Source: a virus (Duplodnaviria; Caudoviricetes). Taken from it: a stretch of DNA of 64,000 nt. The position numbers were made by a program, and so were the translations under genes. Positions 1 to 64,000 of this stretch are shown piece after piece. The stretch is from the IMG/VR virus record IMGVR_UViG_3300022602_000026; one strand, 5' to 3'. Numbering within the stretch: position 1 is the stretch's first letter; each line of letters starts with the position of its first letter. The notes under the pieces are model-generated. The model was given only the letters and a program-made list of their open reading frames with translations. It had not been told where the DNA came from and searched no databases.

Positions 1-91
1 TAAAATACCGCAAAAAACACGCATATTACATAGAAAACTGCGTAGTTTAGTAAATAAATTTACAAAGCCAATTTATTAAAGGAGTTTCTTA

Positions 92-1291
92 ATGAACAAA
101 TACGAACAGTTGATTGAACACATCATCAACGAAGACGAACAAGCAGCTAAAGAACTTTTCCACCAATTAGTGGTTGAGAAGTCACGTGACATTTATGAGT
201 CACTAATGGACGAAGACATGGGCGGAAACGAAGCTCAAGGATTCGTACAAGATATTACTAATCAAAACGATAGCGCACAAGAAATGGGACTTGGCGAAGA
301 CGACGAAGAAATGGACATGGACGGCGAAGACGAGTTTGGCACTGACGACGACATGGACGGCGAAGAAGAAACATTCGGCGGCGACGACATGGGTGGCGAA
401 GAAGGCGAAGAAGCCGAGCACAGTGAAATTGAATCACAACTAGACAGCATTACTGCACAACTAGATGACTTAAAGGCTATGTTAGCTGGCGAGCAAGGTG
501 ATGAAGAGCATGACATGGGCGACGACATGGATGATATGGGCGGCGAAAGCGACTTCGACATGGACAGTGAAGAAGAGCCTGCAGAGGAAGGCATGAACAT
601 GGAATCTGCTAATCCTTTTGCCAAGAGTGGTTCAGCATCAGGCAAAAGCGGTTCAGCAAGTGGATCTGGTAAGTCTGGTAGCGGAATGAAAGAAGCTAAG
701 AAAATGAGCGGTTCAGGCATGAGCGGTTCAGGTAAGTCTGGCTCTGGCATTAAAGAAGCTGCTAAGAAAAGCGGTTCTGGTGTAAGCGGTTCTGGTAAGT
801 CTGGTTCAGGCAAAATGGAAAGCTACAAAAAGACCGACGTAGAGATCATGAAAGAATACGTTGACAAGATCGGCGAGATCTACAAAATAGACAATCCTAA
901 CAGTGAAACAGGTAAGACTGTTGGTACTGGTGGTGACGAGCCAACTATTAACAAAAAGCAAGTTAGTTTAGACAAAGGACCTGACTTTGGCGGTACTAAC
1001 GAAAACATTCTAAACGGCAAAGGCAATGAAGAAGCTGCTGATGGCAAGCAATTCAAAGCTCCAAACAACGAGTATAGCAAGAAGCGTGGTGACTTACCTC
1101 ATGCAGGTCAGTTCAAGAACGTTCCTGGCAACAAGAAAGTTTGGGATGCAAAAGGACCTAGCGATGGTCACGGAGCTGAGAAGAAAGGTACTGAGACTGG
1201 TAAAACAGTTGGTACCGGTGGCGACAAGCCAAGTCTAAATACCAAAGGTATTGAAGGCGGAGCAGGTCAGCCAACAGGTAAAAAGAAGTAA
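92..1291 (+). CDS. Acidic low-complexity prohead core-like protein
   Basis: TAAATA at 51-56 and SD AAGGAG at 79-84; D/E-rich N-half, SGSGKSGSG repeats, duplicated GKTVGTGGD; sits immediately before the prohead protease, where T4 has core genes 67/68. Confidence 0.6.
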   Translation: MNKYEQLIEHIINEDEQAAKELFHQLVVEKSRDIYESLMDEDMGGNEAQGFVQDITNQNDSAQEMGLGEDDEEMDMDGEDEFGTDDDMDGEEETFGGDDMGGEEGEEAEHSEIESQLDSITAQLDDLKAMLAGEQGDEEHDMGDDMDDMGGESDFDMDSEEEPAEEGMNMESANPFAKSGSASGKSGSASGSGKSGSGMKEAKKMSGSGMSGSGKSGSGIKEAAKKSGSGVSGSGKSGSGKMESYKKTDVEIMKEYVDKIGEIYKIDNPNSETGKTVGTGGDEPTINKKQVSLDKGPDFGGTNENILNGKGNEEAADGKQFKAPNNEYSKKRGDLPHAGQFKNVPGNKKVWDAKGPSDGHGAEKKGTETGKTVGTGGDKPSLNTKGIEGGAGQPTGKKK

Positions 1292-1306
1292 TAGGAACTT
1301 ATTATA

Positions 1307-1948
1307 ATGGCTTTGTTCCTAAAGGAAACACTATCATTTGACAACGCTGGACTTCAGGTTATCTCTGAAGATTCCGGCGATGGCAAAGGTGGTAAGCATT
1401 TCTATATGGATGGGATATTCATTCAAGGTGGCGTACAGAATGCCAACAAACGTGTATATCCCACTCACGAAATTAAAAAAGCTGTTGAGACCATCACTGA
1501 GCAATTAAAGGGTGGTTATAGTGTACTGGGCGAATTGGATCATCCAGATGACTTAAAGATTAACTTGGATCGTGTTAGCCACATGATAACAAAAATGTGG
1601 ATGGACGGGCCAAACGGATTTGGAAAACTAAAAGTGTTACCAACACCAATGGGTAAACTAGTTGAAGCGATGCTGACAAGCGGAGTTAAACTGGGTGTAA
1701 GCTCGCGTGGATCAGGTAACGTTAGTGAAAGTAGTGGACACGTTAGTGATTTTGAAATCATTACCGTAGACATTGTTGCACAACCCAGTGCACCTAACGC
1801 ATATCCAAAAGCGATTTACGAATCGTTAATGAACATGCGTGGTGGACAACAGTTGTTCAACATGGCTAAAGACGCCAGCACCGATCAAAGAGTACAGAAG
1901 TACGTGGAAAAGGAAGTGGTGCGCCTTATCAACGATTTGAAACTATAG
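1307..1948 (+). CDS. gp21: Prohead core protease (T4 gp21-like)
   Basis: LGELDHP, GVSSRGSG and DIVAQPSAPNA motifs; position before scaffold and capsid genes. Confidence 0.92.
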   Translation: MALFLKETLSFDNAGLQVISEDSGDGKGGKHFYMDGIFIQGGVQNANKRVYPTHEIKKAVETITEQLKGGYSVLGELDHPDDLKINLDRVSHMITKMWMDGPNGFGKLKVLPTPMGKLVEAMLTSGVKLGVSSRGSGNVSESSGHVSDFEIITVDIVAQPSAPNAYPKAIYESLMNMRGGQQLFNMAKDASTDQRVQKYVEKEVVRLINDLKL

Positions 1949-1961
1949 GAGAACAAATCCA

Positions 1962-3074
1962 ATGTTAGACGCCTTAAAACCAATGTTAGACAGCGGTATT
2001 ATCAACGAGTCTACACAACAAGCTATCAATGAAGCTTGGGAAACCAAGTTGACTGAAGCACGTGAGCAATTGCGTGCCGAGCTTCGTGAAGAATTCGCTG
2101 GCCGTTATCAGCATGACAAACAAGTTATGGTTGAGGCTCTAGACAAAATGGTTACAGAATCTTTAACTGCCGAGATTGAAGAATTCAAAGCAGCTAAACT
2201 AGCTCTTGCCGAAGACCGTGTAAAGTTTAACGCTCGCATGGTTGAAAGCGCAGGTAAGTTTGATCAATTCCTAGTTACAAAACTAGCCGAAGAGATCCAA
2301 GAACTACGCAATGACCGCAAACAATACGAGAATAGCATCGCTAAACTTGAGTCGTTTGTTATCAAAGCACTTGCAGAAGAAATTAAAGAGTTTGAAGCAG
2401 ACAAGAAAGCAGTTGTTGAGACTAAAGTTCAACTTGTTGCCGGAGCTAAAGCAAAATTAGCCGAGCTACAAAAGAACTTTGTTGCAAGAAGTGCTGAAAT
2501 GGTTAAAGAATCTATTACCGCAAAACTAGAGTCTGAAATGACTCAACTAAAAGAAGACATCAATATTGCTCGTGAGAACATGTTTGGTCGTCGTTTATTC
2601 GAAGCTTTTGCAAGCGAGTTTGCTGTTACTCATTTAAATGAGAACAAAGAAATTGCTAAGATGCAAGAACTTTTAAACAAACAAAATGCAGTTATTGCCG
2701 AAGCTAAAAAAGCTATCGAAAATAAAGCAATGTTAGTTGAATCAAAAGAAAAAGAAATTCGTATTATCCGGGAATCTACAGAACGCAAGCAAAAACTTGC
2801 CGAAATGTTGAAACCTCTAAACAAAGAGAAAGCTGCTGTAATGAGCAGTCTACTCGAATCAGTGCAGACCGACAAGTTACAGTCCGCATTTGATAAGTAT
2901 CTACCTGCAGTTCTAAACAACGGTACTACAAAGCAACCTGCACCTAGTTCACAAGTTTTGACAGAATCACGTTCAGAAGTAACAGGAGACAAAACTGCTA
3001 AAAGCGCAACATTTGAAGACACAACAGCATCCGCTAATGTGTTTGAATTGAAACGTCTAGCAGGGCTAAAGTGA
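1962..3074 (+). CDS. gp22: Prohead scaffold protein (T4 gp22-like)
   Basis: E/K/A-rich coiled coil between protease and MCP; SD AGGAG. Confidence 0.85.
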   Translation: MLDALKPMLDSGIINESTQQAINEAWETKLTEAREQLRAELREEFAGRYQHDKQVMVEALDKMVTESLTAEIEEFKAAKLALAEDRVKFNARMVESAGKFDQFLVTKLAEEIQELRNDRKQYENSIAKLESFVIKALAEEIKEFEADKKAVVETKVQLVAGAKAKLAELQKNFVARSAEMVKESITAKLESEMTQLKEDINIARENMFGRRLFEAFASEFAVTHLNENKEIAKMQELLNKQNAVIAEAKKAIENKAMLVESKEKEIRIIRESTERKQKLAEMLKPLNKEKAAVMSSLLESVQTDKLQSAFDKYLPAVLNNGTTKQPAPSSQVLTESRSEVTGDKTAKSATFEDTTASANVFELKRLAGLK

Positions 3075-3103
3075 CTTAACCCTAAAAGGAAAAAGGAAAT
3101 ATT

Positions 3104-4276
3104 ATGACACAAGCATTATTAGAAAGCCGTTGGGGCGAGACAAAAGACGCTCTGTTAGAAGGCTTAAACGGTTCTAGAAGAACTACAATGGCAGTTGTAT
3201 TAGAAAATACACGCAAGCACCTAGTTGAAAATGCAACAGCTGGCGCAACATCGGCAGGTAACGTAGCAACACTTAACCGTGTTATTCTACCAGTTATCCG
3301 TCGTGTTATGCCCACAGTTATTGCAAATGAAATTATTGGTGTACAACCAATGACTGGCCCAGTTAGCCAAATCCATACATTACGTGTACGTTATGCAGAT
3401 AACGTTATCGGAACAAATGGTGCTACTGGCGCAACAGCTGGTGACGAAGCATTATCACCATTTAAGATTGCAACTGCTTATTCAGGTGGCACAAACGGCT
3501 ACCCATCAAGCACTGCAACACTTGAAGGTGTACCTGGCAACCGTATCAACGTTCAAATCTTGAAACAAGTTGTTGAAGCGAAGACACGTAAAATGTCAGC
3601 ACGTTGGACATTTGAAGCTGCGCAAGATGCACAATCTATGCACGGTTTGGATGTAGAAGCAGAAATTATGGCTGCTCTAGCACAAGAGATCACAGTTGAA
3701 ATTGATCAAGAAATTATCGGTTCACTAAGTTCTTTAGCTGCTACTGACTACGCTTTTGACCAATCAGCAGTAAGTGGTACTGCAACATTCGTTGGTGACG
3801 AACATGCTGCTCTAGCAGTTCTAATCAACCGTAGTGCAAACTTGATTGCACAACGTACACGTCGTGGCGCTGGTAACTGGGCGATTGTATCTCCAGGTGC
3901 ATTAACAGTACTACAAAGTGCTACAACAAGTGCATTTGCACGTACAACAGAAGGTACTTTCGAAGCTCCTACAAACACAAAGTTTGTTGGTACATTGAAC
4001 GGTGCTATGCGTATCTATGTAAATGCATACGCAAATGATTCAACTCCAGTATTGGTTGGATACAAAGGTTCTAGCGAGGCTGATGCAGCTGCGTTCTATT
4101 GCCCTTATATTCCTCTAATGTCTTCTGGTGTTGTATTGGATCCAAATACTTTTGAACCAGTAGTTGGATTTATGACACGTTACGGTTATGTAGAGTTAAC
4201 AAACACTGCATCATCACTAGGTAACGCAGGCGACTACTTGAGTGAAATCAGTATTGCAAACTTATCATTCCAATAA
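3104..4276 (+). CDS. gp23: Major capsid protein (T4 gp23-like)
   Basis: IIGVQPMTGP, VEAKTRKMSARWTFEAAQD, AAFYCPYIPL and GFMTRYG motifs. Confidence 0.95.
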   Translation: MTQALLESRWGETKDALLEGLNGSRRTTMAVVLENTRKHLVENATAGATSAGNVATLNRVILPVIRRVMPTVIANEIIGVQPMTGPVSQIHTLRVRYADNVIGTNGATGATAGDEALSPFKIATAYSGGTNGYPSSTATLEGVPGNRINVQILKQVVEAKTRKMSARWTFEAAQDAQSMHGLDVEAEIMAALAQEITVEIDQEIIGSLSSLAATDYAFDQSAVSGTATFVGDEHAALAVLINRSANLIAQRTRRGAGNWAIVSPGALTVLQSATTSAFARTTEGTFEAPTNTKFVGTLNGAMRIYVNAYANDSTPVLVGYKGSSEADAAAFYCPYIPLMSSGVVLDPNTFEPVVGFMTRYGYVELTNTASSLGNAGDYLSEISIANLSFQ

Positions 4277-4298
4277 TCCATTATTGGTTTGTTTAACA

Positions 4299-4322
4299 AA
4301 AAGGCTCTTCGGAGCCTTTTTT
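4299..4322 (+). terminator. Intrinsic terminator after MCP
   Basis: AAAAGGCTC-TTCG-GAGCCTTTTTT (UUCG tetraloop plus U tract). Confidence 0.9.
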
Positions 4323-4410
4323 ATTGGCGGCGTTATCGGTAATATAAATATCTATGTGACAACAGTCACAAGCTCGTGTTTAACACACATACACACAAAG
4401 GAGAAAAACT

Positions 4411-4638
4411 ATGAGCAAAACACCTTACGAGATTCGTCTCGAACTTCTCAAAATGGCTAACGAAATTCTTGTGACGCCAGTATTTCAAAAACGACAATCA
4501 TTGACTGATGAGTATCACTCTAAGTTAACTGATGCTAATCGCGGTACGCTACCTTTCCCAACATTGCCTGACTTTCCATCTAGTACAGACATTGTGACCA
4601 AGGCCGAAGAACTCAAAAAGTTTGTAGACCAAGCGTAA
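4411..4638 (+). CDS. Small hypothetical protein of a type common in T4-like phages
   Basis: TATAAATA at 4343-4350, SD AAGGAG; MSKTPYEIRLELLKMA...IVTKAEELKKFV pattern. Confidence 0.8.
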   Translation: MSKTPYEIRLELLKMANEILVTPVFQKRQSLTDEYHSKLTDANRGTLPFPTLPDFPSSTDIVTKAEELKKFVDQA

Positions 4639-4641
4639 AAT

Positions 4642-4665
4642 AAAAGGCTCTTCGGAGCCTTTTTT
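4642..4665 (+). terminator. Second identical intrinsic terminator
   Basis: Same AAAAGGCTC-TTCG-GAGCCTTTTTT sequence as 4299-4322. Confidence 0.9.
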
Positions 4666-4702
4666 ATTGGCTCCAATAAATATAATAACATAGGAGATCA
4701 AC

Positions 4703-4873
4703 ATGGCAACAAAATCAGTTCCTGCAGTAGCAGTACCAACTAGAAGCGCAGTAGTAGCACAACCACAAGTGGCAATAAAACCCAAAGCACTAGCAGTGGT
4801 ATCGGCACCAGCAACAGCAGGTTATAAAGCACCTAAACCTGCTAATCCACCAGTTGCGAAACCAAAAGTATAA
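4703..4873 (+). CDS. 56-aa Ala/Pro/Val/Lys-rich small protein (not in ORF track)
   Basis: TAAATA 4677-4682, SD AGGAG, ATG 4703, TAA 4871-4873; MATKSVPAVAVPTRSAVVAQPQVAIKPKALAVVSAPATAGYKAPKPANPPVAKPKV. Confidence 0.7.
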   Translation: MATKSVPAVAVPTRSAVVAQPQVAIKPKALAVVSAPATAGYKAPKPANPPVAKPKV

Positions 4874-4953
4874 ATACTGTGTTCACTCCCACAGAGGGGT
4901 TCTCGGAGTAGCCACTTCGGGTAGCCTAGAACGCTAACACAAGGAGAAAATAA

Positions 4954-5676
4954 ATGGCAAAACTAAAAATTACGCAAACAGACTCTAGCGGTCAAATACA
5001 CGATCGTTATACCGGTCCAGAATCTATCAATGGATCATACGTTGGTGGTACCGGCGGTTTAACAAGCCAAACCGGTCGTCAAATTCAAGGACAAAGTTAT
5101 GTTGTGGGATCTAGCTCACAACAATGTAGTATTCTTGCACAAAAAGGTTCACACAAGTTCCGTGTACAAGATGCACTATCGGCCAAAGGCACTTGCACAT
5201 TGACAAATTCACCAAACCCAACTGCGGGTCAAATGAACATTTTGTTGACTTTGAACAATGCAGCTGCTAATATTGCTGCTGCTAACGTTGCTGGCGGTGC
5301 TACTAGTACCACAGTGACATTTGACACACGTACAGCAGTAACTGGTCCAGTTGCTCTTCCTAGAGTTGGTGATTACTTGAGCTGGACAAGTCCAACTTCT
5401 AATATTGCTAACTTTACACAAGTTACAGCAGTTACCAATAGCACAATCACTATTGCTACTAGCGGTAATGTTCCTGCGTACACTGGTGTTACAGTAAGTA
5501 CTAACACATACGCAAGTAAACTAAACAACAGACACGTTTGGGATTGGTACAGTGACGGTCAAATAGACAGTACACAGGGTATTACAACATTCTATACCAC
5601 TGGATATAACCCAACTCGTTATCGTTACCACTTGGCAGCTCCAGATTCTACTTTCATCCAAGTACAATACGCATAA
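4954..5676 (+). CDS. Putative virion structural protein
   Basis: TATAAATA 4869-4876, SD AAGGAG; T/G/A/N-rich beta-type composition. Confidence 0.6.
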   Translation: MAKLKITQTDSSGQIHDRYTGPESINGSYVGGTGGLTSQTGRQIQGQSYVVGSSSQQCSILAQKGSHKFRVQDALSAKGTCTLTNSPNPTAGQMNILLTLNNAAANIAAANVAGGATSTTVTFDTRTAVTGPVALPRVGDYLSWTSPTSNIANFTQVTAVTNSTITIATSGNVPAYTGVTVSTNTYASKLNNRHVWDWYSDGQIDSTQGITTFYTTGYNPTRYRYHLAAPDSTFIQVQYA

Positions 5677-5718
5677 TAACAACTATTAGCTGTATTTGAC
5701 TACGGCATGACTCGACTT

Positions 5719-5747
5719 GAAGCGGCTCTTTTGGGCCGCTTCTTTTT
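5719..5747 (+). terminator. Intrinsic terminator
   Basis: GAAGCGGCTC-TTTT-GGGCCGCTTC-TTTTT. Confidence 0.8.
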
Positions 5748-5801
5748 GATATTTCGATATCTTTGAATCGGATAAATATACAATAAACAAGGCATTCCGA
5801 A

Positions 5802-6353
5802 ATGAGTAGCGTAAAAAGAATTTCCGGGCAATACACAATTGAAACTGTGAATTCCACAGATCAAATCAATTTGAATAGTCCCTTGGTTGTAGTAAATGGT
5901 AACCTATGGGTAACCGGCAATAGCCAAGTAGTTTCCAGCACAGATACAGCAATAACCAATAACACAATTACTCTAAACAACGGAGTAACCAATCCAAATC
6001 CACTAGGTGCCAATATCATAGTTGATCGTGGTACGAGTCCAAATGTAAGTATACGCTGGAACGAGACTGTAACGGCCTGGCAAGTTACCACTAACGGCAG
6101 TACCTATGCCAATATTGCAACCGCATCAGGATCGTTTTCAAATGTCTACGCTGACAGTGCACCTGCAATCAGTGCAAACCTAGATTTACGCGGGCACTCG
6201 ATTTGGGATAGTACCAACAACGCAAACGTACAACTCTTTGCAAGCAGTGTCGGAAACGGCGGAACAGGAATACACGTAACAAATACACAATATACTGACA
6301 AGGAAATTATGTTGAAACAACGTAGTATTGCTTACAGTATTTTATTCGGATAA
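5802..6353 (+). CDS. Virion structural protein (tail-fibre-associated)
   Basis: TAAATA 5773-5778; NITITLN, IIVDRG, IRWNE segments typical of phage fibre proteins. Confidence 0.6.
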   Translation: MSSVKRISGQYTIETVNSTDQINLNSPLVVVNGNLWVTGNSQVVSSTDTAITNNTITLNNGVTNPNPLGANIIVDRGTSPNVSIRWNETVTAWQVTTNGSTYANIATASGSFSNVYADSAPAISANLDLRGHSIWDSTNNANVQLFASSVGNGGTGIHVTNTQYTDKEIMLKQRSIAYSILFG

Positions 6354-6364
6354 TAGGAACAAAA

Positions 6365-6670
6365 ATGTCATTACAAAACGCATCAATACCAAATACAACA
6401 GCAACTGCAATATATACCAGTTCGGGCAACAACGTGATATCTACAGTGCATATATGTAACAACACAAATGCCACAATTTATGCCAACGTATATCTAGTGC
6501 AAAATACATTTATTGCAAATGCAGTAAACATAATTTATGGCAACGTTGCGGTCAGTGCATACAACACCTTGATCACACAAGAAAAATTTGCACTTGGCAC
6601 TGGTGATGCAGTTTATGCAAACGCAAGTACCACTGGATTATCGGCTACTATCAGCTATATTGGAATTTAA
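6365..6670 (+). CDS. Small virion structural protein
   Basis: SD AGGA; beta-sandwich-like composition within the structural cluster. Confidence 0.6.
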   Translation: MSLQNASIPNTTATAIYTSSGNNVISTVHICNNTNATIYANVYLVQNTFIANAVNIIYGNVAVSAYNTLITQEKFALGTGDAVYANASTTGLSATISYIGI

Positions 6671-6672
6671 CA

Positions 6673-7128
6673 ATGGCACGATTTCTTAAAAACCCACAAC
6701 TTGCTCCGGGGGCGCAGGGAGCAATTTTGCCTGTAGTACCCAGCAGTGCTTATGGCGATGCACCGGTATCGGGACTGATTAGATTCAATCAGGCATCAAG
6801 CAGAATTGAATTCTATTACAACGGTGCCTGGAGTCAAATTGCCAAAATTGGTAGTGTAACTATAGTAGTAGATTCGTCCAATGGCGGAACCAATGGCGGC
6901 ACAACATTGCCTTATGGTAATGGATCCACACAGACATTTACTATGAGTCAAGCCGAAACAGATCCAAATGCTGTTGCAGCATTTGTTGGCGGTGTTTATC
7001 AAGAACCCAATACTTACACAGTTTCGGGAACTAGTATTACATTTTCCACTGCACCGCCTTTGGGAACTATCAACCCAACTCAGATCACGATCATACACAA
7101 CATCAACAGCACCAACGTGCCGGCATAA
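6673..7128 (+). CDS. Virion structural protein with G-x-IRFN motif and Ig-like module
   Basis: GLIRFNQASSRIEFY and AFVGGVYQEP..YTVSGTSITF, shared with the two larger fibre genes. Confidence 0.6.
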   Translation: MARFLKNPQLAPGAQGAILPVVPSSAYGDAPVSGLIRFNQASSRIEFYYNGAWSQIAKIGSVTIVVDSSNGGTNGGTTLPYGNGSTQTFTMSQAETDPNAVAAFVGGVYQEPNTYTVSGTSITFSTAPPLGTINPTQITIIHNINSTNVPA

Positions 7129-7137
7129 GGGGCACAA

Positions 7138-8685
7138 ATGGCACTGGCAAAAATTAATGGACCGATGCTGCAAGCGAACCTGGAACGCCATGGTGTCAAC
7201 ATCTCCATTGATTCTGCTGCCTATTTTGACGTAAACAATTATCGTGTTGGTGTCAATAATTCAAGTCCGATGTACACATTGGATGTGTCGGGAAATGCAC
7301 ATCTAGGCAATATGTATATGTTGGGAAACACAATCACAACCGATCCCGGATACAAACTAAATCTCGGAAATATTGCCAACATCACCATTAGCGGTGGACA
7401 ACCAAATTATATTATATACACTGATGGCGCTGGTAATTTGACCTTTGGCGATGTAGATGCATTGCCCGAAGTATCGGCAATACTTGCCAACATTGCAACT
7501 GCAAATTTAGAAATTGCTGGAGCAAATGCTGCAATCGTAACTGCTAATAACGCAGTGGTTGCGTATGTTAACACACTAAATTCTGCAATGGCATCAAACG
7601 TGGCCGGAGCTAATGCTGCGATTGTAACCGCTAACAGCGCAGTAGTCGGTTATGTGAACTATCTAAACACACAGATGGCTGCTAATGTAGCCGGAGCAAA
7701 TGCTGCTATAGTTACTGCCAATACCGCAGTGGTAAACTATGTAAATACTGCCAACGCCGCAGTGGTAAACTATATTAATCAAGAAATAGGCAATCTTTCC
7801 GCTGGCGGAAACGCAAATATTGCTGCCTACTTATCAACGTTCACCGGAAATATCAGTGCAGGAAATATCAGTGTAGACACTATATCGCCCCTTCAAACCA
7901 CAGTAACAGTTTTCAATTCAAATACAGCAATTGGTATTCCCAGCGGAAATTCAGCACAACGACCTTCAAATCCCGGTATCGGATACATTAGATACAATAC
8001 CGTATCGGAAACAATCGAAGTTTATACTGCCAATGGTTGGACCACAATTGGTGGAGAACTGATAAGCCAAACAATTACTCCCGACGGAGTTGCTAATACT
8101 TTTGCACTAACCAATGCAGCAGCCGCAGCCGATATGTTGGTAAGTATTAACGGTGTTGTGCAAAGACCAGGATCGGCATACACTGTTTCGGGATCTAACA
8201 TTGTATTCACCGAAGTTCCTTTGATAACAGATATAATTGATGTTCGTATCTTGGTATCTTTAGTGGAATTTGGTGATACTGTATCGGGAAATTTAACAAT
8301 TGGCGGAAATGTAATTGTTGCCAATAATATTTCAGTGTCGGGCACAGTAACTGGCGGAAAATCACAATCGGGATCGGTACTCTTTACTGCAAATGCCACA
8401 GTAAATTCCACATTCATGGGCGGGGTTTTAGAAGCCGCCGGCACATTGCCCTATACTCTGACATTGCCAAATCCAACTTTATACCGGGGTCAAATAACAA
8501 TGTGGCTAAATGCTTCGGGCACATTGACCTTGACCACCCCGGCCGGTGTTATTTATGTGACCTATAGCGGCACAACCTCGGGATCGGGAACAGCTACAGT
8601 TACCCTTGCCAACAACAATACTACGTTGTTTACCCTAATGGCCGATGGATATAATTGGTCAATTTGGGGTGTCAAAACAGCCTAA
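7138..8685 (+). CDS. Tail fibre-like protein with coiled-coil repeats
   Basis: Three 29-aa AGANAAIVTAN..VV.YVN repeats (7516, 7603, 7690); GYIRYN; LVSINGVVQRP module. Confidence 0.7.
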   Translation: MALAKINGPMLQANLERHGVNISIDSAAYFDVNNYRVGVNNSSPMYTLDVSGNAHLGNMYMLGNTITTDPGYKLNLGNIANITISGGQPNYIIYTDGAGNLTFGDVDALPEVSAILANIATANLEIAGANAAIVTANNAVVAYVNTLNSAMASNVAGANAAIVTANSAVVGYVNYLNTQMAANVAGANAAIVTANTAVVNYVNTANAAVVNYINQEIGNLSAGGNANIAAYLSTFTGNISAGNISVDTISPLQTTVTVFNSNTAIGIPSGNSAQRPSNPGIGYIRYNTVSETIEVYTANGWTTIGGELISQTITPDGVANTFALTNAAAAADMLVSINGVVQRPGSAYTVSGSNIVFTEVPLITDIIDVRILVSLVEFGDTVSGNLTIGGNVIVANNISVSGTVTGGKSQSGSVLFTANATVNSTFMGGVLEAAGTLPYTLTLPNPTLYRGQITMWLNASGTLTLTTPAGVIYVTYSGTTSGSGTATVTLANNNTTLFTLMADGYNWSIWGVKTA

Positions 8686-8806
8686 AGAATTCAATTCTAA
8701 CAATACAGTAATAATTTTTTAAATCATACCATAAATAACACCCCTAGAGTGGTTTCGTCACGGCTAAACTAAATATGTTTAACACACGAATTTTTAAGGA
8801 AAAAAC

Positions 8807-11503
8807 ATGTCCGGATCAGCAACCAGAATTACCAATAATCAGATCACAGTTGCAACGATTGATTATACACGTATTGCGTCGGGAACCTTAGTAGGATCAC
8901 TATTCAATCCAAATTTAACTTTAAACAGTAACGTCAGCATTTTAGGAAACTTCAGTGTTCAAGGCAACACCGAAACAATTAATGCTACAAATACCTACAT
9001 CAATGACCCGTTGGTTGTTTTTAACAATGGTTATACCGGAAGTTTAGCAGGTTACGACATTGGTATTGTTATTAATAGAAATTTGGCCAGTTTAGGCCCC
9101 TACGGTTCGGTTAACACATTTTTGGGATGGGTCGAAAGCGATCAAGCATTCGAAGCACTGGCAACAACCAATACTGGCGGTAACGTACAAAGTATCAACA
9201 ACAGTGGATTTGCCAACGTTAAAATTGGTAACTTAACCAGTGTATCTGCAAACATTACTGGAACTGTATTAATTTCGGGCAATACCGCAGTTAACAATAC
9301 ACTGTATGCTCAGGGCGTATACGACAACGGAGTTCGTGTAGCAAGTACCAGTGGCGGTGCAGGTAATTTAAGCATTGTCGGCGGGAACATTACACTACCA
9401 CTTAGTGGTCCAGGTAATTTAGCAGTTACAGGTAGTGCAACACAGATTCCAGTAATTACAACAGATGCATATGGACGTATTTTGACAATGTCAAATACTG
9501 CTGTATCAACCACTGTTACCTTGGCCGGTACCAGCGGATCTGGCAGTTTTGCTGGTGGCGGAACACTAACATTTGCAAGCACAAACGGTGTAACGATCGC
9601 AGTTGGTACAAACTATGCAAACATCAGTACTCCGCAAGACCTAAGAGTAACAGCAACTCCAACATTTAACGGTTTATATTCCAACGTTGGCGCAAGTAGT
9701 TTGTCAATATCGGGCAACACTATAATCAGTAACACCGGCATTATCAGCTTGGGCAGTATTGCCAATTTACAAGTAACCGGTGGTGCAACAGGATATGCAG
9801 TGACCACAAACGGCACAGGAACATTGAGTTTTAGTGCTGCCAATGTGATTGTGCTTGGTGCAAATGCTTCGGGACAACTAGTAAGTAATGCAGTGACATT
9901 AACAAGCACCACAGACGTAACCGATGCAATAGCACAGTTGAACGCAATTTTAGGCAAATTGACTCCAAGTAGTCCGCCAAACTTCCCAGCTACCACATTG
10001 ACTCAATCCACTGCTACCACTACTGGATTAATGGCCAGCTTTACGCAGACCGACAACTCGGGATGGGGCAACCTAAGCGTTAGTGGTGGAACCTCAACCA
10101 ATGCTGTAAGGGTTGCAACTTTTGCTACCAGCACAGTGACCAATTCGGGCACTACTCCTAGTGGTGGTAACATTCAGTTATACATCAATGGTGTTGTACC
10201 GCCAAGCAATTTCCATGCCTTAACATCAACTCCAACCAGTGCAGACAACGGCACATACGGTAACTTGGTGGTATCAGGTGTACAAGATTATCACAACATT
10301 GTAAGCACTGTGGCAGCTGGATTCTGGAACGTGTTTTCAGCATCGGTTGCAGCAACCAGCATCCCGGCAGGATGGAATCGAGCCAATATATTCTACACTG
10401 GCGATGCAGCAGCAACACCTACCTTGACTTGGTATTATGATTCAAGCGCACCAACTGCACCGGCATTTAGTGCAACCAGTATTGCATTGAGCAGTAACGT
10501 GGTATCTTATTCAAGTACTATTCCGCATTTAAACTCCAGTGCTGGCTTTACAATAAATGGCACAGTACAAAACTTGAGTGGCGATATGTATTACTCGGCT
10601 TGGACTAGTACTGGTGCCAACTTCTTCTCAAGCCTTGGTGCAGGCGGAGCATTACTAGCACCAGCCAATAGAACACTGGCACAAGTGGGTGTACCTGTAC
10701 CACTAACACGTAACAACACCAGTGCATACTCGTTCTCAACTACCAGTAACGTAACAACCGGCTTTGGTAGTGCTGTAGCAACTGCCGGACCATCAGTGAG
10801 CGTTTCAACTCCGTATGCAACTACTAGCAGTGGAACATTCCAACCGGGCAACATTATTTTGTACAAAACAAATACAACCAATCAAATTGAAGAAACCAGT
10901 TTGACAAGTAGTTACGGAACTGCTGCTCGTATTACCAATCCAGACGGCGGTACTGCTGCAGATACTCCCGCATACACAGGAACTGAGACAACATTTAATA
11001 GTCAAACCAGCGCATTGTTGGCAACAGATGCAACAGTTGTTGCTGCAAAATTACAATACGATGTAACCAATTATTCAACTGGATACTATCCTGTAGGACC
11101 CAATTTAAGTTCTGGTCGTGCATCGAGTCAGTATTTTACATTCAAGTTTAACTACGCAGCGCTTTCTAGTTTTTACATTCACTATACAGGAACACTTGCA
11201 GGCTTATGGATAGCTTGCCCGGGTGTGACAGATACGCCAGCAAGCCCAACCAACGGATGGTTAAATGCAGCAGCGGCTTATGCAGGATCTGGAGTACCAG
11301 GAACAGGTACAGGCGGTAACGGAAGTAACGGATGTGCTGTTGGCGGAACTGCAACACTAAATTCAAATGGTACTTACAATATCAACGTGACATTTGGATC
11401 AGTAAACACATCAAGTGCAGGTAACAAGAGTAACGAAGTTTACGTTAGAGTTAAATTGACAAGCGGTCAGTCACTAACTGTATTAACAGTACAATCATCA
11501 TAA
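8807..11503 (+). CDS. Large tail fibre or baseplate appendage protein
   Basis: 898 aa T/G/S/N-rich; INDPLV..N..YDIGIVINR segment typical of phage fibres; TAAATA at 8732 and 8770. Confidence 0.65.
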   Translation: MSGSATRITNNQITVATIDYTRIASGTLVGSLFNPNLTLNSNVSILGNFSVQGNTETINATNTYINDPLVVFNNGYTGSLAGYDIGIVINRNLASLGPYGSVNTFLGWVESDQAFEALATTNTGGNVQSINNSGFANVKIGNLTSVSANITGTVLISGNTAVNNTLYAQGVYDNGVRVASTSGGAGNLSIVGGNITLPLSGPGNLAVTGSATQIPVITTDAYGRILTMSNTAVSTTVTLAGTSGSGSFAGGGTLTFASTNGVTIAVGTNYANISTPQDLRVTATPTFNGLYSNVGASSLSISGNTIISNTGIISLGSIANLQVTGGATGYAVTTNGTGTLSFSAANVIVLGANASGQLVSNAVTLTSTTDVTDAIAQLNAILGKLTPSSPPNFPATTLTQSTATTTGLMASFTQTDNSGWGNLSVSGGTSTNAVRVATFATSTVTNSGTTPSGGNIQLYINGVVPPSNFHALTSTPTSADNGTYGNLVVSGVQDYHNIVSTVAAGFWNVFSASVAATSIPAGWNRANIFYTGDAAATPTLTWYYDSSAPTAPAFSATSIALSSNVVSYSSTIPHLNSSAGFTINGTVQNLSGDMYYSAWTSTGANFFSSLGAGGALLAPANRTLAQVGVPVPLTRNNTSAYSFSTTSNVTTGFGSAVATAGPSVSVSTPYATTSSGTFQPGNIILYKTNTTNQIEETSLTSSYGTAARITNPDGGTAADTPAYTGTETTFNSQTSALLATDATVVAAKLQYDVTNYSTGYYPVGPNLSSGRASSQYFTFKFNYAALSSFYIHYTGTLAGLWIACPGVTDTPASPTNGWLNAAAAYAGSGVPGTGTGGNGSNGCAVGGTATLNSNGTYNINVTFGSVNTSSAGNKSNEVYVRVKLTSGQSLTVLTVQSS

Positions 11504-11518
11504 TAAGAGAACTAAAAA

Positions 11519-14500
11519 ATGGCCATAACACAAACACAAATTGTTGACTACTTAAATAAAAAGGTTGGATACGGAGTAGCCAAGACCGACACGTCTACTG
11601 CAAAATATCCATTTAACGAGAGTATTGCTAGTCCGTTATTGGTACCTGGGGCAACAATTTTACAACAAGATTTCGCAATTCCCAACGTATCAAGTGCGCC
11701 TAGTGCAAATACAGTATTAAATGGTAGCACTATTGTTTCTGTTTACAACACATCAACAAGTGCAGTGGTACAAGGAACTTCGCTAAGTGAGTCAGTGACA
11801 AACGAAACTTGGAGTACTGGTATAACAAACTGGATACCGCCAAGTTTTGGATCAGGATACCAACTTAAAATTTATGCAGGCCCCCCAGGCGCAAGTGTGT
11901 CGACTGCAGCAACTTATACAAATTTGCCTGTTGCAGGTAGCGGTAACAGTGACTCTTGGTTCTTTGATTACCAATCAGGTATACTTAACTTTGCTGATAC
12001 AAACGTTCCTACAGCGGCTGCAAACGTTTCCAACGTTGTTTACTTTATGGGTGCAGTTTATACTGGTACTCTTGGTATTACTAACTATGCCAATTTGAGC
12101 GTAACTGGTAATCTAACAAGTATAAACGGTAATATAGTACTGACTAACGGCAATATAACCGCAGCGAATCACATCGGAACCGGCAATGTAACTGCTGCAA
12201 ACTTGGTAGCAACATCGGGAATTTACGGTACATTTTATGGTACTGTGTACGGACAATCAGGTTCGTCATCAGTGGGTAACGTTTCGTACTTTGTTAACGA
12301 AGCAACTACAACTACCAATGCCACATACTATCCATTGATTGGTAACACTGGCGGAGTAACCAGCGGTAATACCGGAGTATTTACAAACAGTTCTTTGGGC
12401 TACAATCCCAGTACCGGAACCTTGTTTACAAACACACTAAATGCTGCCACAATTGGTAACACCGGTGCTGCTATTAGCGGCGCAACATTAAATCTAACAA
12501 GTACTGCATCAATTGGCGGTACTGCTACAGTAAATGCACTGACCAGTAATGGTGCAGTGTCGGGAACAACCGGCACATTTAACACACTAAATGCTGCCAC
12601 AATTGGTAACACCGGTGCTACATTGACAGGTACTTTGAGCACTGCTGCTCAAACAAATATTACTAGTGTTGGTACACTAACTGGCTTGACAGTGGCCGGT
12701 ACCGAAGCAGTAACTACACTTAATGCTACAACTGTAAATGCTGCCACAATTGGTAACGCCAGTGCTGTATTAACCGGAGCAACAGGTACATTTAGTTCTT
12801 GGGCCAACGTAACTGGCGCAACACAATCAACAAGTGCCTCAACCGGCGCTTTAATAGTTGCAGGTGGTGCAGGTATTGGGGCAAACTTGTTTGTTGGCGG
12901 TAACGCAACCATTGCCGGTAACTTGCAAGTCAATGGAACATTAACATATCTAAACACAACAACTACACAAATTTCAGGTACAGAAATTGTTGCTGGTGTA
13001 ATCCAAGCCAATTCAGGAACTGCAAGTACAAGTACCACAACAGGTGCATTACAAGTATTGGGCGGCGCAGGTATCACTGGTGCAGTTTATGCCGGCAGTA
13101 TTCAAAACACGCCAATTGGCAGTACAACTGCAAGCAGTGGTTCGTTTACTACATTGGGCACAAGCGGCCTAGTATCTTTAAACAATACAACACCAAATAC
13201 CGGTAGCGGTACTGGAGCACTACAAGTTTCTGGTGGCGCATACATTGCCGGTAACTTGTTTGTTGGCGGTAATATTAATTTATCACAAGCAAACGTTTCT
13301 GTGTTTACTGGTAATAGCGGACAATTCTTTGGTAATGCAGCAGGTTATGGTGCATTGTATGCTGGTATTCCAATTGGATATGTTGCAGACCCCTATACAG
13401 TAACTCAAATAACTGCTAATTTTAACAATTATGCAGGTGTTGTTACCGGACAAAATTTAAATAGCGGGCCACTTGCATCGGCTGATATATTCTTAACTCC
13501 AAACAACGGTACTTTCAACGACACATATCTTGATATGGGTATTGCAAGTAGCACATATAACTATCCAGGTTATAGCTTGATTGGCGCAAATGATGCTTAT
13601 TTGTTTAACTGGGGTAATGCTACAACCGGCGGCGGTAACCTAATAGTAGGCACCGGCACTGCAAACGATATTATATTTGCAGTTCAAGGTATCAACACCA
13701 ACAACGAGGTAATGCGTATTACTCGTGCCAACGTTGTTGCAATCAAATCAACAGTATCAGCATCAAGCACATCAACTGGTGCGCTGACAGTGGCTGGCGG
13801 TGTTGGTGTTACTGGGGCAATTTACGCAGGCAGTATTCAAAATACTCCAATTGGTAGTACAACTGCATCAACCGGTGTGTTTACTACAGTAACAACGCCA
13901 ACAGTCAACGCCACAAACATCAACAGTGCCACAATTGGTAACACGGGTGCTACAATTACTGGTGCTATTGTAACTGCAACAACTTCGGTAACAACCGCAA
14001 CAGTGAGCGCAACCAGCGTATATGCATCAACAATTGGTAATAGTGCAGCTGCACTAACAGGTGCAACATTAAACGCAAGTACCAGTGTTACAACTGCTAC
14101 AGTTAATGCTACCACAGTCAATGCTACAAACGTAAACGGTGCTACAATTGGTAATACCGGCGCAGTATTAACTGGTGCTACTGTAACTGCAACAACATCG
14201 GTTACAACACCAACTGTGACTGCCACCACACTAAATGCAGCCACAATTGGTAATACTGGTGCTGCATTAACTGGCTCGACTCTAACTGCAAGTACCAGCG
14301 TTACAACTGCTACGGTTAACGCCACTAACGTTAATAGTGCCACAATTGGTAACATTGGCGCAAGCATTGTTGGTAACGGTGGATTCTTAAGCAATTTGAT
14401 TGCTGCCAACGTCGTTGGAACAGTAACAACTGCCAACGTTGCCTACTATAACAACGTGGCAACGGCAAGCTCTAATGCAACTTACTACGTGGATTTTGCA

Positions 14501-16699
14501 CCTGCCACAAGCGGTAACGTGGCAACATATACTAATAGTGCACTGAACTACAATCCAAGTACAGGTAATTTGGCATCAACATATTTTGTTGGATCAGGAC
14601 AGTACTTGACCAACCTCAACGTGGGCGCAATTGGACAAGTTCCACAGGCCAACGTGGCATCGTTCTTGAACGAAAGCCCAACTACTTCAGGTAGCACATT
14701 CTATCCGTTTATTGGTAACACTAATGCCACAAACGGTAACAGTGGTATCTTTACTGCTACAAGTCTTAACTATGTTCCTTCAACTGGTACATTGAGTGCA
14801 ACCACATTCAGTGGTGCAGGTACAGGACTAACAGGCACTGCTGCTAGTTTGAGCATTGGCGGGTCGTCTAATTCGGCAACATACGCGACCCAAGCAAGTT
14901 CAGTGGCCATCAATGCAGCAACCACATCAAGCGTATATTATCCTGTATTTGTACCAGCCAACACATCTACTGTTCAATACGAGTATGTAGACGGCAACAA
15001 TTATCTACAATACAATCCTGGTACTGGCAACTTGTCAACCAAGACTGCATACGTCGGAGCCGCTGGCGGAACTACAAGTACCAGTAACGTAACTGGAGCA
15101 CTAGTAGTAAACGGTGGATTAGGTGTAAGCGGTAATATCAATGTTGGATCAGTAACAGCACAACATAATATTATGGGTAACTTGTTAGTGGGCAATGGTA
15201 CAGTTTCTGCATCGGCAGTGACCACACTAGAAGTTAACCAAAATTCAGTTGCACCGTTAAATTCAACTTCGGTAGTACACATCAGTGCCAACAGTGGCAC
15301 AGTTGGTAAAGTCAGTTTAGATTCGTTTGGTAATGCATCGGTCTTTATTGCTAGACGAGCCGACGGAACATCAGCAAGTCCAACAGCTGCACAGTCAGGC
15401 GATATTCTAGGCGGATTCCTCATGCGAGGTTATGGATCCACTGGATTCAATTTACAACCTGCACCTCAAAGTACTGGTATGGTAGCAAGTGCATCTCAAC
15501 TGTTTACAGACACTGCACAAGGTACCGTATTAAACCTAATCACAGTTCCTACCAATAGTAATCTTGGTGTTAGTGCATTAACAATCAGCAGTGGTAGTGC
15601 TGCTGGGTATGCAGGTACAGTGGCAGTAACATCAAATACACAACCAACAAGCTCATCAACTGGCGCATTTACTGTAGTTGGCGGTGCTGGCATCCAGGGT
15701 AATTTGAATATTGGAAATGCAGCAATATTCAACAGCAGTCAAGGAACTGGTAACGACTTTATTGTACGTGGCAAAAACGATGCTACATTGATTTGGGCAC
15801 GTCCAAATACCAGCTACGATACAGTTATTATTGGTAACAGTGCAACTGCAAGTAACTATGTTGGTGGTGCTAAACTAAACATCAACACCACAGATTCAAT
15901 ATTGTTGCCGGTTGGTACTACTGCACAACGTCCGGGCAGTGCTGGATTTAGTGATGTAACTGGTATGTTGCGTTATAGCACAACACAAGGCGCAATTGAG
16001 TGGTACAACGGTACTAGTTGGGCAAGTGCAACTACCAGTTTCACAGTTGTTGCTGATGCTCAGTTTACTGGTACAGGAAGCCAAACAATATTTACATTAC
16101 CAAGTAGTCAAACTACCAACAGTTGTCTTGTAAGTATTAACGGTGTTATGCAAATACCAACCACATCTTACTCGGTCAGCGGAACAACTTTAACATTCAC
16201 AGAAGCTCCTTTGAACACTGACGTTATTGATGTACGCATGATAACAACAACTGCAACAGTTAACCAGTTATATGATACAAGTGGTTATAACACAGTCAAT
16301 ACTATTACTGGTGTGGGTATTACATTTACAACTGGTACGGCAGCGGCCACTACTCAGTACACAATTAACACTTCAGGTGCAATTGCAAGTACAGTGGCAA
16401 ACGTTACAATCTCAACTGCAAGTACACCAACTACAGTTGATAGTTTCTTTGCCAATACTTATAGTACCGCAAAGTACATTTTAACCAGTACATTTGCCGG
16501 AGTAAAAGAAGCAACAGAAGTGTTAGTGGTTACTAACGGTTCAGTAGCAAACGTTGTAACATATGGTACAATTAATACTGCCGGAAATGCTTTAACAAGT
16601 TGGAGCGCAACAATGTCAGGCAATATTGTTCAACTACAGGGTACAACAACAAATAATGGTACTGTAATTAGAATGACTAAACAGTATAACGCAAACTAA
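11519..16699 (+). CDS. Long tail fibre protein
   Basis: 1726 aa; recurrent NAATIGNTGA and TGAL.V.GGAGI repeats; GMLRYS; C-terminal VDSF..TYSTAKY domain. Confidence 0.75.
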   Translation: MAITQTQIVDYLNKKVGYGVAKTDTSTAKYPFNESIASPLLVPGATILQQDFAIPNVSSAPSANTVLNGSTIVSVYNTSTSAVVQGTSLSESVTNETWSTGITNWIPPSFGSGYQLKIYAGPPGASVSTAATYTNLPVAGSGNSDSWFFDYQSGILNFADTNVPTAAANVSNVVYFMGAVYTGTLGITNYANLSVTGNLTSINGNIVLTNGNITAANHIGTGNVTAANLVATSGIYGTFYGTVYGQSGSSSVGNVSYFVNEATTTTNATYYPLIGNTGGVTSGNTGVFTNSSLGYNPSTGTLFTNTLNAATIGNTGAAISGATLNLTSTASIGGTATVNALTSNGAVSGTTGTFNTLNAATIGNTGATLTGTLSTAAQTNITSVGTLTGLTVAGTEAVTTLNATTVNAATIGNASAVLTGATGTFSSWANVTGATQSTSASTGALIVAGGAGIGANLFVGGNATIAGNLQVNGTLTYLNTTTTQISGTEIVAGVIQANSGTASTSTTTGALQVLGGAGITGAVYAGSIQNTPIGSTTASSGSFTTLGTSGLVSLNNTTPNTGSGTGALQVSGGAYIAGNLFVGGNINLSQANVSVFTGNSGQFFGNAAGYGALYAGIPIGYVADPYTVTQITANFNNYAGVVTGQNLNSGPLASADIFLTPNNGTFNDTYLDMGIASSTYNYPGYSLIGANDAYLFNWGNATTGGGNLIVGTGTANDIIFAVQGINTNNEVMRITRANVVAIKSTVSASSTSTGALTVAGGVGVTGAIYAGSIQNTPIGSTTASTGVFTTVTTPTVNATNINSATIGNTGATITGAIVTATTSVTTATVSATSVYASTIGNSAAALTGATLNASTSVTTATVNATTVNATNVNGATIGNTGAVLTGATVTATTSVTTPTVTATTLNAATIGNTGAALTGSTLTASTSVTTATVNATNVNSATIGNIGASIVGNGGFLSNLIAANVVGTVTTANVAYYNNVATASSNATYYVDFAPATSGNVATYTNSALNYNPSTGNLASTYFVGSGQYLTNLNVGAIGQVPQANVASFLNESPTTSGSTFYPFIGNTNATNGNSGIFTATSLNYVPSTGTLSATTFSGAGTGLTGTAASLSIGGSSNSATYATQASSVAINAATTSSVYYPVFVPANTSTVQYEYVDGNNYLQYNPGTGNLSTKTAYVGAAGGTTSTSNVTGALVVNGGLGVSGNINVGSVTAQHNIMGNLLVGNGTVSASAVTTLEVNQNSVAPLNSTSVVHISANSGTVGKVSLDSFGNASVFIARRADGTSASPTAAQSGDILGGFLMRGYGSTGFNLQPAPQSTGMVASASQLFTDTAQGTVLNLITVPTNSNLGVSALTISSGSAAGYAGTVAVTSNTQPTSSSTGAFTVVGGAGIQGNLNIGNAAIFNSSQGTGNDFIVRGKNDATLIWARPNTSYDTVIIGNSATASNYVGGAKLNINTTDSILLPVGTTAQRPGSAGFSDVTGMLRYSTTQGAIEWYNGTSWASATTSFTVVADAQFTGTGSQTIFTLPSSQTTNSCLVSINGVMQIPTTSYSVSGTTLTFTEAPLNTDVIDVRMITTTATVNQLYDTSGYNTVNTITGVGITFTTGTAAATTQYTINTSGAIASTVANVTISTASTPTTVDSFFANTYSTAKYILTSTFAGVKEATEVLVVTNGSVANVVTYGTINTAGNALTSWSATMSGNIVQLQGTTTNNGTVIRMTKQYNAN

Positions 16700-16706
16700 T
16701 AGTGAT

Positions 16707-16735
16707 AGTTAGGGGAGGATGGGCTTTCCCTAACT
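16707..16735 (+). promoter_or_regulatory. Intergenic hairpin (terminator-like or stabilising)
   Basis: AGTTAGGGGAGG/CTTTCCCTAACT 12-bp stem with G-U pairs, followed by T-rich sequence. Confidence 0.45.
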
Positions 16736-16779
16736 TAGTTTAATTTTTTCGTGGATAGTGAAACGAAAAGGAAGAGAAA

Positions 16780-18756
16780 ATGGCAAATAATAATTTTATA
16801 GTACAAAACGGATTGAGTGTTGGGGGAGCAGCAGGGGCAAATATCAGTGTTGATCCTGTATCGGGAGCAATGTATATTATTCCGGCAGCAACAACCGCAA
16901 TACCAAATCCAACAGCAATGGTGTTTACCAGCAACGGAACAATTACCACAGTCACAACAGTGGCCGGCGTGGCCAACGTGGCCAATATTGCCACAGCTGC
17001 AAACATTGCATCAGCAGGAACAGGCTTAACAACTTTTTCTAATATCACAGTTGGTAACATTTATGTCAATGGATCAACTGGCACAAACGGACAGCTTCTA
17101 AGCTCAAACGGTGCTGGATTGTCTTGGGTTACCTTGAGTGCAAGTAGCATAAGTAATGGCACCAGTAATGTTATAGTAAATTCTGGTAATATCACAATTG
17201 GCGTAAATGGAAATCAAGTTTGGACGGTAAACCCATCTGCCGTAACTATTTCCGGTAACGTAAATATTCCAACACAATTGACTACCACTACATTAGTTGC
17301 AAACGTCGGTACATTAAATGTTGGCGGCAACATCAATTACGGCCCAGACTATGGTTTGGTAGCTTCGTTTGTGTCCAACATTGCCGGCTATAACTATGTT
17401 GCTGTACAGAATTTAAGCGCAACTGGAAATGCTAGTTCTAGTTTTACTGCTTACAACAACACAGGTACCAGCTATATTGATGTGGGTGTTAATAGCAGTG
17501 CTTTTAATGCGGTTGCTAGCGGATTTGTCAACAACGCATTAAACACAGCAAATGCCAGTTATGCTTACGCTTATGGTGGTGATATGGTTGTGGGTACTTG
17601 GAACAACAACGGGATTCACTTTATTACCAATGCTGTGACCACTGCTGGTGACAGCATGTACATTGCCGGTAACGGCAACGTGTACATTTCGGGTAACTTG
17701 ACAGTGAGTGGTAATACTAACTTTACTTACACCACTACCAACTTTGTAACAGAAAGTGCAAACTTGGTTCAAACGGCATATTTGGCCGGTAACGCATCTA
17801 CTAATAGTAGTACAATCACATTAAATAATAACATAGTGCCAAATGGTAACACAACAATTAATTTGGGTTCAGGCACTGCTTATTACGGCACAACTTACAC
17901 AGGCCAATTGACGGCAAATACGGTAACTGCAACTTCGTTGGGCGGGACGCTAACCACTGCAAGTCAACCAAATATTACAACACTCGCTGGTGTTACATCA
18001 ATTGGTGCAAGTAGCAGTACAACATTAACGGGTACTCTGCAAACTGCAAGCCAGCCAAATATTACTACATTAGCTGGTGTTACATCAATTGGTGCAAGTA
18101 GCAGTACAACATTAACAGGTACATTGCAAACCGCAAGTCAACCAAATATTACAACACTCGCTGGTGTTACATCAATTGGTGCAAGTAGCAGTACAACATT
18201 AACGGGTACTCTGCAAACTGCAAGTCAAACCAATATTACAGCAGTTGGTACCCTGGCTGGATTGACTGTGAGCGCAGCAATTGTGCCTAATGCCAATACA
18301 TCAGTTAACTTGGGTAGTACCAGTGTTTGGTGGAACAACATATACGGTGTAACTTTTGTAGGCACATCAACCAGCGCAAAATACGCTGACTTGGCAGAGA
18401 ATTATCAAGCCGACAAGTTCTACAATCCCGGAACAGTATTGATGTTTGGAGGAGCCAACGAAGTCACATTGGCCGACGCAGATACCACTCGAGTTGCTGG
18501 GGTAGTTTCTACCAATCCAGCCCACTTGATGAACGGTGGATTGAACGGTGCATCAGTAGCAGCAGTGGCCCTGATGGGACGTGTTCCTTGTAATGTGGTC
18601 GGGCCAGTTGCCAAAGGCGATTTGATGGTATCGGCCGGATTTGGATTTGCTAAAGTTAATAACAATGCTCAACCCGGGCAAGTAATTGGTAAAGCACTTG
18701 CCGACTTCCCAATCGCAGCAAAAGGTGTTATTGAAGTGGTTGTGGGTAGATTATAA
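16780..18756 (+). CDS. Tail fibre protein with C-terminal intramolecular chaperone (autocleavage-type) domain
   Basis: SAKYADLAENY..GTVLMFGG..GVVSTNPAHLMN..VALMGRVPC..KGDLMVS C-terminus starting at 18373. Confidence 0.8.
   Translation: MANNNFIVQNGLSVGGAAGANISVDPVSGAMYIIPAATTAIPNPTAMVFTSNGTITTVTTVAGVANVANIATAANIASAGTGLTTFSNITVGNIYVNGSTGTNGQLLSSNGAGLSWVTLSASSISNGTSNVIVNSGNITIGVNGNQVWTVNPSAVTISGNVNIPTQLTTTTLVANVGTLNVGGNINYGPDYGLVASFVSNIAGYNYVAVQNLSATGNASSSFTAYNNTGTSYIDVGVNSSAFNAVASGFVNNALNTANASYAYAYGGDMVVGTWNNNGIHFITNAVTTAGDSMYIAGNGNVYISGNLTVSGNTNFTYTTTNFVTESANLVQTAYLAGNASTNSSTITLNNNIVPNGNTTINLGSGTAYYGTTYTGQLTANTVTATSLGGTLTTASQPNITTLAGVTSIGASSSTTLTGTLQTASQPNITTLAGVTSIGASSSTTLTGTLQTASQPNITTLAGVTSIGASSSTTLTGTLQTASQTNITAVGTLAGLTVSAAIVPNANTSVNLGSTSVWWNNIYGVTFVGTSTSAKYADLAENYQADKFYNPGTVLMFGGANEVTLADADTTRVAGVVSTNPAHLMNGGLNGASVAAVALMGRVPCNVVGPVAKGDLMVSAGFGFAKVNNNAQPGQVIGKALADFPIAAKGVIEVVVGRL
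17956..18240 (+). repeat. 87-nt (29-aa) tandem repeat, three full copies plus partial
   Basis: Units start at 17956, 18043, 18130, 18217: TASQPNITTLAGVTSIGASSSTTLTGTLQ. Confidence 0.95.
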
Positions 18757-18772
18757 TACCCAAAACCCCAAG

Positions 18773-18795
18773 AAAAAGGGCCTAGGGCCCTTTTT
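18773..18795 (+). terminator. Intrinsic terminator (symmetric A/T tracts)
   Basis: AAAAAGGGCC-TAG-GGCCCTTTTT. Confidence 0.85.
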
Positions 18796-18832
18796 CATTT
18801 GCAATAAATATACAATAACACGGATGTAATAA

Positions 18833-20068
18833 ATGGCTTTAACTCGCCCACTGATTAACAATTTAAATACCAATATTGAAATATTCAATGATACAATAAC
18901 GGTTTTACATGGCAATGCCAGCATAGCCAACAGTGATATTGGTTTGTTAATGAATCGTGCTGGCGGACTTGTGCCAAATGCAGCATTTTATTGGAACGAA
19001 ACCACACAGGCATTTGTTGCAGCCCTGACCTCAAATACCGGGGTGGGCTATAGCAATATAACTGCTACGAGCTATGCCAATATTACTACAGGATCTTTAA
19101 ACGCCAGTAGTGTGACTGCAAGTGGAACAGTTGTGGCCACAGGATTTTATTATCCCAACGGACAAAACGTAAGTGCTGGGTCGGTTAATCTCAGTATCTA
19201 TCTAAATAAAGTTACCGCTACGAATACCGCTTACACATTAGTTGATAGTTTATCAAATGTGGGCAACACCAGTGTGCGTTGGACTGTGTCTAGCAGTGAT
19301 AACATATACTCAAACTTTAAAATGAGTACTATCAATGCAGTAACCAATGGTGCAAACGTTTATTATACCGAATACGGTGTACTGCAAAACAACAATAGTG
19401 CAAACGTTGCTACATTTACCAGTAACGTTTACAATGGATTGATCAGTTTATGGGCGTTGGGCGGAAGCGGTAACGTAACTGTGGCAATTGAACGTGAAAG
19501 TTTGGGCACTGGAATTACCGCAGGATATTTAAGTAGTACAGGGCCACAAGGGGCTCAAGGTAATATAGGCCCAACAGGAACTGTAGCAAACACCACAAGT
19601 TGGATTGTGACTACAAATTTAACAACCGCAACCAGCACAACAACTGGAGCATTACAAGTTTCGGGTGGTGCAGGTATTGGGGCAAACTTGTGGGTCGGCG
19701 GCACTATAAACGGTAATGCCGCGGCCGGATCCGCTTATTCAAATGCAGTAGGTTACATTGGATTACCTCAAAATGCACAGTCCAGTAGCTACACGTTGGC
19801 GTTGACTGACCAAGGCGAACAAATTTATTTAAGTTCTACTGCAAACGTAACTATACCAGCAAACGCCACCGTGGCGTTCCCCGTTGGTACAACAATCAAC
19901 ATTATCACAGGGCCCACTGCCACTGCCAACGTATTAATAAATTCTGACACACTATACTTAGGTGGAATTGGTACTACAGGTACTCGAACACTGTCAACTT
20001 ATGCAATGGCCACATTGGTCAAGGTTGGTACTACTTCTTGGTACATTGGCGGAACTGGAGTTAGTTAA
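18833..20068 (+). CDS. Tail fibre-like protein
   Basis: TAAATA 18805-18810; DIGLLMNR, TGALQVSGGAGIG and YTLALTD..IPANATVAFPVGT segments. Confidence 0.7.
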   Translation: MALTRPLINNLNTNIEIFNDTITVLHGNASIANSDIGLLMNRAGGLVPNAAFYWNETTQAFVAALTSNTGVGYSNITATSYANITTGSLNASSVTASGTVVATGFYYPNGQNVSAGSVNLSIYLNKVTATNTAYTLVDSLSNVGNTSVRWTVSSSDNIYSNFKMSTINAVTNGANVYYTEYGVLQNNNSANVATFTSNVYNGLISLWALGGSGNVTVAIERESLGTGITAGYLSSTGPQGAQGNIGPTGTVANTTSWIVTTNLTTATSTTTGALQVSGGAGIGANLWVGGTINGNAAAGSAYSNAVGYIGLPQNAQSSSYTLALTDQGEQIYLSSTANVTIPANATVAFPVGTTINIITGPTATANVLINSDTLYLGGIGTTGTRTLSTYAMATLVKVGTTSWYIGGTGVS

Positions 20069-20763
20069 TGGTTGCTAGTGTATCACGTCCTACTGGCATT
20101 GTAAAGAACGGATTGATATTGAATTTAGATGCCAGCAATACCGCAAGTTATCCCGGAACCGGCACAACCTGGACTGATTTAACCGGCCGTGCAAATGGCA
20201 CAGTTGCTGGTGCAGTGACATGGGTTAATAACGGAAATCAAAGTTATTTTAACTGGGCCACTAAGGGATCGGGCAATTACATCAGCAGTTCAGTAACACA
20301 AAAGTATCTGCATTTTACTATAGTATTTTATCCAGACTTTACATTAAGCAACGATGCTAGTTTAGTTGGTATATTGGGTACCAGTTCAGATTCAACAAAT
20401 TTAGATACCAGTCTAAGATTTGGTGGTGCAAATGGTACAGGGCCGTGGACCATAAATAATCCAGACAATAATGATGGGTACGCAAGTACTGCAATCTCAT
20501 ATTATGTAAACAATCAAGTTTATACCGGATCAGGTAATGTATCGTCAGGATGGAACATACTGTCGGCATATCGAAGCAACCAAACCAAAGCTGCTTGGGG
20601 CGACTCAGGGTCGGGATTTGCCTACTACCTAGGCACAGAAGGATACAGTACAGTCAGAGATTTTCAAGGAAGAATTGCTCTAGTATTGGGATACAATAGA
20701 CAACTTACCGCCGCAGAAAATTTACAAAACTATACTGCGCTTAGAAGTAGGTTTGGGGTATAA
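20068..20763 (+). CDS. LamG/ConA-like beta-sandwich protein (putative receptor-binding or virion appendage)
   Basis: GLILNLDASNTASYPGTGTTWTDL start and FQGRIA..YNRQLTAAE..QNY end; TAATG coupling. Confidence 0.75.
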   Translation: MVASVSRPTGIVKNGLILNLDASNTASYPGTGTTWTDLTGRANGTVAGAVTWVNNGNQSYFNWATKGSGNYISSSVTQKYLHFTIVFYPDFTLSNDASLVGILGTSSDSTNLDTSLRFGGANGTGPWTINNPDNNDGYASTAISYYVNNQVYTGSGNVSSGWNILSAYRSNQTKAAWGDSGSGFAYYLGTEGYSTVRDFQGRIALVLGYNRQLTAAENLQNYTALRSRFGV

Positions 20764-20783
20764 ATACATTAACAGGATAACCC

Positions 20784-21536
20784 ATGCAACAAATTAAACG
20801 ACTTTATAGATCAAACTACGCAGGCGAAAATTTTGTCAAATCATTGACTTACGAAAATGCCACTTGGATTCAAGAAAACGAGTACGCACCAAATGCAGTT
20901 ACTAACCTACAGATATCCAACAAGGCCGTGGTGTTGGGCAATGGTATTAGCAGAACCGAACTGTATCCTCAAGGAGACTTGTTTGGTTTATTAAAAAATC
21001 ACAAGGGCGGACTGTTGGCAGCAGGTGCAGTACAAACTTATGGATGTAATGCGATTGTGCGTGATTTTATTCCTGACTTTGTTGTTTGTAATGATGTATT
21101 GGCACATGAAATGGTAAATGATGGTTACTGTGATAAAACCATTGTGTATGGTAATGCCAATATGATTCTAAGTTATCCCGGAAAGTTTTATCTAACCCCG
21201 CAAGATCCCAGCTGGGACATGGGCGCCATTGCAGCATACCTTGCTTGTTTTGACGGTCACACAACAGTTTATTTAATGGGATTTGATTGCCATACCGGGG
21301 AATCATATTACCACATGAATGTTTATTCTGGCACCGACGGGTATCCTGATGTAGCCGAGCCCACTACTGAAGAGTTCTTTAGTCAGACTCTGCAATTGGT
21401 AATGAAAACTTACCCCAATGTGGACTTTGTGCGAGTAACTCCTACGCCAAATTATTACATGCCCGAGCGTTGGAAATATCAACTAAATCTAAGACAAATT
21501 ACTTTTAACGAGTTTGTTAAAGAAGTTGATTTATAA
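20784..21536 (+). CDS. Nucleotide-sugar or glycosyltransferase-like hypothetical protein
   Basis: VVLGNGISR, YGCNA, VYLMGFD motifs resembling sialyltransferase/DUF115-type Rossmann folds; TAAATA 20761-20766. Confidence 0.5.
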   Translation: MQQIKRLYRSNYAGENFVKSLTYENATWIQENEYAPNAVTNLQISNKAVVLGNGISRTELYPQGDLFGLLKNHKGGLLAAGAVQTYGCNAIVRDFIPDFVVCNDVLAHEMVNDGYCDKTIVYGNANMILSYPGKFYLTPQDPSWDMGAIAAYLACFDGHTTVYLMGFDCHTGESYYHMNVYSGTDGYPDVAEPTTEEFFSQTLQLVMKTYPNVDFVRVTPTPNYYMPERWKYQLNLRQITFNEFVKEVDL

Positions 21537-21959
21537 AACTGTTTCTAGAGTTTTAATTTTATCAATAACACTATTGAACTTGAATGTTCGCCAAACACCG
21601 GGATGTAGGGGTTTGGGGTAATCATCTAAATGCACCCAACAATAACCTCGATGTTCGTTGTTTAAGATAGGCACAAATTCTTCGTCGACATTAATAACAT
21701 AAGTATGGTATTCAAATTTACTCGAGTCACTGGTAAACTTTTCAATTGGAATAAGTTTTGCATCTCGAATCACACCGCCTAACTCTTCAAGTATTTCTCG
21801 ATTCAATCCATCAATCACTGTTTCTCCGGATTCGATTTTACCACCAACCAATCCCCAAGTTCCAGCATAGCTACCGCCGTGGCGTAGTAAAAAAAGATAT
21901 CTGTGAGTTGTTCTACAATAAATTAATGCACCGGCGCTGATTAGATTGACAGATTCCAT
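21531..21959 (-). CDS. NUDIX hydrolase
   Basis: Nudix box GKIESGETVIDGLNREILEELG; start taken at MESVNL (21959), overlapping the upstream stop. Confidence 0.9.
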   Translation of the reverse strand: MESVNLISAGALIYCRTTHRYLFLLRHGGSYAGTWGLVGGKIESGETVIDGLNREILEELGGVIRDAKLIPIEKFTSDSSKFEYHTYVINVDEEFVPILNNEHRGYCWVHLDDYPKPLHPGVWRTFKFNSVIDKIKTLETVL

Positions 21960-23317
21960 GCTCCTTCGGGGTAGACCCCGTCGTAGCTCTTTGTCCATTG
22001 ATTGTTTTGCCATTTATATTGAATTCCGGTTGTTAGATTAGTTAAGTATTGTAACGTATTAGTGGTCTGGCTGTCAAATACCACACTCCAGTGTTGTCCG
22101 TTGTATTGTATTATGTCATTGGCATGTGCCACTAGATCTTGATTGTCACGACCGCGCCAGGCCAGCGCACCTTCTGGGTTATCAAAATCTCCAATGTCGT
22201 TGATAATTAAATATCTTGTACCAGTTGCCGGGCTAGTCAAGTAACTGCCCACGTTGACATTGCGCGGGTCAATGATGGCATTTATTGCATTTAATGTATT
22301 GGCCGGAGTTGTATTGGTAAACGGACTGTAGATCAACAAACTGGGATCTGTGGGATGATTTGCAACTGTACCAATTATTTCGCTGCCGTTGGATTGTGTT
22401 AGGCGTATTTGACTGCTTCCTGAAATAAATTTACCGTAACGATCCAACAACGGCGCCCAGGACTGTCTAGTGCCAGAAATTACAGTATCGTTGTTGAAGG
22501 CATCATTGGTGGTAACATCGGTACTGTTTAATAATTGTAACGTATTGCCGCTGTCGCTGGTGCTTAACAACACACTATATCCCAATATACTCACAATTGT
22601 TTGCCCTAGACTTTGTAAAGTATCCAAGTCTTGCATATTGGTAATAACCGTTTGAATAACACCCATCTTCTTGACCTTGATGCTGGTGCTTAACCAAATT
22701 GGTAAATCAAAAGTCATTGTGGCAACATCAATGGGTTCTTCACCACCAGTGGGCACAGTTCTACTGCTCCAAGTGATATCGGTTAGTAACACATAGCTCA
22801 GACTGGTCCAATCGATATAGTTGTCGGTGCTTTGCATCTCCATGGCAGGATTAAACAACACACTCAGCTGCTCGATCAATTGCAACTTTTGTTCGGTGTT
22901 ACTGGTCCAAATATCCATCTTGAGAGTCAACTTATAGGGACTGGGCATTAGACGTTCCACAGTGTATGCTTCGCCTTGATTGGCACTGTAAGTTCCAGTT
23001 ACTGGATCAAATTGTCGTTGACGTATCTGCATGGTCTGCACCAAGGTGGGATCTTGTAATCGAGTTTGGTCATAGGTCAATGCATTGATATAAACAGCCA
23101 TTGCCGGGACTGCATTAATTGTATTCTCGCTGTTATTGCGTATAATCTGCGCGACTTGTCTACTGGGATCACCGTACATCACAGGCACACGTTGTAGGCT
23201 AGTAACTCCGTTGCTGTCAGCGCCAAACTCTACATAAAAGTTTGATACCATGCGTATAAATTGACTTATAAAACGACGTATCTGTCCGTCATAAAAATAA
23301 TTGCTAGGATTGCTCAT
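21941..23317 (-). CDS. gp15: Tail completion / sheath stabiliser (T4 gp15-like)
   Basis: YFYDGQIRRFISQF..VPVMYG..P.PY.L..DIWT..QLIEQ..LFNP pattern; follows gp14-like gene. Confidence 0.75.
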   Translation of the reverse strand: MSNPSNYFYDGQIRRFISQFIRMVSNFYVEFGADSNGVTSLQRVPVMYGDPSRQVAQIIRNNSENTINAVPAMAVYINALTYDQTRLQDPTLVQTMQIRQRQFDPVTGTYSANQGEAYTVERLMPSPYKLTLKMDIWTSNTEQKLQLIEQLSVLFNPAMEMQSTDNYIDWTSLSYVLLTDITWSSRTVPTGGEEPIDVATMTFDLPIWLSTSIKVKKMGVIQTVITNMQDLDTLQSLGQTIVSILGYSVLLSTSDSGNTLQLLNSTDVTTNDAFNNDTVISGTRQSWAPLLDRYGKFISGSSQIRLTQSNGSEIIGTVANHPTDPSLLIYSPFTNTTPANTLNAINAIIDPRNVNVGSYLTSPATGTRYLIINDIGDFDNPEGALAWRGRDNQDLVAHANDIIQYNGQHWSVVFDSQTTNTLQYLTNLTTGIQYKWQNNQWTKSYDGVYPEGAWNLSI

Positions 23318-24672
23318 TAATTATCGGCCTTTGGTGTTAGGGCAGTACTTAAACTTTGTCGTTCATTTACAGTAGCACCATCATTGTTTACAAATGTATT
23401 TGTATCGTTTAAGAATGTTCCTACCAACGTTTGATTGCTGGCGCCCTGTGTTAGACTTGTGCGTTGTGCATCGTATATGGCCACCCACATTTTTCCATTA
23501 TATTGGAACAAACGATTTGGCAAATAGTCGGTGCGTAAAAAATAAGTATTGGTTCTTGGGCTAACCGGGAACATGATTCCCGACTGTACCGGAGCTCCAT
23601 TTGGAGGAAGTGCTGATCCGGTTAAATATCCAGTGACAGGAGTTCCCAATGTTGCAGGAGCTTCGTCGGCAGTATCAGCAACATCATCGGCAGTATCGCC
23701 AACATCATCAGCAGTTTTGTCGGCTTGAACTGCGATACCTTTGGGCAATGTATACAACGAACTGGTATCGTACCCGCTCAAGGGAACATTTGCAGTTCCC
23801 TCGGCAATGACCGAATCGTTGATCTTTAAATTGGTATCCAGTGTACTTAGAATCTTTCCAATCGGAGTATTGCTATTTCCGGCCATAACGTTGTTAAGAA
23901 TATCTTTGTATTCTTGTGCGTCTACTAGAGGATTTAATTTAACACGCCATAAATGTGGCCACCATGTGGGACTAAATCCCTCGGCAGGCCAACTGCCGTC
24001 ACTGACCACATAAAACCGTTTTAGAGCAGCCGGCACATCTTGATTCAGCGCATCATAATCGGTCAAATGTTGAAATTCTAAAACATCGCCACTCATTAAT
24101 TTGCGCCCGATCAGGTCCACCATATCGCGCAAATGAAACACCATGAACAATGTTCCAGTGGCCAAAAACAATCCAAATTGACTTAGGTCAAAGTCTTGAT
24201 CGGCACGTTGATAAATGCCGCGCATCTTGTAAACATTATTGTCGTATTTTCTATCTCGATTTTCTAACCATAACATATCCTGTATGTTTTGTTCGCTTTG
24301 ATTTGTGTAACTGGGAATACTGGGATTGCTACTGATACCAACCGCAACACCAATTCCCAGTGCCGAAGTTGTGTTTGCACTGATTGTAATAGTGCTGGCA
24401 TCTTTGGCAATTACTGTAGAATTTAAAGGTACTCCAACGGCAGTTACAGTATCGCCAATATTAATATTGGTAGTACTTGGCAAAGTGATAACAGGCCCTG
24501 CACTGCCTTGAGCAGCAGTCGTTGCAAGTTGCGTACCTTGAGTAGTTGGACCCAAGTATTTGTGTAATAGTATACCAGTTCCGCCGAGAGTGAACATTTC
24601 ACTGATACGTCTATCAAAAAATTTATAGTCGTTTGTGTGTCGGCCGTCTTGCCATAAACTTAATCTTGCCAC
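23317..24672 (-). CDS. gp14: Neck / head-closure protein (T4 gp14-like)
   Basis: DLSQFGLFL..LFMVFH..LIGRKLMSGDVLEF pattern; minus-strand TAAATA at 24694-24699. Confidence 0.7.
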   Translation of the reverse strand: MARLSLWQDGRHTNDYKFFDRRISEMFTLGGTGILLHKYLGPTTQGTQLATTAAQGSAGPVITLPSTTNINIGDTVTAVGVPLNSTVIAKDASTITISANTTSALGIGVAVGISSNPSIPSYTNQSEQNIQDMLWLENRDRKYDNNVYKMRGIYQRADQDFDLSQFGLFLATGTLFMVFHLRDMVDLIGRKLMSGDVLEFQHLTDYDALNQDVPAALKRFYVVSDGSWPAEGFSPTWWPHLWRVKLNPLVDAQEYKDILNNVMAGNSNTPIGKILSTLDTNLKINDSVIAEGTANVPLSGYDTSSLYTLPKGIAVQADKTADDVGDTADDVADTADEAPATLGTPVTGYLTGSALPPNGAPVQSGIMFPVSPRTNTYFLRTDYLPNRLFQYNGKMWVAIYDAQRTSLTQGASNQTLVGTFLNDTNTFVNNDGATVNERQSLSTALTPKADN

Positions 24673-24705
24673 TGTTTTCCCCAGATTATTGTATATTTAC
24701 CATAT

Positions 24706-24734
24706 TTGACTGGGAATGATTTATCTAGTATAAT
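24706..24734 (+). promoter_or_regulatory. Sigma70-type promoter
   Basis: TTGACT-17-TATAAT, back-to-back with the minus-strand late promoter at 24694-24699. Confidence 0.8.
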
Positions 24735-24741
24735 AGAGATT

Positions 24742-24996
24742 ATGCAGTCACATAGCCCCATGCTCTACAATAGAATCGCAGATGCTCGCCCCATAGTTAG
24801 AAATTTGGGCGATGCCAACCTCAATCTAATGTTTCAAAATTGTGTAGCACTTTGGGCAAAACTAGATGGCGAATTTGTAGAGTGTAGACGCCGAAACAGA
24901 TTAACACAAAAGTACACAGAAATAGCCCAAAATTTGGACGAGGCCCTTGTTGTCTTAGAACAACACTTGACATTTGGCACTTTGCTCAAGATGTAG
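24742..24996 (+). CDS. Hypothetical protein (probably leaderless)
   Basis: ATG 7 nt after the -10 box; the TTG start at 24706 lies in the -35 box and is rejected. Confidence 0.7.
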   Translation: MQSHSPMLYNRIADARPIVRNLGDANLNLMFQNCVALWAKLDGEFVECRRRNRLTQKYTEIAQNLDEALVVLEQHLTFGTLLKM

Positions 24997-25002
24997 TATA
25001 AT
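24974..25002 (+). promoter_or_regulatory. Sigma70-type promoter
   Basis: TTGGCA-17-TATAAT, followed by SD AGGAG. Confidence 0.7.
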
Positions 25003-25022
25003 ATAGTTTTACAGGAGATAAC

Positions 25023-25820
25023 ATGGCCCGAGGTCAAAAGATGCCAATGCCGTTCGCGGTGTTCAAACAACAATGTGCGGACCGCGGATACACGAATGCT
25101 ATAGATCAAACTCAGTATTCAGATCCGCAGTTTATCTACGCCATGCGTACCAACAACGGTATCAAGTGCGAGATCAAGCCCGACATGTATACTTTAGGGC
25201 TACAAAGCAAGTACCTAGAGGATATACGCATTGCCTGTGAAGCTGAAGGTTACGAATTTACTAAAAAGACCGGCAAGTATTATTGCATCAAACACGAAGA
25301 TGACGATGATTGGTTTGAAGTGTTTTTTGATATTGTGGACATAATTGAAAACATTGAAACAATACCACAAAATCGCAGAACCAGTGCAGTTAAGGTGTTC
25401 ACCAAGGAAGTTGCCGAGCGCAACATCTTTGAAAAGATTGCCAAGCGTTATCGTAACGCCTATGATAACAAAGATCAATATATGCTAGATGCCGCAAGAC
25501 AATTGCTCAGTGGCGATGACATTGATCATTTGCTCACTGTTGGCGAAAGTGTTGCTAGAACTGATACCAATACTTACAGAGAACACATTGTGCCCTGTAT
25601 CTTGATTCACAATCATGCAGTTGAAATGACAGTTAACGGGGCAACCATTGCGGCAGTGGCACAAATGATCAAAAGCAATTTGGCAATTGTGCTAATTACA
25701 ACTGAAGAAGCCGACAAGTTAGATACTGAATTGGGATTACAGACTGTAATGCCCGACGGATGGCAGTTCGGGCAAGACCCTTTTGCCAGGTTAGTGACCG
25801 CTAATATTGCGTTAAAATGA
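25023..25820 (+). CDS. Hypothetical protein, possible nuclease-like C-terminal domain
   Basis: SD AGGAG; YREHIVPC motif reminiscent of His-Me/HNH folds. Confidence 0.55.
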   Translation: MARGQKMPMPFAVFKQQCADRGYTNAIDQTQYSDPQFIYAMRTNNGIKCEIKPDMYTLGLQSKYLEDIRIACEAEGYEFTKKTGKYYCIKHEDDDDWFEVFFDIVDIIENIETIPQNRRTSAVKVFTKEVAERNIFEKIAKRYRNAYDNKDQYMLDAARQLLSGDDIDHLLTVGESVARTDTNTYREHIVPCILIHNHAVEMTVNGATIAAVAQMIKSNLAIVLITTEEADKLDTELGLQTVMPDGWQFGQDPFARLVTANIALK

Positions 25821-25835
25821 ACTAGATGTTATAAT
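25807..25835 (+). promoter_or_regulatory. Sigma70-type promoter with extended -10
   Basis: TTGCGT-17-TATAAT, with TG one base upstream of the -10. Confidence 0.7.
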
Positions 25836-25854
25836 ACTATTTTGGGAGTTAAAG

Positions 25855-27024
25855 ATGGCAACAGTCGCAGGCATTAAGATTAAAACAAAACAAACCAAAG
25901 TTCGTAATCCGGCTTTTCACGATGAAAAGTATACCGGAGGCGAACCTGATTGGGATGCTAGTGATATTGAACTAAGCGATGCCGACTTTGACCACAAACT
26001 TCGTAAAAGTTTTTACTACTACAATTATTACTACAGTCAAAAAGACGCACGTAAAAATGTGATAGAGTGGTTGCGATTACAAACCAAACGCTATACCAAA
26101 GAGCAAATTCGAGCCTTTGAACGCAGTGGCGATCGCAGTATCCCAATGACCGCTTGTTGTATTGTAATGGCGCATATTCGTGCCAACATGCCATTGAAAC
26201 CCAGACACATTGAGTTCTTGGACGAGTGCATTTTAAAAGCAATTGATGGCGCCGATCCCGAAGTTGTTGAAGTTGTTGAAGAAAAAGTCGTAGTAAAAGC
26301 GCCTACAATTCAAGATCGTTTGAATGAGAAAACAAGCGAGATTATCGGCGAGCTAGAAGGGCATTACGATGAAGCAACTCTAAATGTCAAAAGCACATTC
26401 AAGCCGTATGATTATCTTGTCAGCAACAATGTGGTACAAAGCCAATTGGGCAAGTACGAAGCAGTTTACAATGCTCGCAAAGCCGAACTTGAAGCGGCAA
26501 TGGCCAAAAAAGATGCAGACTTAAAAGAGGGGTATTCACACTACAAGGCCGCAGACTTCAAGCGTATGATCAATTGGATTGATAATTTAATAGCTGCGAT
26601 TGAACAATATCGCGGGGTTAAAAAAGCCACAAAGAAAGCCAGAGTTAAAAAGGCTCCCAGCAAAGAAAAGGTAATTGCCAAACTCAAGTACGCTAAAACG
26701 CACGCCGAGCTAAAGATTGTGAGTATCAATCCTGCAGAAATTGTGGGCGCACAAGAACTTTGGATTTACAACACCAAGTATCGCAAGTTAGGCAAGTATG
26801 TTGCTGAAGCATACAAGACCTTGAGTGTGAAAGGTACAAGTATCATCAACTTTGATGAAAGCAAGAGCGTATGCAAGACTTTGCGTAAGCCCGAAGAACA
26901 ACTTAGAGAGTTTGCCAAAGCCGGTAAAGTGCAATTACGCAAGTTTTTGGACGATATCAAGGCCACAGAATCTAAGTTAAATGGGCGTATGAATGCCGAG
27001 ATTGTGTTACTCAAAGTAGTTTAA
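25855..27024 (+). CDS. Hypothetical basic protein
   Basis: 389 aa, K-rich, SD GGGAG; no function recognised. Confidence 0.7.
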   Translation: MATVAGIKIKTKQTKVRNPAFHDEKYTGGEPDWDASDIELSDADFDHKLRKSFYYYNYYYSQKDARKNVIEWLRLQTKRYTKEQIRAFERSGDRSIPMTACCIVMAHIRANMPLKPRHIEFLDECILKAIDGADPEVVEVVEEKVVVKAPTIQDRLNEKTSEIIGELEGHYDEATLNVKSTFKPYDYLVSNNVVQSQLGKYEAVYNARKAELEAAMAKKDADLKEGYSHYKAADFKRMINWIDNLIAAIEQYRGVKKATKKARVKKAPSKEKVIAKLKYAKTHAELKIVSINPAEIVGAQELWIYNTKYRKLGKYVAEAYKTLSVKGTSIINFDESKSVCKTLRKPEEQLREFAKAGKVQLRKFLDDIKATESKLNGRMNAEIVLLKVV

Positions 27025-27039
27025 TCTAGCTCAAACTTT

Positions 27040-27072
27040 AAATCCTGTTATAAATATACTATAACAGGATTT
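27040..27072 (+). promoter_or_regulatory. Late promoter TATAAATA inside a 13-bp hairpin that covers the gp13 SD
   Basis: AAATCCTGTTATA (27040-27052) / TATAACAGGATTT (27060-27072); TATAAATA 27049-27056. Confidence 0.8.
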
Positions 27073-27076
27073 TTTC

Positions 27077-28009
27077 ATGGCTGAATATAGCATACCCAAT
27101 ACAACCCCGCAGATTGATGGCAACTTAACTGTCTTTGGCAGCATGCCAACTGCCAGCCTGTATGATCCAAATACTGGAACTGGCCCGGGCCCAATTCAAT
27201 TTGATCCTACTACATTACCTACCCCGGATCTACAACGTGCGGCTATCACTGATTATATTCGTATGCGTTTGGGTGACGGTATCATTGATGTTGAACTAGA
27301 ACAACAACATTACGAAATGGCAATCAATCAAGCACTTGTCAAATATCGTCAACGTGCCGCCAACAGTGTAGAAGAAAGTTATGCGTTCTTAGACCTATTG
27401 CCTGAAACACAAGAATACATATTGCCCAAAGAAATTATGACAGTACGTGCGGCTTTTAGACGCGGTATTGGAAGTGTGACAGGAACAACAGCCAGTCAAT
27501 TTGAACCGTTTGCATCGGGATACTTGAACACATACATGTTGGTGGCAGGACGTGTTGGCGGACTTACCAACTACGAATTGTTTGTAGACTATCAAAAATT
27601 GGCCATGAAAATGTTTGGCGGACAACTTAATTTTACGTTTAACCCAACAACCAAACGTTTGACAATTGTTCGTAAAATGCCGTATGCTTATGGCGGATCC
27701 ACTGGCAACAGCACCGAACAAAATCCCTATGAATCAGTTTTGCTTTGGGTTTACAATCAAAAACCCGACCAAGTTATATTGAACGATACTTATGCTTTTC
27801 CCTGGGTACAAGAATATGCTTACAGCTTTGCCAAACGCATATTGGGACAAGCATACAGTAAGTTTAATACTATTGCAGGACCACAGGGCGGTACCAGTTT
27901 AAATGGTGCGGCCATGGTAGCAGAAGCACAAACCGAAATGGAAAGATTGGAATACGAGATTGTTAATTACGTTGACAATGGTATGCCGCTAACTTGGGTA
28001 ACAGGATAA
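27077..28009 (+). CDS. gp13: Neck protein (T4 gp13-like)
   Basis: DYIRMRLG..IDVELEQQHYE..WVQEYAY..K.ILGQAYSKF..GPQGG..LNG pattern. Confidence 0.85.
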   Translation: MAEYSIPNTTPQIDGNLTVFGSMPTASLYDPNTGTGPGPIQFDPTTLPTPDLQRAAITDYIRMRLGDGIIDVELEQQHYEMAINQALVKYRQRAANSVEESYAFLDLLPETQEYILPKEIMTVRAAFRRGIGSVTGTTASQFEPFASGYLNTYMLVAGRVGGLTNYELFVDYQKLAMKMFGGQLNFTFNPTTKRLTIVRKMPYAYGGSTGNSTEQNPYESVLLWVYNQKPDQVILNDTYAFPWVQEYAYSFAKRILGQAYSKFNTIAGPQGGTSLNGAAMVAEAQTEMERLEYEIVNYVDNGMPLTWVTG

Positions 28010-28012
28010 AAT

Positions 28013-28444
28013 ATGAAAATTAATGAAATTATCACAGAAGATTTGGAATTAAATCAACAGTTTGACCTCATTGAGGAAATGGTTGAAAGCTGGGCTGCAA
28101 CTCACGGAGTTGACAGTGATCTTATTTGGGAAGATATTGAGTCGGTTGATGACGCAGAATTACTTGCCGAAGCCGAAGCTTGGCAAACCAGCAAGGGCAA
28201 AAACAAAAACGGTGGCCTGAATAAAAAAGGTGTTGCCAGTTATCGTAGAAGCCATCCGGGTTCAAAACTACAAACTGCTGTAACTACCAAGCCCAGCAAG
28301 TTAAAGAAAGGCTCAAAAGCTTCAAAGCGTAGAAAGAGTTTTTGTGCTAGAATGAAGGGCATGAAGAAACATCGCGCCGGAGCCAAAACCAAACGAGATC
28401 CAAACAGCAGAATTAATAAAGCTCTAAGAAAGTGGCATTGCTGA
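28013..28444 (+). CDS. Basic protein (DUF6321-like) with acidic N-terminal propeptide
   Basis: GKNKNGGLNKKG..RRKSFCARMKG..SRINKALRKW; N-terminus MKINEIITE. Confidence 0.65.
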   Translation: MKINEIITEDLELNQQFDLIEEMVESWAATHGVDSDLIWEDIESVDDAELLAEAEAWQTSKGKNKNGGLNKKGVASYRRSHPGSKLQTAVTTKPSKLKKGSKASKRRKSFCARMKGMKKHRAGAKTKRDPNSRINKALRKWHC

Positions 28445-28447
28445 TCG

Positions 28448-28496
28448 TTGACACGGCTACATAAAAATGTAATAATGCTCTTACGGGAGCATTATT
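28448..28496 (+). promoter_or_regulatory. Sigma70-type promoter plus SD-sequestering hairpin
   Basis: TTGACA-17-AATAAT; ATAATGCTC/GAGCATTAT stem covers SD GGGAG (28485-28489). Confidence 0.65.
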
Positions 28497-28497
28497 C

Positions 28498-29175
28498 ATG
28501 ATTATAGGTATATGTGGTTTTATTGGTTCGGGCAAAGACACTGCCGCTGATTATTTGGTTAACTTTCACGGATATCGTAGAGAAAGTTTTGCAAGCAGTT
28601 TGAAAGATGCAGTTGCAAATGTATTTGGCTGGGATAGGATGTTGCTGGAAGGCAGAACTACTCAAAGTCGAGAATGGCGCGAGCAACCGGATGAATGGTG
28701 GAGCGCAAGATTGGGTCGAGATATTACGCCAAGATACATTCTCCAATACTGGGGCACAGAAGTTATTCGTGATGGCTTTCATGACGACATGTGGATAGCC
28801 AGTTTAGAAAATAAGATTCGAAATAGTCGAGACAATATCGTTATCACAGACTGCAGATTTCCCAACGAGATCAAGGCAATACGAGCACAGGGCGGCAGGA
28901 TAATTTGGGTTCAGCGTGGCCCGTTGCCCGATTGGTATCCAGTAGCAGTTAGAGCAAACGCCGGCGACGCAATGTTCATAGAAAACTTAAAAACTCTAGG
29001 AGTGCATCCCAGCGAAACTGCTTGGGCCGGAACCAAATTTGATGCCGAAATTGACAATAACGAGACCATTGACGACTTGTACACGCAACTTAAAAATCTG
29101 GTACAAGCGAAGCCGGCTTCCAAGGTAGCCGGGACTTATGTACCTCTTGGACGCAGTTTAAACACACAGTCTTGA
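28498..29175 (+). CDS. gp1: Deoxynucleoside monophosphate kinase (T4 gp1-like)
   Basis: IIGICGFIGSGKDT P-loop, FASSLKD, TPRYILQYWGTE, ITDCRFPNE. Confidence 0.92.
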   Translation: MIIGICGFIGSGKDTAADYLVNFHGYRRESFASSLKDAVANVFGWDRMLLEGRTTQSREWREQPDEWWSARLGRDITPRYILQYWGTEVIRDGFHDDMWIASLENKIRNSRDNIVITDCRFPNEIKAIRAQGGRIIWVQRGPLPDWYPVAVRANAGDAMFIENLKTLGVHPSETAWAGTKFDAEIDNNETIDDLYTQLKNLVQAKPASKVAGTYVPLGRSLNTQS

Positions 29176-29437
29176 GATTAAAGTGATTGTTATTTTTTAA
29201 GTTGCCATCTAAATAATAAACTGCACTCTGTTCCGTTGGGAACTTGAACTTGAAGCCGCATTTTTCACACTGCGGCTTTTTTCTATATCCACTTTTGTAC
29301 CAAGCAGGAACGGCCTTGTCTTTTCGGCCAGCCCGGGCGCAGACATCGCATTTGGATCGATAATGAGTTATATTGTTTTTGATATAATTTATCGCAACCA
29401 ATCGTTGATTACAGGTGGAACATATTTTGCGTGTCAT
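29090..29437 (-). CDS. Zn-finger protein with degenerate HNH motif
   Basis: Four CxxC pairs; YYLDGNLKNNNHFNLKTVCLNC; minus-strand TAAATA at 29442-29447. Confidence 0.65.
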   Translation of the reverse strand: MTRKICSTCNQRLVAINYIKNNITHYRSKCDVCARAGRKDKAVPAWYKSGYRKKPQCEKCGFKFKFPTEQSAVYYLDGNLKNNNHFNLKTVCLNCVQEVHKSRLPWKPASLVPDF

Positions 29438-29510
29438 AGAGTATTTATAGCAGACTCAGAATATAAACCTTTGCAAAGGGCACCCAAAACACCAGAAAAA
29501 TACTATTATA

Positions 29511-29518
29511 TATAAATA
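29511..29518 (+). promoter_or_regulatory. T4-type late promoter
   Basis: TATAAATA 30 nt upstream of the sheath start. Confidence 0.8.
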
Positions 29519-29548
29519 TCAATAACAGTATTTAAAAGGAAAGTTACT

Positions 29549-32500
29549 ATGGCATTAGTATCCCCAGGCACAAGCATAACAGTTACAGACGAAAGCGCAT
29601 ACGTTTCAAACGCAATCGGAACAGTACCACTAGTTATAATGGCCACCGCAGAAAACAAAACTCTAAATGGCGCATTGTGCACCGGCACAACAGCTGCTAA
29701 TGCAGGGCAATTACAGATTTTTGGAAGTCAACGAGACCTAAGTACCGCAATGGGATATCCAATATTCCAACAAAGCAGTGCAGGAACTCCTTTACATGGA
29801 AACGAATTAAACGAATACGGCCTAATGGCAGCATACAGTGCATTGGGTCTAGGTAATCAGTTATATGCAATTCGTGCCGATATTGATTTAAATCAATTAC
29901 AAGGTACCAGTGTTCGCCCAACAGGCGCAGTAGCAGACGGTACCAATTGGTTTGATCTGGCAGATACAAGTTGGGGGATTTACGAGTGGAGCGCAAGCAC
30001 ACAGAGCTTTACGGCACAAACTCCCACAGTAATTACATCAACATCACAGACCACAACCTCTACACAAGGTAGCTTGACAAACGAGCCAACTCCACTACAA
30101 AGTATTGGTACTGTTGGTAGCTATGCAGTGGTTGCAACAACAATAAACAATCGTGTGTTTTATAAAGCCGGCGACGACAGCGGCGATTTGAACTTAAGAA
30201 GTATTTCTAATACATGGGTATTGGTTGGAACTCCTGCTTGGCACAAGTGCCACCCAACTGTATTGGCTACAACTGCAAATACAACCGCATTGGCTTCATT
30301 GACCAGCAGTGGTAATTTAAGCATTAACGGACATACTGTTACTTTAGGTTCTGTTGCAACAGCAGCAGCATTTGCAGCTAATATTAATAGCGCGGCTATT
30401 ACTGGTATTTCTGCTGACGTGGTCAGCAATCAACTTGCTATTTACAGTGACGGAACTTCAACTGGTCTAAATGCCGGTGATGGTAGAATCGTAATTTCTA
30501 CGGCCTACAATGGTGCAGGTAATACTGCATTAATTAATGCATTGGGTCTAACTTCTGGTACTTATAACAATACCAGTTTCCAATACAGTAACTACGCCAG
30601 TGTTCCATATTGGACCACTGCAGATTCTTATTCAGCCGGAACACCTACTGCCCCTGGATCGGGTGCTGCCCCAAGTGGTAGCGTTTGGTTCAAAGTTGGC
30701 GCAATTGGTGGCGGAGCAAACTTTGTATTCAAAACATACAATGCAACTACACAATTGTGGAATCCAGAAACTTCACAAGCGTACCCAATAACCGCTCAAG
30801 CAATATATGGATTAGATCCAAGTGCTGGCGGAAGCAATATTGCAAAGGGAACAATTTTTCTTGATGAAGATCCAAATCCTGCAGGAACTGGAAAGCTGGG
30901 TTATGCTGGTTTCAAACCAAAAGTTCGCCAAGTCAGCGGACAAGTTAGTGCTACCGGTAGCGCATTGAATCCAACTTTCACAAACGGGTCGATCTTTACA
31001 ATGGCTGTAACTCAGCCCGGAGCAACTACTTCGACAACATATACAATTACTCTTGCAGGCACAGGCGCAACTGATTTCGTAACAGCAATCCTCAAAGCCA
31101 ATATTCCAAATGTAAGTGCACAAGTTAATTCAAATGGCAGCATTACTATTACACATTTAGCTGGTGGCGATATTGTATTAACTCCAAACGGCAGTTATCC
31201 TACAGTGATTAGTGCTGCAGGATTTATCAGCGGTGTTACCAATGTTTATGTATACGGAACAAGCGCAGTAATCAGTGGATTTGCACCGTTAACATATACA
31301 TACAGTGCGACCCAACCAGTTGCAGATCCTGCAAATGGCACATTGTGGTACTACAGTGATCCTACAATTGTTGATATCATGATCAACACTGGAACAACTT
31401 GGAAAGGTTACCAAAATGTAACTTCGGATGCTCGTGGATACAACCTATCAGTAACTGACTCAAATGGTGTCAATGTACAAGCCAGCGCACCAGTAGCACA
31501 AAGCGATGGCAGCAGTCTTGTTGCTGGTGATTTATGGTTGAACACAAGTGATTTAGAAAACTGGCCAGCATTGTATCGTTATAACGGCAGTGCTTGGGTA
31601 TCAATTGATAACACTGACCATGTAAGTCAAAACGGTATCATATTTGCCGATGCACGTTGGGATACAAGTGGTACAACTGATCCTATTAGTGGAACAGAAG
31701 TATTAACCACCGGCACAACTGCATCGCCAAGTCCGTTCCTAACAAGTAATTATGTTGACTTAGACGCACCTAACCCAGAATTATATCCACGTGGTATGTT
31801 GTTATTCAACACACGTCGCAGTGGTTACAATGTTAAGAAATACATTGCAGATTACTTCACCCCAACTGCATTTAATGTAGCAAACTGGAGTAGCACTACA
31901 ACCTATAACACAGGTTCAACAGTGTACTACGGATCAACAATTTATGTTAGCTTGCAAAATTCTAACACAAATCAGAATCCAGCATCGCAGACAACTTACT
32001 GGACTCCGTTACAAACTGCATCTTGGGTAACTGCAAGTGGCCTAAACACCACAAACAATACTCCATATGCTGGACATTATGCTCAACGCCAAATGGTAGT
32101 TGCTGCAATGAATGCCGCAGTTGAAGCAAACACAGAAATCCGTGAAGAACAATTTAGCTACCAGTTAATTTGTGCTCCTGGATATCCTGAATTGATTCCT
32201 AACTTGGTTGCACTAAACAATGACCGTGCTAATACAGCATTTGTTATTGGTGATACACCAATGGGACTAGATACAAACGTTGTAGACATTACAAATTGGA
32301 GCAATGATACTAATGGTAATGGATTGGCAACTGATGACCCTTATTTGGCAGTGTACTATCCAAGCGGATTGAGCACAGACCTAAGCGGAAATACTATTAT
32401 GGTTCCGCCAAGTCATATGGCACTACGCACATACTTGTATAGCGATAACGTAAGTTATCCTTGGTTTGCTCCTGCAGGTACACGTCGTGGATTGGTTAAC

Positions 32501-33001
32501 AATGCTACAGACTTAGGTTATGTAGATTATGCAACTGGAGAATTTGTACGTACTGGTGTACAACAAAGTCTACGCGATGCATTGTACCAACTAAAGATTA
32601 ATCCAATCACAATTTTACCAGGAATTGGTATTGTTGTTTGGGGTCAAAAGACTCGTGATCCAAATACAGAAAGCATGGACCGCGTTAACGTAAGTCGTTT
32701 GGTAAATTACTTGCGTACTATTTTTGCTAGTGCTGGTAATGCGTTCTTATTTGAACCCAACGATAAGACTACACGTGACCAGTTTGCAGCAGTCTTAAGT
32801 AGTGCATTAAACGACTTGGTTGCAAAACGTGGTATTTACGATTATTTGGTGGTTTGTGATACAACAAACAATACTCCAGATATTATTGCAAATAATGAGC
32901 TTTATGCGGATGTTGCTATTGAGCCTGAAAGAGCTGTTGAGTTTATTTACGTTCCGATTCGCTTGTATAACCCAGGTCAAATCGCTTCGCTAGGTAAGTA
33001 A
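29549..33001 (+). CDS. gp18: Tail sheath protein (T4 gp18-like) with large insertions
   Basis: MALVSPGTSITVTDES start; LICAPGYP, SYPWFAPAGTRRG, INPI, RVNVSRL, LFEPND, EFIYVPI. Confidence 0.95.
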   Translation: MALVSPGTSITVTDESAYVSNAIGTVPLVIMATAENKTLNGALCTGTTAANAGQLQIFGSQRDLSTAMGYPIFQQSSAGTPLHGNELNEYGLMAAYSALGLGNQLYAIRADIDLNQLQGTSVRPTGAVADGTNWFDLADTSWGIYEWSASTQSFTAQTPTVITSTSQTTTSTQGSLTNEPTPLQSIGTVGSYAVVATTINNRVFYKAGDDSGDLNLRSISNTWVLVGTPAWHKCHPTVLATTANTTALASLTSSGNLSINGHTVTLGSVATAAAFAANINSAAITGISADVVSNQLAIYSDGTSTGLNAGDGRIVISTAYNGAGNTALINALGLTSGTYNNTSFQYSNYASVPYWTTADSYSAGTPTAPGSGAAPSGSVWFKVGAIGGGANFVFKTYNATTQLWNPETSQAYPITAQAIYGLDPSAGGSNIAKGTIFLDEDPNPAGTGKLGYAGFKPKVRQVSGQVSATGSALNPTFTNGSIFTMAVTQPGATTSTTYTITLAGTGATDFVTAILKANIPNVSAQVNSNGSITITHLAGGDIVLTPNGSYPTVISAAGFISGVTNVYVYGTSAVISGFAPLTYTYSATQPVADPANGTLWYYSDPTIVDIMINTGTTWKGYQNVTSDARGYNLSVTDSNGVNVQASAPVAQSDGSSLVAGDLWLNTSDLENWPALYRYNGSAWVSIDNTDHVSQNGIIFADARWDTSGTTDPISGTEVLTTGTTASPSPFLTSNYVDLDAPNPELYPRGMLLFNTRRSGYNVKKYIADYFTPTAFNVANWSSTTTYNTGSTVYYGSTIYVSLQNSNTNQNPASQTTYWTPLQTASWVTASGLNTTNNTPYAGHYAQRQMVVAAMNAAVEANTEIREEQFSYQLICAPGYPELIPNLVALNNDRANTAFVIGDTPMGLDTNVVDITNWSNDTNGNGLATDDPYLAVYYPSGLSTDLSGNTIMVPPSHMALRTYLYSDNVSYPWFAPAGTRRGLVNNATDLGYVDYATGEFVRTGVQQSLRDALYQLKINPITILPGIGIVVWGQKTRDPNTESMDRVNVSRLVNYLRTIFASAGNAFLFEPNDKTTRDQFAAVLSSALNDLVAKRGIYDYLVVCDTTNNTPDIIANNELYADVAIEPERAVEFIYVPIRLYNPGQIASLGK

Positions 33002-33035
33002 GAAAACAGATAAATAAAAGTATACAGGAGAAGAA

Positions 33036-33674
33036 ATGTCAACAGCATCCTTAACAAATATAACAGTACCCCTAGCGGCCGGCGGTAGTTCGGCCACTGG
33101 GCAAGGTCTGTTAATGCCAAAATTAAAATTTAGATTCCGTTTAAGTTTTACAGGATTTGGCGTCAGCGCAGGACAATTAGTTGAACTAACAAAACAAGTT
33201 CAAGATGTAAAGCGTCCAACTTTAAACTTTAATCCAATTACCATTGATGTTTACAATAGCAAGGTATACTTGCAAGGTAAACCTGAGTGGGGCGAAATTA
33301 CAATTACATTGCGTGATGATGCAGGCGGTAATGTTAGCCAATTGGTTGGTGAACAGATTCAGAAACAGTTTGACTTTGAAGAACAGTCAAGTGCTGCATC
33401 TGGTATCGATTACAAGTTTACACTATTACTAGAAATACTAGATGGCGGAAACGGTACAAATACCCCAATAACTTTGGAATCATGGCAATTATACGGATGC
33501 TTCTTGAGTCAAGTTGACTACGGTGAAATGAACTATGCCACTAACGAACAAGCAACAGTACAATTGACTGTACGTTACGACAATGCAGAACAAATACCAC
33601 AAGGCAATCAAACAACTGCTGCTGGTGTTGGTGCAACAATTGCTCGTACTGTTGGAGCAACAATTACTGGTTAA
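33036..33674 (+). CDS. gp19: Tail tube protein (T4 gp19-like)
   Basis: LMPKLKFRFR..GKPEW..ITLRDD..WQLYGCF..LTVRYDNA; directly after sheath. Confidence 0.9.
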   Translation: MSTASLTNITVPLAAGGSSATGQGLLMPKLKFRFRLSFTGFGVSAGQLVELTKQVQDVKRPTLNFNPITIDVYNSKVYLQGKPEWGEITITLRDDAGGNVSQLVGEQIQKQFDFEEQSSAASGIDYKFTLLLEILDGGNGTNTPITLESWQLYGCFLSQVDYGEMNYATNEQATVQLTVRYDNAEQIPQGNQTTAAGVGATIARTVGATITG

Positions 33675-33691
33675 TCCTGGTAATTATAAAG

Positions 33692-33715
33692 AACCCGCTA
33701 ACGGCGGGTTTTTTT
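33692..33715 (+). terminator. Intrinsic terminator
   Basis: AACCCGC-TAACG-GCGGGTT-TTTTT. Confidence 0.85.
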
Positions 33716-33731
33716 ATGGCTAAATAATAAT

Positions 33732-34754
33732 ATGAGTATAATAAATGATTTCTTAGGCGGTGCAGTTACCGGGGCAAATTTGCGTGACTTCAAGCACGCC
33801 CATAATTTATTTACAAACAACAACTATTCACTAAGCCCCAAGTATAGTTTTCTATTTCATGTTGCATTTGACATCAATCCACAACTGAGTAGATTGCCTA
33901 ATCTAGAAAAAATACAAGCTGGTATGATGGTTAAGAGTGTAAACTTGCCCAAGTACACCATGGATGTAAAGACATACAATGCCTACAATCGTCCTAACTA
34001 TGTAAATACCAAAATAAAATACGATCCGGTACAAATTACGTTTCACGATGACAGTGCCGATGCAGTAAGAGACTTTTGGTATGATTACATGAGTCACTTT
34101 TATCGTGACAGTGACTATGGAGCCAATCCCGGCTTTTATCAACAACACACAAAGTACAATGCACAACAAACTGAACATTGGGGATATTTGCCGGCCAAGT
34201 ATACACAGAGTGGTGCAGAAGAAAGAATTTTAAACTTTATTAAAATTTACAGTTTACATCAAAAACGATTCACCGAATACATCTTGGTCAATCCTGTTAT
34301 TACAAGTTTCCAACACGGGCAACATGTACAAGGACAAAATGAATTTATGGAAAATACAATGACAGTTGAGTACGAAACTGTCATTTACAATTACGGTTCA
34401 TTTAAACTCGGCGGCGAGCCTGCCGGCATCATGCCCGATTATGATAAACAACCAAGTCCATTGACTCCTGGTGGTGGTGGAACAACAAGCCTACTGGGTC
34501 CTGGCGGTTTATTAAGTTCAGCAGACGGTATAGCACAACAAGTTGGCTCTGGTAATTTATTGGGTGCTGGATTGATTGCAGGACAAACATTTAATAAACT
34601 CAAAGGTCAAAATCTTGGCGCACTAGCCGGAACCGAACTTAAAAATCTTGGCATGAGCATATTAAGCGGCGACACTAATGCTTTGAACCGATTGGCTCTG
34701 CCCAAAGCCGGATCAGCCAACGGAACTAATAGTTTGGTCTCGGCTGGAGATTAA
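33732..34754 (+). CDS. Tube-fold baseplate / tail-tube initiator (gp48/gp54-like)
   Basis: VKSVNLPKY..YDPVQITFHDD..MTVEYE tube-like fold; TAAATA 33721-33726. Confidence 0.55.
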   Translation: MSIINDFLGGAVTGANLRDFKHAHNLFTNNNYSLSPKYSFLFHVAFDINPQLSRLPNLEKIQAGMMVKSVNLPKYTMDVKTYNAYNRPNYVNTKIKYDPVQITFHDDSADAVRDFWYDYMSHFYRDSDYGANPGFYQQHTKYNAQQTEHWGYLPAKYTQSGAEERILNFIKIYSLHQKRFTEYILVNPVITSFQHGQHVQGQNEFMENTMTVEYETVIYNYGSFKLGGEPAGIMPDYDKQPSPLTPGGGGTTSLLGPGGLLSSADGIAQQVGSGNLLGAGLIAGQTFNKLKGQNLGALAGTELKNLGMSILSGDTNALNRLALPKAGSANGTNSLVSAGD

Positions 34755-34755
34755 T

Positions 34756-35004
34756 ATGGCGCAAAAACCTATTATATTAATTTACAATAATAATTCCGGA
34801 CCCACTGGACCCACTGGCGGTAATCCTAATCAAAATCTTGCCGGAGTTGCAGCAGTAAGTTTATATGCTATTGCCCCTGGCATCGCTCCGCAAGCGCCAA
34901 TACCGGGCAACACCGACGCAGCGTCAGTTATACAAAGCAATGGCGAGCTAATAGGCAATGCACAACTTCCATACAATCCACTACCTCGAGGACTTAACAA
35001 ATGA
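34756..35004 (+). CDS. Small hypothetical virion protein
   Basis: Tightly packed in-frame ORF, P/G/N-rich. Confidence 0.55.
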   Translation: MAQKPIILIYNNNSGPTGPTGGNPNQNLAGVAAVSLYAIAPGIAPQAPIPGNTDAASVIQSNGELIGNAQLPYNPLPRGLNK

Positions 35005-35381
35005 GCTCACCATCAAACATAACCGGCGTCAATGTTGCCAGCAACAGTGACACTTCGGCACAGACCTACTTCAACAATTATTTTGTAGGAACTCCAAACA
35101 TATCCAGCAATCAAAACGATGCAGTAACGGCCTACTTTCAAAAAGTCACAGGCGGTAATACTCAATCAGCACAAATATTGGCCAGTACCGTGATCTATAC
35201 AGCAATGAGCCAAGGCTTAGATCCAATGAGTATTATTCAACAGTTCCAAGAAGTTCCACAAGGGCAACTTACATTGTATCTTGCTATGTTTTTAAATCTA
35301 AATAGAGTTGGAACAAGCCTAGTTGGATTAAACAATCAACCCATTGTGAACAAATATATTACACGATCAATATTGGCATAA
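35001..35381 (+). CDS. Hypothetical virion protein
   Basis: ATGA overlap with the upstream ORF. Confidence 0.65.
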   Translation: MSSPSNITGVNVASNSDTSAQTYFNNYFVGTPNISSNQNDAVTAYFQKVTGGNTQSAQILASTVIYTAMSQGLDPMSIIQQFQEVPQGQLTLYLAMFLNLNRVGTSLVGLNNQPIVNKYITRSILA

Positions 35382-35382
35382 C

Positions 35383-35820
35383 ATGAGCAAATATGCAAAT
35401 GGGTTTTATCAATTACTCAACCCAGAAAAATATATAGGCAAAAAAGCACCACACTATCGCAGCAGTTGGGAACACGCAGTAATGCGTATGTGCGATGCCA
35501 ATCCCAGTATACTGCAATGGGCCAACGAAGCACTGCACATCAATTACAAGAATCCCTTTACCAATCGCAACACCATTTATGTACCCGACTTCTTTGTGAT
35601 GTATCAGGACGCCAACAATCGACAACATGCCGAACTTTGGGAAATAAAACCGCAAAAAGAAACCACACTGGAAGCCGCGGGCAATAGCAAACGTGCCCAA
35701 GCAGCTGCAATACTCAACATGTGCAAATGGCAAGCGGCCCGCGCCTATTGTCAAGCCAACAATCTTACATTTAGAATCATTACCGAAAATGATTTGTTCC
35801 ATCAAGGTCGCGCCAAATAA
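35383..35820 (+). CDS. gp4: Head completion nuclease (T4 gp4-like, TnsA-type fold)
   Basis: YRSSWE..QWANE..INY.NP..IYVPDFF..EIKP..NMCKWQAA. Confidence 0.85.
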   Translation: MSKYANGFYQLLNPEKYIGKKAPHYRSSWEHAVMRMCDANPSILQWANEALHINYKNPFTNRNTIYVPDFFVMYQDANNRQHAELWEIKPQKETTLEAAGNSKRAQAAAILNMCKWQAARAYCQANNLTFRIITENDLFHQGRAK

Positions 35821-35828
35821 ATATTGGT

Positions 35829-36329
35829 ATGACTAAAAAATTAGAAAACTTATTGAATCTTCCCACATCCACCAGTGAAGATACCACTGCACAAGAAGCC
35901 TTGGATTTTATCAAAGAAAACCAGGATGTAATCGCTGACGTAGACAGTGCTATCGGTAAAATTGATGCTGCCCTGCCCCTAGTACGAGACCTAGAAGCCG
36001 GGGACGCCGAACTCGACGAACTTGCTGACCTAGCAAAAAGCAAAGCCGAAGACTTGATGGATTTGGGTATGAATATTGATCCTAGATTCGCAGGGGTTAT
36101 TATGCAGACTGCGGGCACTATGTTGGGCCATGCAATCACTGCCAAAACTGCCAAAATGGACAAGAAGTTGAGAATGATCAATCTACAGTTGGCCAAAGCT
36201 CGATTAGATCATCAAATTAAAAAAGATGCTAAAGTAATTGACGACCCTGAAGAAGCAGTTGACGGCAAAGGCATTGTGCTTGATCGTAATGAACTGCTAA
36301 AACAAATCTTAGCAGGCCAAAAGAAATAA
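35829..36329 (+). CDS. Helical protein, possibly terminase small subunit
   Basis: Helical acidic protein downstream of gp4; functional call is a weak recollection only. Confidence 0.35.
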   Translation: MTKKLENLLNLPTSTSEDTTAQEALDFIKENQDVIADVDSAIGKIDAALPLVRDLEAGDAELDELADLAKSKAEDLMDLGMNIDPRFAGVIMQTAGTMLGHAITAKTAKMDKKLRMINLQLAKARLDHQIKKDAKVIDDPEEAVDGKGIVLDRNELLKQILAGQKK

Positions 36330-36362
36330 ACTTTAATAAATATAGTAATAGGATAACACACT

Positions 36363-37013
36363 ATGCCAGTAACACAATCATACCAAAATTACTACTTCAA
36401 TGCAAAGAAATTGTATGAATTTCGCATCAAAGTAGCTAATTTAGACATCACTAACAAAGCAATAATGGAAGCCATTAAAAATGCTTTGAATGCCTACGAA
36501 GTAGAATCAATTTCTGCACCAAAACGTTTGCCCATACAAGAACACAAGGACTTTGGAAAATTAGGTCCCTGTGAAGTTTATGTGGTTGATGTAGCAGTAA
36601 ACTACCCAACTATAGCCGAACAAGTTCGTCAGTTAGTTATCAATCGTGCACGGGTTCCTAACCATTGTGTATGTGTTGAAACATTAAATCAAGCCGAACA
36701 AGAAGACGAAGTCAATGCTAAAATTTTAGAGCAAGGCGAAGGTGGCCCTATAATTGAAAACCCAGAACTAAAAGAAGCTCCTGGAGGTCAAGAAATCGCT
36801 GGACAACGACGAGTGGACAGTCTACTAAAAGATCTAGCCAAACGACCACAAATGTCAAGAGCATACGAGGTGTCGGGCACAGATACTACCATTGGTGGCG
36901 ACAAGCAATCATCATATGGCAAGACAACAAACGATTTACCAATGGGAGATAAGACTCCTATGACACAACAAAACAAAGTTTACCAAGGCAGTAAAGGATT
37001 GAAACTAAAATGA
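36363..37013 (+). CDS. Hypothetical protein (late)
   Basis: TAAATA 36337-36342, SD AGGA. Confidence 0.7.
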   Translation: MPVTQSYQNYYFNAKKLYEFRIKVANLDITNKAIMEAIKNALNAYEVESISAPKRLPIQEHKDFGKLGPCEVYVVDVAVNYPTIAEQVRQLVINRARVPNHCVCVETLNQAEQEDEVNAKILEQGEGGPIIENPELKEAPGGQEIAGQRRVDSLLKDLAKRPQMSRAYEVSGTDTTIGGDKQSSYGKTTNDLPMGDKTPMTQQNKVYQGSKGLKLK

Positions 37014-38947
37014 GCAGCAACAACATGTACAACATTCTAAACACATTAAAAAGTTTAGAGCCCACTCCCGAACAAACAGTTAAAGAAACTGCTCGTCGTA
37101 TCTATGAAAGCGTGGAAGCGCAGGGCAGTATTACTGCAGGTGTTACATCTGTTGAACAAACACTAAGCGAAAAGTACATGGGCTTTAAAAAAACTGCAGC
37201 CGCAGTGGCAAAAAATCCCAAGGTACGTGATCCTGAAGCAGTGGCTGCCTCAATTGGTCGTAAAAAATATGGTAAGGACGCATTCCAAAAGGCTGCTGCC
37301 AAAGGCAAAAAGATGCACGAATCACAACATGTTCCAATTGGTCAACAAATGGCAAATGATGGTATTACATACAGTCGTGAAAAAGAACGGGAACTTATTG
37401 ATTTAATGGCTCAATACATGAAGAAAGATGGAATGAGCCCAAAATCAATTCGTTATTACCTAAGCTATGACGAAGATTATATTCCTGATCAATTAGGTTA
37501 CTTGCCAAGAGAGCAAGGTATGGCAGAAGGCGCAAAGCCCGACTTCCTTGATTTAGATCACGACGGTAATGAAAAAGAGTCAATGAAAAAAGCTGCTAAG
37601 GATAATGTACGTGTGCACAAAGGCACATACGGTACAAGTTATGATCCTAGCGACGAAGAGAAAAAAGACAAGCCCAAACGTGAAATCAAACACGGACAAA
37701 AAGGTCGCCCAAAAGCCGAAAAGCCACTAGATTCTAAATCAGCCCCAAAAGGCGATATCTTTGGACGTACTACAGGTGATGTGCCAAAAGGTAAAAAAGG
37801 CACACGTGTCAAGGGCAAAGACATGGTGGACGAAGTTATAACAAAGAAAACACCAGCTGGTGATATTATACATGACTTCATGCATAGCAAAAACAAAAAG
37901 TTTGCTGGCAAGAGCAAAGAGCAACGTAAGAACCAAGCACTAGGTGCTTACTATGGTATGCATCCTGAAAAGAGCAACGAAAGCGTGACCGAAAGCACCA
38001 AGTACAAAAAGCAAAACTTCATGTTTGAAAGTTTTAACTTTGCCAACATGATGAAAGAAACAGATCAAACTGTTCAAGAAATGTTGACCGAGTTACAAAG
38101 CGACATTGCTAACTTTAAACTAACTGGCGAGTGCAGTCCAAAACTAGATGCGTTCTTACGTGTACATGGACATAGCAAAAAGCAATTGGCCGATGAAGCC
38201 AAAATGCCCAAAGTATTGGACAAAATTGGTAGCGCAGTTAAAACAGGTTGGGAAAAAGTAAGCCATCCCGATGATGACGCAATGCTGGACAAACTGTACA
38301 AAGATACATTACCACCCGGAGCAAGTAGTGCTCCTGACAACGCACATGATGAGTTGGATGAACTAGCACAACTAGCTGGTATCACTGATGAAGGTAATGC
38401 GTTTACTGGCAAGCTGGCCAAGACTGCACACGGTGACAGTTTTGACCTAGATGGTAAAACTTACAAAGATACAAGTCAACTTGATGAAGAAACATGCAAC
38501 GAATGTGGCATGTACGAAAGCCAATGTAGTTGCACAGAAGGTAACTTGTTTACTAAGAAATTGGCACAAACACCCAAAGGTGGCGAATTTGAGCTAGATG
38601 GTAAACAGTACAAAGACACAAGCAATTTAGATGAAACTTCAATGAAGTTAGAAGACATTGCTCGACTAGCAGGTATTGCAGTAGAAGGTAAAGACTACGG
38701 TGATACAAGTTTCAATGAAGCACCCACATATGACAATACTCCCAACGAAGAAGTGCAAGGTGAAGATGTATTGTTAAAAGGTGGCGATGGCGAAGTTGCT
38801 GGCCAAGAAAAGAAAATGGCCAAAGATGGTGCAGCACGCTTCAGTGACAACCCACTTGCAATGAAAGAAGCCGCAACTTTTGATCCAATTGAAGCAATGG
38901 GCCGTAAGTTGATGAAACAATACGAGAGTATTAAACTACAAAAATGA
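37010..38947 (+). CDS. Modular charged protein, probable internal head protein
   Basis: Short modules separated by xxE sites; duplicated EGNxFT..LDGKxYKDTSxLDE; DFLDLDHDG. Confidence 0.6.
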   Translation: MSSNNMYNILNTLKSLEPTPEQTVKETARRIYESVEAQGSITAGVTSVEQTLSEKYMGFKKTAAAVAKNPKVRDPEAVAASIGRKKYGKDAFQKAAAKGKKMHESQHVPIGQQMANDGITYSREKERELIDLMAQYMKKDGMSPKSIRYYLSYDEDYIPDQLGYLPREQGMAEGAKPDFLDLDHDGNEKESMKKAAKDNVRVHKGTYGTSYDPSDEEKKDKPKREIKHGQKGRPKAEKPLDSKSAPKGDIFGRTTGDVPKGKKGTRVKGKDMVDEVITKKTPAGDIIHDFMHSKNKKFAGKSKEQRKNQALGAYYGMHPEKSNESVTESTKYKKQNFMFESFNFANMMKETDQTVQEMLTELQSDIANFKLTGECSPKLDAFLRVHGHSKKQLADEAKMPKVLDKIGSAVKTGWEKVSHPDDDAMLDKLYKDTLPPGASSAPDNAHDELDELAQLAGITDEGNAFTGKLAKTAHGDSFDLDGKTYKDTSQLDEETCNECGMYESQCSCTEGNLFTKKLAQTPKGGEFELDGKQYKDTSNLDETSMKLEDIARLAGIAVEGKDYGDTSFNEAPTYDNTPNEEVQGEDVLLKGGDGEVAGQEKKMAKDGAARFSDNPLAMKEAATFDPIEAMGRKLMKQYESIKLQK

Positions 38948-39387
38948 AAACATTTTTAGATTACTTGGCCGAAGCCGAAGGACGACAACTGACCGAAAGC
39001 AACGGTCCCGACGATATTCCAGCGGATCCGGACAAGCTACACGGGCCACATGTGTCGGCATTGAACGGAGCAATATCAACTCCTGACATCAGTAACAATA
39101 AGTCATTTGGCCGTCAATACACTCAAATGCGTTATTTTATTGCCTTAGCTGGTGCACACAGTGACAAAGACAAGAGTGAAGAAATGGATCCGATTGGAGC
39201 ATTTGCTGGCGATCCTTTGGCTCTAGGCTACACCGATGAAGAAGATCGAATGATTCAAAATGCTCTCGACATGGTCAATGGTGGACGTGCACTACCAATG
39301 GGCAACAATCGTAGTACCGAACATTCAGATGTTTATAAAGTAAGTCCACATCGCAATCCTGGACCAATTAAACTAAATCGCAAATGA
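38944..39387 (+). CDS. Probable internal head protein
   Basis: N-terminus MKTFLDYLAE resembles the T4 capsid-targeting sequence. Confidence 0.6.
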   Translation: MKTFLDYLAEAEGRQLTESNGPDDIPADPDKLHGPHVSALNGAISTPDISNNKSFGRQYTQMRYFIALAGAHSDKDKSEEMDPIGAFAGDPLALGYTDEEDRMIQNALDMVNGGRALPMGNNRSTEHSDVYKVSPHRNPGPIKLNRK

Positions 39388-39767
39388 AAATAAACGAGAT
39401 CATTCGAGAAGGTAGAGGCCCGGTTGGCGAACATCCCGACCATGCCAAACATGCCAATACCGGCGAGTGGCAATTTCGTGACGTTGGCGGTTGGTATCCC
39501 ACGTATAATCTAAATCGTGTCATGATGGCAGCCGGCATGTCTGATGGAAGCAACAAAAAGATAGAAATAGATCCGGCCAGTTGGGTCAGTGTGTTCAACG
39601 TGGCTCGTCCCTATAGCGATATCGAACACAAAATGATGCAACAGGCATTCAAAGCCATTGGCAGTGAAGTTTATCATACCGAAGCAGACCACAAGAGCAA
39701 AGAACATCCCGAGACACATAATCGAAGCCCACATCGCAATCCCGGCCCTATTAAATTACGAAAATGA
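39384..39767 (+). CDS. Probable internal head protein, paralog of the preceding gene
   Basis: N-terminus MKINEIIRE; shared C-terminal SPHRNPGPIKL. Confidence 0.6.
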   Translation: MKINEIIREGRGPVGEHPDHAKHANTGEWQFRDVGGWYPTYNLNRVMMAAGMSDGSNKKIEIDPASWVSVFNVARPYSDIEHKMMQQAFKAIGSEVYHTEADHKSKEHPETHNRSPHRNPGPIKLRK

Positions 39768-40153
39768 AACAGATACGCATAACTTCTGAACACTTTGTGC
39801 CCCGGGGCGAACAAGGTTATCCCGACGCCGGCATGGATCCTGCAGATTTGCGTAGACTAAAGCAACTGGCCGGAGTTCCTGTTAACGAGGACTATTATCA
39901 AGCCGGTGGGCACGATCCTGCAATAGATACTCCCAACAATAACGATCAAGCAATGCCAAGTGTATTAGGCGGCATTGGCAATAAGAACGTCACTGACAAA
40001 CGCAAAATAGAAAAAGAAAAAGGCATCAAGCCTGGTAGTGATGAATGGTTTAAACTTTGGTTTGCAAAGCCATTATTAACCGGAGAAAAGCCGGTGGGTG
40101 ATGCACCGGCTCCGCGTATAGATCGAATGACTAAAAAACCCTCTAGCGACTAG
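39764..40153 (+). CDS. Hypothetical protein
   Basis: ATGA overlap; LRRLKQLAGV and IKPGSDEWFKLWF motifs. Confidence 0.65.
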   Translation: MKQIRITSEHFVPRGEQGYPDAGMDPADLRRLKQLAGVPVNEDYYQAGGHDPAIDTPNNNDQAMPSVLGGIGNKNVTDKRKIEKEKGIKPGSDEWFKLWFAKPLLTGEKPVGDAPAPRIDRMTKKPSSD

Positions 40154-40679
40154 CTACTTTTTTGTCAGTACCCAAGTATTGATTCCATGACTCTTGCCGT
40201 ACTGTAAATGGCATTTCTTTCCACTTTTTAACTAAAGCATAGTAGTCGGGCTTGTAGGGCCTAATACGAGGCAGGATGTTGGTCTTACTGCCCTTATTAA
40301 AGTTACAGGTCTTGCAAGCAGTCACACAGTTAGTCCAATTGGTCTTACCACCACTAACACGTGGTAAAACGTGATCAATAGTTAAATCTTCAAAATCAAA
40401 CACATCATTACAGTACTGGCATTGAAACAGGTCACGCAGGTACATGTTGTAACGACTAAATCTAACTCCTTTCTTGAAATGAAAGTAATCTTTGGTAACA
40501 CATACGCTGGGAACATTGATGGTCAAATGCTCAGAACGGATTAACCAATCTGGGTAAGTTTCCAGTACATTAACTCTGCCCAAAAACATAAGTTTAATGG
40601 CATGTTGCCAGTTGATTACACTCAGAGGCAGGATTGAAATTGGTTCGTAGTTGCTGTTGAGCAACAAAGTATCACTCAT
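40143..40679 (-). CDS. HNH endonuclease (McrA-like)
   Basis: RDLFQCQYC..LTIDHVLPRVSGG..NWTNCVTACKTCN; SD GAGG. Confidence 0.9.
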   Translation of the reverse strand: MSDTLLLNSNYEPISILPLSVINWQHAIKLMFLGRVNVLETYPDWLIRSEHLTINVPSVCVTKDYFHFKKGVRFSRYNMYLRDLFQCQYCNDVFDFEDLTIDHVLPRVSGGKTNWTNCVTACKTCNFNKGSKTNILPRIRPYKPDYYALVKKWKEMPFTVRQESWNQYLGTDKKVASR

Positions 40680-40740
40680 TTTGATTACCTCTTTTTGAAA
40701 TGGTGTTAAATATACTTATATTATATAGCAAAAATCATTT

Positions 40741-42303
40741 ATGAGCAAAGAATTAGAAACCGCAATTATACGTAGCCCTTATAAGGCCTTGAGTATGACT
40801 GAGGAACAGATCCTTGAGTTTGCTCGATGTGCCGATCCAGTAACCGGTCCCAAATACTTCATGACCAATTACTTTTATATCCAACATCCTACCAAGGGAA
40901 GTATCCAGTACAAGCCGTACGAATATCAGGTACGCCTAATAGATGCTTATCATAACAATAGATTCTCAATAAGTCTAATGCCTAGACAAACAGGTAAGAC
41001 CATCAGTGCCGCAGGATACTTGTTGTGGTTTGCTATGTTTGTTCCGGATAGTACCATTCTTGTTGCGGCGCACAAGTATTTGGGTGCACAGGAGATTATG
41101 CAACGTATAAGATACAGTTATGAAAACTGTCCGGACTTTATACGTGCCGGTGTTACCAGTTATAACAAAGGTAGCCTGGACTTTGAAAACGGTAGTCGCA
41201 TAGTAAGTCAAACAACAACCGAAAACACCGGTCGTGGTATGTCCATATCGCTCCTGTACTGTGACGAGTTTGCGTTCGTACGGCCCACTATTGCAAGTGA
41301 ATTTTGGACTGCGATTACACCAACATTATCAACTGGTGGTAAGTGTATTATTACAAGTACCCCCAACTCAGATGAAGATCAGTTTGCACAGATATGGCGA
41401 GTTGCCAACGACACATTTGATGCCAATGGCAATACAACTGCTTTGGGCAAAAACGGATTCAAAGCATTTACCAGCAAGTGGCAGGAAACTCCCGGCAGAG
41501 ATCAAGCCTGGGCCGACCAAATGAAATCCCAACTTGGCGAAGAACGTTTCCGTCGTGAAATGGAATGTGAATTCATTATTTTCGACGAGACCTTGATCAA
41601 TCCGCTTAAACTTGTAGAGATGTCGGGTATAGAGCCTATAGAAAAACAAGGACAAGTGCGCTGGTACAAGAAGCCCACTAAGGGCAACATATATGTAGTG
41701 GCATTAGATCCCAGTTTGGGTACAGGTGGTGATCCTGCAGCAATGCAGATTGTTGAATTGCCCAGTATGATGCAAGTTGGCGAATGGCGTGACAATAAAA
41801 CTCCGGTTCAACGACAAGTTAGAATATTACAAGAAGTAACACAACATATCTTTGACTGCACCGGAATAGAAACCGATATCTATTACAGTGTAGAAAATAA
41901 TACCCTAGGTGAAGCTGCCTTGGTAGAAATTAGCAATATCGGCGAAGAAAAGATTCGTGGTATATTTTTACATGAGCCAGCCAGAAGCGGAACAGGAAGA
42001 AGTTACCGCAAAGGATTTACAACACTAAACAAGTCAAAAATTGCGGCCTGTAGTAAATTAAAAAATTGGGTAGAAACCACCAAGCTCAAACTAGCAAGTA
42101 AGATGTTAATCAGCGAGCTAAAGAATTTTGTAGCCAAAGGTACCAGTTTTGAAGCAAAAATTGGAGAAACTGACGATTTGGTAATGGCCATGTTGTTGGC
42201 AATTAGAATGATGCAACTGATACAGAACTTTGACTCGGCAATTGATGAAAAATTACGCAGCGATGAAGAGTTCGTTTCCCCTATGCCTTTTATAATGATG
42301 TAA
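40741..42303 (+). CDS. gp17: Terminase large subunit (T4 gp17-like)
   Basis: Walker A PRQTGKT, Walker B LLYCDEF, nuclease ALDPSLG and DDLVMA; TAAATA 40707-40712. Confidence 0.95.
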   Translation: MSKELETAIIRSPYKALSMTEEQILEFARCADPVTGPKYFMTNYFYIQHPTKGSIQYKPYEYQVRLIDAYHNNRFSISLMPRQTGKTISAAGYLLWFAMFVPDSTILVAAHKYLGAQEIMQRIRYSYENCPDFIRAGVTSYNKGSLDFENGSRIVSQTTTENTGRGMSISLLYCDEFAFVRPTIASEFWTAITPTLSTGGKCIITSTPNSDEDQFAQIWRVANDTFDANGNTTALGKNGFKAFTSKWQETPGRDQAWADQMKSQLGEERFRREMECEFIIFDETLINPLKLVEMSGIEPIEKQGQVRWYKKPTKGNIYVVALDPSLGTGGDPAAMQIVELPSMMQVGEWRDNKTPVQRQVRILQEVTQHIFDCTGIETDIYYSVENNTLGEAALVEISNIGEEKIRGIFLHEPARSGTGRSYRKGFTTLNKSKIAACSKLKNWVETTKLKLASKMLISELKNFVAKGTSFEAKIGETDDLVMAMLLAIRMMQLIQNFDSAIDEKLRSDEEFVSPMPFIMM

Positions 42304-42335
42304 AAGCATAAATAACAAATATACCAGAGACTAAT

Positions 42336-43829
42336 ATGGCCCGTGAAGTAGAAGCAATAGCATCAGCATTATTTGATAAAATTCGTACCAGATTCGACGA
42401 CGTGAGACTGGGCGACGAAAAAAGCAAAGCCACCACAGATCCGGAAAAAGCTCGTTTTGTTAATTTTGATTACAAAGTTGATGGTAACAAAGTTGGCACT
42501 ATCACAATCAGTTTAATTGACGAAAACAGTTTAAAAGTCTACTATGGACAGAACATTGTTGACAATCTCAAGAAGATTGACGATGGCACGGCCGAAATAC
42601 AATGGTATAAATTTTTACGAGGTTTACGTGGATTTGCCAAACGTAACCTATTGAGCTTTGATGCACGTGATATTGCCAAAAAGAATTTGCAAATCAAAGA
42701 TGTCAAACAACAGAGCAAGGCCGACTCTACATTGGACACCGATGATATAGCAGTGAACGAAAGTCGTATGCACGGCACTAGTCGTAGTAGCTATCAAGAG
42801 TGTGGTCCGGTTAGAATTATTGTGCGCCACACTGACAATGTTGATGAAGAAAAGCGCGGAGCACGAGCACGTAATATCGAGTCGGTATTTATCGAAACAC
42901 ACCTAGGCGAGCGCAGACTGTTGCCGTTCAAGAACTTGCACGGTGCCAGAGCAATGGCACAACACATGAGCCAAGGTGGCGATGTGTATGACGAGCTAGG
43001 TGAAGGCATTACCAACATGGTAACAGAAATGGAAGCCATGCGACATTTTGTACGTGGAGCGGTCCGTAGACAATTTGAAGATGCCGAAACTGGTGAAATG
43101 GCACATGCTGCTGTCGGCAGATATAATCAATTAAAGCATCAACTTAGACACATTGGCGGACGTCGTGGTTATGGGGATTATAAATTAGAATCTTATAGCT
43201 CAGAATCACACGATGACGAAGATATAAATTTACAAGAGCTACGTGATCGTTTTGCCAAAAAAGTTTACAATGATCGATTTGACGAAGCGTTACCATACGT
43301 ATATAGAGCTTATATGAAACACAAACAACAAGAAACACCAATGGCCGAAGAATTTGAGTCTTGGGCCAACGAAGTCACTGAGGGAAGTTGGGCATTGCCC
43401 GATCAAGATGAAGAAGTTCAAGATCTAGATAAAATCATGACTCAACCTTTGGAAGTTGGCTCCGAAGCAGAAAATGCCACCGGTGTACTATACAACATAA
43501 TTGGCGACGATACTTTGTTTGACAAATTGCACATGCTGGCCAGCGCCGAAGGCCCCGATGCCGATGCACGCGGAGTGGTAATCGAGTGGTTACGTGACCA
43601 CAGTTATACCGAATTAGCCGATAGATACGATCAACAGTACACTCAAAATACTGCACCGTTGCAGGCCCAAGCACAACAAAACCAACAAGATGCAGCCATG
43701 CAACAGGCCCAAGCACAGGGACAGGGCATGGTTGGCGCTCCTGGAACCGACCCCAGTGCAGTTAAGCCCGCAGCCGAAAGTGCAGATCCACTCGAATTCA
43801 TGCGTAGATTGGCTGGATTAAATAAATAA
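42336..43829 (+). CDS. Hypothetical acidic late protein
   Basis: CATAAATA 42307-42314; C-terminus MRRLAGLNK resembles the scaffold C-terminus. Confidence 0.7.
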   Translation: MAREVEAIASALFDKIRTRFDDVRLGDEKSKATTDPEKARFVNFDYKVDGNKVGTITISLIDENSLKVYYGQNIVDNLKKIDDGTAEIQWYKFLRGLRGFAKRNLLSFDARDIAKKNLQIKDVKQQSKADSTLDTDDIAVNESRMHGTSRSSYQECGPVRIIVRHTDNVDEEKRGARARNIESVFIETHLGERRLLPFKNLHGARAMAQHMSQGGDVYDELGEGITNMVTEMEAMRHFVRGAVRRQFEDAETGEMAHAAVGRYNQLKHQLRHIGGRRGYGDYKLESYSSESHDDEDINLQELRDRFAKKVYNDRFDEALPYVYRAYMKHKQQETPMAEEFESWANEVTEGSWALPDQDEEVQDLDKIMTQPLEVGSEAENATGVLYNIIGDDTLFDKLHMLASAEGPDADARGVVIEWLRDHSYTELADRYDQQYTQNTAPLQAQAQQNQQDAAMQQAQAQGQGMVGAPGTDPSAVKPAAESADPLEFMRRLAGLNK

Positions 43830-43844
43830 ATAAATAAATAAATA
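43819..43844 (+). repeat. (TAAA)6 microsatellite made of overlapping late-promoter cores
   Basis: TAAATAAATAAATAAATAAATAAATA spanning the upstream stop codon. Confidence 0.9.
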
Positions 43845-43860
43845 TATAAAAGGAATAAAA

Positions 43861-44436
43861 ATGGACCCAAGATTTTTTAGAAAATATTCAAACTTAGTTG
43901 AGGCTGCAGAAAAAGATTTATCAGTTCAACAACTGGACGAAGGCTTAATGGACACGTTACAAGCGCCAATGAAAAAATTGGCAAATGCTATCATGAGCAA
44001 ACTTGATCCACAAACTTTACAAGGCTTGCAACAAGCATACCAGGCCAGCGGTGGCGATCGTGACAAAATGATGGCAACAATTGGTATTACCAAACAAGAC
44101 CTGGCACCATTGGTCAAAAAAGCCCAACCCGGTCAAGCCCCTGGTCAACCCGCACCGGTCAACGAAGATTGGAACAATAGCTCGTTGAAAGGAAAAATTC
44201 TAACAGTGCTCATGAATGTTTTACCATTAACTGGAGTACTAGATTTATTATCTGGTGGACATATTGGCTTTGGAATGATGGGAGACGGCATCATGACTGC
44301 TATATGGTATGTGGTAAGTGCTGCTTTGGTTTGGGGTTGTGGACACTATGACTTTACCGACAACGCAAATGCCAAACCTGGTCAAGCACCTGCTGCAGGC
44401 GGATTGTCTACTGGAATGGGACAAGGTAGCTTCTAA
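43861..44436 (+). CDS. Hypothetical protein with two hydrophobic segments
   Basis: SD AAGGA; ILTVLMNVLPLTGVLDLL and IMTAIWYVVSAALVWG. Confidence 0.7.
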   Translation: MDPRFFRKYSNLVEAAEKDLSVQQLDEGLMDTLQAPMKKLANAIMSKLDPQTLQGLQQAYQASGGDRDKMMATIGITKQDLAPLVKKAQPGQAPGQPAPVNEDWNNSSLKGKILTVLMNVLPLTGVLDLLSGGHIGFGMMGDGIMTAIWYVVSAALVWGCGHYDFTDNANAKPGQAPAAGGLSTGMGQGSF

Positions 44437-44457
44437 ACTATTTTTGAGCATTCGTCC

Positions 44458-44514
44458 AAAGGCACAAAAATTTGTGCCTTTTTCCTTGACTAGGCATAAA
44501 TATTATTATACAAT
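44458..44514 (+). promoter_or_regulatory. Terminator hairpin followed by nested sigma70 and late promoters for gene 32
   Basis: AAAGGCACAAA/TTTGTGCCTTT hairpin; TTGACT (44486)-17-TACAAT (44509); CATAAATA 44495-44502 inside the spacer. Confidence 0.75.
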
Positions 44515-44574
44515 GCGGGAGTGCATTGTATATTTAGGCACAAAACATTAAGGCACATTATTAAGGAGAACATT

Positions 44575-45573
44575 ATGGCCATGACATTAGCAGAAATTCG
44601 CGCAAAACTACAAGCGAACGAGAACCGCGGTAGCGGTAAAACACAAGGCGACAACGCCATTTACGCACACTGGAACATTCCAGAAAACACAACGGCTCGC
44701 GTAAGATTCCTTCCCGACGCAAATACAAAAAATTCCTTCTTTTGGGTAGAACGTGCAATGATTCGTTTACCATTTGCCGGCATTAAAGGCCAAGCAGATA
44801 GTAAAATGGTTAATGTACAAGTACCTTGCATGGAAATGTGGGGCGAGGCATGTCCAATCTTGGCCGAAGTACGTCCTTGGTTTAAGGATCCCAATCTTGA
44901 AGAAATGGGACGTAAGTATTGGAAGAAGCGTAGTTACTTGTTCCAAGGCTTTGTAAGAGAAAACCCAATTGGAGATGACAAGACTCCAGAAAATCCAATA
45001 CGTAGATTTATCATCAGCCCACAGATCTTTAACTTGATCAAGAACGCCCTGATGGATCCCGACATGGAGAACTTGCCCACAGACTATAGTGCTGGACTTG
45101 ACTTTAACATTAAGAAGACAAGCAAGGGTGGCTATGCAGACTACAACACATCAACATGGGCACGTAAAGAAACTGCTCTTAATGCTGATGAAGCTGAAGC
45201 AATTGAAAAGTTTGGTTTGTATGACTTACAAGACTTTTTGCCCAAGAAGCCAACAGACGTTGAATTGAAAGTAATCAAGGAAATGTTTGAAGCCAGTGTA
45301 GATGGACAACCTTACGATCCCGATCGTTGGGCCAACTACTACAAGCCAAGTGGCTTTAAAGGCGGTGACGGTGTAGATGCCGACGCATTGCCAGCAGCAA
45401 CTCCAGTTGCTCAAGCCAAGCCTGCAGTGGTAGCATCTGCTCCAGTAGAGCCAGATGATATAGAGGATGATGTTCCGGTAGCAACTGCTCCGGTAGCAAC
45501 ACCAGCAGCAAAGCCATCAAGTCAAAAAGCCGAAGACATTTTGGCAATGATTCGAAACCGTAAATCTACATAA
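44575..45573 (+). CDS. gp32: Single-stranded DNA-binding protein (T4 gp32-like)
   Basis: VRFLPD, CPILAEV, YWKKRSY, DFNIKKT, DYNTSTW, acidic tail; SD AAGGAG before ATG 44575. Confidence 0.92.
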   Translation: MAMTLAEIRAKLQANENRGSGKTQGDNAIYAHWNIPENTTARVRFLPDANTKNSFFWVERAMIRLPFAGIKGQADSKMVNVQVPCMEMWGEACPILAEVRPWFKDPNLEEMGRKYWKKRSYLFQGFVRENPIGDDKTPENPIRRFIISPQIFNLIKNALMDPDMENLPTDYSAGLDFNIKKTSKGGYADYNTSTWARKETALNADEAEAIEKFGLYDLQDFLPKKPTDVELKVIKEMFEASVDGQPYDPDRWANYYKPSGFKGGDGVDADALPAATPVAQAKPAVVASAPVEPDDIEDDVPVATAPVATPAAKPSSQKAEDILAMIRNRKST

Positions 45574-45592
45574 ACAGTAGATGCTTGTGTCG

Positions 45593-45612
45593 GGTAGGGT
45601 ACGGTCCCTACC
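45593..45612 (+). terminator. Hairpin after gene 32
   Basis: GGTAGGG-TACGGT-CCCTACC followed by T-rich sequence. Confidence 0.6.
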
Positions 45613-45631
45613 TATTTCTTGTTTTACTTAA

Positions 45632-46507
45632 ATGATTATATCAAATAACGGCATTCATGTATTTGTATTTTGTTGTGCAGAATACGAACACTTTCTTGAC
45701 GAATGCATTGATTCAATCAAGCTAAATGTACTTGATACCGTGCTATCACTTAACATAGTAACAAACACATCGATAACACGTACTGGATGTAACACAATTA
45801 AAGATCCCGACTTTTGGGCACGAATCGATCCCGACTTTAAGTTTAAAAATTTATACAATCACAATTGGATTAAACAACAAATTTTTAAACTTGCAGTTGA
45901 CGAATATGTCAATGGTAATGCATTGATTGTCGACGCCGAAGTTTTATTCGTCAATAAAACTCAATGGATTGTTGACGGACGAGTAGATATGTACACCGAA
46001 GACATAATGCCACAATTGGACCGTGACACTAGAAACATGTTACGAGATGTTGTAGATCTAGAACGACAACTTGATGCCAGTTTTGTAACCGAAAGTATGA
46101 TTTTTGTTACCGACGTATTAAAAGAAATAAAAACTCAAATAGAACAAAAACATCGCCAACCCTGGCTTGAAGTGTTTGCCGATCTGCTACTAGTAGGAAT
46201 AGAAAGAAATCCTTTGTACATCATGTCCGAGTATGACATATACGGGAATTACTTTTACAAAAATTATAGGCCATTGGTCAATCAAATTAAACAAAAACGT
46301 TTCGACAATTATATTAGTCGACCTCGAGCCAACGCAACCAGCAACACCGGCGGCAAAACCAAATGGTTGACTTTTTATCAACAAATACGTGGCCAGGAGT
46401 GGCCCGACTGCAACAACGAAGAAGATTTTAAAAATCTTCCGTATCATATACAACAAGAATGTATCAATGAATTTGGTTACAACCCCGAATTACACGGTAA
46501 CAAATAA
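45632..46507 (+). CDS. Glycosyltransferase-like protein (DUF6492-like)
   Basis: WIKQQIFKL, LIVDAEVLF (DxD-like), MSEYDIYGNY; C-terminal YQQIRGQEWPDC module. Confidence 0.55.
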   Translation: MIISNNGIHVFVFCCAEYEHFLDECIDSIKLNVLDTVLSLNIVTNTSITRTGCNTIKDPDFWARIDPDFKFKNLYNHNWIKQQIFKLAVDEYVNGNALIVDAEVLFVNKTQWIVDGRVDMYTEDIMPQLDRDTRNMLRDVVDLERQLDASFVTESMIFVTDVLKEIKTQIEQKHRQPWLEVFADLLLVGIERNPLYIMSEYDIYGNYFYKNYRPLVNQIKQKRFDNYISRPRANATSNTGGKTKWLTFYQQIRGQEWPDCNNEEDFKNLPYHIQQECINEFGYNPELHGNK

Positions 46508-47469
46508 TGTCTATTAACAATCTTTACATAACAACAGTTGACTATCATTGGAAAGACGCCAGCATCAAATTGTTGGATAAAGGAAATTTGAATCAAGCAT
46601 TAATATTACGAAATCTAGTAGACTACCATACCACCATTGATGACATAACAACTCAAAATTTACAAAAAGTTTGCCAATCCGCTAACAAAATACATCTAGT
46701 AGACATTGATTTGAACACAGTGGTGCAACAAGACTATAAAAATAACGACCAATACAGTTATGGTCGATTATTTTACGAATTGATCAAGGTACGACACAAA
46801 GTACAAAATTTTGATTTCATTGACGGTTTTAATCTAGATAAGTTTGATAACCTAGATAGCGTTAGAGCAACTGATGATCCAGTATTGTGGACCATTGGAT
46901 GTTCGTTTACTGCCGGCGAAGGTGTCACCAATGAACAACGTTATGGATATTTGTTGGGCAAACAACTAAATCGTCCCGAGATTACACTGTCACGTAACGG
47001 AGCCAGTCAAGCCTGGGCTGCCGATCAGTTGTTAAGATCAGATGTCAGGGCCAACGACATTGTGGTTTGGGGACTAACCAACATACAACGATTTGAATAT
47101 GCACTAGATTGGGATCTATACTCGATGCCGGCGGCACGTTACAATCAAATACCAAAAGAACTTAGATATTGGCCTTTGGAATACTTTGACAGTACCACAA
47201 TGATAACTCAATCTGTCCGTAAAGTTTTACAAGTTATGAACTTTTGTAGTAAAATAAACGCTAAACTATATCTAGTAAATTTATATGATATAACTTGGAT
47301 GTCGACGGTGCTCAAGGACAACGAATCGTTCTTGGATCTAACCAAAGACTTTCCAATAAGTGAATGTCTAAACAAGTATTTTGATATTGGAACAGATGGA
47401 TTACATCCGGGACCTATTACACAAAAATGGTACTCGGAACAAATATACAATTTTATTAAGGAAAAATAA
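46507..47469 (+). CDS. SGNH/GDSL-hydrolase-like protein
   Basis: GCSFTAG (block I), LSRNGAS, DGLHPG (block V). Confidence 0.7.
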   Translation: MSINNLYITTVDYHWKDASIKLLDKGNLNQALILRNLVDYHTTIDDITTQNLQKVCQSANKIHLVDIDLNTVVQQDYKNNDQYSYGRLFYELIKVRHKVQNFDFIDGFNLDKFDNLDSVRATDDPVLWTIGCSFTAGEGVTNEQRYGYLLGKQLNRPEITLSRNGASQAWAADQLLRSDVRANDIVVWGLTNIQRFEYALDWDLYSMPAARYNQIPKELRYWPLEYFDSTTMITQSVRKVLQVMNFCSKINAKLYLVNLYDITWMSTVLKDNESFLDLTKDFPISECLNKYFDIGTDGLHPGPITQKWYSEQIYNFIKEK

Positions 47470-47471
47470 TT

Positions 47472-48548
47472 ATGGCAAAAGCATTTGACGTTAGCAAATT
47501 TAGAAAAGGCATTACTAAAAGTATTGACGGTATCAGTATAGGTTTTACTGACCCAACCGATTGGATTAGTACAAACAACTATGCGTTGAACTATCTTATC
47601 TCGGGTGACTTTAACAAGGGAATTCCCATGGGCAAGGTCACTGTATTTGCCGGAGAATCGGGCGCAGGTAAAAGTTTTATTTGTTCGGGTAACTTGATTA
47701 AAAATGCACAAGCACAGGGCATTTATGTTATCCTAGTAGATACAGAAAACGCACTAGATGAAGCTTGGTTGCAGGCACTGGATGTAGACACCAGTGAAGA
47801 CAAGTTACTAAAATTGAACATGGCCATGATCGATGATCTTGCCAAAATGATCAATGACTTTGTAAAAGAATACAAAACCATTCCCGAAACCGAACGTCCC
47901 AAGGTGTTGTTTGTTATTGACAGTTTGGGCATGTTGTTGACTCCCACTGACGTAAATCAATTTGCAGCTGGTGACTTGAAAGGTGACTTGGGACGCAAGC
48001 CCAAAGCACTTACTGCCCTAGTTCGTAACTGTGTTAATATGTTTGGTGATTTAAACATTGGCTTGGTGGCAACCAATCACACCTACGCCAGCCAAGACAT
48101 GTTTGATCCAGAAGACAAGATTTCGGGCGGACAAGGATTCATTTATGCATCAAGTATCGTTGTTGCTATGCGTAAGTTGAAACTAAAAGAAGACGAAGAT
48201 GGTAACAAGATTAGTGAAGTCAAAGGTATCCGTGCTGCATGTAAGATCATGAAAACACGTTACGCAAAACCGTTTGAAAGTGTACAAGTCAAAATTCCTT
48301 ACGAAACTGGTATGAATCCTTATTCGGGCTTGACTGATCTAGTTGAAGGTAAAGATCTTTTAAAGAAGGAAGGCAATAGTTTGGTATATACAACAGTGGA
48401 TGGCGAAATCATTAAAAAGTTCCGCAAAGCATGGGAACGCAATGATGATGGATGTTTGGATCGGATTATGAGTGATATCACTGCACATCCGCATGTACTA
48501 TCAAAGACCACACCAATTGAACAAACAGAAGAGGAAGCAACAGAATGA
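47472..48548 (+). CDS. uvsX: RecA-like recombinase UvsX
   Basis: Walker A GESGAGKS, FVIDSLG, ISGGQGFIYASS. Confidence 0.95.
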   Translation: MAKAFDVSKFRKGITKSIDGISIGFTDPTDWISTNNYALNYLISGDFNKGIPMGKVTVFAGESGAGKSFICSGNLIKNAQAQGIYVILVDTENALDEAWLQALDVDTSEDKLLKLNMAMIDDLAKMINDFVKEYKTIPETERPKVLFVIDSLGMLLTPTDVNQFAAGDLKGDLGRKPKALTALVRNCVNMFGDLNIGLVATNHTYASQDMFDPEDKISGGQGFIYASSIVVAMRKLKLKEDEDGNKISEVKGIRAACKIMKTRYAKPFESVQVKIPYETGMNPYSGLTDLVEGKDLLKKEGNSLVYTTVDGEIIKKFRKAWERNDDGCLDRIMSDITAHPHVLSKTTPIEQTEEEATE

Positions 48549-48769
48549 GTATAGATGTAGACGTACTTGGCGAAGTATATACTATTTTAAAACAGTATAT
48601 CCCGGTAAAAGACAGACAAGAAGCTGCAGACAATTTAATGAGCGTGCTAGTAGATATGTTGAACGACATTGATCTGCAAGAGTTTGGTGGCACCGACAGT
48701 AATCTTAAAAAGGCACTTAAAGAGTATGTGGTTGACGAAGACGACAACTACAACGAAGAAGATGAATAA
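48545..48769 (+). CDS. Small acidic hypothetical protein
   Basis: ATGA overlap with uvsX; 74 aa. Confidence 0.7.
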   Translation: MSIDVDVLGEVYTILKQYIPVKDRQEAADNLMSVLVDMLNDIDLQEFGGTDSNLKKALKEYVVDEDDNYNEEDE

Positions 48770-50001
48770 TGCTACCCAATTATTTTCCGATTCAAACAGA
48801 AACTGCTTGTAAATTAAAATGGAGTTGGAGTACTATTTATTTAAATTCTGGAACAACTGCATCCTGTCATCGAGCTTCCAAAAGCGATATTGATACAGAT
48901 AATTTCCATAATTTTCATAATACGGAAACAAAATTACAAGCACGTGAGTTGATGTTTGACGGAAAATGGCCTGCGGGCGGTTGCGAGTACTGCCAAGGTA
49001 TAGAAAATTCTGGCGGTTTCAGTGACAGGATGTTGCATAATTCTATTCCGGGACTGCACCCCGGTTCATTGGACTCTACTACAGTAGATCCTGCGATATT
49101 AGAAGTATATTTTAATAACACCTGCAACTTGTCTTGTTTGTACTGCAAGCCAGAACTAAGTTCTAGTATAGATCAAGAAAATAATAAATTTGGTGTTTTT
49201 AACAAAAACGGAATAATTTTATCGCCCTTGAGCAAAAAGCATATTGGAGAACTAGAGCCAAAATTTTGGCAGTGGATGAAAGATAATTTTTCTAAACTTC
49301 AAAGATTTCATTTTTTAGGTGGCGAACCTTTTTATCAAAAACAATTAAACACATTGATTGATTTTATTCAAGACAATGCCAATCCCAATCTCGAACTTAA
49401 CCTTGTAACAAACCTCATGATTTCCCATGATACACTGGTTAAAAAAATTGATGAAATTAAACAATTAATTATTAAAAGAAAAATTAAAAGATTTGATTTA
49501 ACTGTCAGTATTGACTGTTGGGGCCCGGAACAAGAATATGTGCGTTACGGATTAGACTTAAACACTTGGTTAGAAAATTTTACATATCTATTGGATCAAA
49601 AATGGATTAAATTAAATATCAATCAAGCAATATCGGTACTAACAATTAAAACCATGCCAGAGTTAATTGTAAAATTAAATGAATGGAACTGTAAAAGGCC
49701 AGTGGGACATTTTTTCAGTGTCGTACAACCTGGTCCCAGTTACATGAGACCAAATATATTTGGCCCCGGAGTATTTGACAACGATTTCGAAAATATATTA
49801 AAATTAATGCCAAGCAACACCGCCGACGAACAACGAGCAGTTCATGCCATGTCCGGTATAGCAAACGAAATTAAATCAAACAACATCAACGCCGTTGAAA
49901 TTAATAAATTGTTTACATTCTTAAACGAAAAAGATCGCCGACGCCAAACCAATTGGCGCACAACCTTTCCATGGTTAACCGAGTACGAAAATGTGGTATA
50001 A
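48769..50001 (+). CDS. Radical SAM protein with N-terminal Cys-rich (twitch-like) domain
   Basis: CNLSCLYC, FLGGEPF; N-terminal C..W..SCH..CEYC. Confidence 0.88.
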   Translation: MLPNYFPIQTETACKLKWSWSTIYLNSGTTASCHRASKSDIDTDNFHNFHNTETKLQARELMFDGKWPAGGCEYCQGIENSGGFSDRMLHNSIPGLHPGSLDSTTVDPAILEVYFNNTCNLSCLYCKPELSSSIDQENNKFGVFNKNGIILSPLSKKHIGELEPKFWQWMKDNFSKLQRFHFLGGEPFYQKQLNTLIDFIQDNANPNLELNLVTNLMISHDTLVKKIDEIKQLIIKRKIKRFDLTVSIDCWGPEQEYVRYGLDLNTWLENFTYLLDQKWIKLNINQAISVLTIKTMPELIVKLNEWNCKRPVGHFFSVVQPGPSYMRPNIFGPGVFDNDFENILKLMPSNTADEQRAVHAMSGIANEIKSNNINAVEINKLFTFLNEKDRRRQTNWRTTFPWLTEYENVV

Positions 50002-50443
50002 TAAAATAGTCAGCAACTTGGGCGAAATCCCGGCATTTATTGATTACTACGAGCACGAATTAATCGGTGCCAAATCTGAAATTAAAATATCGGGTAATGT
50101 AGAACGAGCACTAAGTAATCTGCCGGGAGTCACCGAACACCGATTTAATCAGCTGCAAGAAATTGAAGCAGTATTGAATTATCTCAATATTCAATTACGC
50201 AAGATCAAACAAACACACTACAAAAAATATTTAGAAGCCTATGCACGAGCACTAACAAGTCGTGACGCAGAAAAGTATGCCGAAGGCGAGGACGAAGTTA
50301 TTGATATGGAAACTATCATCAACGAAGTGGCATTGTTACGTAACAAATGGCTAGGGGTAATGAAAGGCATAGAGAGCAAAAACTTCATGCTGGGACACGT
50401 GGTTCGTTTGCGAACTGCCGGAATGGAGGACGTGGTAGTCTAA
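49991..50443 (+). CDS. uvsY: Recombination mediator UvsY
   Basis: EVALLRNKWLGVMKG..K.FMLGHVVRLRTAGMED. Confidence 0.85.
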   Translation: MWYNKIVSNLGEIPAFIDYYEHELIGAKSEIKISGNVERALSNLPGVTEHRFNQLQEIEAVLNYLNIQLRKIKQTHYKKYLEAYARALTSRDAEKYAEGEDEVIDMETIINEVALLRNKWLGVMKGIESKNFMLGHVVRLRTAGMEDVVV

Positions 50444-50709
50444 TGGATTGGCAACAACGTGCAACTGAATTGCTAGAAGAATACGATGCTTGTTGTCGTG
50501 CACGGCCTTATCACAATGCTCTTGATGTTGAGATAGCCAAAGAAAGTTGTGCAACTTGGGCTAGTCATTTGGCAACACAACGTGCCTGGGGCGAGCCAAA
50601 CGATATAGCCGAGGCCTGCTATCAACTAGAACCCCGCCTTAAAAAATTTAAAGAAACAGTAGTATTGGATATATTAACAGATGAATCAATTCAAAAACGC
50701 ATTAGCTAG
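50443..50709 (+). CDS. Hypothetical protein
   Basis: TAATG coupling to uvsY gives start MDWQQR. Confidence 0.65.
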   Translation: MDWQQRATELLEEYDACCRARPYHNALDVEIAKESCATWASHLATQRAWGEPNDIAEACYQLEPRLKKFKETVVLDILTDESIQKRIS

Positions 50710-51433
50710 TCACGAACACAGTCTAAAAATTCTAGATTTATTATACACCTACGATAGTTTCATGGATGGTATAAAAGTGGTAGCAGACATGGGATGCGGC
50801 GCAGGACTAGACACACATTGGTGGGCAAACGTGCTGACACGAGAAGAGCCATACGAACCTAGAAATTATGTATGCTACGCTATAGATAAAAATATAGATC
50901 AAATCGAACCCGAAGTACTAGCAAATAAAAATGTTGTCGCAATACAAGGAGATTACAGTGAACGTATTATTCCCAGACAAGTGGATTTACTATGGAGTCA
51001 CAATAGTTTTCAGTTCAGTCTTGACCCGTTAAAAACTTTGCGTGCCTGGAATTCAACAATGAATGTCAACGGTATGTTGGTTCTAAGCGTGCCACAACAT
51101 CAAACATATCAATACGATCGTATTCAAACTAGAAGTTATAATGGTTGTTACTATCATTACAATGTGTGTAATTTAATGTACATGTTGGCAGTGTCGGGAT
51201 TTGATTGCAGAGATTGTTACCTGTTCATGGAAGAAAACAATCCTTGGATACAGTTTGCAGTATATAAAAACAGCAATCCGTTAGATCCCGAAACAACATC
51301 CTGGCACGATCTAGTAGATCTAAGAGTAGTAAATGACAGTGTAATTGCCAGTTTGAACACCTACGGGCATGTACGACAAGAAGACTTGGTGTTTAATTGG
51401 CTGGATCGCGATTGGAGATTGGCAAAGAACTAA
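50681..51433 (+). CDS. Class I SAM-dependent methyltransferase
   Basis: VADMGCGAG motif I, YAID, VDLLWSH, LNVNGML-like segment. Confidence 0.85.
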   Translation: MNQFKNALASHEHSLKILDLLYTYDSFMDGIKVVADMGCGAGLDTHWWANVLTREEPYEPRNYVCYAIDKNIDQIEPEVLANKNVVAIQGDYSERIIPRQVDLLWSHNSFQFSLDPLKTLRAWNSTMNVNGMLVLSVPQHQTYQYDRIQTRSYNGCYYHYNVCNLMYMLAVSGFDCRDCYLFMEENNPWIQFAVYKNSNPLDPETTSWHDLVDLRVVNDSVIASLNTYGHVRQEDLVFNWLDRDWRLAKN

Positions 51434-51446
51434 TAAATACAGTACT

Positions 51447-53009
51447 ATGACCGATTTACGCAAACTAATAGATCTAATTGAAAATTTATCTGCCCCTATC
51501 ACTGAAGGACGTGGGCTAGCCGCTAGAAAACCCGGCGAGCAATACGCCAACGCCAATGGCGATGTTATCACATTTCAATCAATTGAATTTTATCCCGCAC
51601 GAGGACAATTTGCCACTCCCGAAGAGATGGATCAAGCCATACAGGCCTTGGGCTTGAATATACACTGGGTCAACCGGCGCAACGCTGGTACTCTGGGATT
51701 TGGCATAGCCACATTTGATATACAGGGCGGACAATATTATTTAGGCAAGTATTTTAAACAAATCAGTCCCAATAAAACCGACAACAGTTTTGCCACCGAC
51801 GACATTCCCGGAGGATTCAAATTACAAAGCGGCCTGGGCAAAAAAGAAAGTGCCGGTTATAAGGCCAGTGAAATATTGACCACGTTTGAAGATTTAAGCC
51901 CAGTGGACATTGTTAGACAAATTACCGATCACTTTGGGCAAGACAGTGACGAAGCAAATGCCGCAAGAATATTTCTAGCATCAAGATCGTTCCCGGTAAC
52001 AGTGCCCAAAGGCAACATGAATCTTGAAGCATTTAGAGATTACTTCTGTGAAATGCTACAACCCATTGCACTAGTCAAAGGCATGAATGTAGAAGGCGAT
52101 GCCGGCAAAGCTGCCGACATATTCTTTGGCAAAGGTACCGATTATCGAAATTGTAAAATCAAATTTCATCAAGGAGTCAGCGGCGGCCTGTATGACAGTT
52201 TGCTGACCAGCCCCGATGGCGGGCGTATTAAATTAAGCAGTAAGGGCAAGTCAGGTGCCAGTGCCAGTGTCAGCAACCTATTGACCAGTGTTAGAGAATT
52301 AGAAGTTGCTCCTGATGGTAAAAAACTAGTAAGTGATTTCAAAGAAGAAATTGAAATTTTACAAACCATCTTTGAACGTGGCCATACCGATGCACCGCTG
52401 GATCTTGCGGTCAAATACGGTATAATCAACGCAGTAGAAGCAAAACAAGTCAAGGGCTTGAAACAGTTTGCACCCACAGATGATATTATTGGATCAGGAG
52501 TATTGACCAAGCGTCTAGAAAAGTTCTATACTGATCGTAAAGCCAAGGACATGAGCAAGATTATTCCACTAGAGCATTTGTTAGCAGCCATTGCGTATCG
52601 AGTGGCCGACTATGTCAATGCCAACACACAATTTGGCCTAGCAGCCAGTAAAATTTTAAATCGCAGTGCCTTGGTACAGATGTATACCACTGCAAAAGAA
52701 ATGAACAACAACATTGTAATTGAAAGTTTCAATGCAGTATATCCCAGTGACACTGTTACTGGTGTTTTGCTTGATGCCAGCAAGGCATATATGAGCACAC
52801 AAGGCAAAGGCAACTTTACATTTGAAATTTTGAAGGGCGGGGCCAAGCCCACCAAGAAAGGTAAAGAAGACGAAGCTCCGGCAGTGGACACAGTTGCAGT
52901 CAATCAAAAAATCAGCACAATAGGCCAACAACACTCAATTGGTGCAGACGTTATTGCACGTCCCGGAAAGAAAGCCGCCAGTGGTGGCATAGGACGAGAA
53001 CGCCGTTAA
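51447..53009 (+). CDS. Late hypothetical protein, possible packaged enzyme
   Basis: TAAATA 51434-51439; N-terminus MTDLRKLIDLIE; YDSLL..IKLSSKG is weakly PD-(D/E)xK-like. Confidence 0.6.
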   Translation: MTDLRKLIDLIENLSAPITEGRGLAARKPGEQYANANGDVITFQSIEFYPARGQFATPEEMDQAIQALGLNIHWVNRRNAGTLGFGIATFDIQGGQYYLGKYFKQISPNKTDNSFATDDIPGGFKLQSGLGKKESAGYKASEILTTFEDLSPVDIVRQITDHFGQDSDEANAARIFLASRSFPVTVPKGNMNLEAFRDYFCEMLQPIALVKGMNVEGDAGKAADIFFGKGTDYRNCKIKFHQGVSGGLYDSLLTSPDGGRIKLSSKGKSGASASVSNLLTSVRELEVAPDGKKLVSDFKEEIEILQTIFERGHTDAPLDLAVKYGIINAVEAKQVKGLKQFAPTDDIIGSGVLTKRLEKFYTDRKAKDMSKIIPLEHLLAAIAYRVADYVNANTQFGLAASKILNRSALVQMYTTAKEMNNNIVIESFNAVYPSDTVTGVLLDASKAYMSTQGKGNFTFEILKGGAKPTKKGKEDEAPAVDTVAVNQKISTIGQQHSIGADVIARPGKKAASGGIGRERR

Positions 53010-53065
53010 TTAATTTTTCCTATAAACGCAATTAAAAAATATTTGGTAAAAACCTATTATTTTCA

Positions 53066-53094
53066 TTGACTTAATTGTTAAATACTATTACAAT
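53066..53094 (+). promoter_or_regulatory. Sigma70-type promoter of ahpC operon
   Basis: TTGACT-17-TACAAT. Confidence 0.75.
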
Positions 53095-53151
53095 AAGAAC
53101 ATTAGTGAAAACACTAATATAGTTTTCAAACAACATTTAAAGGAGAAAAAC

Positions 53152-53694
53152 ATGAAAACAATCGGCGATAAATTAACTCACTTTGCAGTAACCGGTGTCA
53201 AGCCCGGACAACCAGAAGATGCTTTCTTCACTATTGACGAAACAAGTTTTGCGGGCAAGTGGAAAGTAATTGTATTCTATCCCAAGGACTTTACATTTGT
53301 ATGCCCAACAGAAATTGTAGCATACGACAAACTAAATCAAGACTTTGCGGATCGTGATGCAGTATTGCTTACAGGTAGCACAGACAACGAATTCTGCAAA
53401 TTAGCATGGCAAAAATCACACGAAGACTTGATCAAGATCAAGCACAATCAGTTTGCTGATACACAACGTGGTGAATTAAGTCTTGCTGAACAGTTGGGTG
53501 TATTCTATGCTCCAGCCGGTGCTGCACTACGTGCCACATTCATTGTTGATCCCGACAACACAATCCAACACGTTACTGTCAACAACTTGGACGTGGGTCG
53601 TAGCCCAGAAGAAACATTGCGTATCCTTGATGCATTGCAAACTGGTGAATTGTGTGCATGTAACCGCACAGTTGGCGGAGCAACACTGGGATGA
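53152..53694 (+). CDS. ahpC: 2-Cys peroxiredoxin AhpC
   Basis: FYPKDFTFVCPTE (peroxidatic Cys), ALRATFIVDP, GELCACN; SD AAGGAG. Confidence 0.97.
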   Translation: MKTIGDKLTHFAVTGVKPGQPEDAFFTIDETSFAGKWKVIVFYPKDFTFVCPTEIVAYDKLNQDFADRDAVLLTGSTDNEFCKLAWQKSHEDLIKIKHNQFADTQRGELSLAEQLGVFYAPAGAALRATFIVDPDNTIQHVTVNNLDVGRSPEETLRILDALQTGELCACNRTVGGATLG

Positions 53695-54092
53695 TTGATT
53701 GCTTGATCATTGGCGACAGTATCGCAGTTGGCACAAAAATGTTCAGACCTGAATGTAGGGACTATGCCAAAGGCGGTATTACTAGTCATGGTTGGGACAA
53801 GCGATTTGGCATGAATGACTTGTCTGCTGAAACCGTTATTATCAGTTTAAGTACCAATGATTGGGAACAAGCAGACACTCACGCAAAACTGATTGAAATT
53901 CGTAACAAAGTCCGGGGCAAGCGAGTATTTTGGATTGAGCCCAATCCCGAAAGCAAACCCCGAGCAGTCGAGAATGTGAGATCAGTTGCTGAACAGTTTG
54001 GTGATGTAGTTATACCTACAACACGTTGGCAAGCAGACAAGATTCATCCAAGTTGGGCAGGATATAAACAAATAGCGGAGAAAACAAAATGA
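53691..54092 (+). CDS. Small SGNH-hydrolase-like protein
   Basis: IIGDSIAVG, ISLSTND, DKIHP; ATGA overlaps at both ends. Confidence 0.8.
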   Translation: MIDCLIIGDSIAVGTKMFRPECRDYAKGGITSHGWDKRFGMNDLSAETVIISLSTNDWEQADTHAKLIEIRNKVRGKRVFWIEPNPESKPRAVENVRSVAEQFGDVVIPTTRWQADKIHPSWAGYKQIAEKTK

Positions 54093-54595
54093 ATTTTATA
54101 GAATCAGTAAAAGGTGCTTTACCGGACTATGCAAAAGACACCAAGTTAAACATGGATGCGGTATTACTACGTAGTACCTTAGATGCAGATGTGGCTATAG
54201 GATGTGCAGTGGCTGCCTTGGCTGCAACTGGCAATGGTAAACTTTTAAGCGTACTACTAGCAGATGCTCCTGTTTATGCAGATGCAGCAATGACTGCAGC
54301 GTCAATCATGGCCCAAAACAATGTATGGTATCCCTACGTTGAAATGGCCGATGATCCTGCACTTGCCGGACTACCTGCAGGCTTACGCATGAACGCTATT
54401 GCCTCACATGGCGGAACAACCAAAAGCAATTTTGAAGCATTTAGTTTGGCTGCCTCAATTGTGGGCAAGTGTCACTTCTGTGTCAAGGCACATTATGAAA
54501 CACTGAAAAAAGAAGGCTATACTGTAGAGCAACTACGCGACATCGGACGTATTGCCTCAGTTATCAACAGTGCCGCAAAGGTGTTGAACAGTTAA
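54089..54595 (+). CDS. ahpD: Alkylhydroperoxidase AhpD
   Basis: LPDYAKDTKLN, MAQNNVWYPY, SIVGKCHFCVKAH (CxxC..H). Confidence 0.95.
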   Translation: MNFIESVKGALPDYAKDTKLNMDAVLLRSTLDADVAIGCAVAALAATGNGKLLSVLLADAPVYADAAMTAASIMAQNNVWYPYVEMADDPALAGLPAGLRMNAIASHGGTTKSNFEAFSLAASIVGKCHFCVKAHYETLKKEGYTVEQLRDIGRIASVINSAAKVLNS

Positions 54596-55497
54596 ACTCT
54601 AACCGCAGTTACTCGAGTATTACAAGCAACGGCTACAAACCTATCCTGTCCAAATGTGATGGCAGTCCAAGGTTGTGTAGCCGGCATCGCTTCGGTGTGC
54701 CAAGTTATGCCATCACTACTGACTGCTGCCACATTGCTGTTATGTGCAACCGATATAAAAGTACCATTCCCGTAAGCAATACTGGTCCATTGTTGTGCAC
54801 CGGGCAACGTAGAAGCAGTCCAAGTATGTCCATTTAGACTGTATGCAGCAACATTGCTATTGGCAGCAACTGCAACAAATCGATTATTGCCAAATGCCAA
54901 TCCAGTCCAATTTTGTGCCACGGGCATGGCATTACTGGTGACCCAACTTGCTCCAGTGGTACTGCTAGAACTACTGTTACTATTTGAAGTTATAGCAACA
55001 AATTGACCAAGACCATATGCTACCTCGGTCCAAGGCAAACTTATGTCCATCAAGCTATTGGCCCAATCATGTGGATCTGGGGTAACTCCCACAGTTTGAT
55101 TTCCGTAAGGGTAACCAAATTTTGTAGTAAATCCCGACCCTACTGCAACAAAGTAATCAGAACCGTAAGCAACACTCTGCCAATTTTTTGATTTTGGTAA
55201 GTTAACAAAAGTCCAATTGGCACCGTCAATGCTGATAGCCGAATACGCACCTGTAGCAACAGCAACAAACTTGCCGTTACCGTATGTGATATTTTGCCAA
55301 TACGCATTGACCGGCATTATACTGGTTAAGTATCTACTGGGACTAGAAGGTTGTGTAACTCCCGGAGTCCAAGTTATTCCGTCGGTACTGTACGAAGAGT
55401 TAGAGCTTATATTGGCAACAGTGGCAAATATACCGGCACCGTATGCGATTCCTGACCAAGCGTCGGGGGTGTTTATTGTTCCTGTGGTCCAGGTCAT
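54592..55497 (-). CDS. Beta-propeller-like repeat protein (WT..MP..W..IAYGNG.FVAV repeats)
   Basis: About seven 40-aa repeats; minus-strand TAAATA (TATTTA at 55514-55519) and SD AAGGA place the start at 55497. Confidence 0.8.
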   Translation of the reverse strand: MTWTTGTINTPDAWSGIAYGAGIFATVANISSNSSYSTDGITWTPGVTQPSSPSRYLTSIMPVNAYWQNITYGNGKFVAVATGAYSAISIDGANWTFVNLPKSKNWQSVAYGSDYFVAVGSGFTTKFGYPYGNQTVGVTPDPHDWANSLMDISLPWTEVAYGLGQFVAITSNSNSSSSSTTGASWVTSNAMPVAQNWTGLAFGNNRFVAVAANSNVAAYSLNGHTWTASTLPGAQQWTSIAYGNGTFISVAHNSNVAAVSSDGITWHTEAMPATQPWTAITFGQDRFVAVACNTRVTAVRV

Positions 55498-55550
55498 TTT
55501 GAGTCCTTTTGAGTATTTATTGTAAAAATACAACAATTTATCCAAAGAGC

Positions 55551-55579
55551 TTTACAACGAATCATAAATAAACTATAAT
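55551..55579 (+). promoter_or_regulatory. Sigma70-type promoter of the RNA island, with nested CATAAATA
   Basis: TTTACA (55551)-17-TATAAT (55574); CATAAATA 55563-55570. Confidence 0.8.
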
Positions 55580-55585
55580 ACGAAC

Positions 55586-55720
55586 ATGATGCAAAACATT
55601 ACGAAACATTCGCAACTACAACTGATAGCCAATTTAGGTGGGACAACCTATTGGTCACAGTTCGATGCAATGCCCGCATCAATTAATAGTGATCGTGAAC
55701 CAAGAGAGGGTTTAAGTTAA
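55586..55720 (+). CDS. 44-aa putative leader peptide (leaderless)
   Basis: ATG 6 nt after the -10 box, no SD; MMQNITKHSQLQLIANLGGTTYWSQFDAMPASINSDREPREGLS; stop lies on the antiterminator strand. Confidence 0.6.
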   Translation: MMQNITKHSQLQLIANLGGTTYWSQFDAMPASINSDREPREGLS

Positions 55721-55778
55721 CGTATAATATCAAATCATATTTTAACTTAAACCCTGGACTAAACACCCAGGGTTTTTT
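55707..55778 (+). promoter_or_regulatory. Attenuator-like antiterminator/terminator
   Basis: AGGGTTTAAGTTAA (55707-55720) pairs perfectly with TTAACTTAAACCCT (55742-55755), which overlaps terminator AAACCCTGG..CCAGGGTTTTTT (55749-55778). Confidence 0.75.
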
Positions 55779-55793
55779 AATGAGGAAAGAAAT

Positions 55794-55946
55794 ATGAGAA
55801 CAGAAAAGAAAAAGTTATTGGAGCAAGTGCCTGCTGTTCTTACACAGGAACAAAGGCTAGCTCTAATAGAAGCCAAGTTGGCAAGGGCCGAGCACTATGT
55901 GCAGGCTCTAGCCAAACAGGCAAAACGATTAGCTGAAAAACGCTGA
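55794..55946 (+). CDS. 50-aa helical basic protein (not in ORF track)
   Basis: SD GAGG; MRTEKKKLLEQVPAVLTQEQRLALIEAKLARAEHYVQALAKQAKRLAEKR. Confidence 0.7.
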   Translation: MRTEKKKLLEQVPAVLTQEQRLALIEAKLARAEHYVQALAKQAKRLAEKR

Positions 55947-56088
55947 TCAAAAGTGTTAAGGAAACGAGGTCCTAGCATCACTTTAAAAATGCAAACGGGC
56001 GGACAGGATACATGAATGGCATGGCGACAACTTGCCGAGTAAGACTCCTGGGTAGGGTATCAACCCTATCATATCCTCTACCAAGAGG

Positions 56089-56183
56089 GTATTCTAAAAC
56101 ACACCAGATGACAATTCCTGGGGGCAATGAGAGCCCACTAAGGCAGGCACGGATCCCGTGATAACTGGTGTGTTTTAGAATAC
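56089..56183 (+). ncRNA. Candidate ncRNA closed by a perfect 19-bp stem
   Basis: GTATTCTAAAACACACCAG / CTGGTGTGTTTTAGAATAC around a 57-nt GC-rich insert. Confidence 0.55.
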
Positions 56184-56277
56184 AACACCCAGACGAAAGA
56201 AGCCGATAGATTGATAAACTATGACGGGGCAGTTCGCAAGATAAGTGTTCCAACTGTGGTGTTGTGTTACTTACAAT

Positions 56278-56368
56278 GGAAGGCCAATCCAAATGGCGAT
56301 GGAACCGGTCTTGAAAACCGTCGAGCGTTAATAACGCCTTTAGAGTTCGACTCTCTAGCCTTCCGCCA
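56278..56368 (+). tRNA. tRNA-Ser(TGA)
   Basis: Cloverleaf, loop CTTGAAA, long variable arm, TTCGA, CCA. Confidence 0.95.
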
Positions 56369-56413
56369 AAATCTCACCGCTTCCGCCAATGTTGTATTTG
56401 TGCAACACCGCAG

Positions 56414-56658
56414 TTGTTCAGAAATGACAACTCAGTTATAATAGATACAAGTTAAGCAATTAACTGAAGTTAAGCAATTAACAAGTGTTGTATAACAACA
56501 ACATCAAATTTGCAAAGAAATGATGTCTAAGTTATAATAGATACATGTTAAGAAATTAACTAAGTTTAATTGATTAGCAAGTGTGTAGTGTAAATGCAAC
56601 ATCAAATTTGCAAAGAAATGATAAAGCAGTTACAATACATATATGTTAAGAAATTAAC
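56414..56658 (+). promoter_or_regulatory. Three tandem sigma70 promoters, each followed by a GTTAA-N4-TTAAC palindrome
   Basis: TTGTTC-17-TATAAT (56414), TTGCAA-17-TATAAT (56510), TTGCAA-17-TACAAT (56608); palindromes at 56451, 56469, 56547, 56645. Confidence 0.75.
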
Positions 56659-56735
56659 AGTAACAAATGATTGAGTTAGTTACAGAGTTCATTAAAAAAT
56701 TATTTAGGTAGTGCTAGTTTTGCTTGGCAACAAGC

Positions 56736-56995
56736 ACTACTTTAAAACACATTTGAGGTTACCTACACCGTTAGGTTCTCTAGGAGAGGAGCAAGGGTGC
56801 CGACTCACGCAATCCTAGGGCAACATGAAACAGAGCAGTAATGCTTGGCGATAGCGGCGGACAGGTAGGCAGTAATGACGAACTGAAGTCTGTGCAGACG
56901 GTGCACCGGGATGTTATCGAGCGTAAACCCTTATTAGGTAACGAACGGGTTGTGAGACGACAGAGGGGAGTTCCTCAAGTGTTTTTTAAAGTAGT
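56736..56995 (+). ncRNA. Candidate 260-nt multibranch ncRNA
   Basis: 23-bp near-perfect closing stem; internal CTCTAGGA/TCCTAGGG, CCTAC/GTAGG, AACCC/GGGTT helices and a GAGCA-GTAA-TGCTT GNRA hairpin. Confidence 0.6.
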
Positions 56996-57066
56996 TGAAA
57001 CTCTAGATTAAATCCACTGGTAATAAAGAGAGAAGTGAGTGGTACTCTCCAACTACTAACAATTTT

Positions 57067-57144
57067 GGTCTCATAGTATAGTTGGCCTAATATGCCTGCC
57101 TGTCACGCAGGAGATCACGGGTTCGAATCCCGTTGAGACCGCCA
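57067..57144 (+). tRNA. tRNA-Asp(GTC)
   Basis: CCTGC-CTGTCAC-GCAGG, TTCGAAT, CCA. Confidence 0.95.
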
Positions 57145-57214
57145 AAGTTTTCTGGCATTTTAACAAGGCGAGCCGTCAATGCAGAGTCTAGTTAAATGTA
57201 AGTCCAATCTAATT

Positions 57215-57290
57215 GCATCGTTCTTCTAGAGGCCAAGGAAAACCGCCTTTCACGCGGTCAACACCGGTTCGAATCCGGTACGATGTACCA
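57215..57290 (+). tRNA. tRNA-Glu(TTC)
   Basis: ACCGC-CTTTCAC-GCGGT, TTCGAAT, CCA. Confidence 0.95.
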
Positions 57291-57296
57291 AAATTT

Positions 57297-57385
57297 GGGG
57301 GCTAATCCACACGGGAGACTGTAAATCTCTTGCCATAATATGTGTGGTGGCTGGCAGTTAGGTTCGATTCCTTTAGTCCCCACCA
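57297..57385 (+). tRNA. tRNA-Tyr(GTA)-like, lacking a D-arm
   Basis: GGGGGCT/AGTCCCC acceptor, GGAGA-CTGTAAA-TCTCT, TTCGATT, CCA; only 10 nt between acceptor and anticodon stems. Confidence 0.75.
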
Positions 57386-57396
57386 TTTGTAGTTGT

Positions 57397-57550
57397 TATT
57401 GATAAGTGTTTGAGATGAACATGGGGTATCGTGGACTGATCATCCGCTATGCGGGCCTAACTGGCGTGGAACAGGTCCTGACATAACCCGCCATACGCTG
57501 TTGCCGGAAACGATCCGACGCATAAATTGGCACTCAAGCACTTTTCAATA
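57397..57550 (+). ncRNA. Candidate ncRNA closed by an 18-bp stem ending flush with tRNA-Arg
   Basis: TATTGATAAGTGTTTGAG / CTCAAGCACTTTTCAATA; internal GGGCCT/AGGTCC and ATGG/CCAT helices. Confidence 0.55.
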
Positions 57551-57625
57551 GTCGCTATAGTATAATGGATAATACGCCGTGCTACGAACGCGGTGATTGT
57601 GGTTCGATTCCATATAGCGGCACCA
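57551..57625 (+). tRNA. tRNA-Arg(ACG)
   Basis: CCGTG-CTACGAA-CGCGG, CCA. Confidence 0.95.
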
Positions 57626-57631
57626 AACAAT

Positions 57632-57706
57632 GGAGTTGTTAGTTTAGTGGTAAAACCGCGGGTTGTGATTCCGCTATCACGAGTTCGATTCTCGTACTTC
57701 TCCCCA
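57632..57706 (+). tRNA. tRNA-His(GTG)
   Basis: GCGGG-TTGTGAT-TCCGC; encoded G-1:C73; CCA. Confidence 0.92.
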
Positions 57707-57720
57707 GTGTAAAAGTTTTT

Positions 57721-57796
57721 GGGGGTATAGCTCATTTGGTAGAGCAGGACCTTTGCAAGGTCAAGGCGGCGGGTTCGAATCCTGTTACCTCCACCA
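57721..57796 (+). tRNA. tRNA-Ala(TGC)
   Basis: Loop TTTGCAA, G3:U70, CCA. Confidence 0.95.
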
Positions 57797-57802
57797 GAAT
57801 AC

Positions 57803-57894
57803 GGAGACTTGGATGAGTGGTTTAAATCGGCACCCTGCTAAGGTGTTGTATATAGTAATATGTACCGAGAGTTCGAATCTCTCAGTCTCCGCCA
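57803..57894 (+). tRNA. tRNA-Ser(GCT)
   Basis: GCACC-CTGCTAA-GGTGT, long variable arm, CCA. Confidence 0.95.
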
Positions 57895-57897
57895 AAT

Positions 57898-57926
57898 TTG
57901 ACAGTAAATGATGTTACTGTTACAAT
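57898..57926 (+). promoter_or_regulatory. Internal sigma70-type promoter
   Basis: TTGACA-17-TACAAT, ending 11 nt before tRNA-Gln. Confidence 0.8.
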
Positions 57927-57937
57927 AAGAAATCAGT

Positions 57938-58011
57938 TGGGGATTAGTTAAATGGTATAACAGTGGATTTTGATTCCATCGTCGAAAGTTCGATTCTTTC
58001 ATCCCCTGCCA
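57938..58011 (+). tRNA. tRNA-Gln(TTG)
   Basis: GTGGA-TTTTGAT-TCCAT, G73, CCA. Confidence 0.93.
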
Positions 58012-58158
58012 AAGTTTGTTAGTTATTAAAAAGGAAGTTAACATGAAAGACACTGCTAAACACTAGTGTCAATCTTGATCCCGTATTGGTCAGGGTTGGC
58101 ACATTAAAGAACTCTTTAATATAGTATTAAGACATTAAAGAAACTTTTAATACACCAA

Positions 58159-58234
58159 CCCTCTGTGGCGCAATTGGTAGCGCAACGGACTCTTAATCCG
58201 CTGGTTGGCAGTTCAAATCTGCCCGGGGGGACCA
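58159..58234 (+). tRNA. tRNA-Lys(CTT)
   Basis: Loop CTCTTAA, CCA. Confidence 0.95.
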
Positions 58235-58237
58235 TAT

Positions 58238-58313
58238 GGGACGTTAGCTCAGTAGGTAGAGCAAGAAACTTTTAATTTCGAGGTCATGTGTTCGAATCAC
58301 ATACGTCCTACCA
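58238..58313 (+). tRNA. tRNA-Lys(TTT)
   Basis: Loop CTTTTAA; its CCA forms the start of the first array stem. Confidence 0.95.
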
Positions 58314-58925
58314 TATAAAAACACATTAAGTAAGTCCCGGGCAAGATTCGTTTAATAGGCATTAGTGTGTTTCTATATGGTAAGTAATGATACAAGAGGG
58401 AGTAATTACCCTTCAAGTATGACCTAGAAGCGAGTGGACGAACGTGACTGTGGGCCACTAAGGTAGTCAACATTACAATCCATATAAAAACACATTCTTG
58501 TGGGTAAGTGACTTGGTTAACGCCGATATCGACCGCCCGTTTGTAGTGTGTTTCTATATGGTAAGGGCAAGGTGTGCTGTTGGTATCTGGCTTAGACCTC
58601 CGGACTGTCACTAGAATCATTACCGCTCTACTGCTTGGTCGGCAGTACCATATAAAAACACATTAGAGTAGCGACTATTGCTGGAGGCGGTAACACGTAA
58701 TTAGTGTGTTTTTATATGGTATATCAGTTTTTAGTAAGTCATACACGGGACTGCTACCTACGGGATAGATATCGAGGCTCGGAATCTCGGATACTAATTA
58801 CAGACTCAATGACGGATGCATACGGCATTGTTGATACGCCATATAAAAACACATTATCTAACCTGTAGTGCGGTCACAGGACATCGTAAGGTGTGGTAGC
58901 CGTGTTAGTGTGTTTCTATATGGTA
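58311..58925 (+). repeat. Array of four inverted-repeat stems with unique loops and unique spacers
   Basis: Left arm CCATATAAAAACACATT at 58311, 58480, 58648, 58839; right arm TAGTGTGTTTYTATATGGTA at 58363, 58544, 58702, 58906. Confidence 0.95.
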
Positions 58926-58997
58926 ATATAGCATAGTGGCTAATGCAGTTGCTTCATACGCAACCTATCGTTGGTTCGAGTCCAACTATTACCACCA
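58922..58997 (+). tRNA. tRNA(CAT), elongator Met or Ile2
   Basis: GTTGC-TTCATAC-GCAAC, G1:C72 paired (not initiator), CCA. Confidence 0.9.
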
Positions 58998-58999
58998 AG

Positions 59000-59168
59000 T
59001 TTCGGGATAGACGGCGCGATTGAGTCCCTTGACGGTCTTAGTGCTACAGGCTGTAGCATGACACACCAGTAGACCATAAGGTAGCATAAACTCTTGCGTT
59101 CGAGACAAAGACTAATCTTCTACACCGGGAAGTGGCGGTGTAGTCCTCTCTAGATCAGTTTCCCGAAA
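59000..59168 (+). ncRNA. Candidate 170-nt ncRNA
   Basis: TTTCGGGA/TCCCGAAA closing stem; TGCTACA/TGTAGCA, CTACACCG/CGGTGTAG and GGTCT/AGACC helices. Confidence 0.55.
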
Positions 59169-59309
59169 ATCTTTATGTTGCGGGGGTTGTGCGTCTGGCA
59201 CAAACTCCGCTGGAAGACACGTAAACATCTTTTGTTTATAAGGTCGATTTGAGTGTACTTTGTACAACATTTGAAATTCTGTGTAGATGTCTTCCATACA
59301 GTATTTATA

Positions 59310-59386
59310 GCCCCGATAGCTCAGTTGGTAGTAGCACCGTCTTGATAAGGCGTAGGTCCCTGGTTCGAGTCCAGGTCGAGGCACCA
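59310..59386 (+). tRNA. tRNA-Ile(GAT)
   Basis: Loop TTGATAA, TTCGAGT, CCA. Confidence 0.93.
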
Positions 59387-59400
59387 AATTAAAAATTTAT

Positions 59401-59483
59401 TCCACGGGAGCCGCCGGGTGTGGCAGCGGACTGTTAATCCGTGTCGAAAGACTAGCTAGGTTCGAGCCCTAGCCGTGGAGCCA
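59401..59483 (+). tRNA. tRNA-Asn(GTT) with long variable arm
   Basis: GCGGA-CTGTTAA-TCCGT; variable arm GTC-GAAA-GAC; CCA. Confidence 0.9.
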
Positions 59484-59498
59484 ATCATAAATAACTAT

Positions 59499-60104
59499 AT
59501 GTATAATTGTATAGTTTGTGAAAAATCTTTTGTCAGCATTATGTCCTTAACCGGTCATAAAAGAATGCACGGTCAATCTAATGGCAAATCTAAAAAGATA
59601 TTGTGTTCGTGTTTAATTACACGTAAGGTAATGCCGCATCAATATTTAGAAAAATATCAAGACAGTTTAATGGGTTGTAAGCAATGTAAAAAATTGTTTA
59701 AACCAACTGCACAAAGAACTACTTTTTGCTCTCAATCTTGTTCGGCAACATATAACAATACAGTTTACATAAAACGTAAGAAAAAAGAAAAACTGCCAAA
59801 GATTATTAGAGAGAAAAAAGTTTACTCAGAAGCCGAGAAAAAGGCTGCAAATGTTTCAGCAGTACAAGCCTACAGAGCTCGAAAATATAGTGCGACACTA
59901 CCAGATACAAATCGCAAACTTATTAATGAGATTTACAAAATGTGCCCAAAAGGTTATGAAGTAGATCATATTATTGCGTTAAGCGAAGGTGGTCCGCACC
60001 ATCAAGACAATTTACAGTATCTTCCTGCTATAGAAAATAGACGGAAGAACCGAACACAAAATTACGACAAAAGTCTTGCTATCAAATGGCAAGATGTGTT
60101 ATAA
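59499..60104 (+). CDS. C2H2/CxxC zinc-finger HNH endonuclease (homing-type)
   Basis: CIVC..H..MH finger, FCSQSC, EVDHIIALSEGG.HHQDNLQYL; TAAATA 59488-59493. Confidence 0.88.
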   Translation: MYNCIVCEKSFVSIMSLTGHKRMHGQSNGKSKKILCSCLITRKVMPHQYLEKYQDSLMGCKQCKKLFKPTAQRTTFCSQSCSATYNNTVYIKRKKKEKLPKIIREKKVYSEAEKKAANVSAVQAYRARKYSATLPDTNRKLINEIYKMCPKGYEVDHIIALSEGGPHHQDNLQYLPAIENRRKNRTQNYDKSLAIKWQDVL

Positions 60105-60200
60105 TAAAAACAAATACAAGTCAGTTCCCGGATGACTCGAAAAATGCGGGCTGCTCAATCGCCAACGGAGCGAGCGTAAGGTAACAGTTGGACAAATTTC

Positions 60201-60285
60201 GCCCCTTTGCGCCGAATGGGATGGCAACGGATTTGTAATCCGTCTTCGTAAGATAGAGAGTGTTCGATTCACTCAGGGGGCACCA
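60201..60285 (+). tRNA. tRNA-Thr(TGT) with long variable region
   Basis: ACGGA-TTTGTAA-TCCGT; 14-nt variable region; CCA. Confidence 0.9.
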
Positions 60286-60292
60286 AACAACA

Positions 60293-60541
60293 ATGTGGAC
60301 ATACTTAGAAACTTTTTTATTAGTATTTGCAACCGACATACTTTATATCTATTATGTTAAAGCCGTAACAGATCATAAAATATGGCGTGCAACCTTTTGG
60401 AGTATGGTAGTTACATTTACTGCTAGTATAGCAGTGATCAACTACACCGAGAACCATTGGACACTGATATCAAGTTTACTGGGTGCCGGAGCCGGCACTT
60501 ATATAGGTATGCGATTCATTAAAAAGAATAACGGAGTATAG
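60293..60541 (+). CDS. Small membrane protein
   Basis: Three hydrophobic segments ending LLGAGAGTYIG; start taken after tRNA-Thr; stop lies inside tRNA-Pro. Confidence 0.75.
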   Translation: MWTYLETFLLVFATDILYIYYVKAVTDHKIWRATFWSMVVTFTASIAVINYTENHWTLISSLLGAGAGTYIGMRFIKKNNGV

Positions 60542-60609
60542 CGCAGTCTGGCTAGCGCATCTGCTTTGGGAGCAGAGGGTCCAAGGTTCGAATCCTTGTA
60601 CTCCGACCA
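60532..60609 (+). tRNA. tRNA-Pro(TGG)
   Basis: TCTGC-TTTGGGA-GCAGA, CCA. Confidence 0.95.
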
Positions 60610-60621
60610 ATTAAATATAGT

Positions 60622-61692
60622 ATGAAAAGAATAGTTTGGCCATTAAAGATTTATGGTGACAAAGATTTATCGGGCAAAATTTGCACGATCCCTTTTAATA
60701 CTGTAGCAATATCAATTGAAGGTGATGTTCGTATATGTATGTGTACTGATTGGATGCTATCCACAGTTGGCAACATTTATGAAAATTCCTTACAAGATAT
60801 TTTAGTTAATGCAAGATCCACAACAATAAGACAATCTATTGTTGATGGTAATTTTAGATACTGTGACGAAACCAGATGCGGAGTATTGCTTAATTCAGAC
60901 ACAGGATTAATTACAGTAACGCAAGAAGATCAATTATTAAAAAATTTACTTGATCCTGCAAATTTTACAATACCATCTGAGATATGGATAAGTGGTGACA
61001 TGACCTGTAACCTTTCTTGTCCATCTTGTAGAAAAAGCATAATTCGAGAAACAGAAGCACAACAACGACAAAATCAAGAGCTATTAGATAATTTAGTTCA
61101 ACATATTTTTCCTGGCTCCAGCGATAAAGAAATTACCTTGTACATGAGCGCAACTGCTGAAGTATTTGCTAGTTCACTGTTACTGGGTTTGTTGGAAAAA
61201 TTGCCCATTGATCGATACCCTAACATTAGATTAAGTCTACAAACAAACGGGTTATTGGCCGAACGTAGATGGTCTAGGATCCAACATTTAGAAAAGAATA
61301 TACATCGTATCACAGTTACCATAGATAGTTGTACCAAACAAAACTATGAACTATTGAGACGAGGTGGTAAATTTGAAGATATGGAAAGTAGCTTAGAGTT
61401 TTTTTCAAAGAAAAAACGCGAGCTAGGGTTTCAGTATTATATTAGATCAGTAACGCAACAAACAAATTGCAACGAGATCGAACAATTTTATGATTATTGC
61501 AAACAACACGACGCTGATCGAGTTGAATACTGTAAGTTGGCCAATTGGGGAACTTTCACCGAGCAAGAATTTTTAGCACACGATGTGCTTGATAACGCAC
61601 ACCAACAGTACCAATCAACAATTGATACTTTTAATCGACTCAAAGAAAAATACAACGATGTATTTTTTATAGGCTTCGCAAGTATGGCGTAA
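60622..61692 (+). CDS. Radical SAM protein with N-terminal Cys-rich (SPASM/twitch-like) domain
   Basis: CNLSCPSC; CTIPF..GDVRICMC..CDETRC; stop lies inside tRNA-Leu. Confidence 0.88.
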   Translation: MKRIVWPLKIYGDKDLSGKICTIPFNTVAISIEGDVRICMCTDWMLSTVGNIYENSLQDILVNARSTTIRQSIVDGNFRYCDETRCGVLLNSDTGLITVTQEDQLLKNLLDPANFTIPSEIWISGDMTCNLSCPSCRKSIIRETEAQQRQNQELLDNLVQHIFPGSSDKEITLYMSATAEVFASSLLLGLLEKLPIDRYPNIRLSLQTNGLLAERRWSRIQHLEKNIHRITVTIDSCTKQNYELLRRGGKFEDMESSLEFFSKKKRELGFQYYIRSVTQQTNCNEIEQFYDYCKQHDADRVEYCKLANWGTFTEQEFLAHDVLDNAHQQYQSTIDTFNRLKEKYNDVFFIGFASMA

Positions 61693-61763
61693 TCGGTAGC
61701 CGCAGCAGACTTAAAATCTGCCGAGTTTGACTCGTCCCGGTTCGATTCCGGGTACTTGCACCA
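61678..61763 (+). tRNA. tRNA-Leu(TAA)
   Basis: GCAGA-CTTAAAA-TCTGC, long variable arm, CCA. Confidence 0.95.
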
Positions 61764-61765
61764 AC

Positions 61766-61842
61766 ACCACTGTAGTCTAACTGAATAAGGCACCGCTCTT
61801 CTAAAGCGTACGATGTGAGTTTGAATCTCGCCAGTGGTACCA
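61766..61842 (+). tRNA. tRNA-Arg(TCT)
   Basis: Loop CTTCTAA, ACCACTG/CAGTGGT acceptor, CCA. Confidence 0.92.
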
Positions 61843-61884
61843 TTTATCATAAATACTTCTATGTAAAGACTAGGAGTAGAAGTA

Positions 61885-62586
61885 ATGGATTATAAGAAAA
61901 TATACGAAAATTTAATAGATCGTGCTAGAGATCGATGTTTAATAGATGGTGAATATTATGAATCGCACCACATTGTTCCTAGATGTTTAGGTGGTAATGA
62001 TAGTATTGATAATTTAGTAAATCTAACAGCTAGAGAACATTTTATAGCACATTTATGCCTAGTTAAGAATAATCCGGGTAATCATAAACTTGTGAAAGCG
62101 GCCGTTATGATGACTGTTAGTGGCACAGTTCATAATAGAATAGGGAATAGAGTTTATGAATGGTTAAGAAAAAAGCATTCAGTTGCAATGAGTATTTCAC
62201 AATCCGGAAAAGGTAATAGCCAATTTGGATCTGTCTGGGTATTTAACGATATCTTAAAAGAAAATAAAAAAGTTAAAAAATCTGAATTATCTACGTTTAT
62301 TGCCGCCGGGTGGCATGAAGGAAGAGTTTATGATTTTGATAGCGTATATCAAAATTGTGCAGTTTGTGGAAAAGACTTCAGAAACCATTTTAAGAAAAAG
62401 ACTTGCAGTTACACATGTCAAGAAATCTTAAAAGGCAAATTTAAAAGTTTTGAAGGCAAAGAAGAAGAATTAAAAATGCATTATGCAAATACTAAGAGTA
62501 TGAATAAAGCATTAAAGGCAATGGGATATCCTGGAGCAGTTAGCCATTATTATCAATGGGCTAAACGTATCCTAAAGCAAACATAA
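61885..62586 (+). CDS. HNH homing endonuclease
   Basis: YESHHIVPRCLGG..NLVNLTAREHFIAH; TAAATA 61850-61855, SD AGGAG. Confidence 0.92.
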   Translation: MDYKKIYENLIDRARDRCLIDGEYYESHHIVPRCLGGNDSIDNLVNLTAREHFIAHLCLVKNNPGNHKLVKAAVMMTVSGTVHNRIGNRVYEWLRKKHSVAMSISQSGKGNSQFGSVWVFNDILKENKKVKKSELSTFIAAGWHEGRVYDFDSVYQNCAVCGKDFRNHFKKKTCSYTCQEILKGKFKSFEGKEEELKMHYANTKSMNKALKAMGYPGAVSHYYQWAKRILKQT

Positions 62587-62589
62587 TTT

Positions 62590-62664
62590 GCGACTATAGC
62601 ATAGCGGTAGTGCCGCGAACTCATAATTCGTACGGGGGTGGTTCGAATCCACCTGGTCGCACCA
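62590..62664 (+). tRNA. tRNA(CAT), elongator Met or Ile2
   Basis: GCGAA-CTCATAA-TTCGT, G1:C72 paired, CCA. Confidence 0.9.
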
Positions 62665-62669
62665 AATTT

Positions 62670-62745
62670 GCAACTTTAGCTGATGTGGTCATAGCGGTGG
62701 CGTGAAGAGCCATTGAACTAGGTTCGATTCCTAGAGGTTGCACCA
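62670..62745 (+). tRNA. tRNA-Phe(GAA)
   Basis: GTGGC-GTGAAGA-GCCAT, CCA. Confidence 0.92.
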
Positions 62746-62749
62746 AATC

Positions 62750-62827
62750 GCCCCCGTGGACAAATTGGCAAAGTCATTTCTCTCAAAAGGAAAAGTTTTC
62801 TCCGTTCGACTCGGAGCGGGGGTACCA
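62750..62827 (+). tRNA. tRNA-Leu(CAA) with short variable loop
   Basis: TTTCT-CTCAAAA-GGAAA; variable region only about 6 nt; CCA. Confidence 0.9.
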
Positions 62828-62829
62828 AG

Positions 62830-62903
62830 GCTCTTGTAGTTAAGTGGCATAACACAGTCTTGGTAAGACTGAATAGAAAGTTCGATTCTTTCCTAGAGCA
62901 CCA
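62830..62903 (+). tRNA. tRNA-Thr(GGT)
   Basis: CAGTC-TTGGTAA-GACTG, CCA. Confidence 0.95.
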
Positions 62904-62904
62904 G

Positions 62905-62933
62905 TTGACAAATAAATAGAATGATAGTATAAT
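62905..62933 (+). promoter_or_regulatory. Consensus sigma70 promoter
   Basis: TTGACA-17-TATAAT, ending 10 nt before tRNA-Gly. Confidence 0.9.
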
Positions 62934-62943
62934 AGATACTAAT

Positions 62944-63017
62944 GCGGGATTAGTTTAATGGTAAAACAGAACCTTGCCAAGGTTCGGACAGGAGTTCGAT
63001 TCTCCTATCCCGCTCCA
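62944..63017 (+). tRNA. tRNA-Gly(GCC)
   Basis: GAACC-TTGCCAA-GGTTC, U73, CCA. Confidence 0.95.
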
Positions 63018-63024
63018 AGAGTTC

Positions 63025-63098
63025 GCCTCGGTAGTTTAATGGTAGAACGGCATCCTTACACGGTGCATACGGGAGTTCGATTCTCCAACGAGGTACCA
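63025..63098 (+). tRNA. tRNA-Val(TAC)
   Basis: GCATC-CTTACAC-GGTGC, CCA. Confidence 0.95.
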
Positions 63099-63106
63099 AG
63101 AAAGAT

Positions 63107-63180
63107 GGGTCATTAGTATAATGGTAGTACAAGAGTCTCCAAAACTTTTAGCGGTGGTTCGATTCCATCATGACTCGCCA
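63107..63180 (+). tRNA. tRNA-Trp(CCA)
   Basis: AGAGT-CTCCAAA-ACTTT, CCA. Confidence 0.95.
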
Positions 63181-63186
63181 AACAAT

Positions 63187-63264
63187 GTAAGGGTGGCAGA
63201 GTGGCCCAATGCAACGGATTGCAAATCCGTAAAACCGTCGGTTCAAATCCGACCCCTTACTCCA
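63187..63264 (+). tRNA. tRNA-Cys(GCA)
   Basis: ACGGA-TTGCAAA-TCCGT, U73, CCA. Confidence 0.95.
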
Positions 63265-63271
63265 ACAATTT

Positions 63272-64000
63272 ATGCACAATAGATCATTTAGACCCGAACA
63301 AGAAAAAAAATTGCGGGAAAATATTGGTCCCAGCGGAGTTGTAGAAAACTTTTTAACCCATGATGAATTCGAGTTGTGTAGAAAACTACATGCCGAAAAC
63401 ATAGACAAAATAAAAATGGGATTTGTGTTTAGGCAAGCAGCATTTGATTGGGAGTCCGAATACGGGGCCATGTTTAAATGGATACAGCCCAAGATTGATG
63501 CAATAGTTCCTGCTGAATGGGAATTGGATTTTATTGCTTTGCAGGATACTCCGGATCCTTGGAGGATACATATTGATCTTGCCTGGAACGCAGACAAGTT
63601 GCCGTATAAGGTATTGCTAGTTCCAGTAGATGTACTACCTGAATCAGGACCAGTAGATCCCGTCAATTGGCCTGCGGTTTACACAATAATTTTTAATCAA
63701 AGAAACTTTTTATCAAATTGCAAGCCGTTGCCTCCGGGGGCTAGTTGGATACGATCCATTGATGATCCCAGTGTTGAAAATCTTGAAACAGGGTTTTGTA
63801 TAACTAGAGAATTTTGGCAACAGTATCTAACACATGTCGACTATGAAGCTTTAGAAGGATTAACAGTAGAAACTTTGCTTCCTTGGAAACCAAAGTCTGT
63901 ATTGTATTGGGATACTTCGGTATTGCACATAGCAGACAATTTTGTCAAGAATAAAGTTAAAACAAAGAAGTCAGTGATATTTTTTATACGACATAAACTA
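63272..64000 (+). CDS. Partial ORF, putative 2OG-Fe(II) oxygenase-like protein (runs off window)
   Basis: Open frame from ATG 63272 to the window end (243 codons, read manually); WRIHID (HxD) and WDTSVLH distal His. Confidence 0.6.
   Translation, partial: MHNRSFRPEQEKKLRENIGPSGVVENFLTHDEFELCRKLHAENIDKIKMGFVFRQAAFDWESEYGAMFKWIQPKIDAIVPAEWELDFIALQDTPDPWRIHIDLAWNADKLPYKVLLVPVDVLPESGPVDPVNWPAVYTIIFNQRNFLSNCKPLPPGASWIRSIDDPSVENLETGFCITREFWQQYLTHVDYEALEGLTVETLLPWKPKSVLYWDTSVLHIADNFVKNKVKTKKSVIFFIRHKL

What the first reader, a model, noticed from the sequence alone, without database searches (positions are those of the whole stretch)
58311..58925. Array of four conserved stems with unique cargo, docked between two tRNAs
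Seen: the left arm CCATATAAAAACACATT and right arm TAGTGTGTTTYTATATGGTA alternate four times, forming 16-20 bp stems with the same A-C mismatch in copies 1, 2 and 4. Loops are unique (35, 47, 37, 50 nt) and spacers are unique (97, 84, 117 nt). The first stem begins on the CCA of tRNA-Lys(TTT) and the last ends on the 5' GGTA of tRNA(CAT). Each spacer therefore starts with GGTA and ends in CCA like a tRNA slot, and each folds on itself (GTAATG/CATTAC; AGGGC/GCTCT; TATCAG/TTGATA). Loop 4 has two hairpins, one with a GTAA tetraloop. Inference: a cassette array of small RNAs released by repeated processing stems (RNase III-like or a phage protein site), or an attC/REPIN-like ssDNA hairpin array that accumulates cassettes at a tRNA end. 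It matches neither CRISPR nor any element I can name.
Basis: partly seen in the sequence, partly recalled or inferred. Interest (0 to 1): 0.9.

Follow-up and report, generated by a model that had tools for sequence, protein, structure and literature searches.

The report
Stem-closed small RNA cassettes in phage tRNA array
Between two tRNA genes of a large freshwater phage lie seven small structured RNA modules, four of them closed by the same 20-bp stem that starts exactly on a tRNA's CCA end. This apparently undescribed module family occurs in at least 180 uncultured phage contigs, and its parts are swapped between phages like cassettes.

Summary
The four stems belong to a widespread family. 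The same arms (CCATATAAAAACACATT / AGTGTGTTTYTATATGG) occur in more than 120 IMG/VR phage contigs. They lie only inside tRNA arrays, always in tRNA sense, with 1-4 copies per genome. They start on the CCA of tRNA-Lys(UUU) (84 of 170 hairpins) or tRNA-Gln(UUG) (22 of 170). Variant arms change by compensatory substitutions, so the helix is selected. Stem position 8 is usually a mismatch (A.C) and position 16 usually U.G. The loops are not filler. They form families with covarying helices and fold better in sense than antisense. The same loop recurs behind other tRNAs and with unrelated arms. The three spacers are also conserved RNAs, and X1 is a covarying three-way junction. Loops and spacers occur in different orders in relatives. 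My best reading is a co-transcribed, tRNA-punctuated array of stem-closed small RNAs. The identical arms serve as a double-stranded processing or stability stem and as homology for cassette exchange. The enzyme and the function of the cargo are not shown. The attC, REPIN, CRISPR, promoter and terminator readings failed their tests. Earlier notes of this scan report similar CCA-abutting spacer hairpins in other phage lineages. I found no Rfam family or paper that describes it.

The parts
58238..58313 (+). tRNA-Lys(UUU). Its 3' CCA (58311-58313) is the first three bases of hairpin 1.
   Evidence: ARAGORN; Rfam tRNA 67.3 bits
58311..58382 (+). Hairpin HP1. Left arm 58311-58327, apical cargo l1 58328-58362, right arm 58363-58382. 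A.C at stem position 8.
   Evidence: Fold -21.5 kcal/mol, z = -4.1. Cargo l1 is found again directly behind tRNA-Lys(UUU) in L188.
58379..58482 (+). Module X1 (GG...CCA). A three-way-junction RNA with closing stem GUAAUG/CAUUAC, a variable hairpin, and a conserved domain CCUAGAAGCG-stem-AAGG.
   Evidence: Alignment A3 of 5 homologues has 5 pairs with compensatory changes. The homologues are flanked by other loops in L097, L044, L039, L101 and L188. Its conserved domain is also the apical cargo of hairpins in L024 and L126.
58480..58563 (+). Hairpin HP2. Left arm 58480-58496, cargo l2 58497-58543, right arm 58544-58563. A.C mismatch.
   Evidence: Fold -28.9 kcal/mol, z = -3.9. No exact 22-mer match of l2 in IMG/VR.
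58562..58650 (+). Module X2 (GG...ACCA). Stem AGGGC/GCUCU, then a terminal hairpin ACUGC-UUGGUCG-GCAGU followed by ACCA.
   Evidence: 95-99% identical copies in L176 and L139, flanked there by other loops. A relative's copy lies in lake metatranscriptome contigs. Homologues are too similar to show covariation.
58648..58721 (+). Hairpin HP3. Left arm 58648-58664, cargo l3 58665-58701, right arm 58702-58721. Perfect A-U at position 8.
   Evidence: Fold -30.5 kcal/mol, z = -7.0. Cargo l3 is 97% identical in L174, directly before the same tRNA-Met, with arms changed on both sides (A-U to G-C). It is also in L188.
58720..58841 (+). Module X3 (GG...CGCCA). Closing stem UAUCAG/UUGAUA.
   Evidence: 99% identical copies in L159 and L166, flanked by other loops and followed by tRNA-His instead of tRNA-Met.
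58839..58925 (+). Hairpin HP4. Left arm 58839-58855, cargo l4 58856-58905 (two helices, one GUAA-capped), right arm 58906-58925. A.C mismatch.
   Evidence: Fold -30.7 kcal/mol, z = -3.6. Cargo l4 recurs directly behind tRNA-Lys(UUU) in L189 with arms CCATATGCAAACACATT/AGTGTGTTTACATATGG. It recurs behind tRNA-Phe in L190 and L191 with unrelated arms.
58922..58997 (+). tRNA-Met(CAU). Its first bases GGUA are the end of HP4's right arm. The RNase P site would be U|GG.
   Evidence: ARAGORN; Rfam 68.3 bits. tRNA-Met(CAU) is the downstream neighbour of 38 of 170 hairpins.
58035..58234 (+). Context, the head of the Lys unit. SD, mini-ORF MKDTAKH* (58044-58067), a stem overlapping the stop codon, two AT hairpins, then tRNA-Lys(CUU) 58159-58234.
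   Evidence: The same M-K-x-x-x-K-x-stop leader precedes 46 of 48 tRNA-Lys(CUU) genes in the related loci.

Best explanation
The 615 bases are not a DNA repeat element. They are a block of seven small structured RNAs inside the phage's polycistronic tRNA transcript.

Four modules are CCA-anchored hairpin RNAs. Each has a nearly invariant AU-rich closing stem of 17-20 bp: 5'-CCAUAUAAAAACACAUU ... AGUGUGUUUYUAUAUGG-3'. The stem carries a mismatch at position 8 and a U.G at position 16. Each stem is capped by a different 35-50 nt structured apical domain, the cargo. The other three modules (X1-X3) are stem-closed RNAs that occupy tRNA slots, running from GG to CCA.

Inferred mechanism. The array is transcribed together with the tRNAs. 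The ends of each hairpin RNA are set by its neighbours, in the manner of tRNA punctuation. RNase P cuts at U|GG on the 3' side. Maturation of the upstream CCA end sets the 5' side. The 20-bp stem insulates the folding of the cargo and protects it. It has the length of an RNase III substrate, so it may also be cut to free the tRNA 3' end and the apical RNA.

The arms are identical and alternate in orientation, so every module is bracketed by 17-20 bp of homology. Ordinary homologous recombination between co-infecting phages can then exchange, delete or add loops and spacers. That explains the cassette-like arrays.

Shown: the family, its position and strand, selection on the helix, structured and conserved cargo, and shuffling of modules. 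Inferred: co-transcription, the nucleases involved, recombination at the arms, and what the cargo RNAs do.
For: Family and position. I found 170 distinct hairpins in 181 loci that together hold 2835 tRNAs. All are in tRNA sense. The upstream neighbour is tRNA-Lys(UUU) in 84 cases, tRNA-Gln(UUG) in 22 and none in 47. tRNA-Met is downstream in 38.

Enrichment. 229 of 2727 CCA-ending tRNAs carry a hairpin of 15 bp or more that starts on the CCA, against 6 in shuffled controls. The rate is 76% for Lys(UUU), 27% for Gln(UUG), 20% for Glu(UUC) and 10% or less for every other type.

Selection on the helix. In 52 diverse hairpins, 94.6% of cells pair in register against 26-59% when slid. 15 of 17 pairs show double changes. 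The covariation score is 0.40 against 0.16 +/- 0.01 in shuffles (0 of 500 reach it). Unrelated arm families keep the same geometry, CCA paired to UGG.

RNA sense. Loops fold more stably in sense than antisense, 60 against 16, p = 4e-7. Outside position 8, non-Watson-Crick pairs are mostly G.U. No cargo is inverted.

Cargo is functional. Loop families have covarying helices and an invariant single-stranded motif. The same cargo occurs with different arms and behind different tRNAs. X1 covaries.

Shuffling. X1, X2, X3 and several loops are flanked by different partners, and in different order, in L176, L139, L159, L174, L097, L044, L133, L188 and L189. In L074 the spacer between two hairpins is a true tRNA-Lys.

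Other points. No promoter or terminator lies inside the array. Lake metatranscriptome contigs span hairpin-X2-hairpin-tRNA-Met of a relative. The arms are identical in genomes whose terminases are 34-64% identical.
Against: No RNA ends, nuclease or stable product has been seen. The metatranscriptome contigs have low depth, show no strand, and could be DNA carry-over.

The main arm family is far more sequence-conserved than pairing alone requires. That points to a sequence-specific reader, which I did not find, or to recent horizontal spread.

On the sense strand the commonest variant has an A.C mismatch, which would be a G.U on the antisense strand. The two dominant non-Watson-Crick positions therefore do not choose a strand.

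The hairpins in the covariation set were found by a hairpin finder, so the share of paired cells is partly by construction. Inverted repeats read by one protein would covary as well.

X2 and X3 do not fold better than shuffles, and their homologues are too close to test.

34 of 139 tRNA-Lys(UUU) genes in the loci lack the hairpin, so it is not needed for tRNA maturation. The preference for Lys, Gln and Glu tRNAs is unexplained.
Confidence: 0.55

Rival explanations
1. The constant stem is a protein-binding scaffold and the apical domains are effectors or decoys. One host or phage protein would read the stem, with its fixed sequence and its position-8 mismatch. Y RNAs bind Ro60 through a conserved bulged stem in this way, and guide RNAs share a scaffold. 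The system may be tied to the host attack on tRNA-Lys, Gln and Glu.
For: The arm sequence is nearly invariant across phages with 34-64% identical terminases. Most of the 172 unique arm pairs share the consensus pair at almost every position. Position 8 is kept as a mismatch in several forms: A.C, U.U, C.A, A.A. The cargo is hypervariable but structured, with 88 families in 170 hairpins. The hairpin is enriched behind the three tRNAs that carry xm5s2U34, which are targets of anticodon nucleases by established knowledge. A Lys-codon leader ORF stands at the head of the unit.
Against: No partner was found. TROVE/Ro60 and DUF2828 are absent from complete hairpin-bearing genomes. No gene family accompanies the hairpin in more than 38 of 181 loci. 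The same cargo works with unrelated arms, so the main arm sequence is not obligatory. Loops show no special complementarity to their own tRNA.
Confidence: 0.17
2. The hairpins are only spacer or processing stems for tRNA maturation or precursor stability. In this reading the loops and spacers are tolerated filler or decayed tRNA genes.
For: The stem sits flush between a CCA end and the next +1 G. It has the length of an RNase III substrate. Some loops contain T-arm-like pieces such as GGTTCGAATCC. X2 and X3 are not thermodynamically special.
Against: Loop families are conserved at 90-100% across different contexts and arms, with compensatory changes and invariant single-stranded motifs. X1 covaries. 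Most tRNAs in the same arrays are 2-10 nt apart without any hairpin. A quarter of the tRNA-Lys(UUU) genes lack one.
Confidence: 0.13
3. It is a DNA-level element. It could be a folded single-strand recombination site (attC-like), a REPIN- or MITE-like mobile palindrome, or the target of the HNH endonucleases of the tRNA region. Cassettes would accumulate by site-specific cutting and joining.
For: The inverted repeats are identical and bracket unrelated inserts. Cassettes are reordered among relatives. A junction CCATATATGG without a hairpin exists in L039. HNH genes lie in the tRNA island. Inverted repeats read by one protein would also covary.
Against: Complete hairpin-bearing genomes have no tyrosine recombinase or Y1 transposase. 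There are only 1-3 copies per genome, in one region. There is no target-site duplication: the outer bases covary as an inverted repeat, CCATAG...CTATGG. Orientation is fixed relative to the tRNAs, and the register matches the RNA ends exactly. No cargo is inverted. Folding is biased to the sense strand. HNH genes are near at most 18 of 181 loci.
Confidence: 0.1
4. It is a transcription signal. The arm contains TATAAAAA, close to the T4-type late promoter TATAAATA, or the long stem is a terminator without a U tail.
For: The similarity of TATAAAAA to TATAAATA. TATAAATA sits 25-38 nt before three large ORFs of this phage.
Against: The arm motif occurs nowhere else in the 64 kb, and never before an ORF. 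In a palindrome it would give convergent promoters. No U tract follows the stem and no promoter or terminator call lies inside the array. Four terminators in series would silence X1-X3 and tRNA-Met. RNA-library contigs run through two hairpins.
Confidence: 0.05

Closest known systems
Phage T4 stable RNAs species 1 and 2 (rnaC, rnaD) in the T4 tRNA gene cluster
   Same: They are small non-tRNA RNAs encoded among phage tRNA genes, co-transcribed with them and cut out of the precursor. Their function is still unknown (established knowledge, not tested here).
   Different: There is no shared sequence and no Rfam hit. The T4 RNAs have no constant 20-bp closing stem anchored on a CCA, no family of exchangeable apical domains, and no array.
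RNase III processing stems: T7 early-mRNA R sites, leader/trailer stems of rRNA operons, and 23S rRNA intervening sequences
   Same: These are repeated stems of about 20 bp, often with an internal mismatch, inside a polycistronic transcript. The 23S intervening sequences are sporadic, variable hairpin inserts with conserved bases.
   Different: Cleavage was not tested here. These stems are flush with tRNA ends, carry conserved structured cargo, and are shared by distant phages. The complete relatives encode no RNase III.
tRNA punctuation and tRNA-linked small RNAs: mitochondrial transcripts, and MHV68 TMERs (a tRNA-like unit followed by pre-miRNA hairpins)
   Same: A hairpin RNA lies directly behind a tRNA, and its ends would be made by the tRNA-processing enzymes.
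   Different: Those systems are eukaryotic or organellar and use tRNase Z and Dicer logic. Here the CCA is encoded and base-paired into the stem, and no small-RNA pathway is known for the host.
Y RNAs and bacterial YrlA with Ro60/Rsr
   Same: A conserved closing stem with a fixed irregularity is joined to a variable or tRNA-like upper domain. They are often encoded near tRNAs in phages.
   Different: There is no Rfam Y RNA or YrlA hit. There is no TROVE protein in three complete relatives. The stem sequence is unrelated.
PeSL cassettes of T4-type phages (promoter-early stem-loops that mediate modular shuffling; Arbiol et al. 2010, from memory)
   Same: A short conserved motif is repeated between exchangeable modules, and it is thought to act both as a regulatory signal and as recombination homology.
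   Different: PeSLs carry a sigma-70 promoter and flank protein genes. There is no promoter here, the modules are RNAs, and the repeats alternate in orientation.
Integron attC arrays, REPINs and CRISPR arrays
   Same: Repeated palindromic or conserved units separate unrelated inserts.
   Different: There is no integrase, RAYT or cas context. The repeats are inverted and alternating, not direct. Copy number is low, the element is tied to the RNA sense strand, and its register follows tRNA ends.

Membership tests
CRISPR array | Direct repeats of 23-50 nt separated by spacers of similar length | tested here: not met
   The arms alternate as inverted copies. Intervals alternate 35-50 and 84-117 nt.
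Integron attC site / cassette array | A cognate tyrosine recombinase (IntI) and R''/L''-L'/R' boxes (RYYYAAC / GTTRRRY) | tested here: not met
   PF00589 is absent from 3 complete and 1 partial hairpin-bearing genomes, while the control rang in 14 of 14 genomes. The arms lack the core-site consensus.
REP/REPIN with RAYT | A Y1 (HUH) transposase and many dispersed copies per genome | tested here: not met
   PF01797 is absent. There are 1-3 hairpins per complete genome, in one region.
MITE / TIR transposon | Target-site duplication as a direct repeat, homologous internal sequence, and dispersed copies | tested here: not met
   The outer bases covary as an inverted repeat, e.g. CCATAG...CTATGG. 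There are 88 unrelated interiors. Copies occur only in tRNA arrays.
Any Rfam 15 family (tRNA, Y RNA/YrlA, STnc100, ribozymes, riboswitches) | A covariance-model match | tested here: not met
   cmscan with permissive filters at E up to 1 gives no hit inside 58314-58921.
RNase III processing site | Cleavage of the roughly 20-bp helix by RNase III, leaving 2-nt 3' overhangs | not testable with these tools
   The helix length (17-22 bp) fits. There are no end-mapped reads. The phage relatives encode no RNase III.
RNase P / tRNA-punctuated precursor | Co-transcription with tRNAs and cleavage at the +1 of the downstream tRNA | tested here: inconclusive
   The geometry fits: the stem ends at U|GG of tRNA-Met, no promoter or terminator lies inside, and RNA-library contigs span hairpin-X2-hairpin-tRNA-Met of a relative. 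Contigs show neither ends nor strand.
Y RNA / YrlA-Ro60 system | A TROVE-domain protein in the genome and a Ro-binding stem | tested here: not met
   PF05731 is absent from G002, G003 and G005, while the control rang in Deinococcus and Bacteroides.
Structured RNA helix under selection (generic) | Compensatory base changes that keep the pairs | tested here: met
   15 of 17 stem pairs have double changes. The covariation score is 0.40, against 0.16 in shuffles and 0.14 or less when slid. Loop and X1 helices also covary.

The most novel reading that the evidence does not exclude
This would be a phage small-RNA cassette system. A constant stem, anchored on the CCA of the tRNAs that host anticodon nucleases attack (Lys UUU, Gln UUG, Glu UUC), would be read by one common factor. 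It would present a large, fast-turning repertoire of apical RNA domains that act as decoys, inhibitors or guides in phage-host or phage-phage conflict. The alternating identical arms would be the exchange mechanism. Functionally it would be an RNA counterpart of an integron, coupled to a Lys-codon leader that senses tRNA-Lys supply.
Probability: 0.15. Interest if true: 0.92.

Novelty: new variant of a known kind. Interest (0 to 1): 0.74.

Why it matters
Phage tRNA arrays are now seen as counter-defence tools, but their non-tRNA content is almost unexplored. Here a single 17-20 nt stem marks a family of at least 88 different structured small-RNA domains in uncultured freshwater phages. These range from T4-sized to 360-kb genomes.

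The stem is a simple handle for cataloguing these RNAs. It also gives a natural example of small RNAs expressed by tRNA punctuation in bacteria, and evidence that RNA modules are exchanged like cassettes.

The link to tRNA-Lys(UUU), Gln(UUG) and Glu(UUC), together with the conserved Lys-codon leader ORF at the head of the unit, makes a connection to anticodon-nuclease defences testable.

Tried and rejected
Database and literature searches.
- Rfam, permissive scan: nothing in the array.
- INPHARED phages by blastn: only the tRNA-Lys part matches, so no cultured phage carries these arms.
- Full-text search for the arm sequences and for related topics: nothing relevant. PasD/STnc100 (PMC13192938) are Hfq-associated sRNAs of lambdoid prophages, and no STnc100 hit occurs here.
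- Prokaryote genomes: 2 hits in about 185,000 species. One is a phage-like 1.5-kb tRNA-array contig binned in a Ca. Planktophila MAG, which is no proof of host. The other is a chance terminator-like palindrome.

Candidate partner proteins.
- TROVE/Ro60, RNase III, DUF2828/DUF7788, tyrosine recombinase and Y1 transposase are all absent from complete hairpin-bearing genomes.
- DUF2828 lies near 18 of 181 loci only, and is absent from the window. PDB has no sequence relative.
- Neighbouring gene families are ordinary T4-like genes (RNase H, dCMP deaminase, Hsp20, phosphoesterase, HNH), none in more than 38 of 181 loci.

Pairing and orientation tests.
- Loop-to-own-tRNA complementarity is no better than to other tRNAs (p = 0.74).
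- Complementarity of the window's loops or spacers to the rest of the window or to the loci: only homologous modules were found.
- Inverted cargo: the single reverse-complement pair is explained by my ambiguous orientation of one palindromic-armed hairpin without a tRNA neighbour.

Other.
- Late-promoter reading of TATAAAAA: rejected.
- Metatranscriptome contigs cover only parts of the stretch. The uncovered parts mean nothing.
- The window's own genome is not held, so copies elsewhere in it could not be counted.
- I did not send a dot-bracket string to the count of structure pairs. I computed the same measures in a script on alignment A4 instead.
Full report
1. OBSERVATION

- The 17-nt left arm CCATATAAAAACACATT occurs at 58311, 58480, 58648 and 58839.
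- Its imperfect complement occurs at 58364, 58545, 58703 and 58907. That makes 8 matches against 0.77 expected, with none elsewhere in the 64 kb.
- Loops are 35/47/37/50 nt and spacers 97/84/117 nt.
- Copies 1, 2 and 4 share an A.C mismatch. Copy 3 has A-U.
- ARAGORN places tRNA-Lys(UUU) at 58238-58313 and tRNA-Met(CAU) at 58922-58997. The first stem therefore begins on the CCA and the last ends on GGUA.
- The window holds 25 tRNA genes between 56278 and 63264.
- Each hairpin folds with z between -3.6 and -7.0. The three spacers do not fold better than shuffles as whole molecules.
- Rfam with permissive filters gives nothing inside the array.

2. THE STEM IS A WIDESPREAD FAMILY

The 181 loci fetched contain 2835 tRNA genes and 170 distinct hairpins of this type.
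- Orientation: all lie in the same sense as the tRNAs. The A.C form is never seen with the tRNAs on the other strand.
- Upstream neighbour: tRNA-Lys(UUU) in 84 cases, tRNA-Gln(UUG) in 22, other tRNAs in 17, none in 47.
- Downstream neighbour: tRNA-Met(CAU) in 38.
- An anchored search behind every CCA-ending tRNA found a hairpin of 15 bp or more starting on the CCA in 229 of 2727 cases. Shuffled downstream sequence gave 6.
- By tRNA type the rate is 76% for Lys(UUU), 27% for Gln(UUG), 20% for Glu(UUC) and at most 10% for any other. The loci were fetched through the hairpin, so the absolute rates are inflated. The ranking is not affected.
- Complete relatives carry 1-3 hairpins, all in one region. 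The window's four are the most I saw.
- The phages are diverse. The window's terminase is 53% identical to that of Pseudomonas phage PA5oct. It is 64, 58 and 34% identical to those of three complete hairpin-bearing genomes of 352, 365 and 170 kb. The arms are identical in all of them.
- No cultured phage in INPHARED has the arms.
- Among about 185,000 prokaryote genomes there are two hits. One is a phage-like tRNA-array contig and one is a chance palindrome.
- Sequencing runs that hold parts of the stretch are lake, pond and other freshwater metagenomes.

3. THE HELIX IS SELECTED, AND ON THE RNA SENSE STRAND
- Variant arms differ by paired substitutions. Examples are CCATATTGAAAC/GTTTCAATATGG, CCATAGATAAAC/GTTTTTCTATGG and CCATATAAGAAC/GTTCCTATATGG.
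- In an alignment of 52 diverse hairpins (A4), 94.6% of cells pair in register, against 26-59% when the partner is slid by 1-3 columns.
- In the same alignment, 15 of 17 pairs show changes on both sides. The covariation score is 0.40, against 0.16 +/- 0.01 in 500 shuffles (none reach it) and at most 0.14 when slid.
- Caveat: the set was collected with a hairpin finder.
- Stem position 8 is special. It is A.C in most, otherwise U.U, C.A, A.A or a Watson-Crick pair. Position 16 is mostly U.G.
- Unrelated arm families keep the same geometry, with CCA paired to UGG and the stem ending at the next module. Examples are CCAAACAGAAATGCA in L101, ACCATTTGTTTTGCTGACG behind tRNA-Glu in L024 and others, and an 18-bp stem ending at the +1 of tRNA-Arg in this window.
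- Loops fold more stably in sense than in antisense, 60 against 16 of 78 representatives, p = 4e-7.
- No cargo occurs inverted.

4. LOOPS AND SPACERS ARE CARGO, NOT FILLER
- The 170 hairpins carry 129 different interiors in 88 families.
- Families are conserved across different flanks. One is identical in five loci that have different neighbours.
- Two families that I aligned have helices with compensatory changes. One keeps an invariant 12-nt single-stranded motif, AGUCUUGCAAGC.
- The same cargo occurs with different arms.
- The window's l4 lies directly behind tRNA-Lys(UUU) in L189, with arms changed on both sides. It lies behind tRNA-Phe in L190 and L191 with unrelated arms.
- l1 is behind tRNA-Lys in L188. 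l3 is directly before the same tRNA-Met in L174.
- Spacer X1 is a three-way junction with five covarying pairs in five homologues. Its conserved domain is itself the apical cargo of hairpins in L024 and L126.
- X2 and X3 have only near-identical homologues.

5. CASSETTE BEHAVIOUR

Module order differs among relatives.
- Window: Lys-[l1]-X1-[l2]-X2-[l3]-X3-[l4]-Met.
- L176: Lys-[u]-u-[f4]-X2-[f5]-Met.
- L159: [f20]-f21-[f22]-X3-[f4]-His.
- L174: Thr-[u]-f37-[l3]-Met.
- L097: [f53]-X1-[f54].
- L044: [f54]-X1-[u].
- L055: Lys-[f4]-Met.
- In L074 the spacer between two hairpins is a true tRNA-Lys.
- In L039 two X modules meet at CCATATATGG, a collapsed hairpin.

Loops, spacers and tRNAs therefore assort independently between constant arms. 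Every module is bracketed by 17-20 bp of identical sequence, so homologous recombination is enough to explain this. That step is inference. Complete relatives have no integrase or Y1 transposase.

6. MECHANISM

No sigma-70 promoter or intrinsic terminator is called inside the array. The T4-type late motif TATAAATA precedes three large ORFs, but the arms' TATAAAAA never precedes one. Lake metatranscriptome contigs from two studies contain hairpin-X2-hairpin-tRNA-Met of an L139-like relative. This is a weak hint of read-through transcription.

I therefore read the array as part of the tRNA precursor.
- The 3' end of each hairpin is the RNase P site of the next module (U|GG).
- Its 5' end is the matured CCA of the previous module.
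- The stem has the length of an RNase III substrate and would protect and insulate the cargo.
- Which nuclease acts, whether the hairpin RNAs accumulate, and what the cargo does are not shown.
- The near invariance of the main arm suggests a sequence-specific reader. I found none. TROVE, RNase III and DUF2828 are absent, and no gene family accompanies the hairpin.

7. COMPARISON WITH WHAT IS KNOWN
- The closest known things are the T4 stable RNAs C and D, RNase III processing stems and rRNA intervening sequences, tRNA-linked hairpin RNAs (TMERs), Y RNAs and PeSL cassettes. The array is a member of none of them.
- CRISPR, attC, REPIN, MITE, Y RNA and all Rfam families fail defining features that I tested.
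- Earlier notes of this scan describe similar 20-bp spacer hairpins abutting CCA ends in N4-like and P1-like coliphages, and other stem-closed RNAs in this same tRNA island. I confirmed one of the latter, at 57396-57551.
- I found no paper that describes this family.

8. VERDICT
The ssDNA half is not supported.
- The finding is a new variant of a known kind: small RNAs embedded in phage tRNA operons. Three features are unusual. A constant CCA-anchored stem is shared by distant phages. The structured cargo is exchangeable. The hairpin is strongly tied to tRNA-Lys(UUU), Gln(UUG) and Glu(UUC).

Noticed in passing
window 58035-58165: A Shine-Dalgarno site and a 7-codon ORF (MKDTAKH*, 58044-58067) lie upstream of tRNA-Lys(CUU). 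A stem (58066-58102) overlaps the stop codon. Its 3' arm AGGGTTGG can instead pair with CCAACCCT, which is the leader plus the first bases of the tRNA. In the related loci, 46 of 48 tRNA-Lys(CUU) genes with free upstream space carry the same M-K-x-x-(x)-K-x-stop leader. Lys makes up 31% of its residues, against 0-10% in chance mini-ORFs before other tRNAs. This may be a ribosome-sensed attenuator for phage tRNA-Lys.
   Followed up: partly
window 57396-57551: A stem-closed RNA of about 155 nt has an 18-bp closing helix (UUAUUGAUAAGUGUUUGAG / CUCAAGCACUUUUCAAUAG). Its 3' arm ends one base before tRNA-Arg(ACG). z = -2.3. The geometry is the same as the hairpins but the arms differ.
   Followed up: partly
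window 57297-57381: A weak tRNA-Sec-like Rfam hit (22.5 bits, E = 0.78) lies between tRNA-Glu and tRNA-Arg. ARAGORN does not call it.
   Followed up: no
window 59475-60104, 60622-61692, 61885-62586: Three protein genes lie inside the tRNA island. Two are HNH endonucleases, one of them with a C2H2 zinc finger. The third is a radical SAM/SPASM protein of 356 aa.
   Followed up: no
L024:100-250, and tRNA-Glu(UUC) in L079, L080, L128, L131, L177: A second conserved CCA-anchored hairpin family has arms ACCATTTGTTTTGCTGACG / CGTCAGCAAAACAAATGGT and an interior of about 90 nt. It follows tRNA-Glu(UUC) specifically.
   Followed up: partly
L039:60-110: Two X-type modules are joined by CCATATATGG. The hairpin interior is missing exactly between the outer ATAT repeats. 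This is either a collapsed or an empty site.
   Followed up: no
L186 (CAZQNP010000058.1): A 1.5-kb contig with 9 tRNAs, the Lys leader ORF and the hairpin is binned in a Candidatus Planktophila MAG. It is probably phage DNA in the bin, and at most a hint of the host.
   Followed up: no
window 20759, 27049, 29511: TATAAATA, the T4-type late-promoter motif, lies 25-38 nt upstream of three large ORFs.
   Followed up: no
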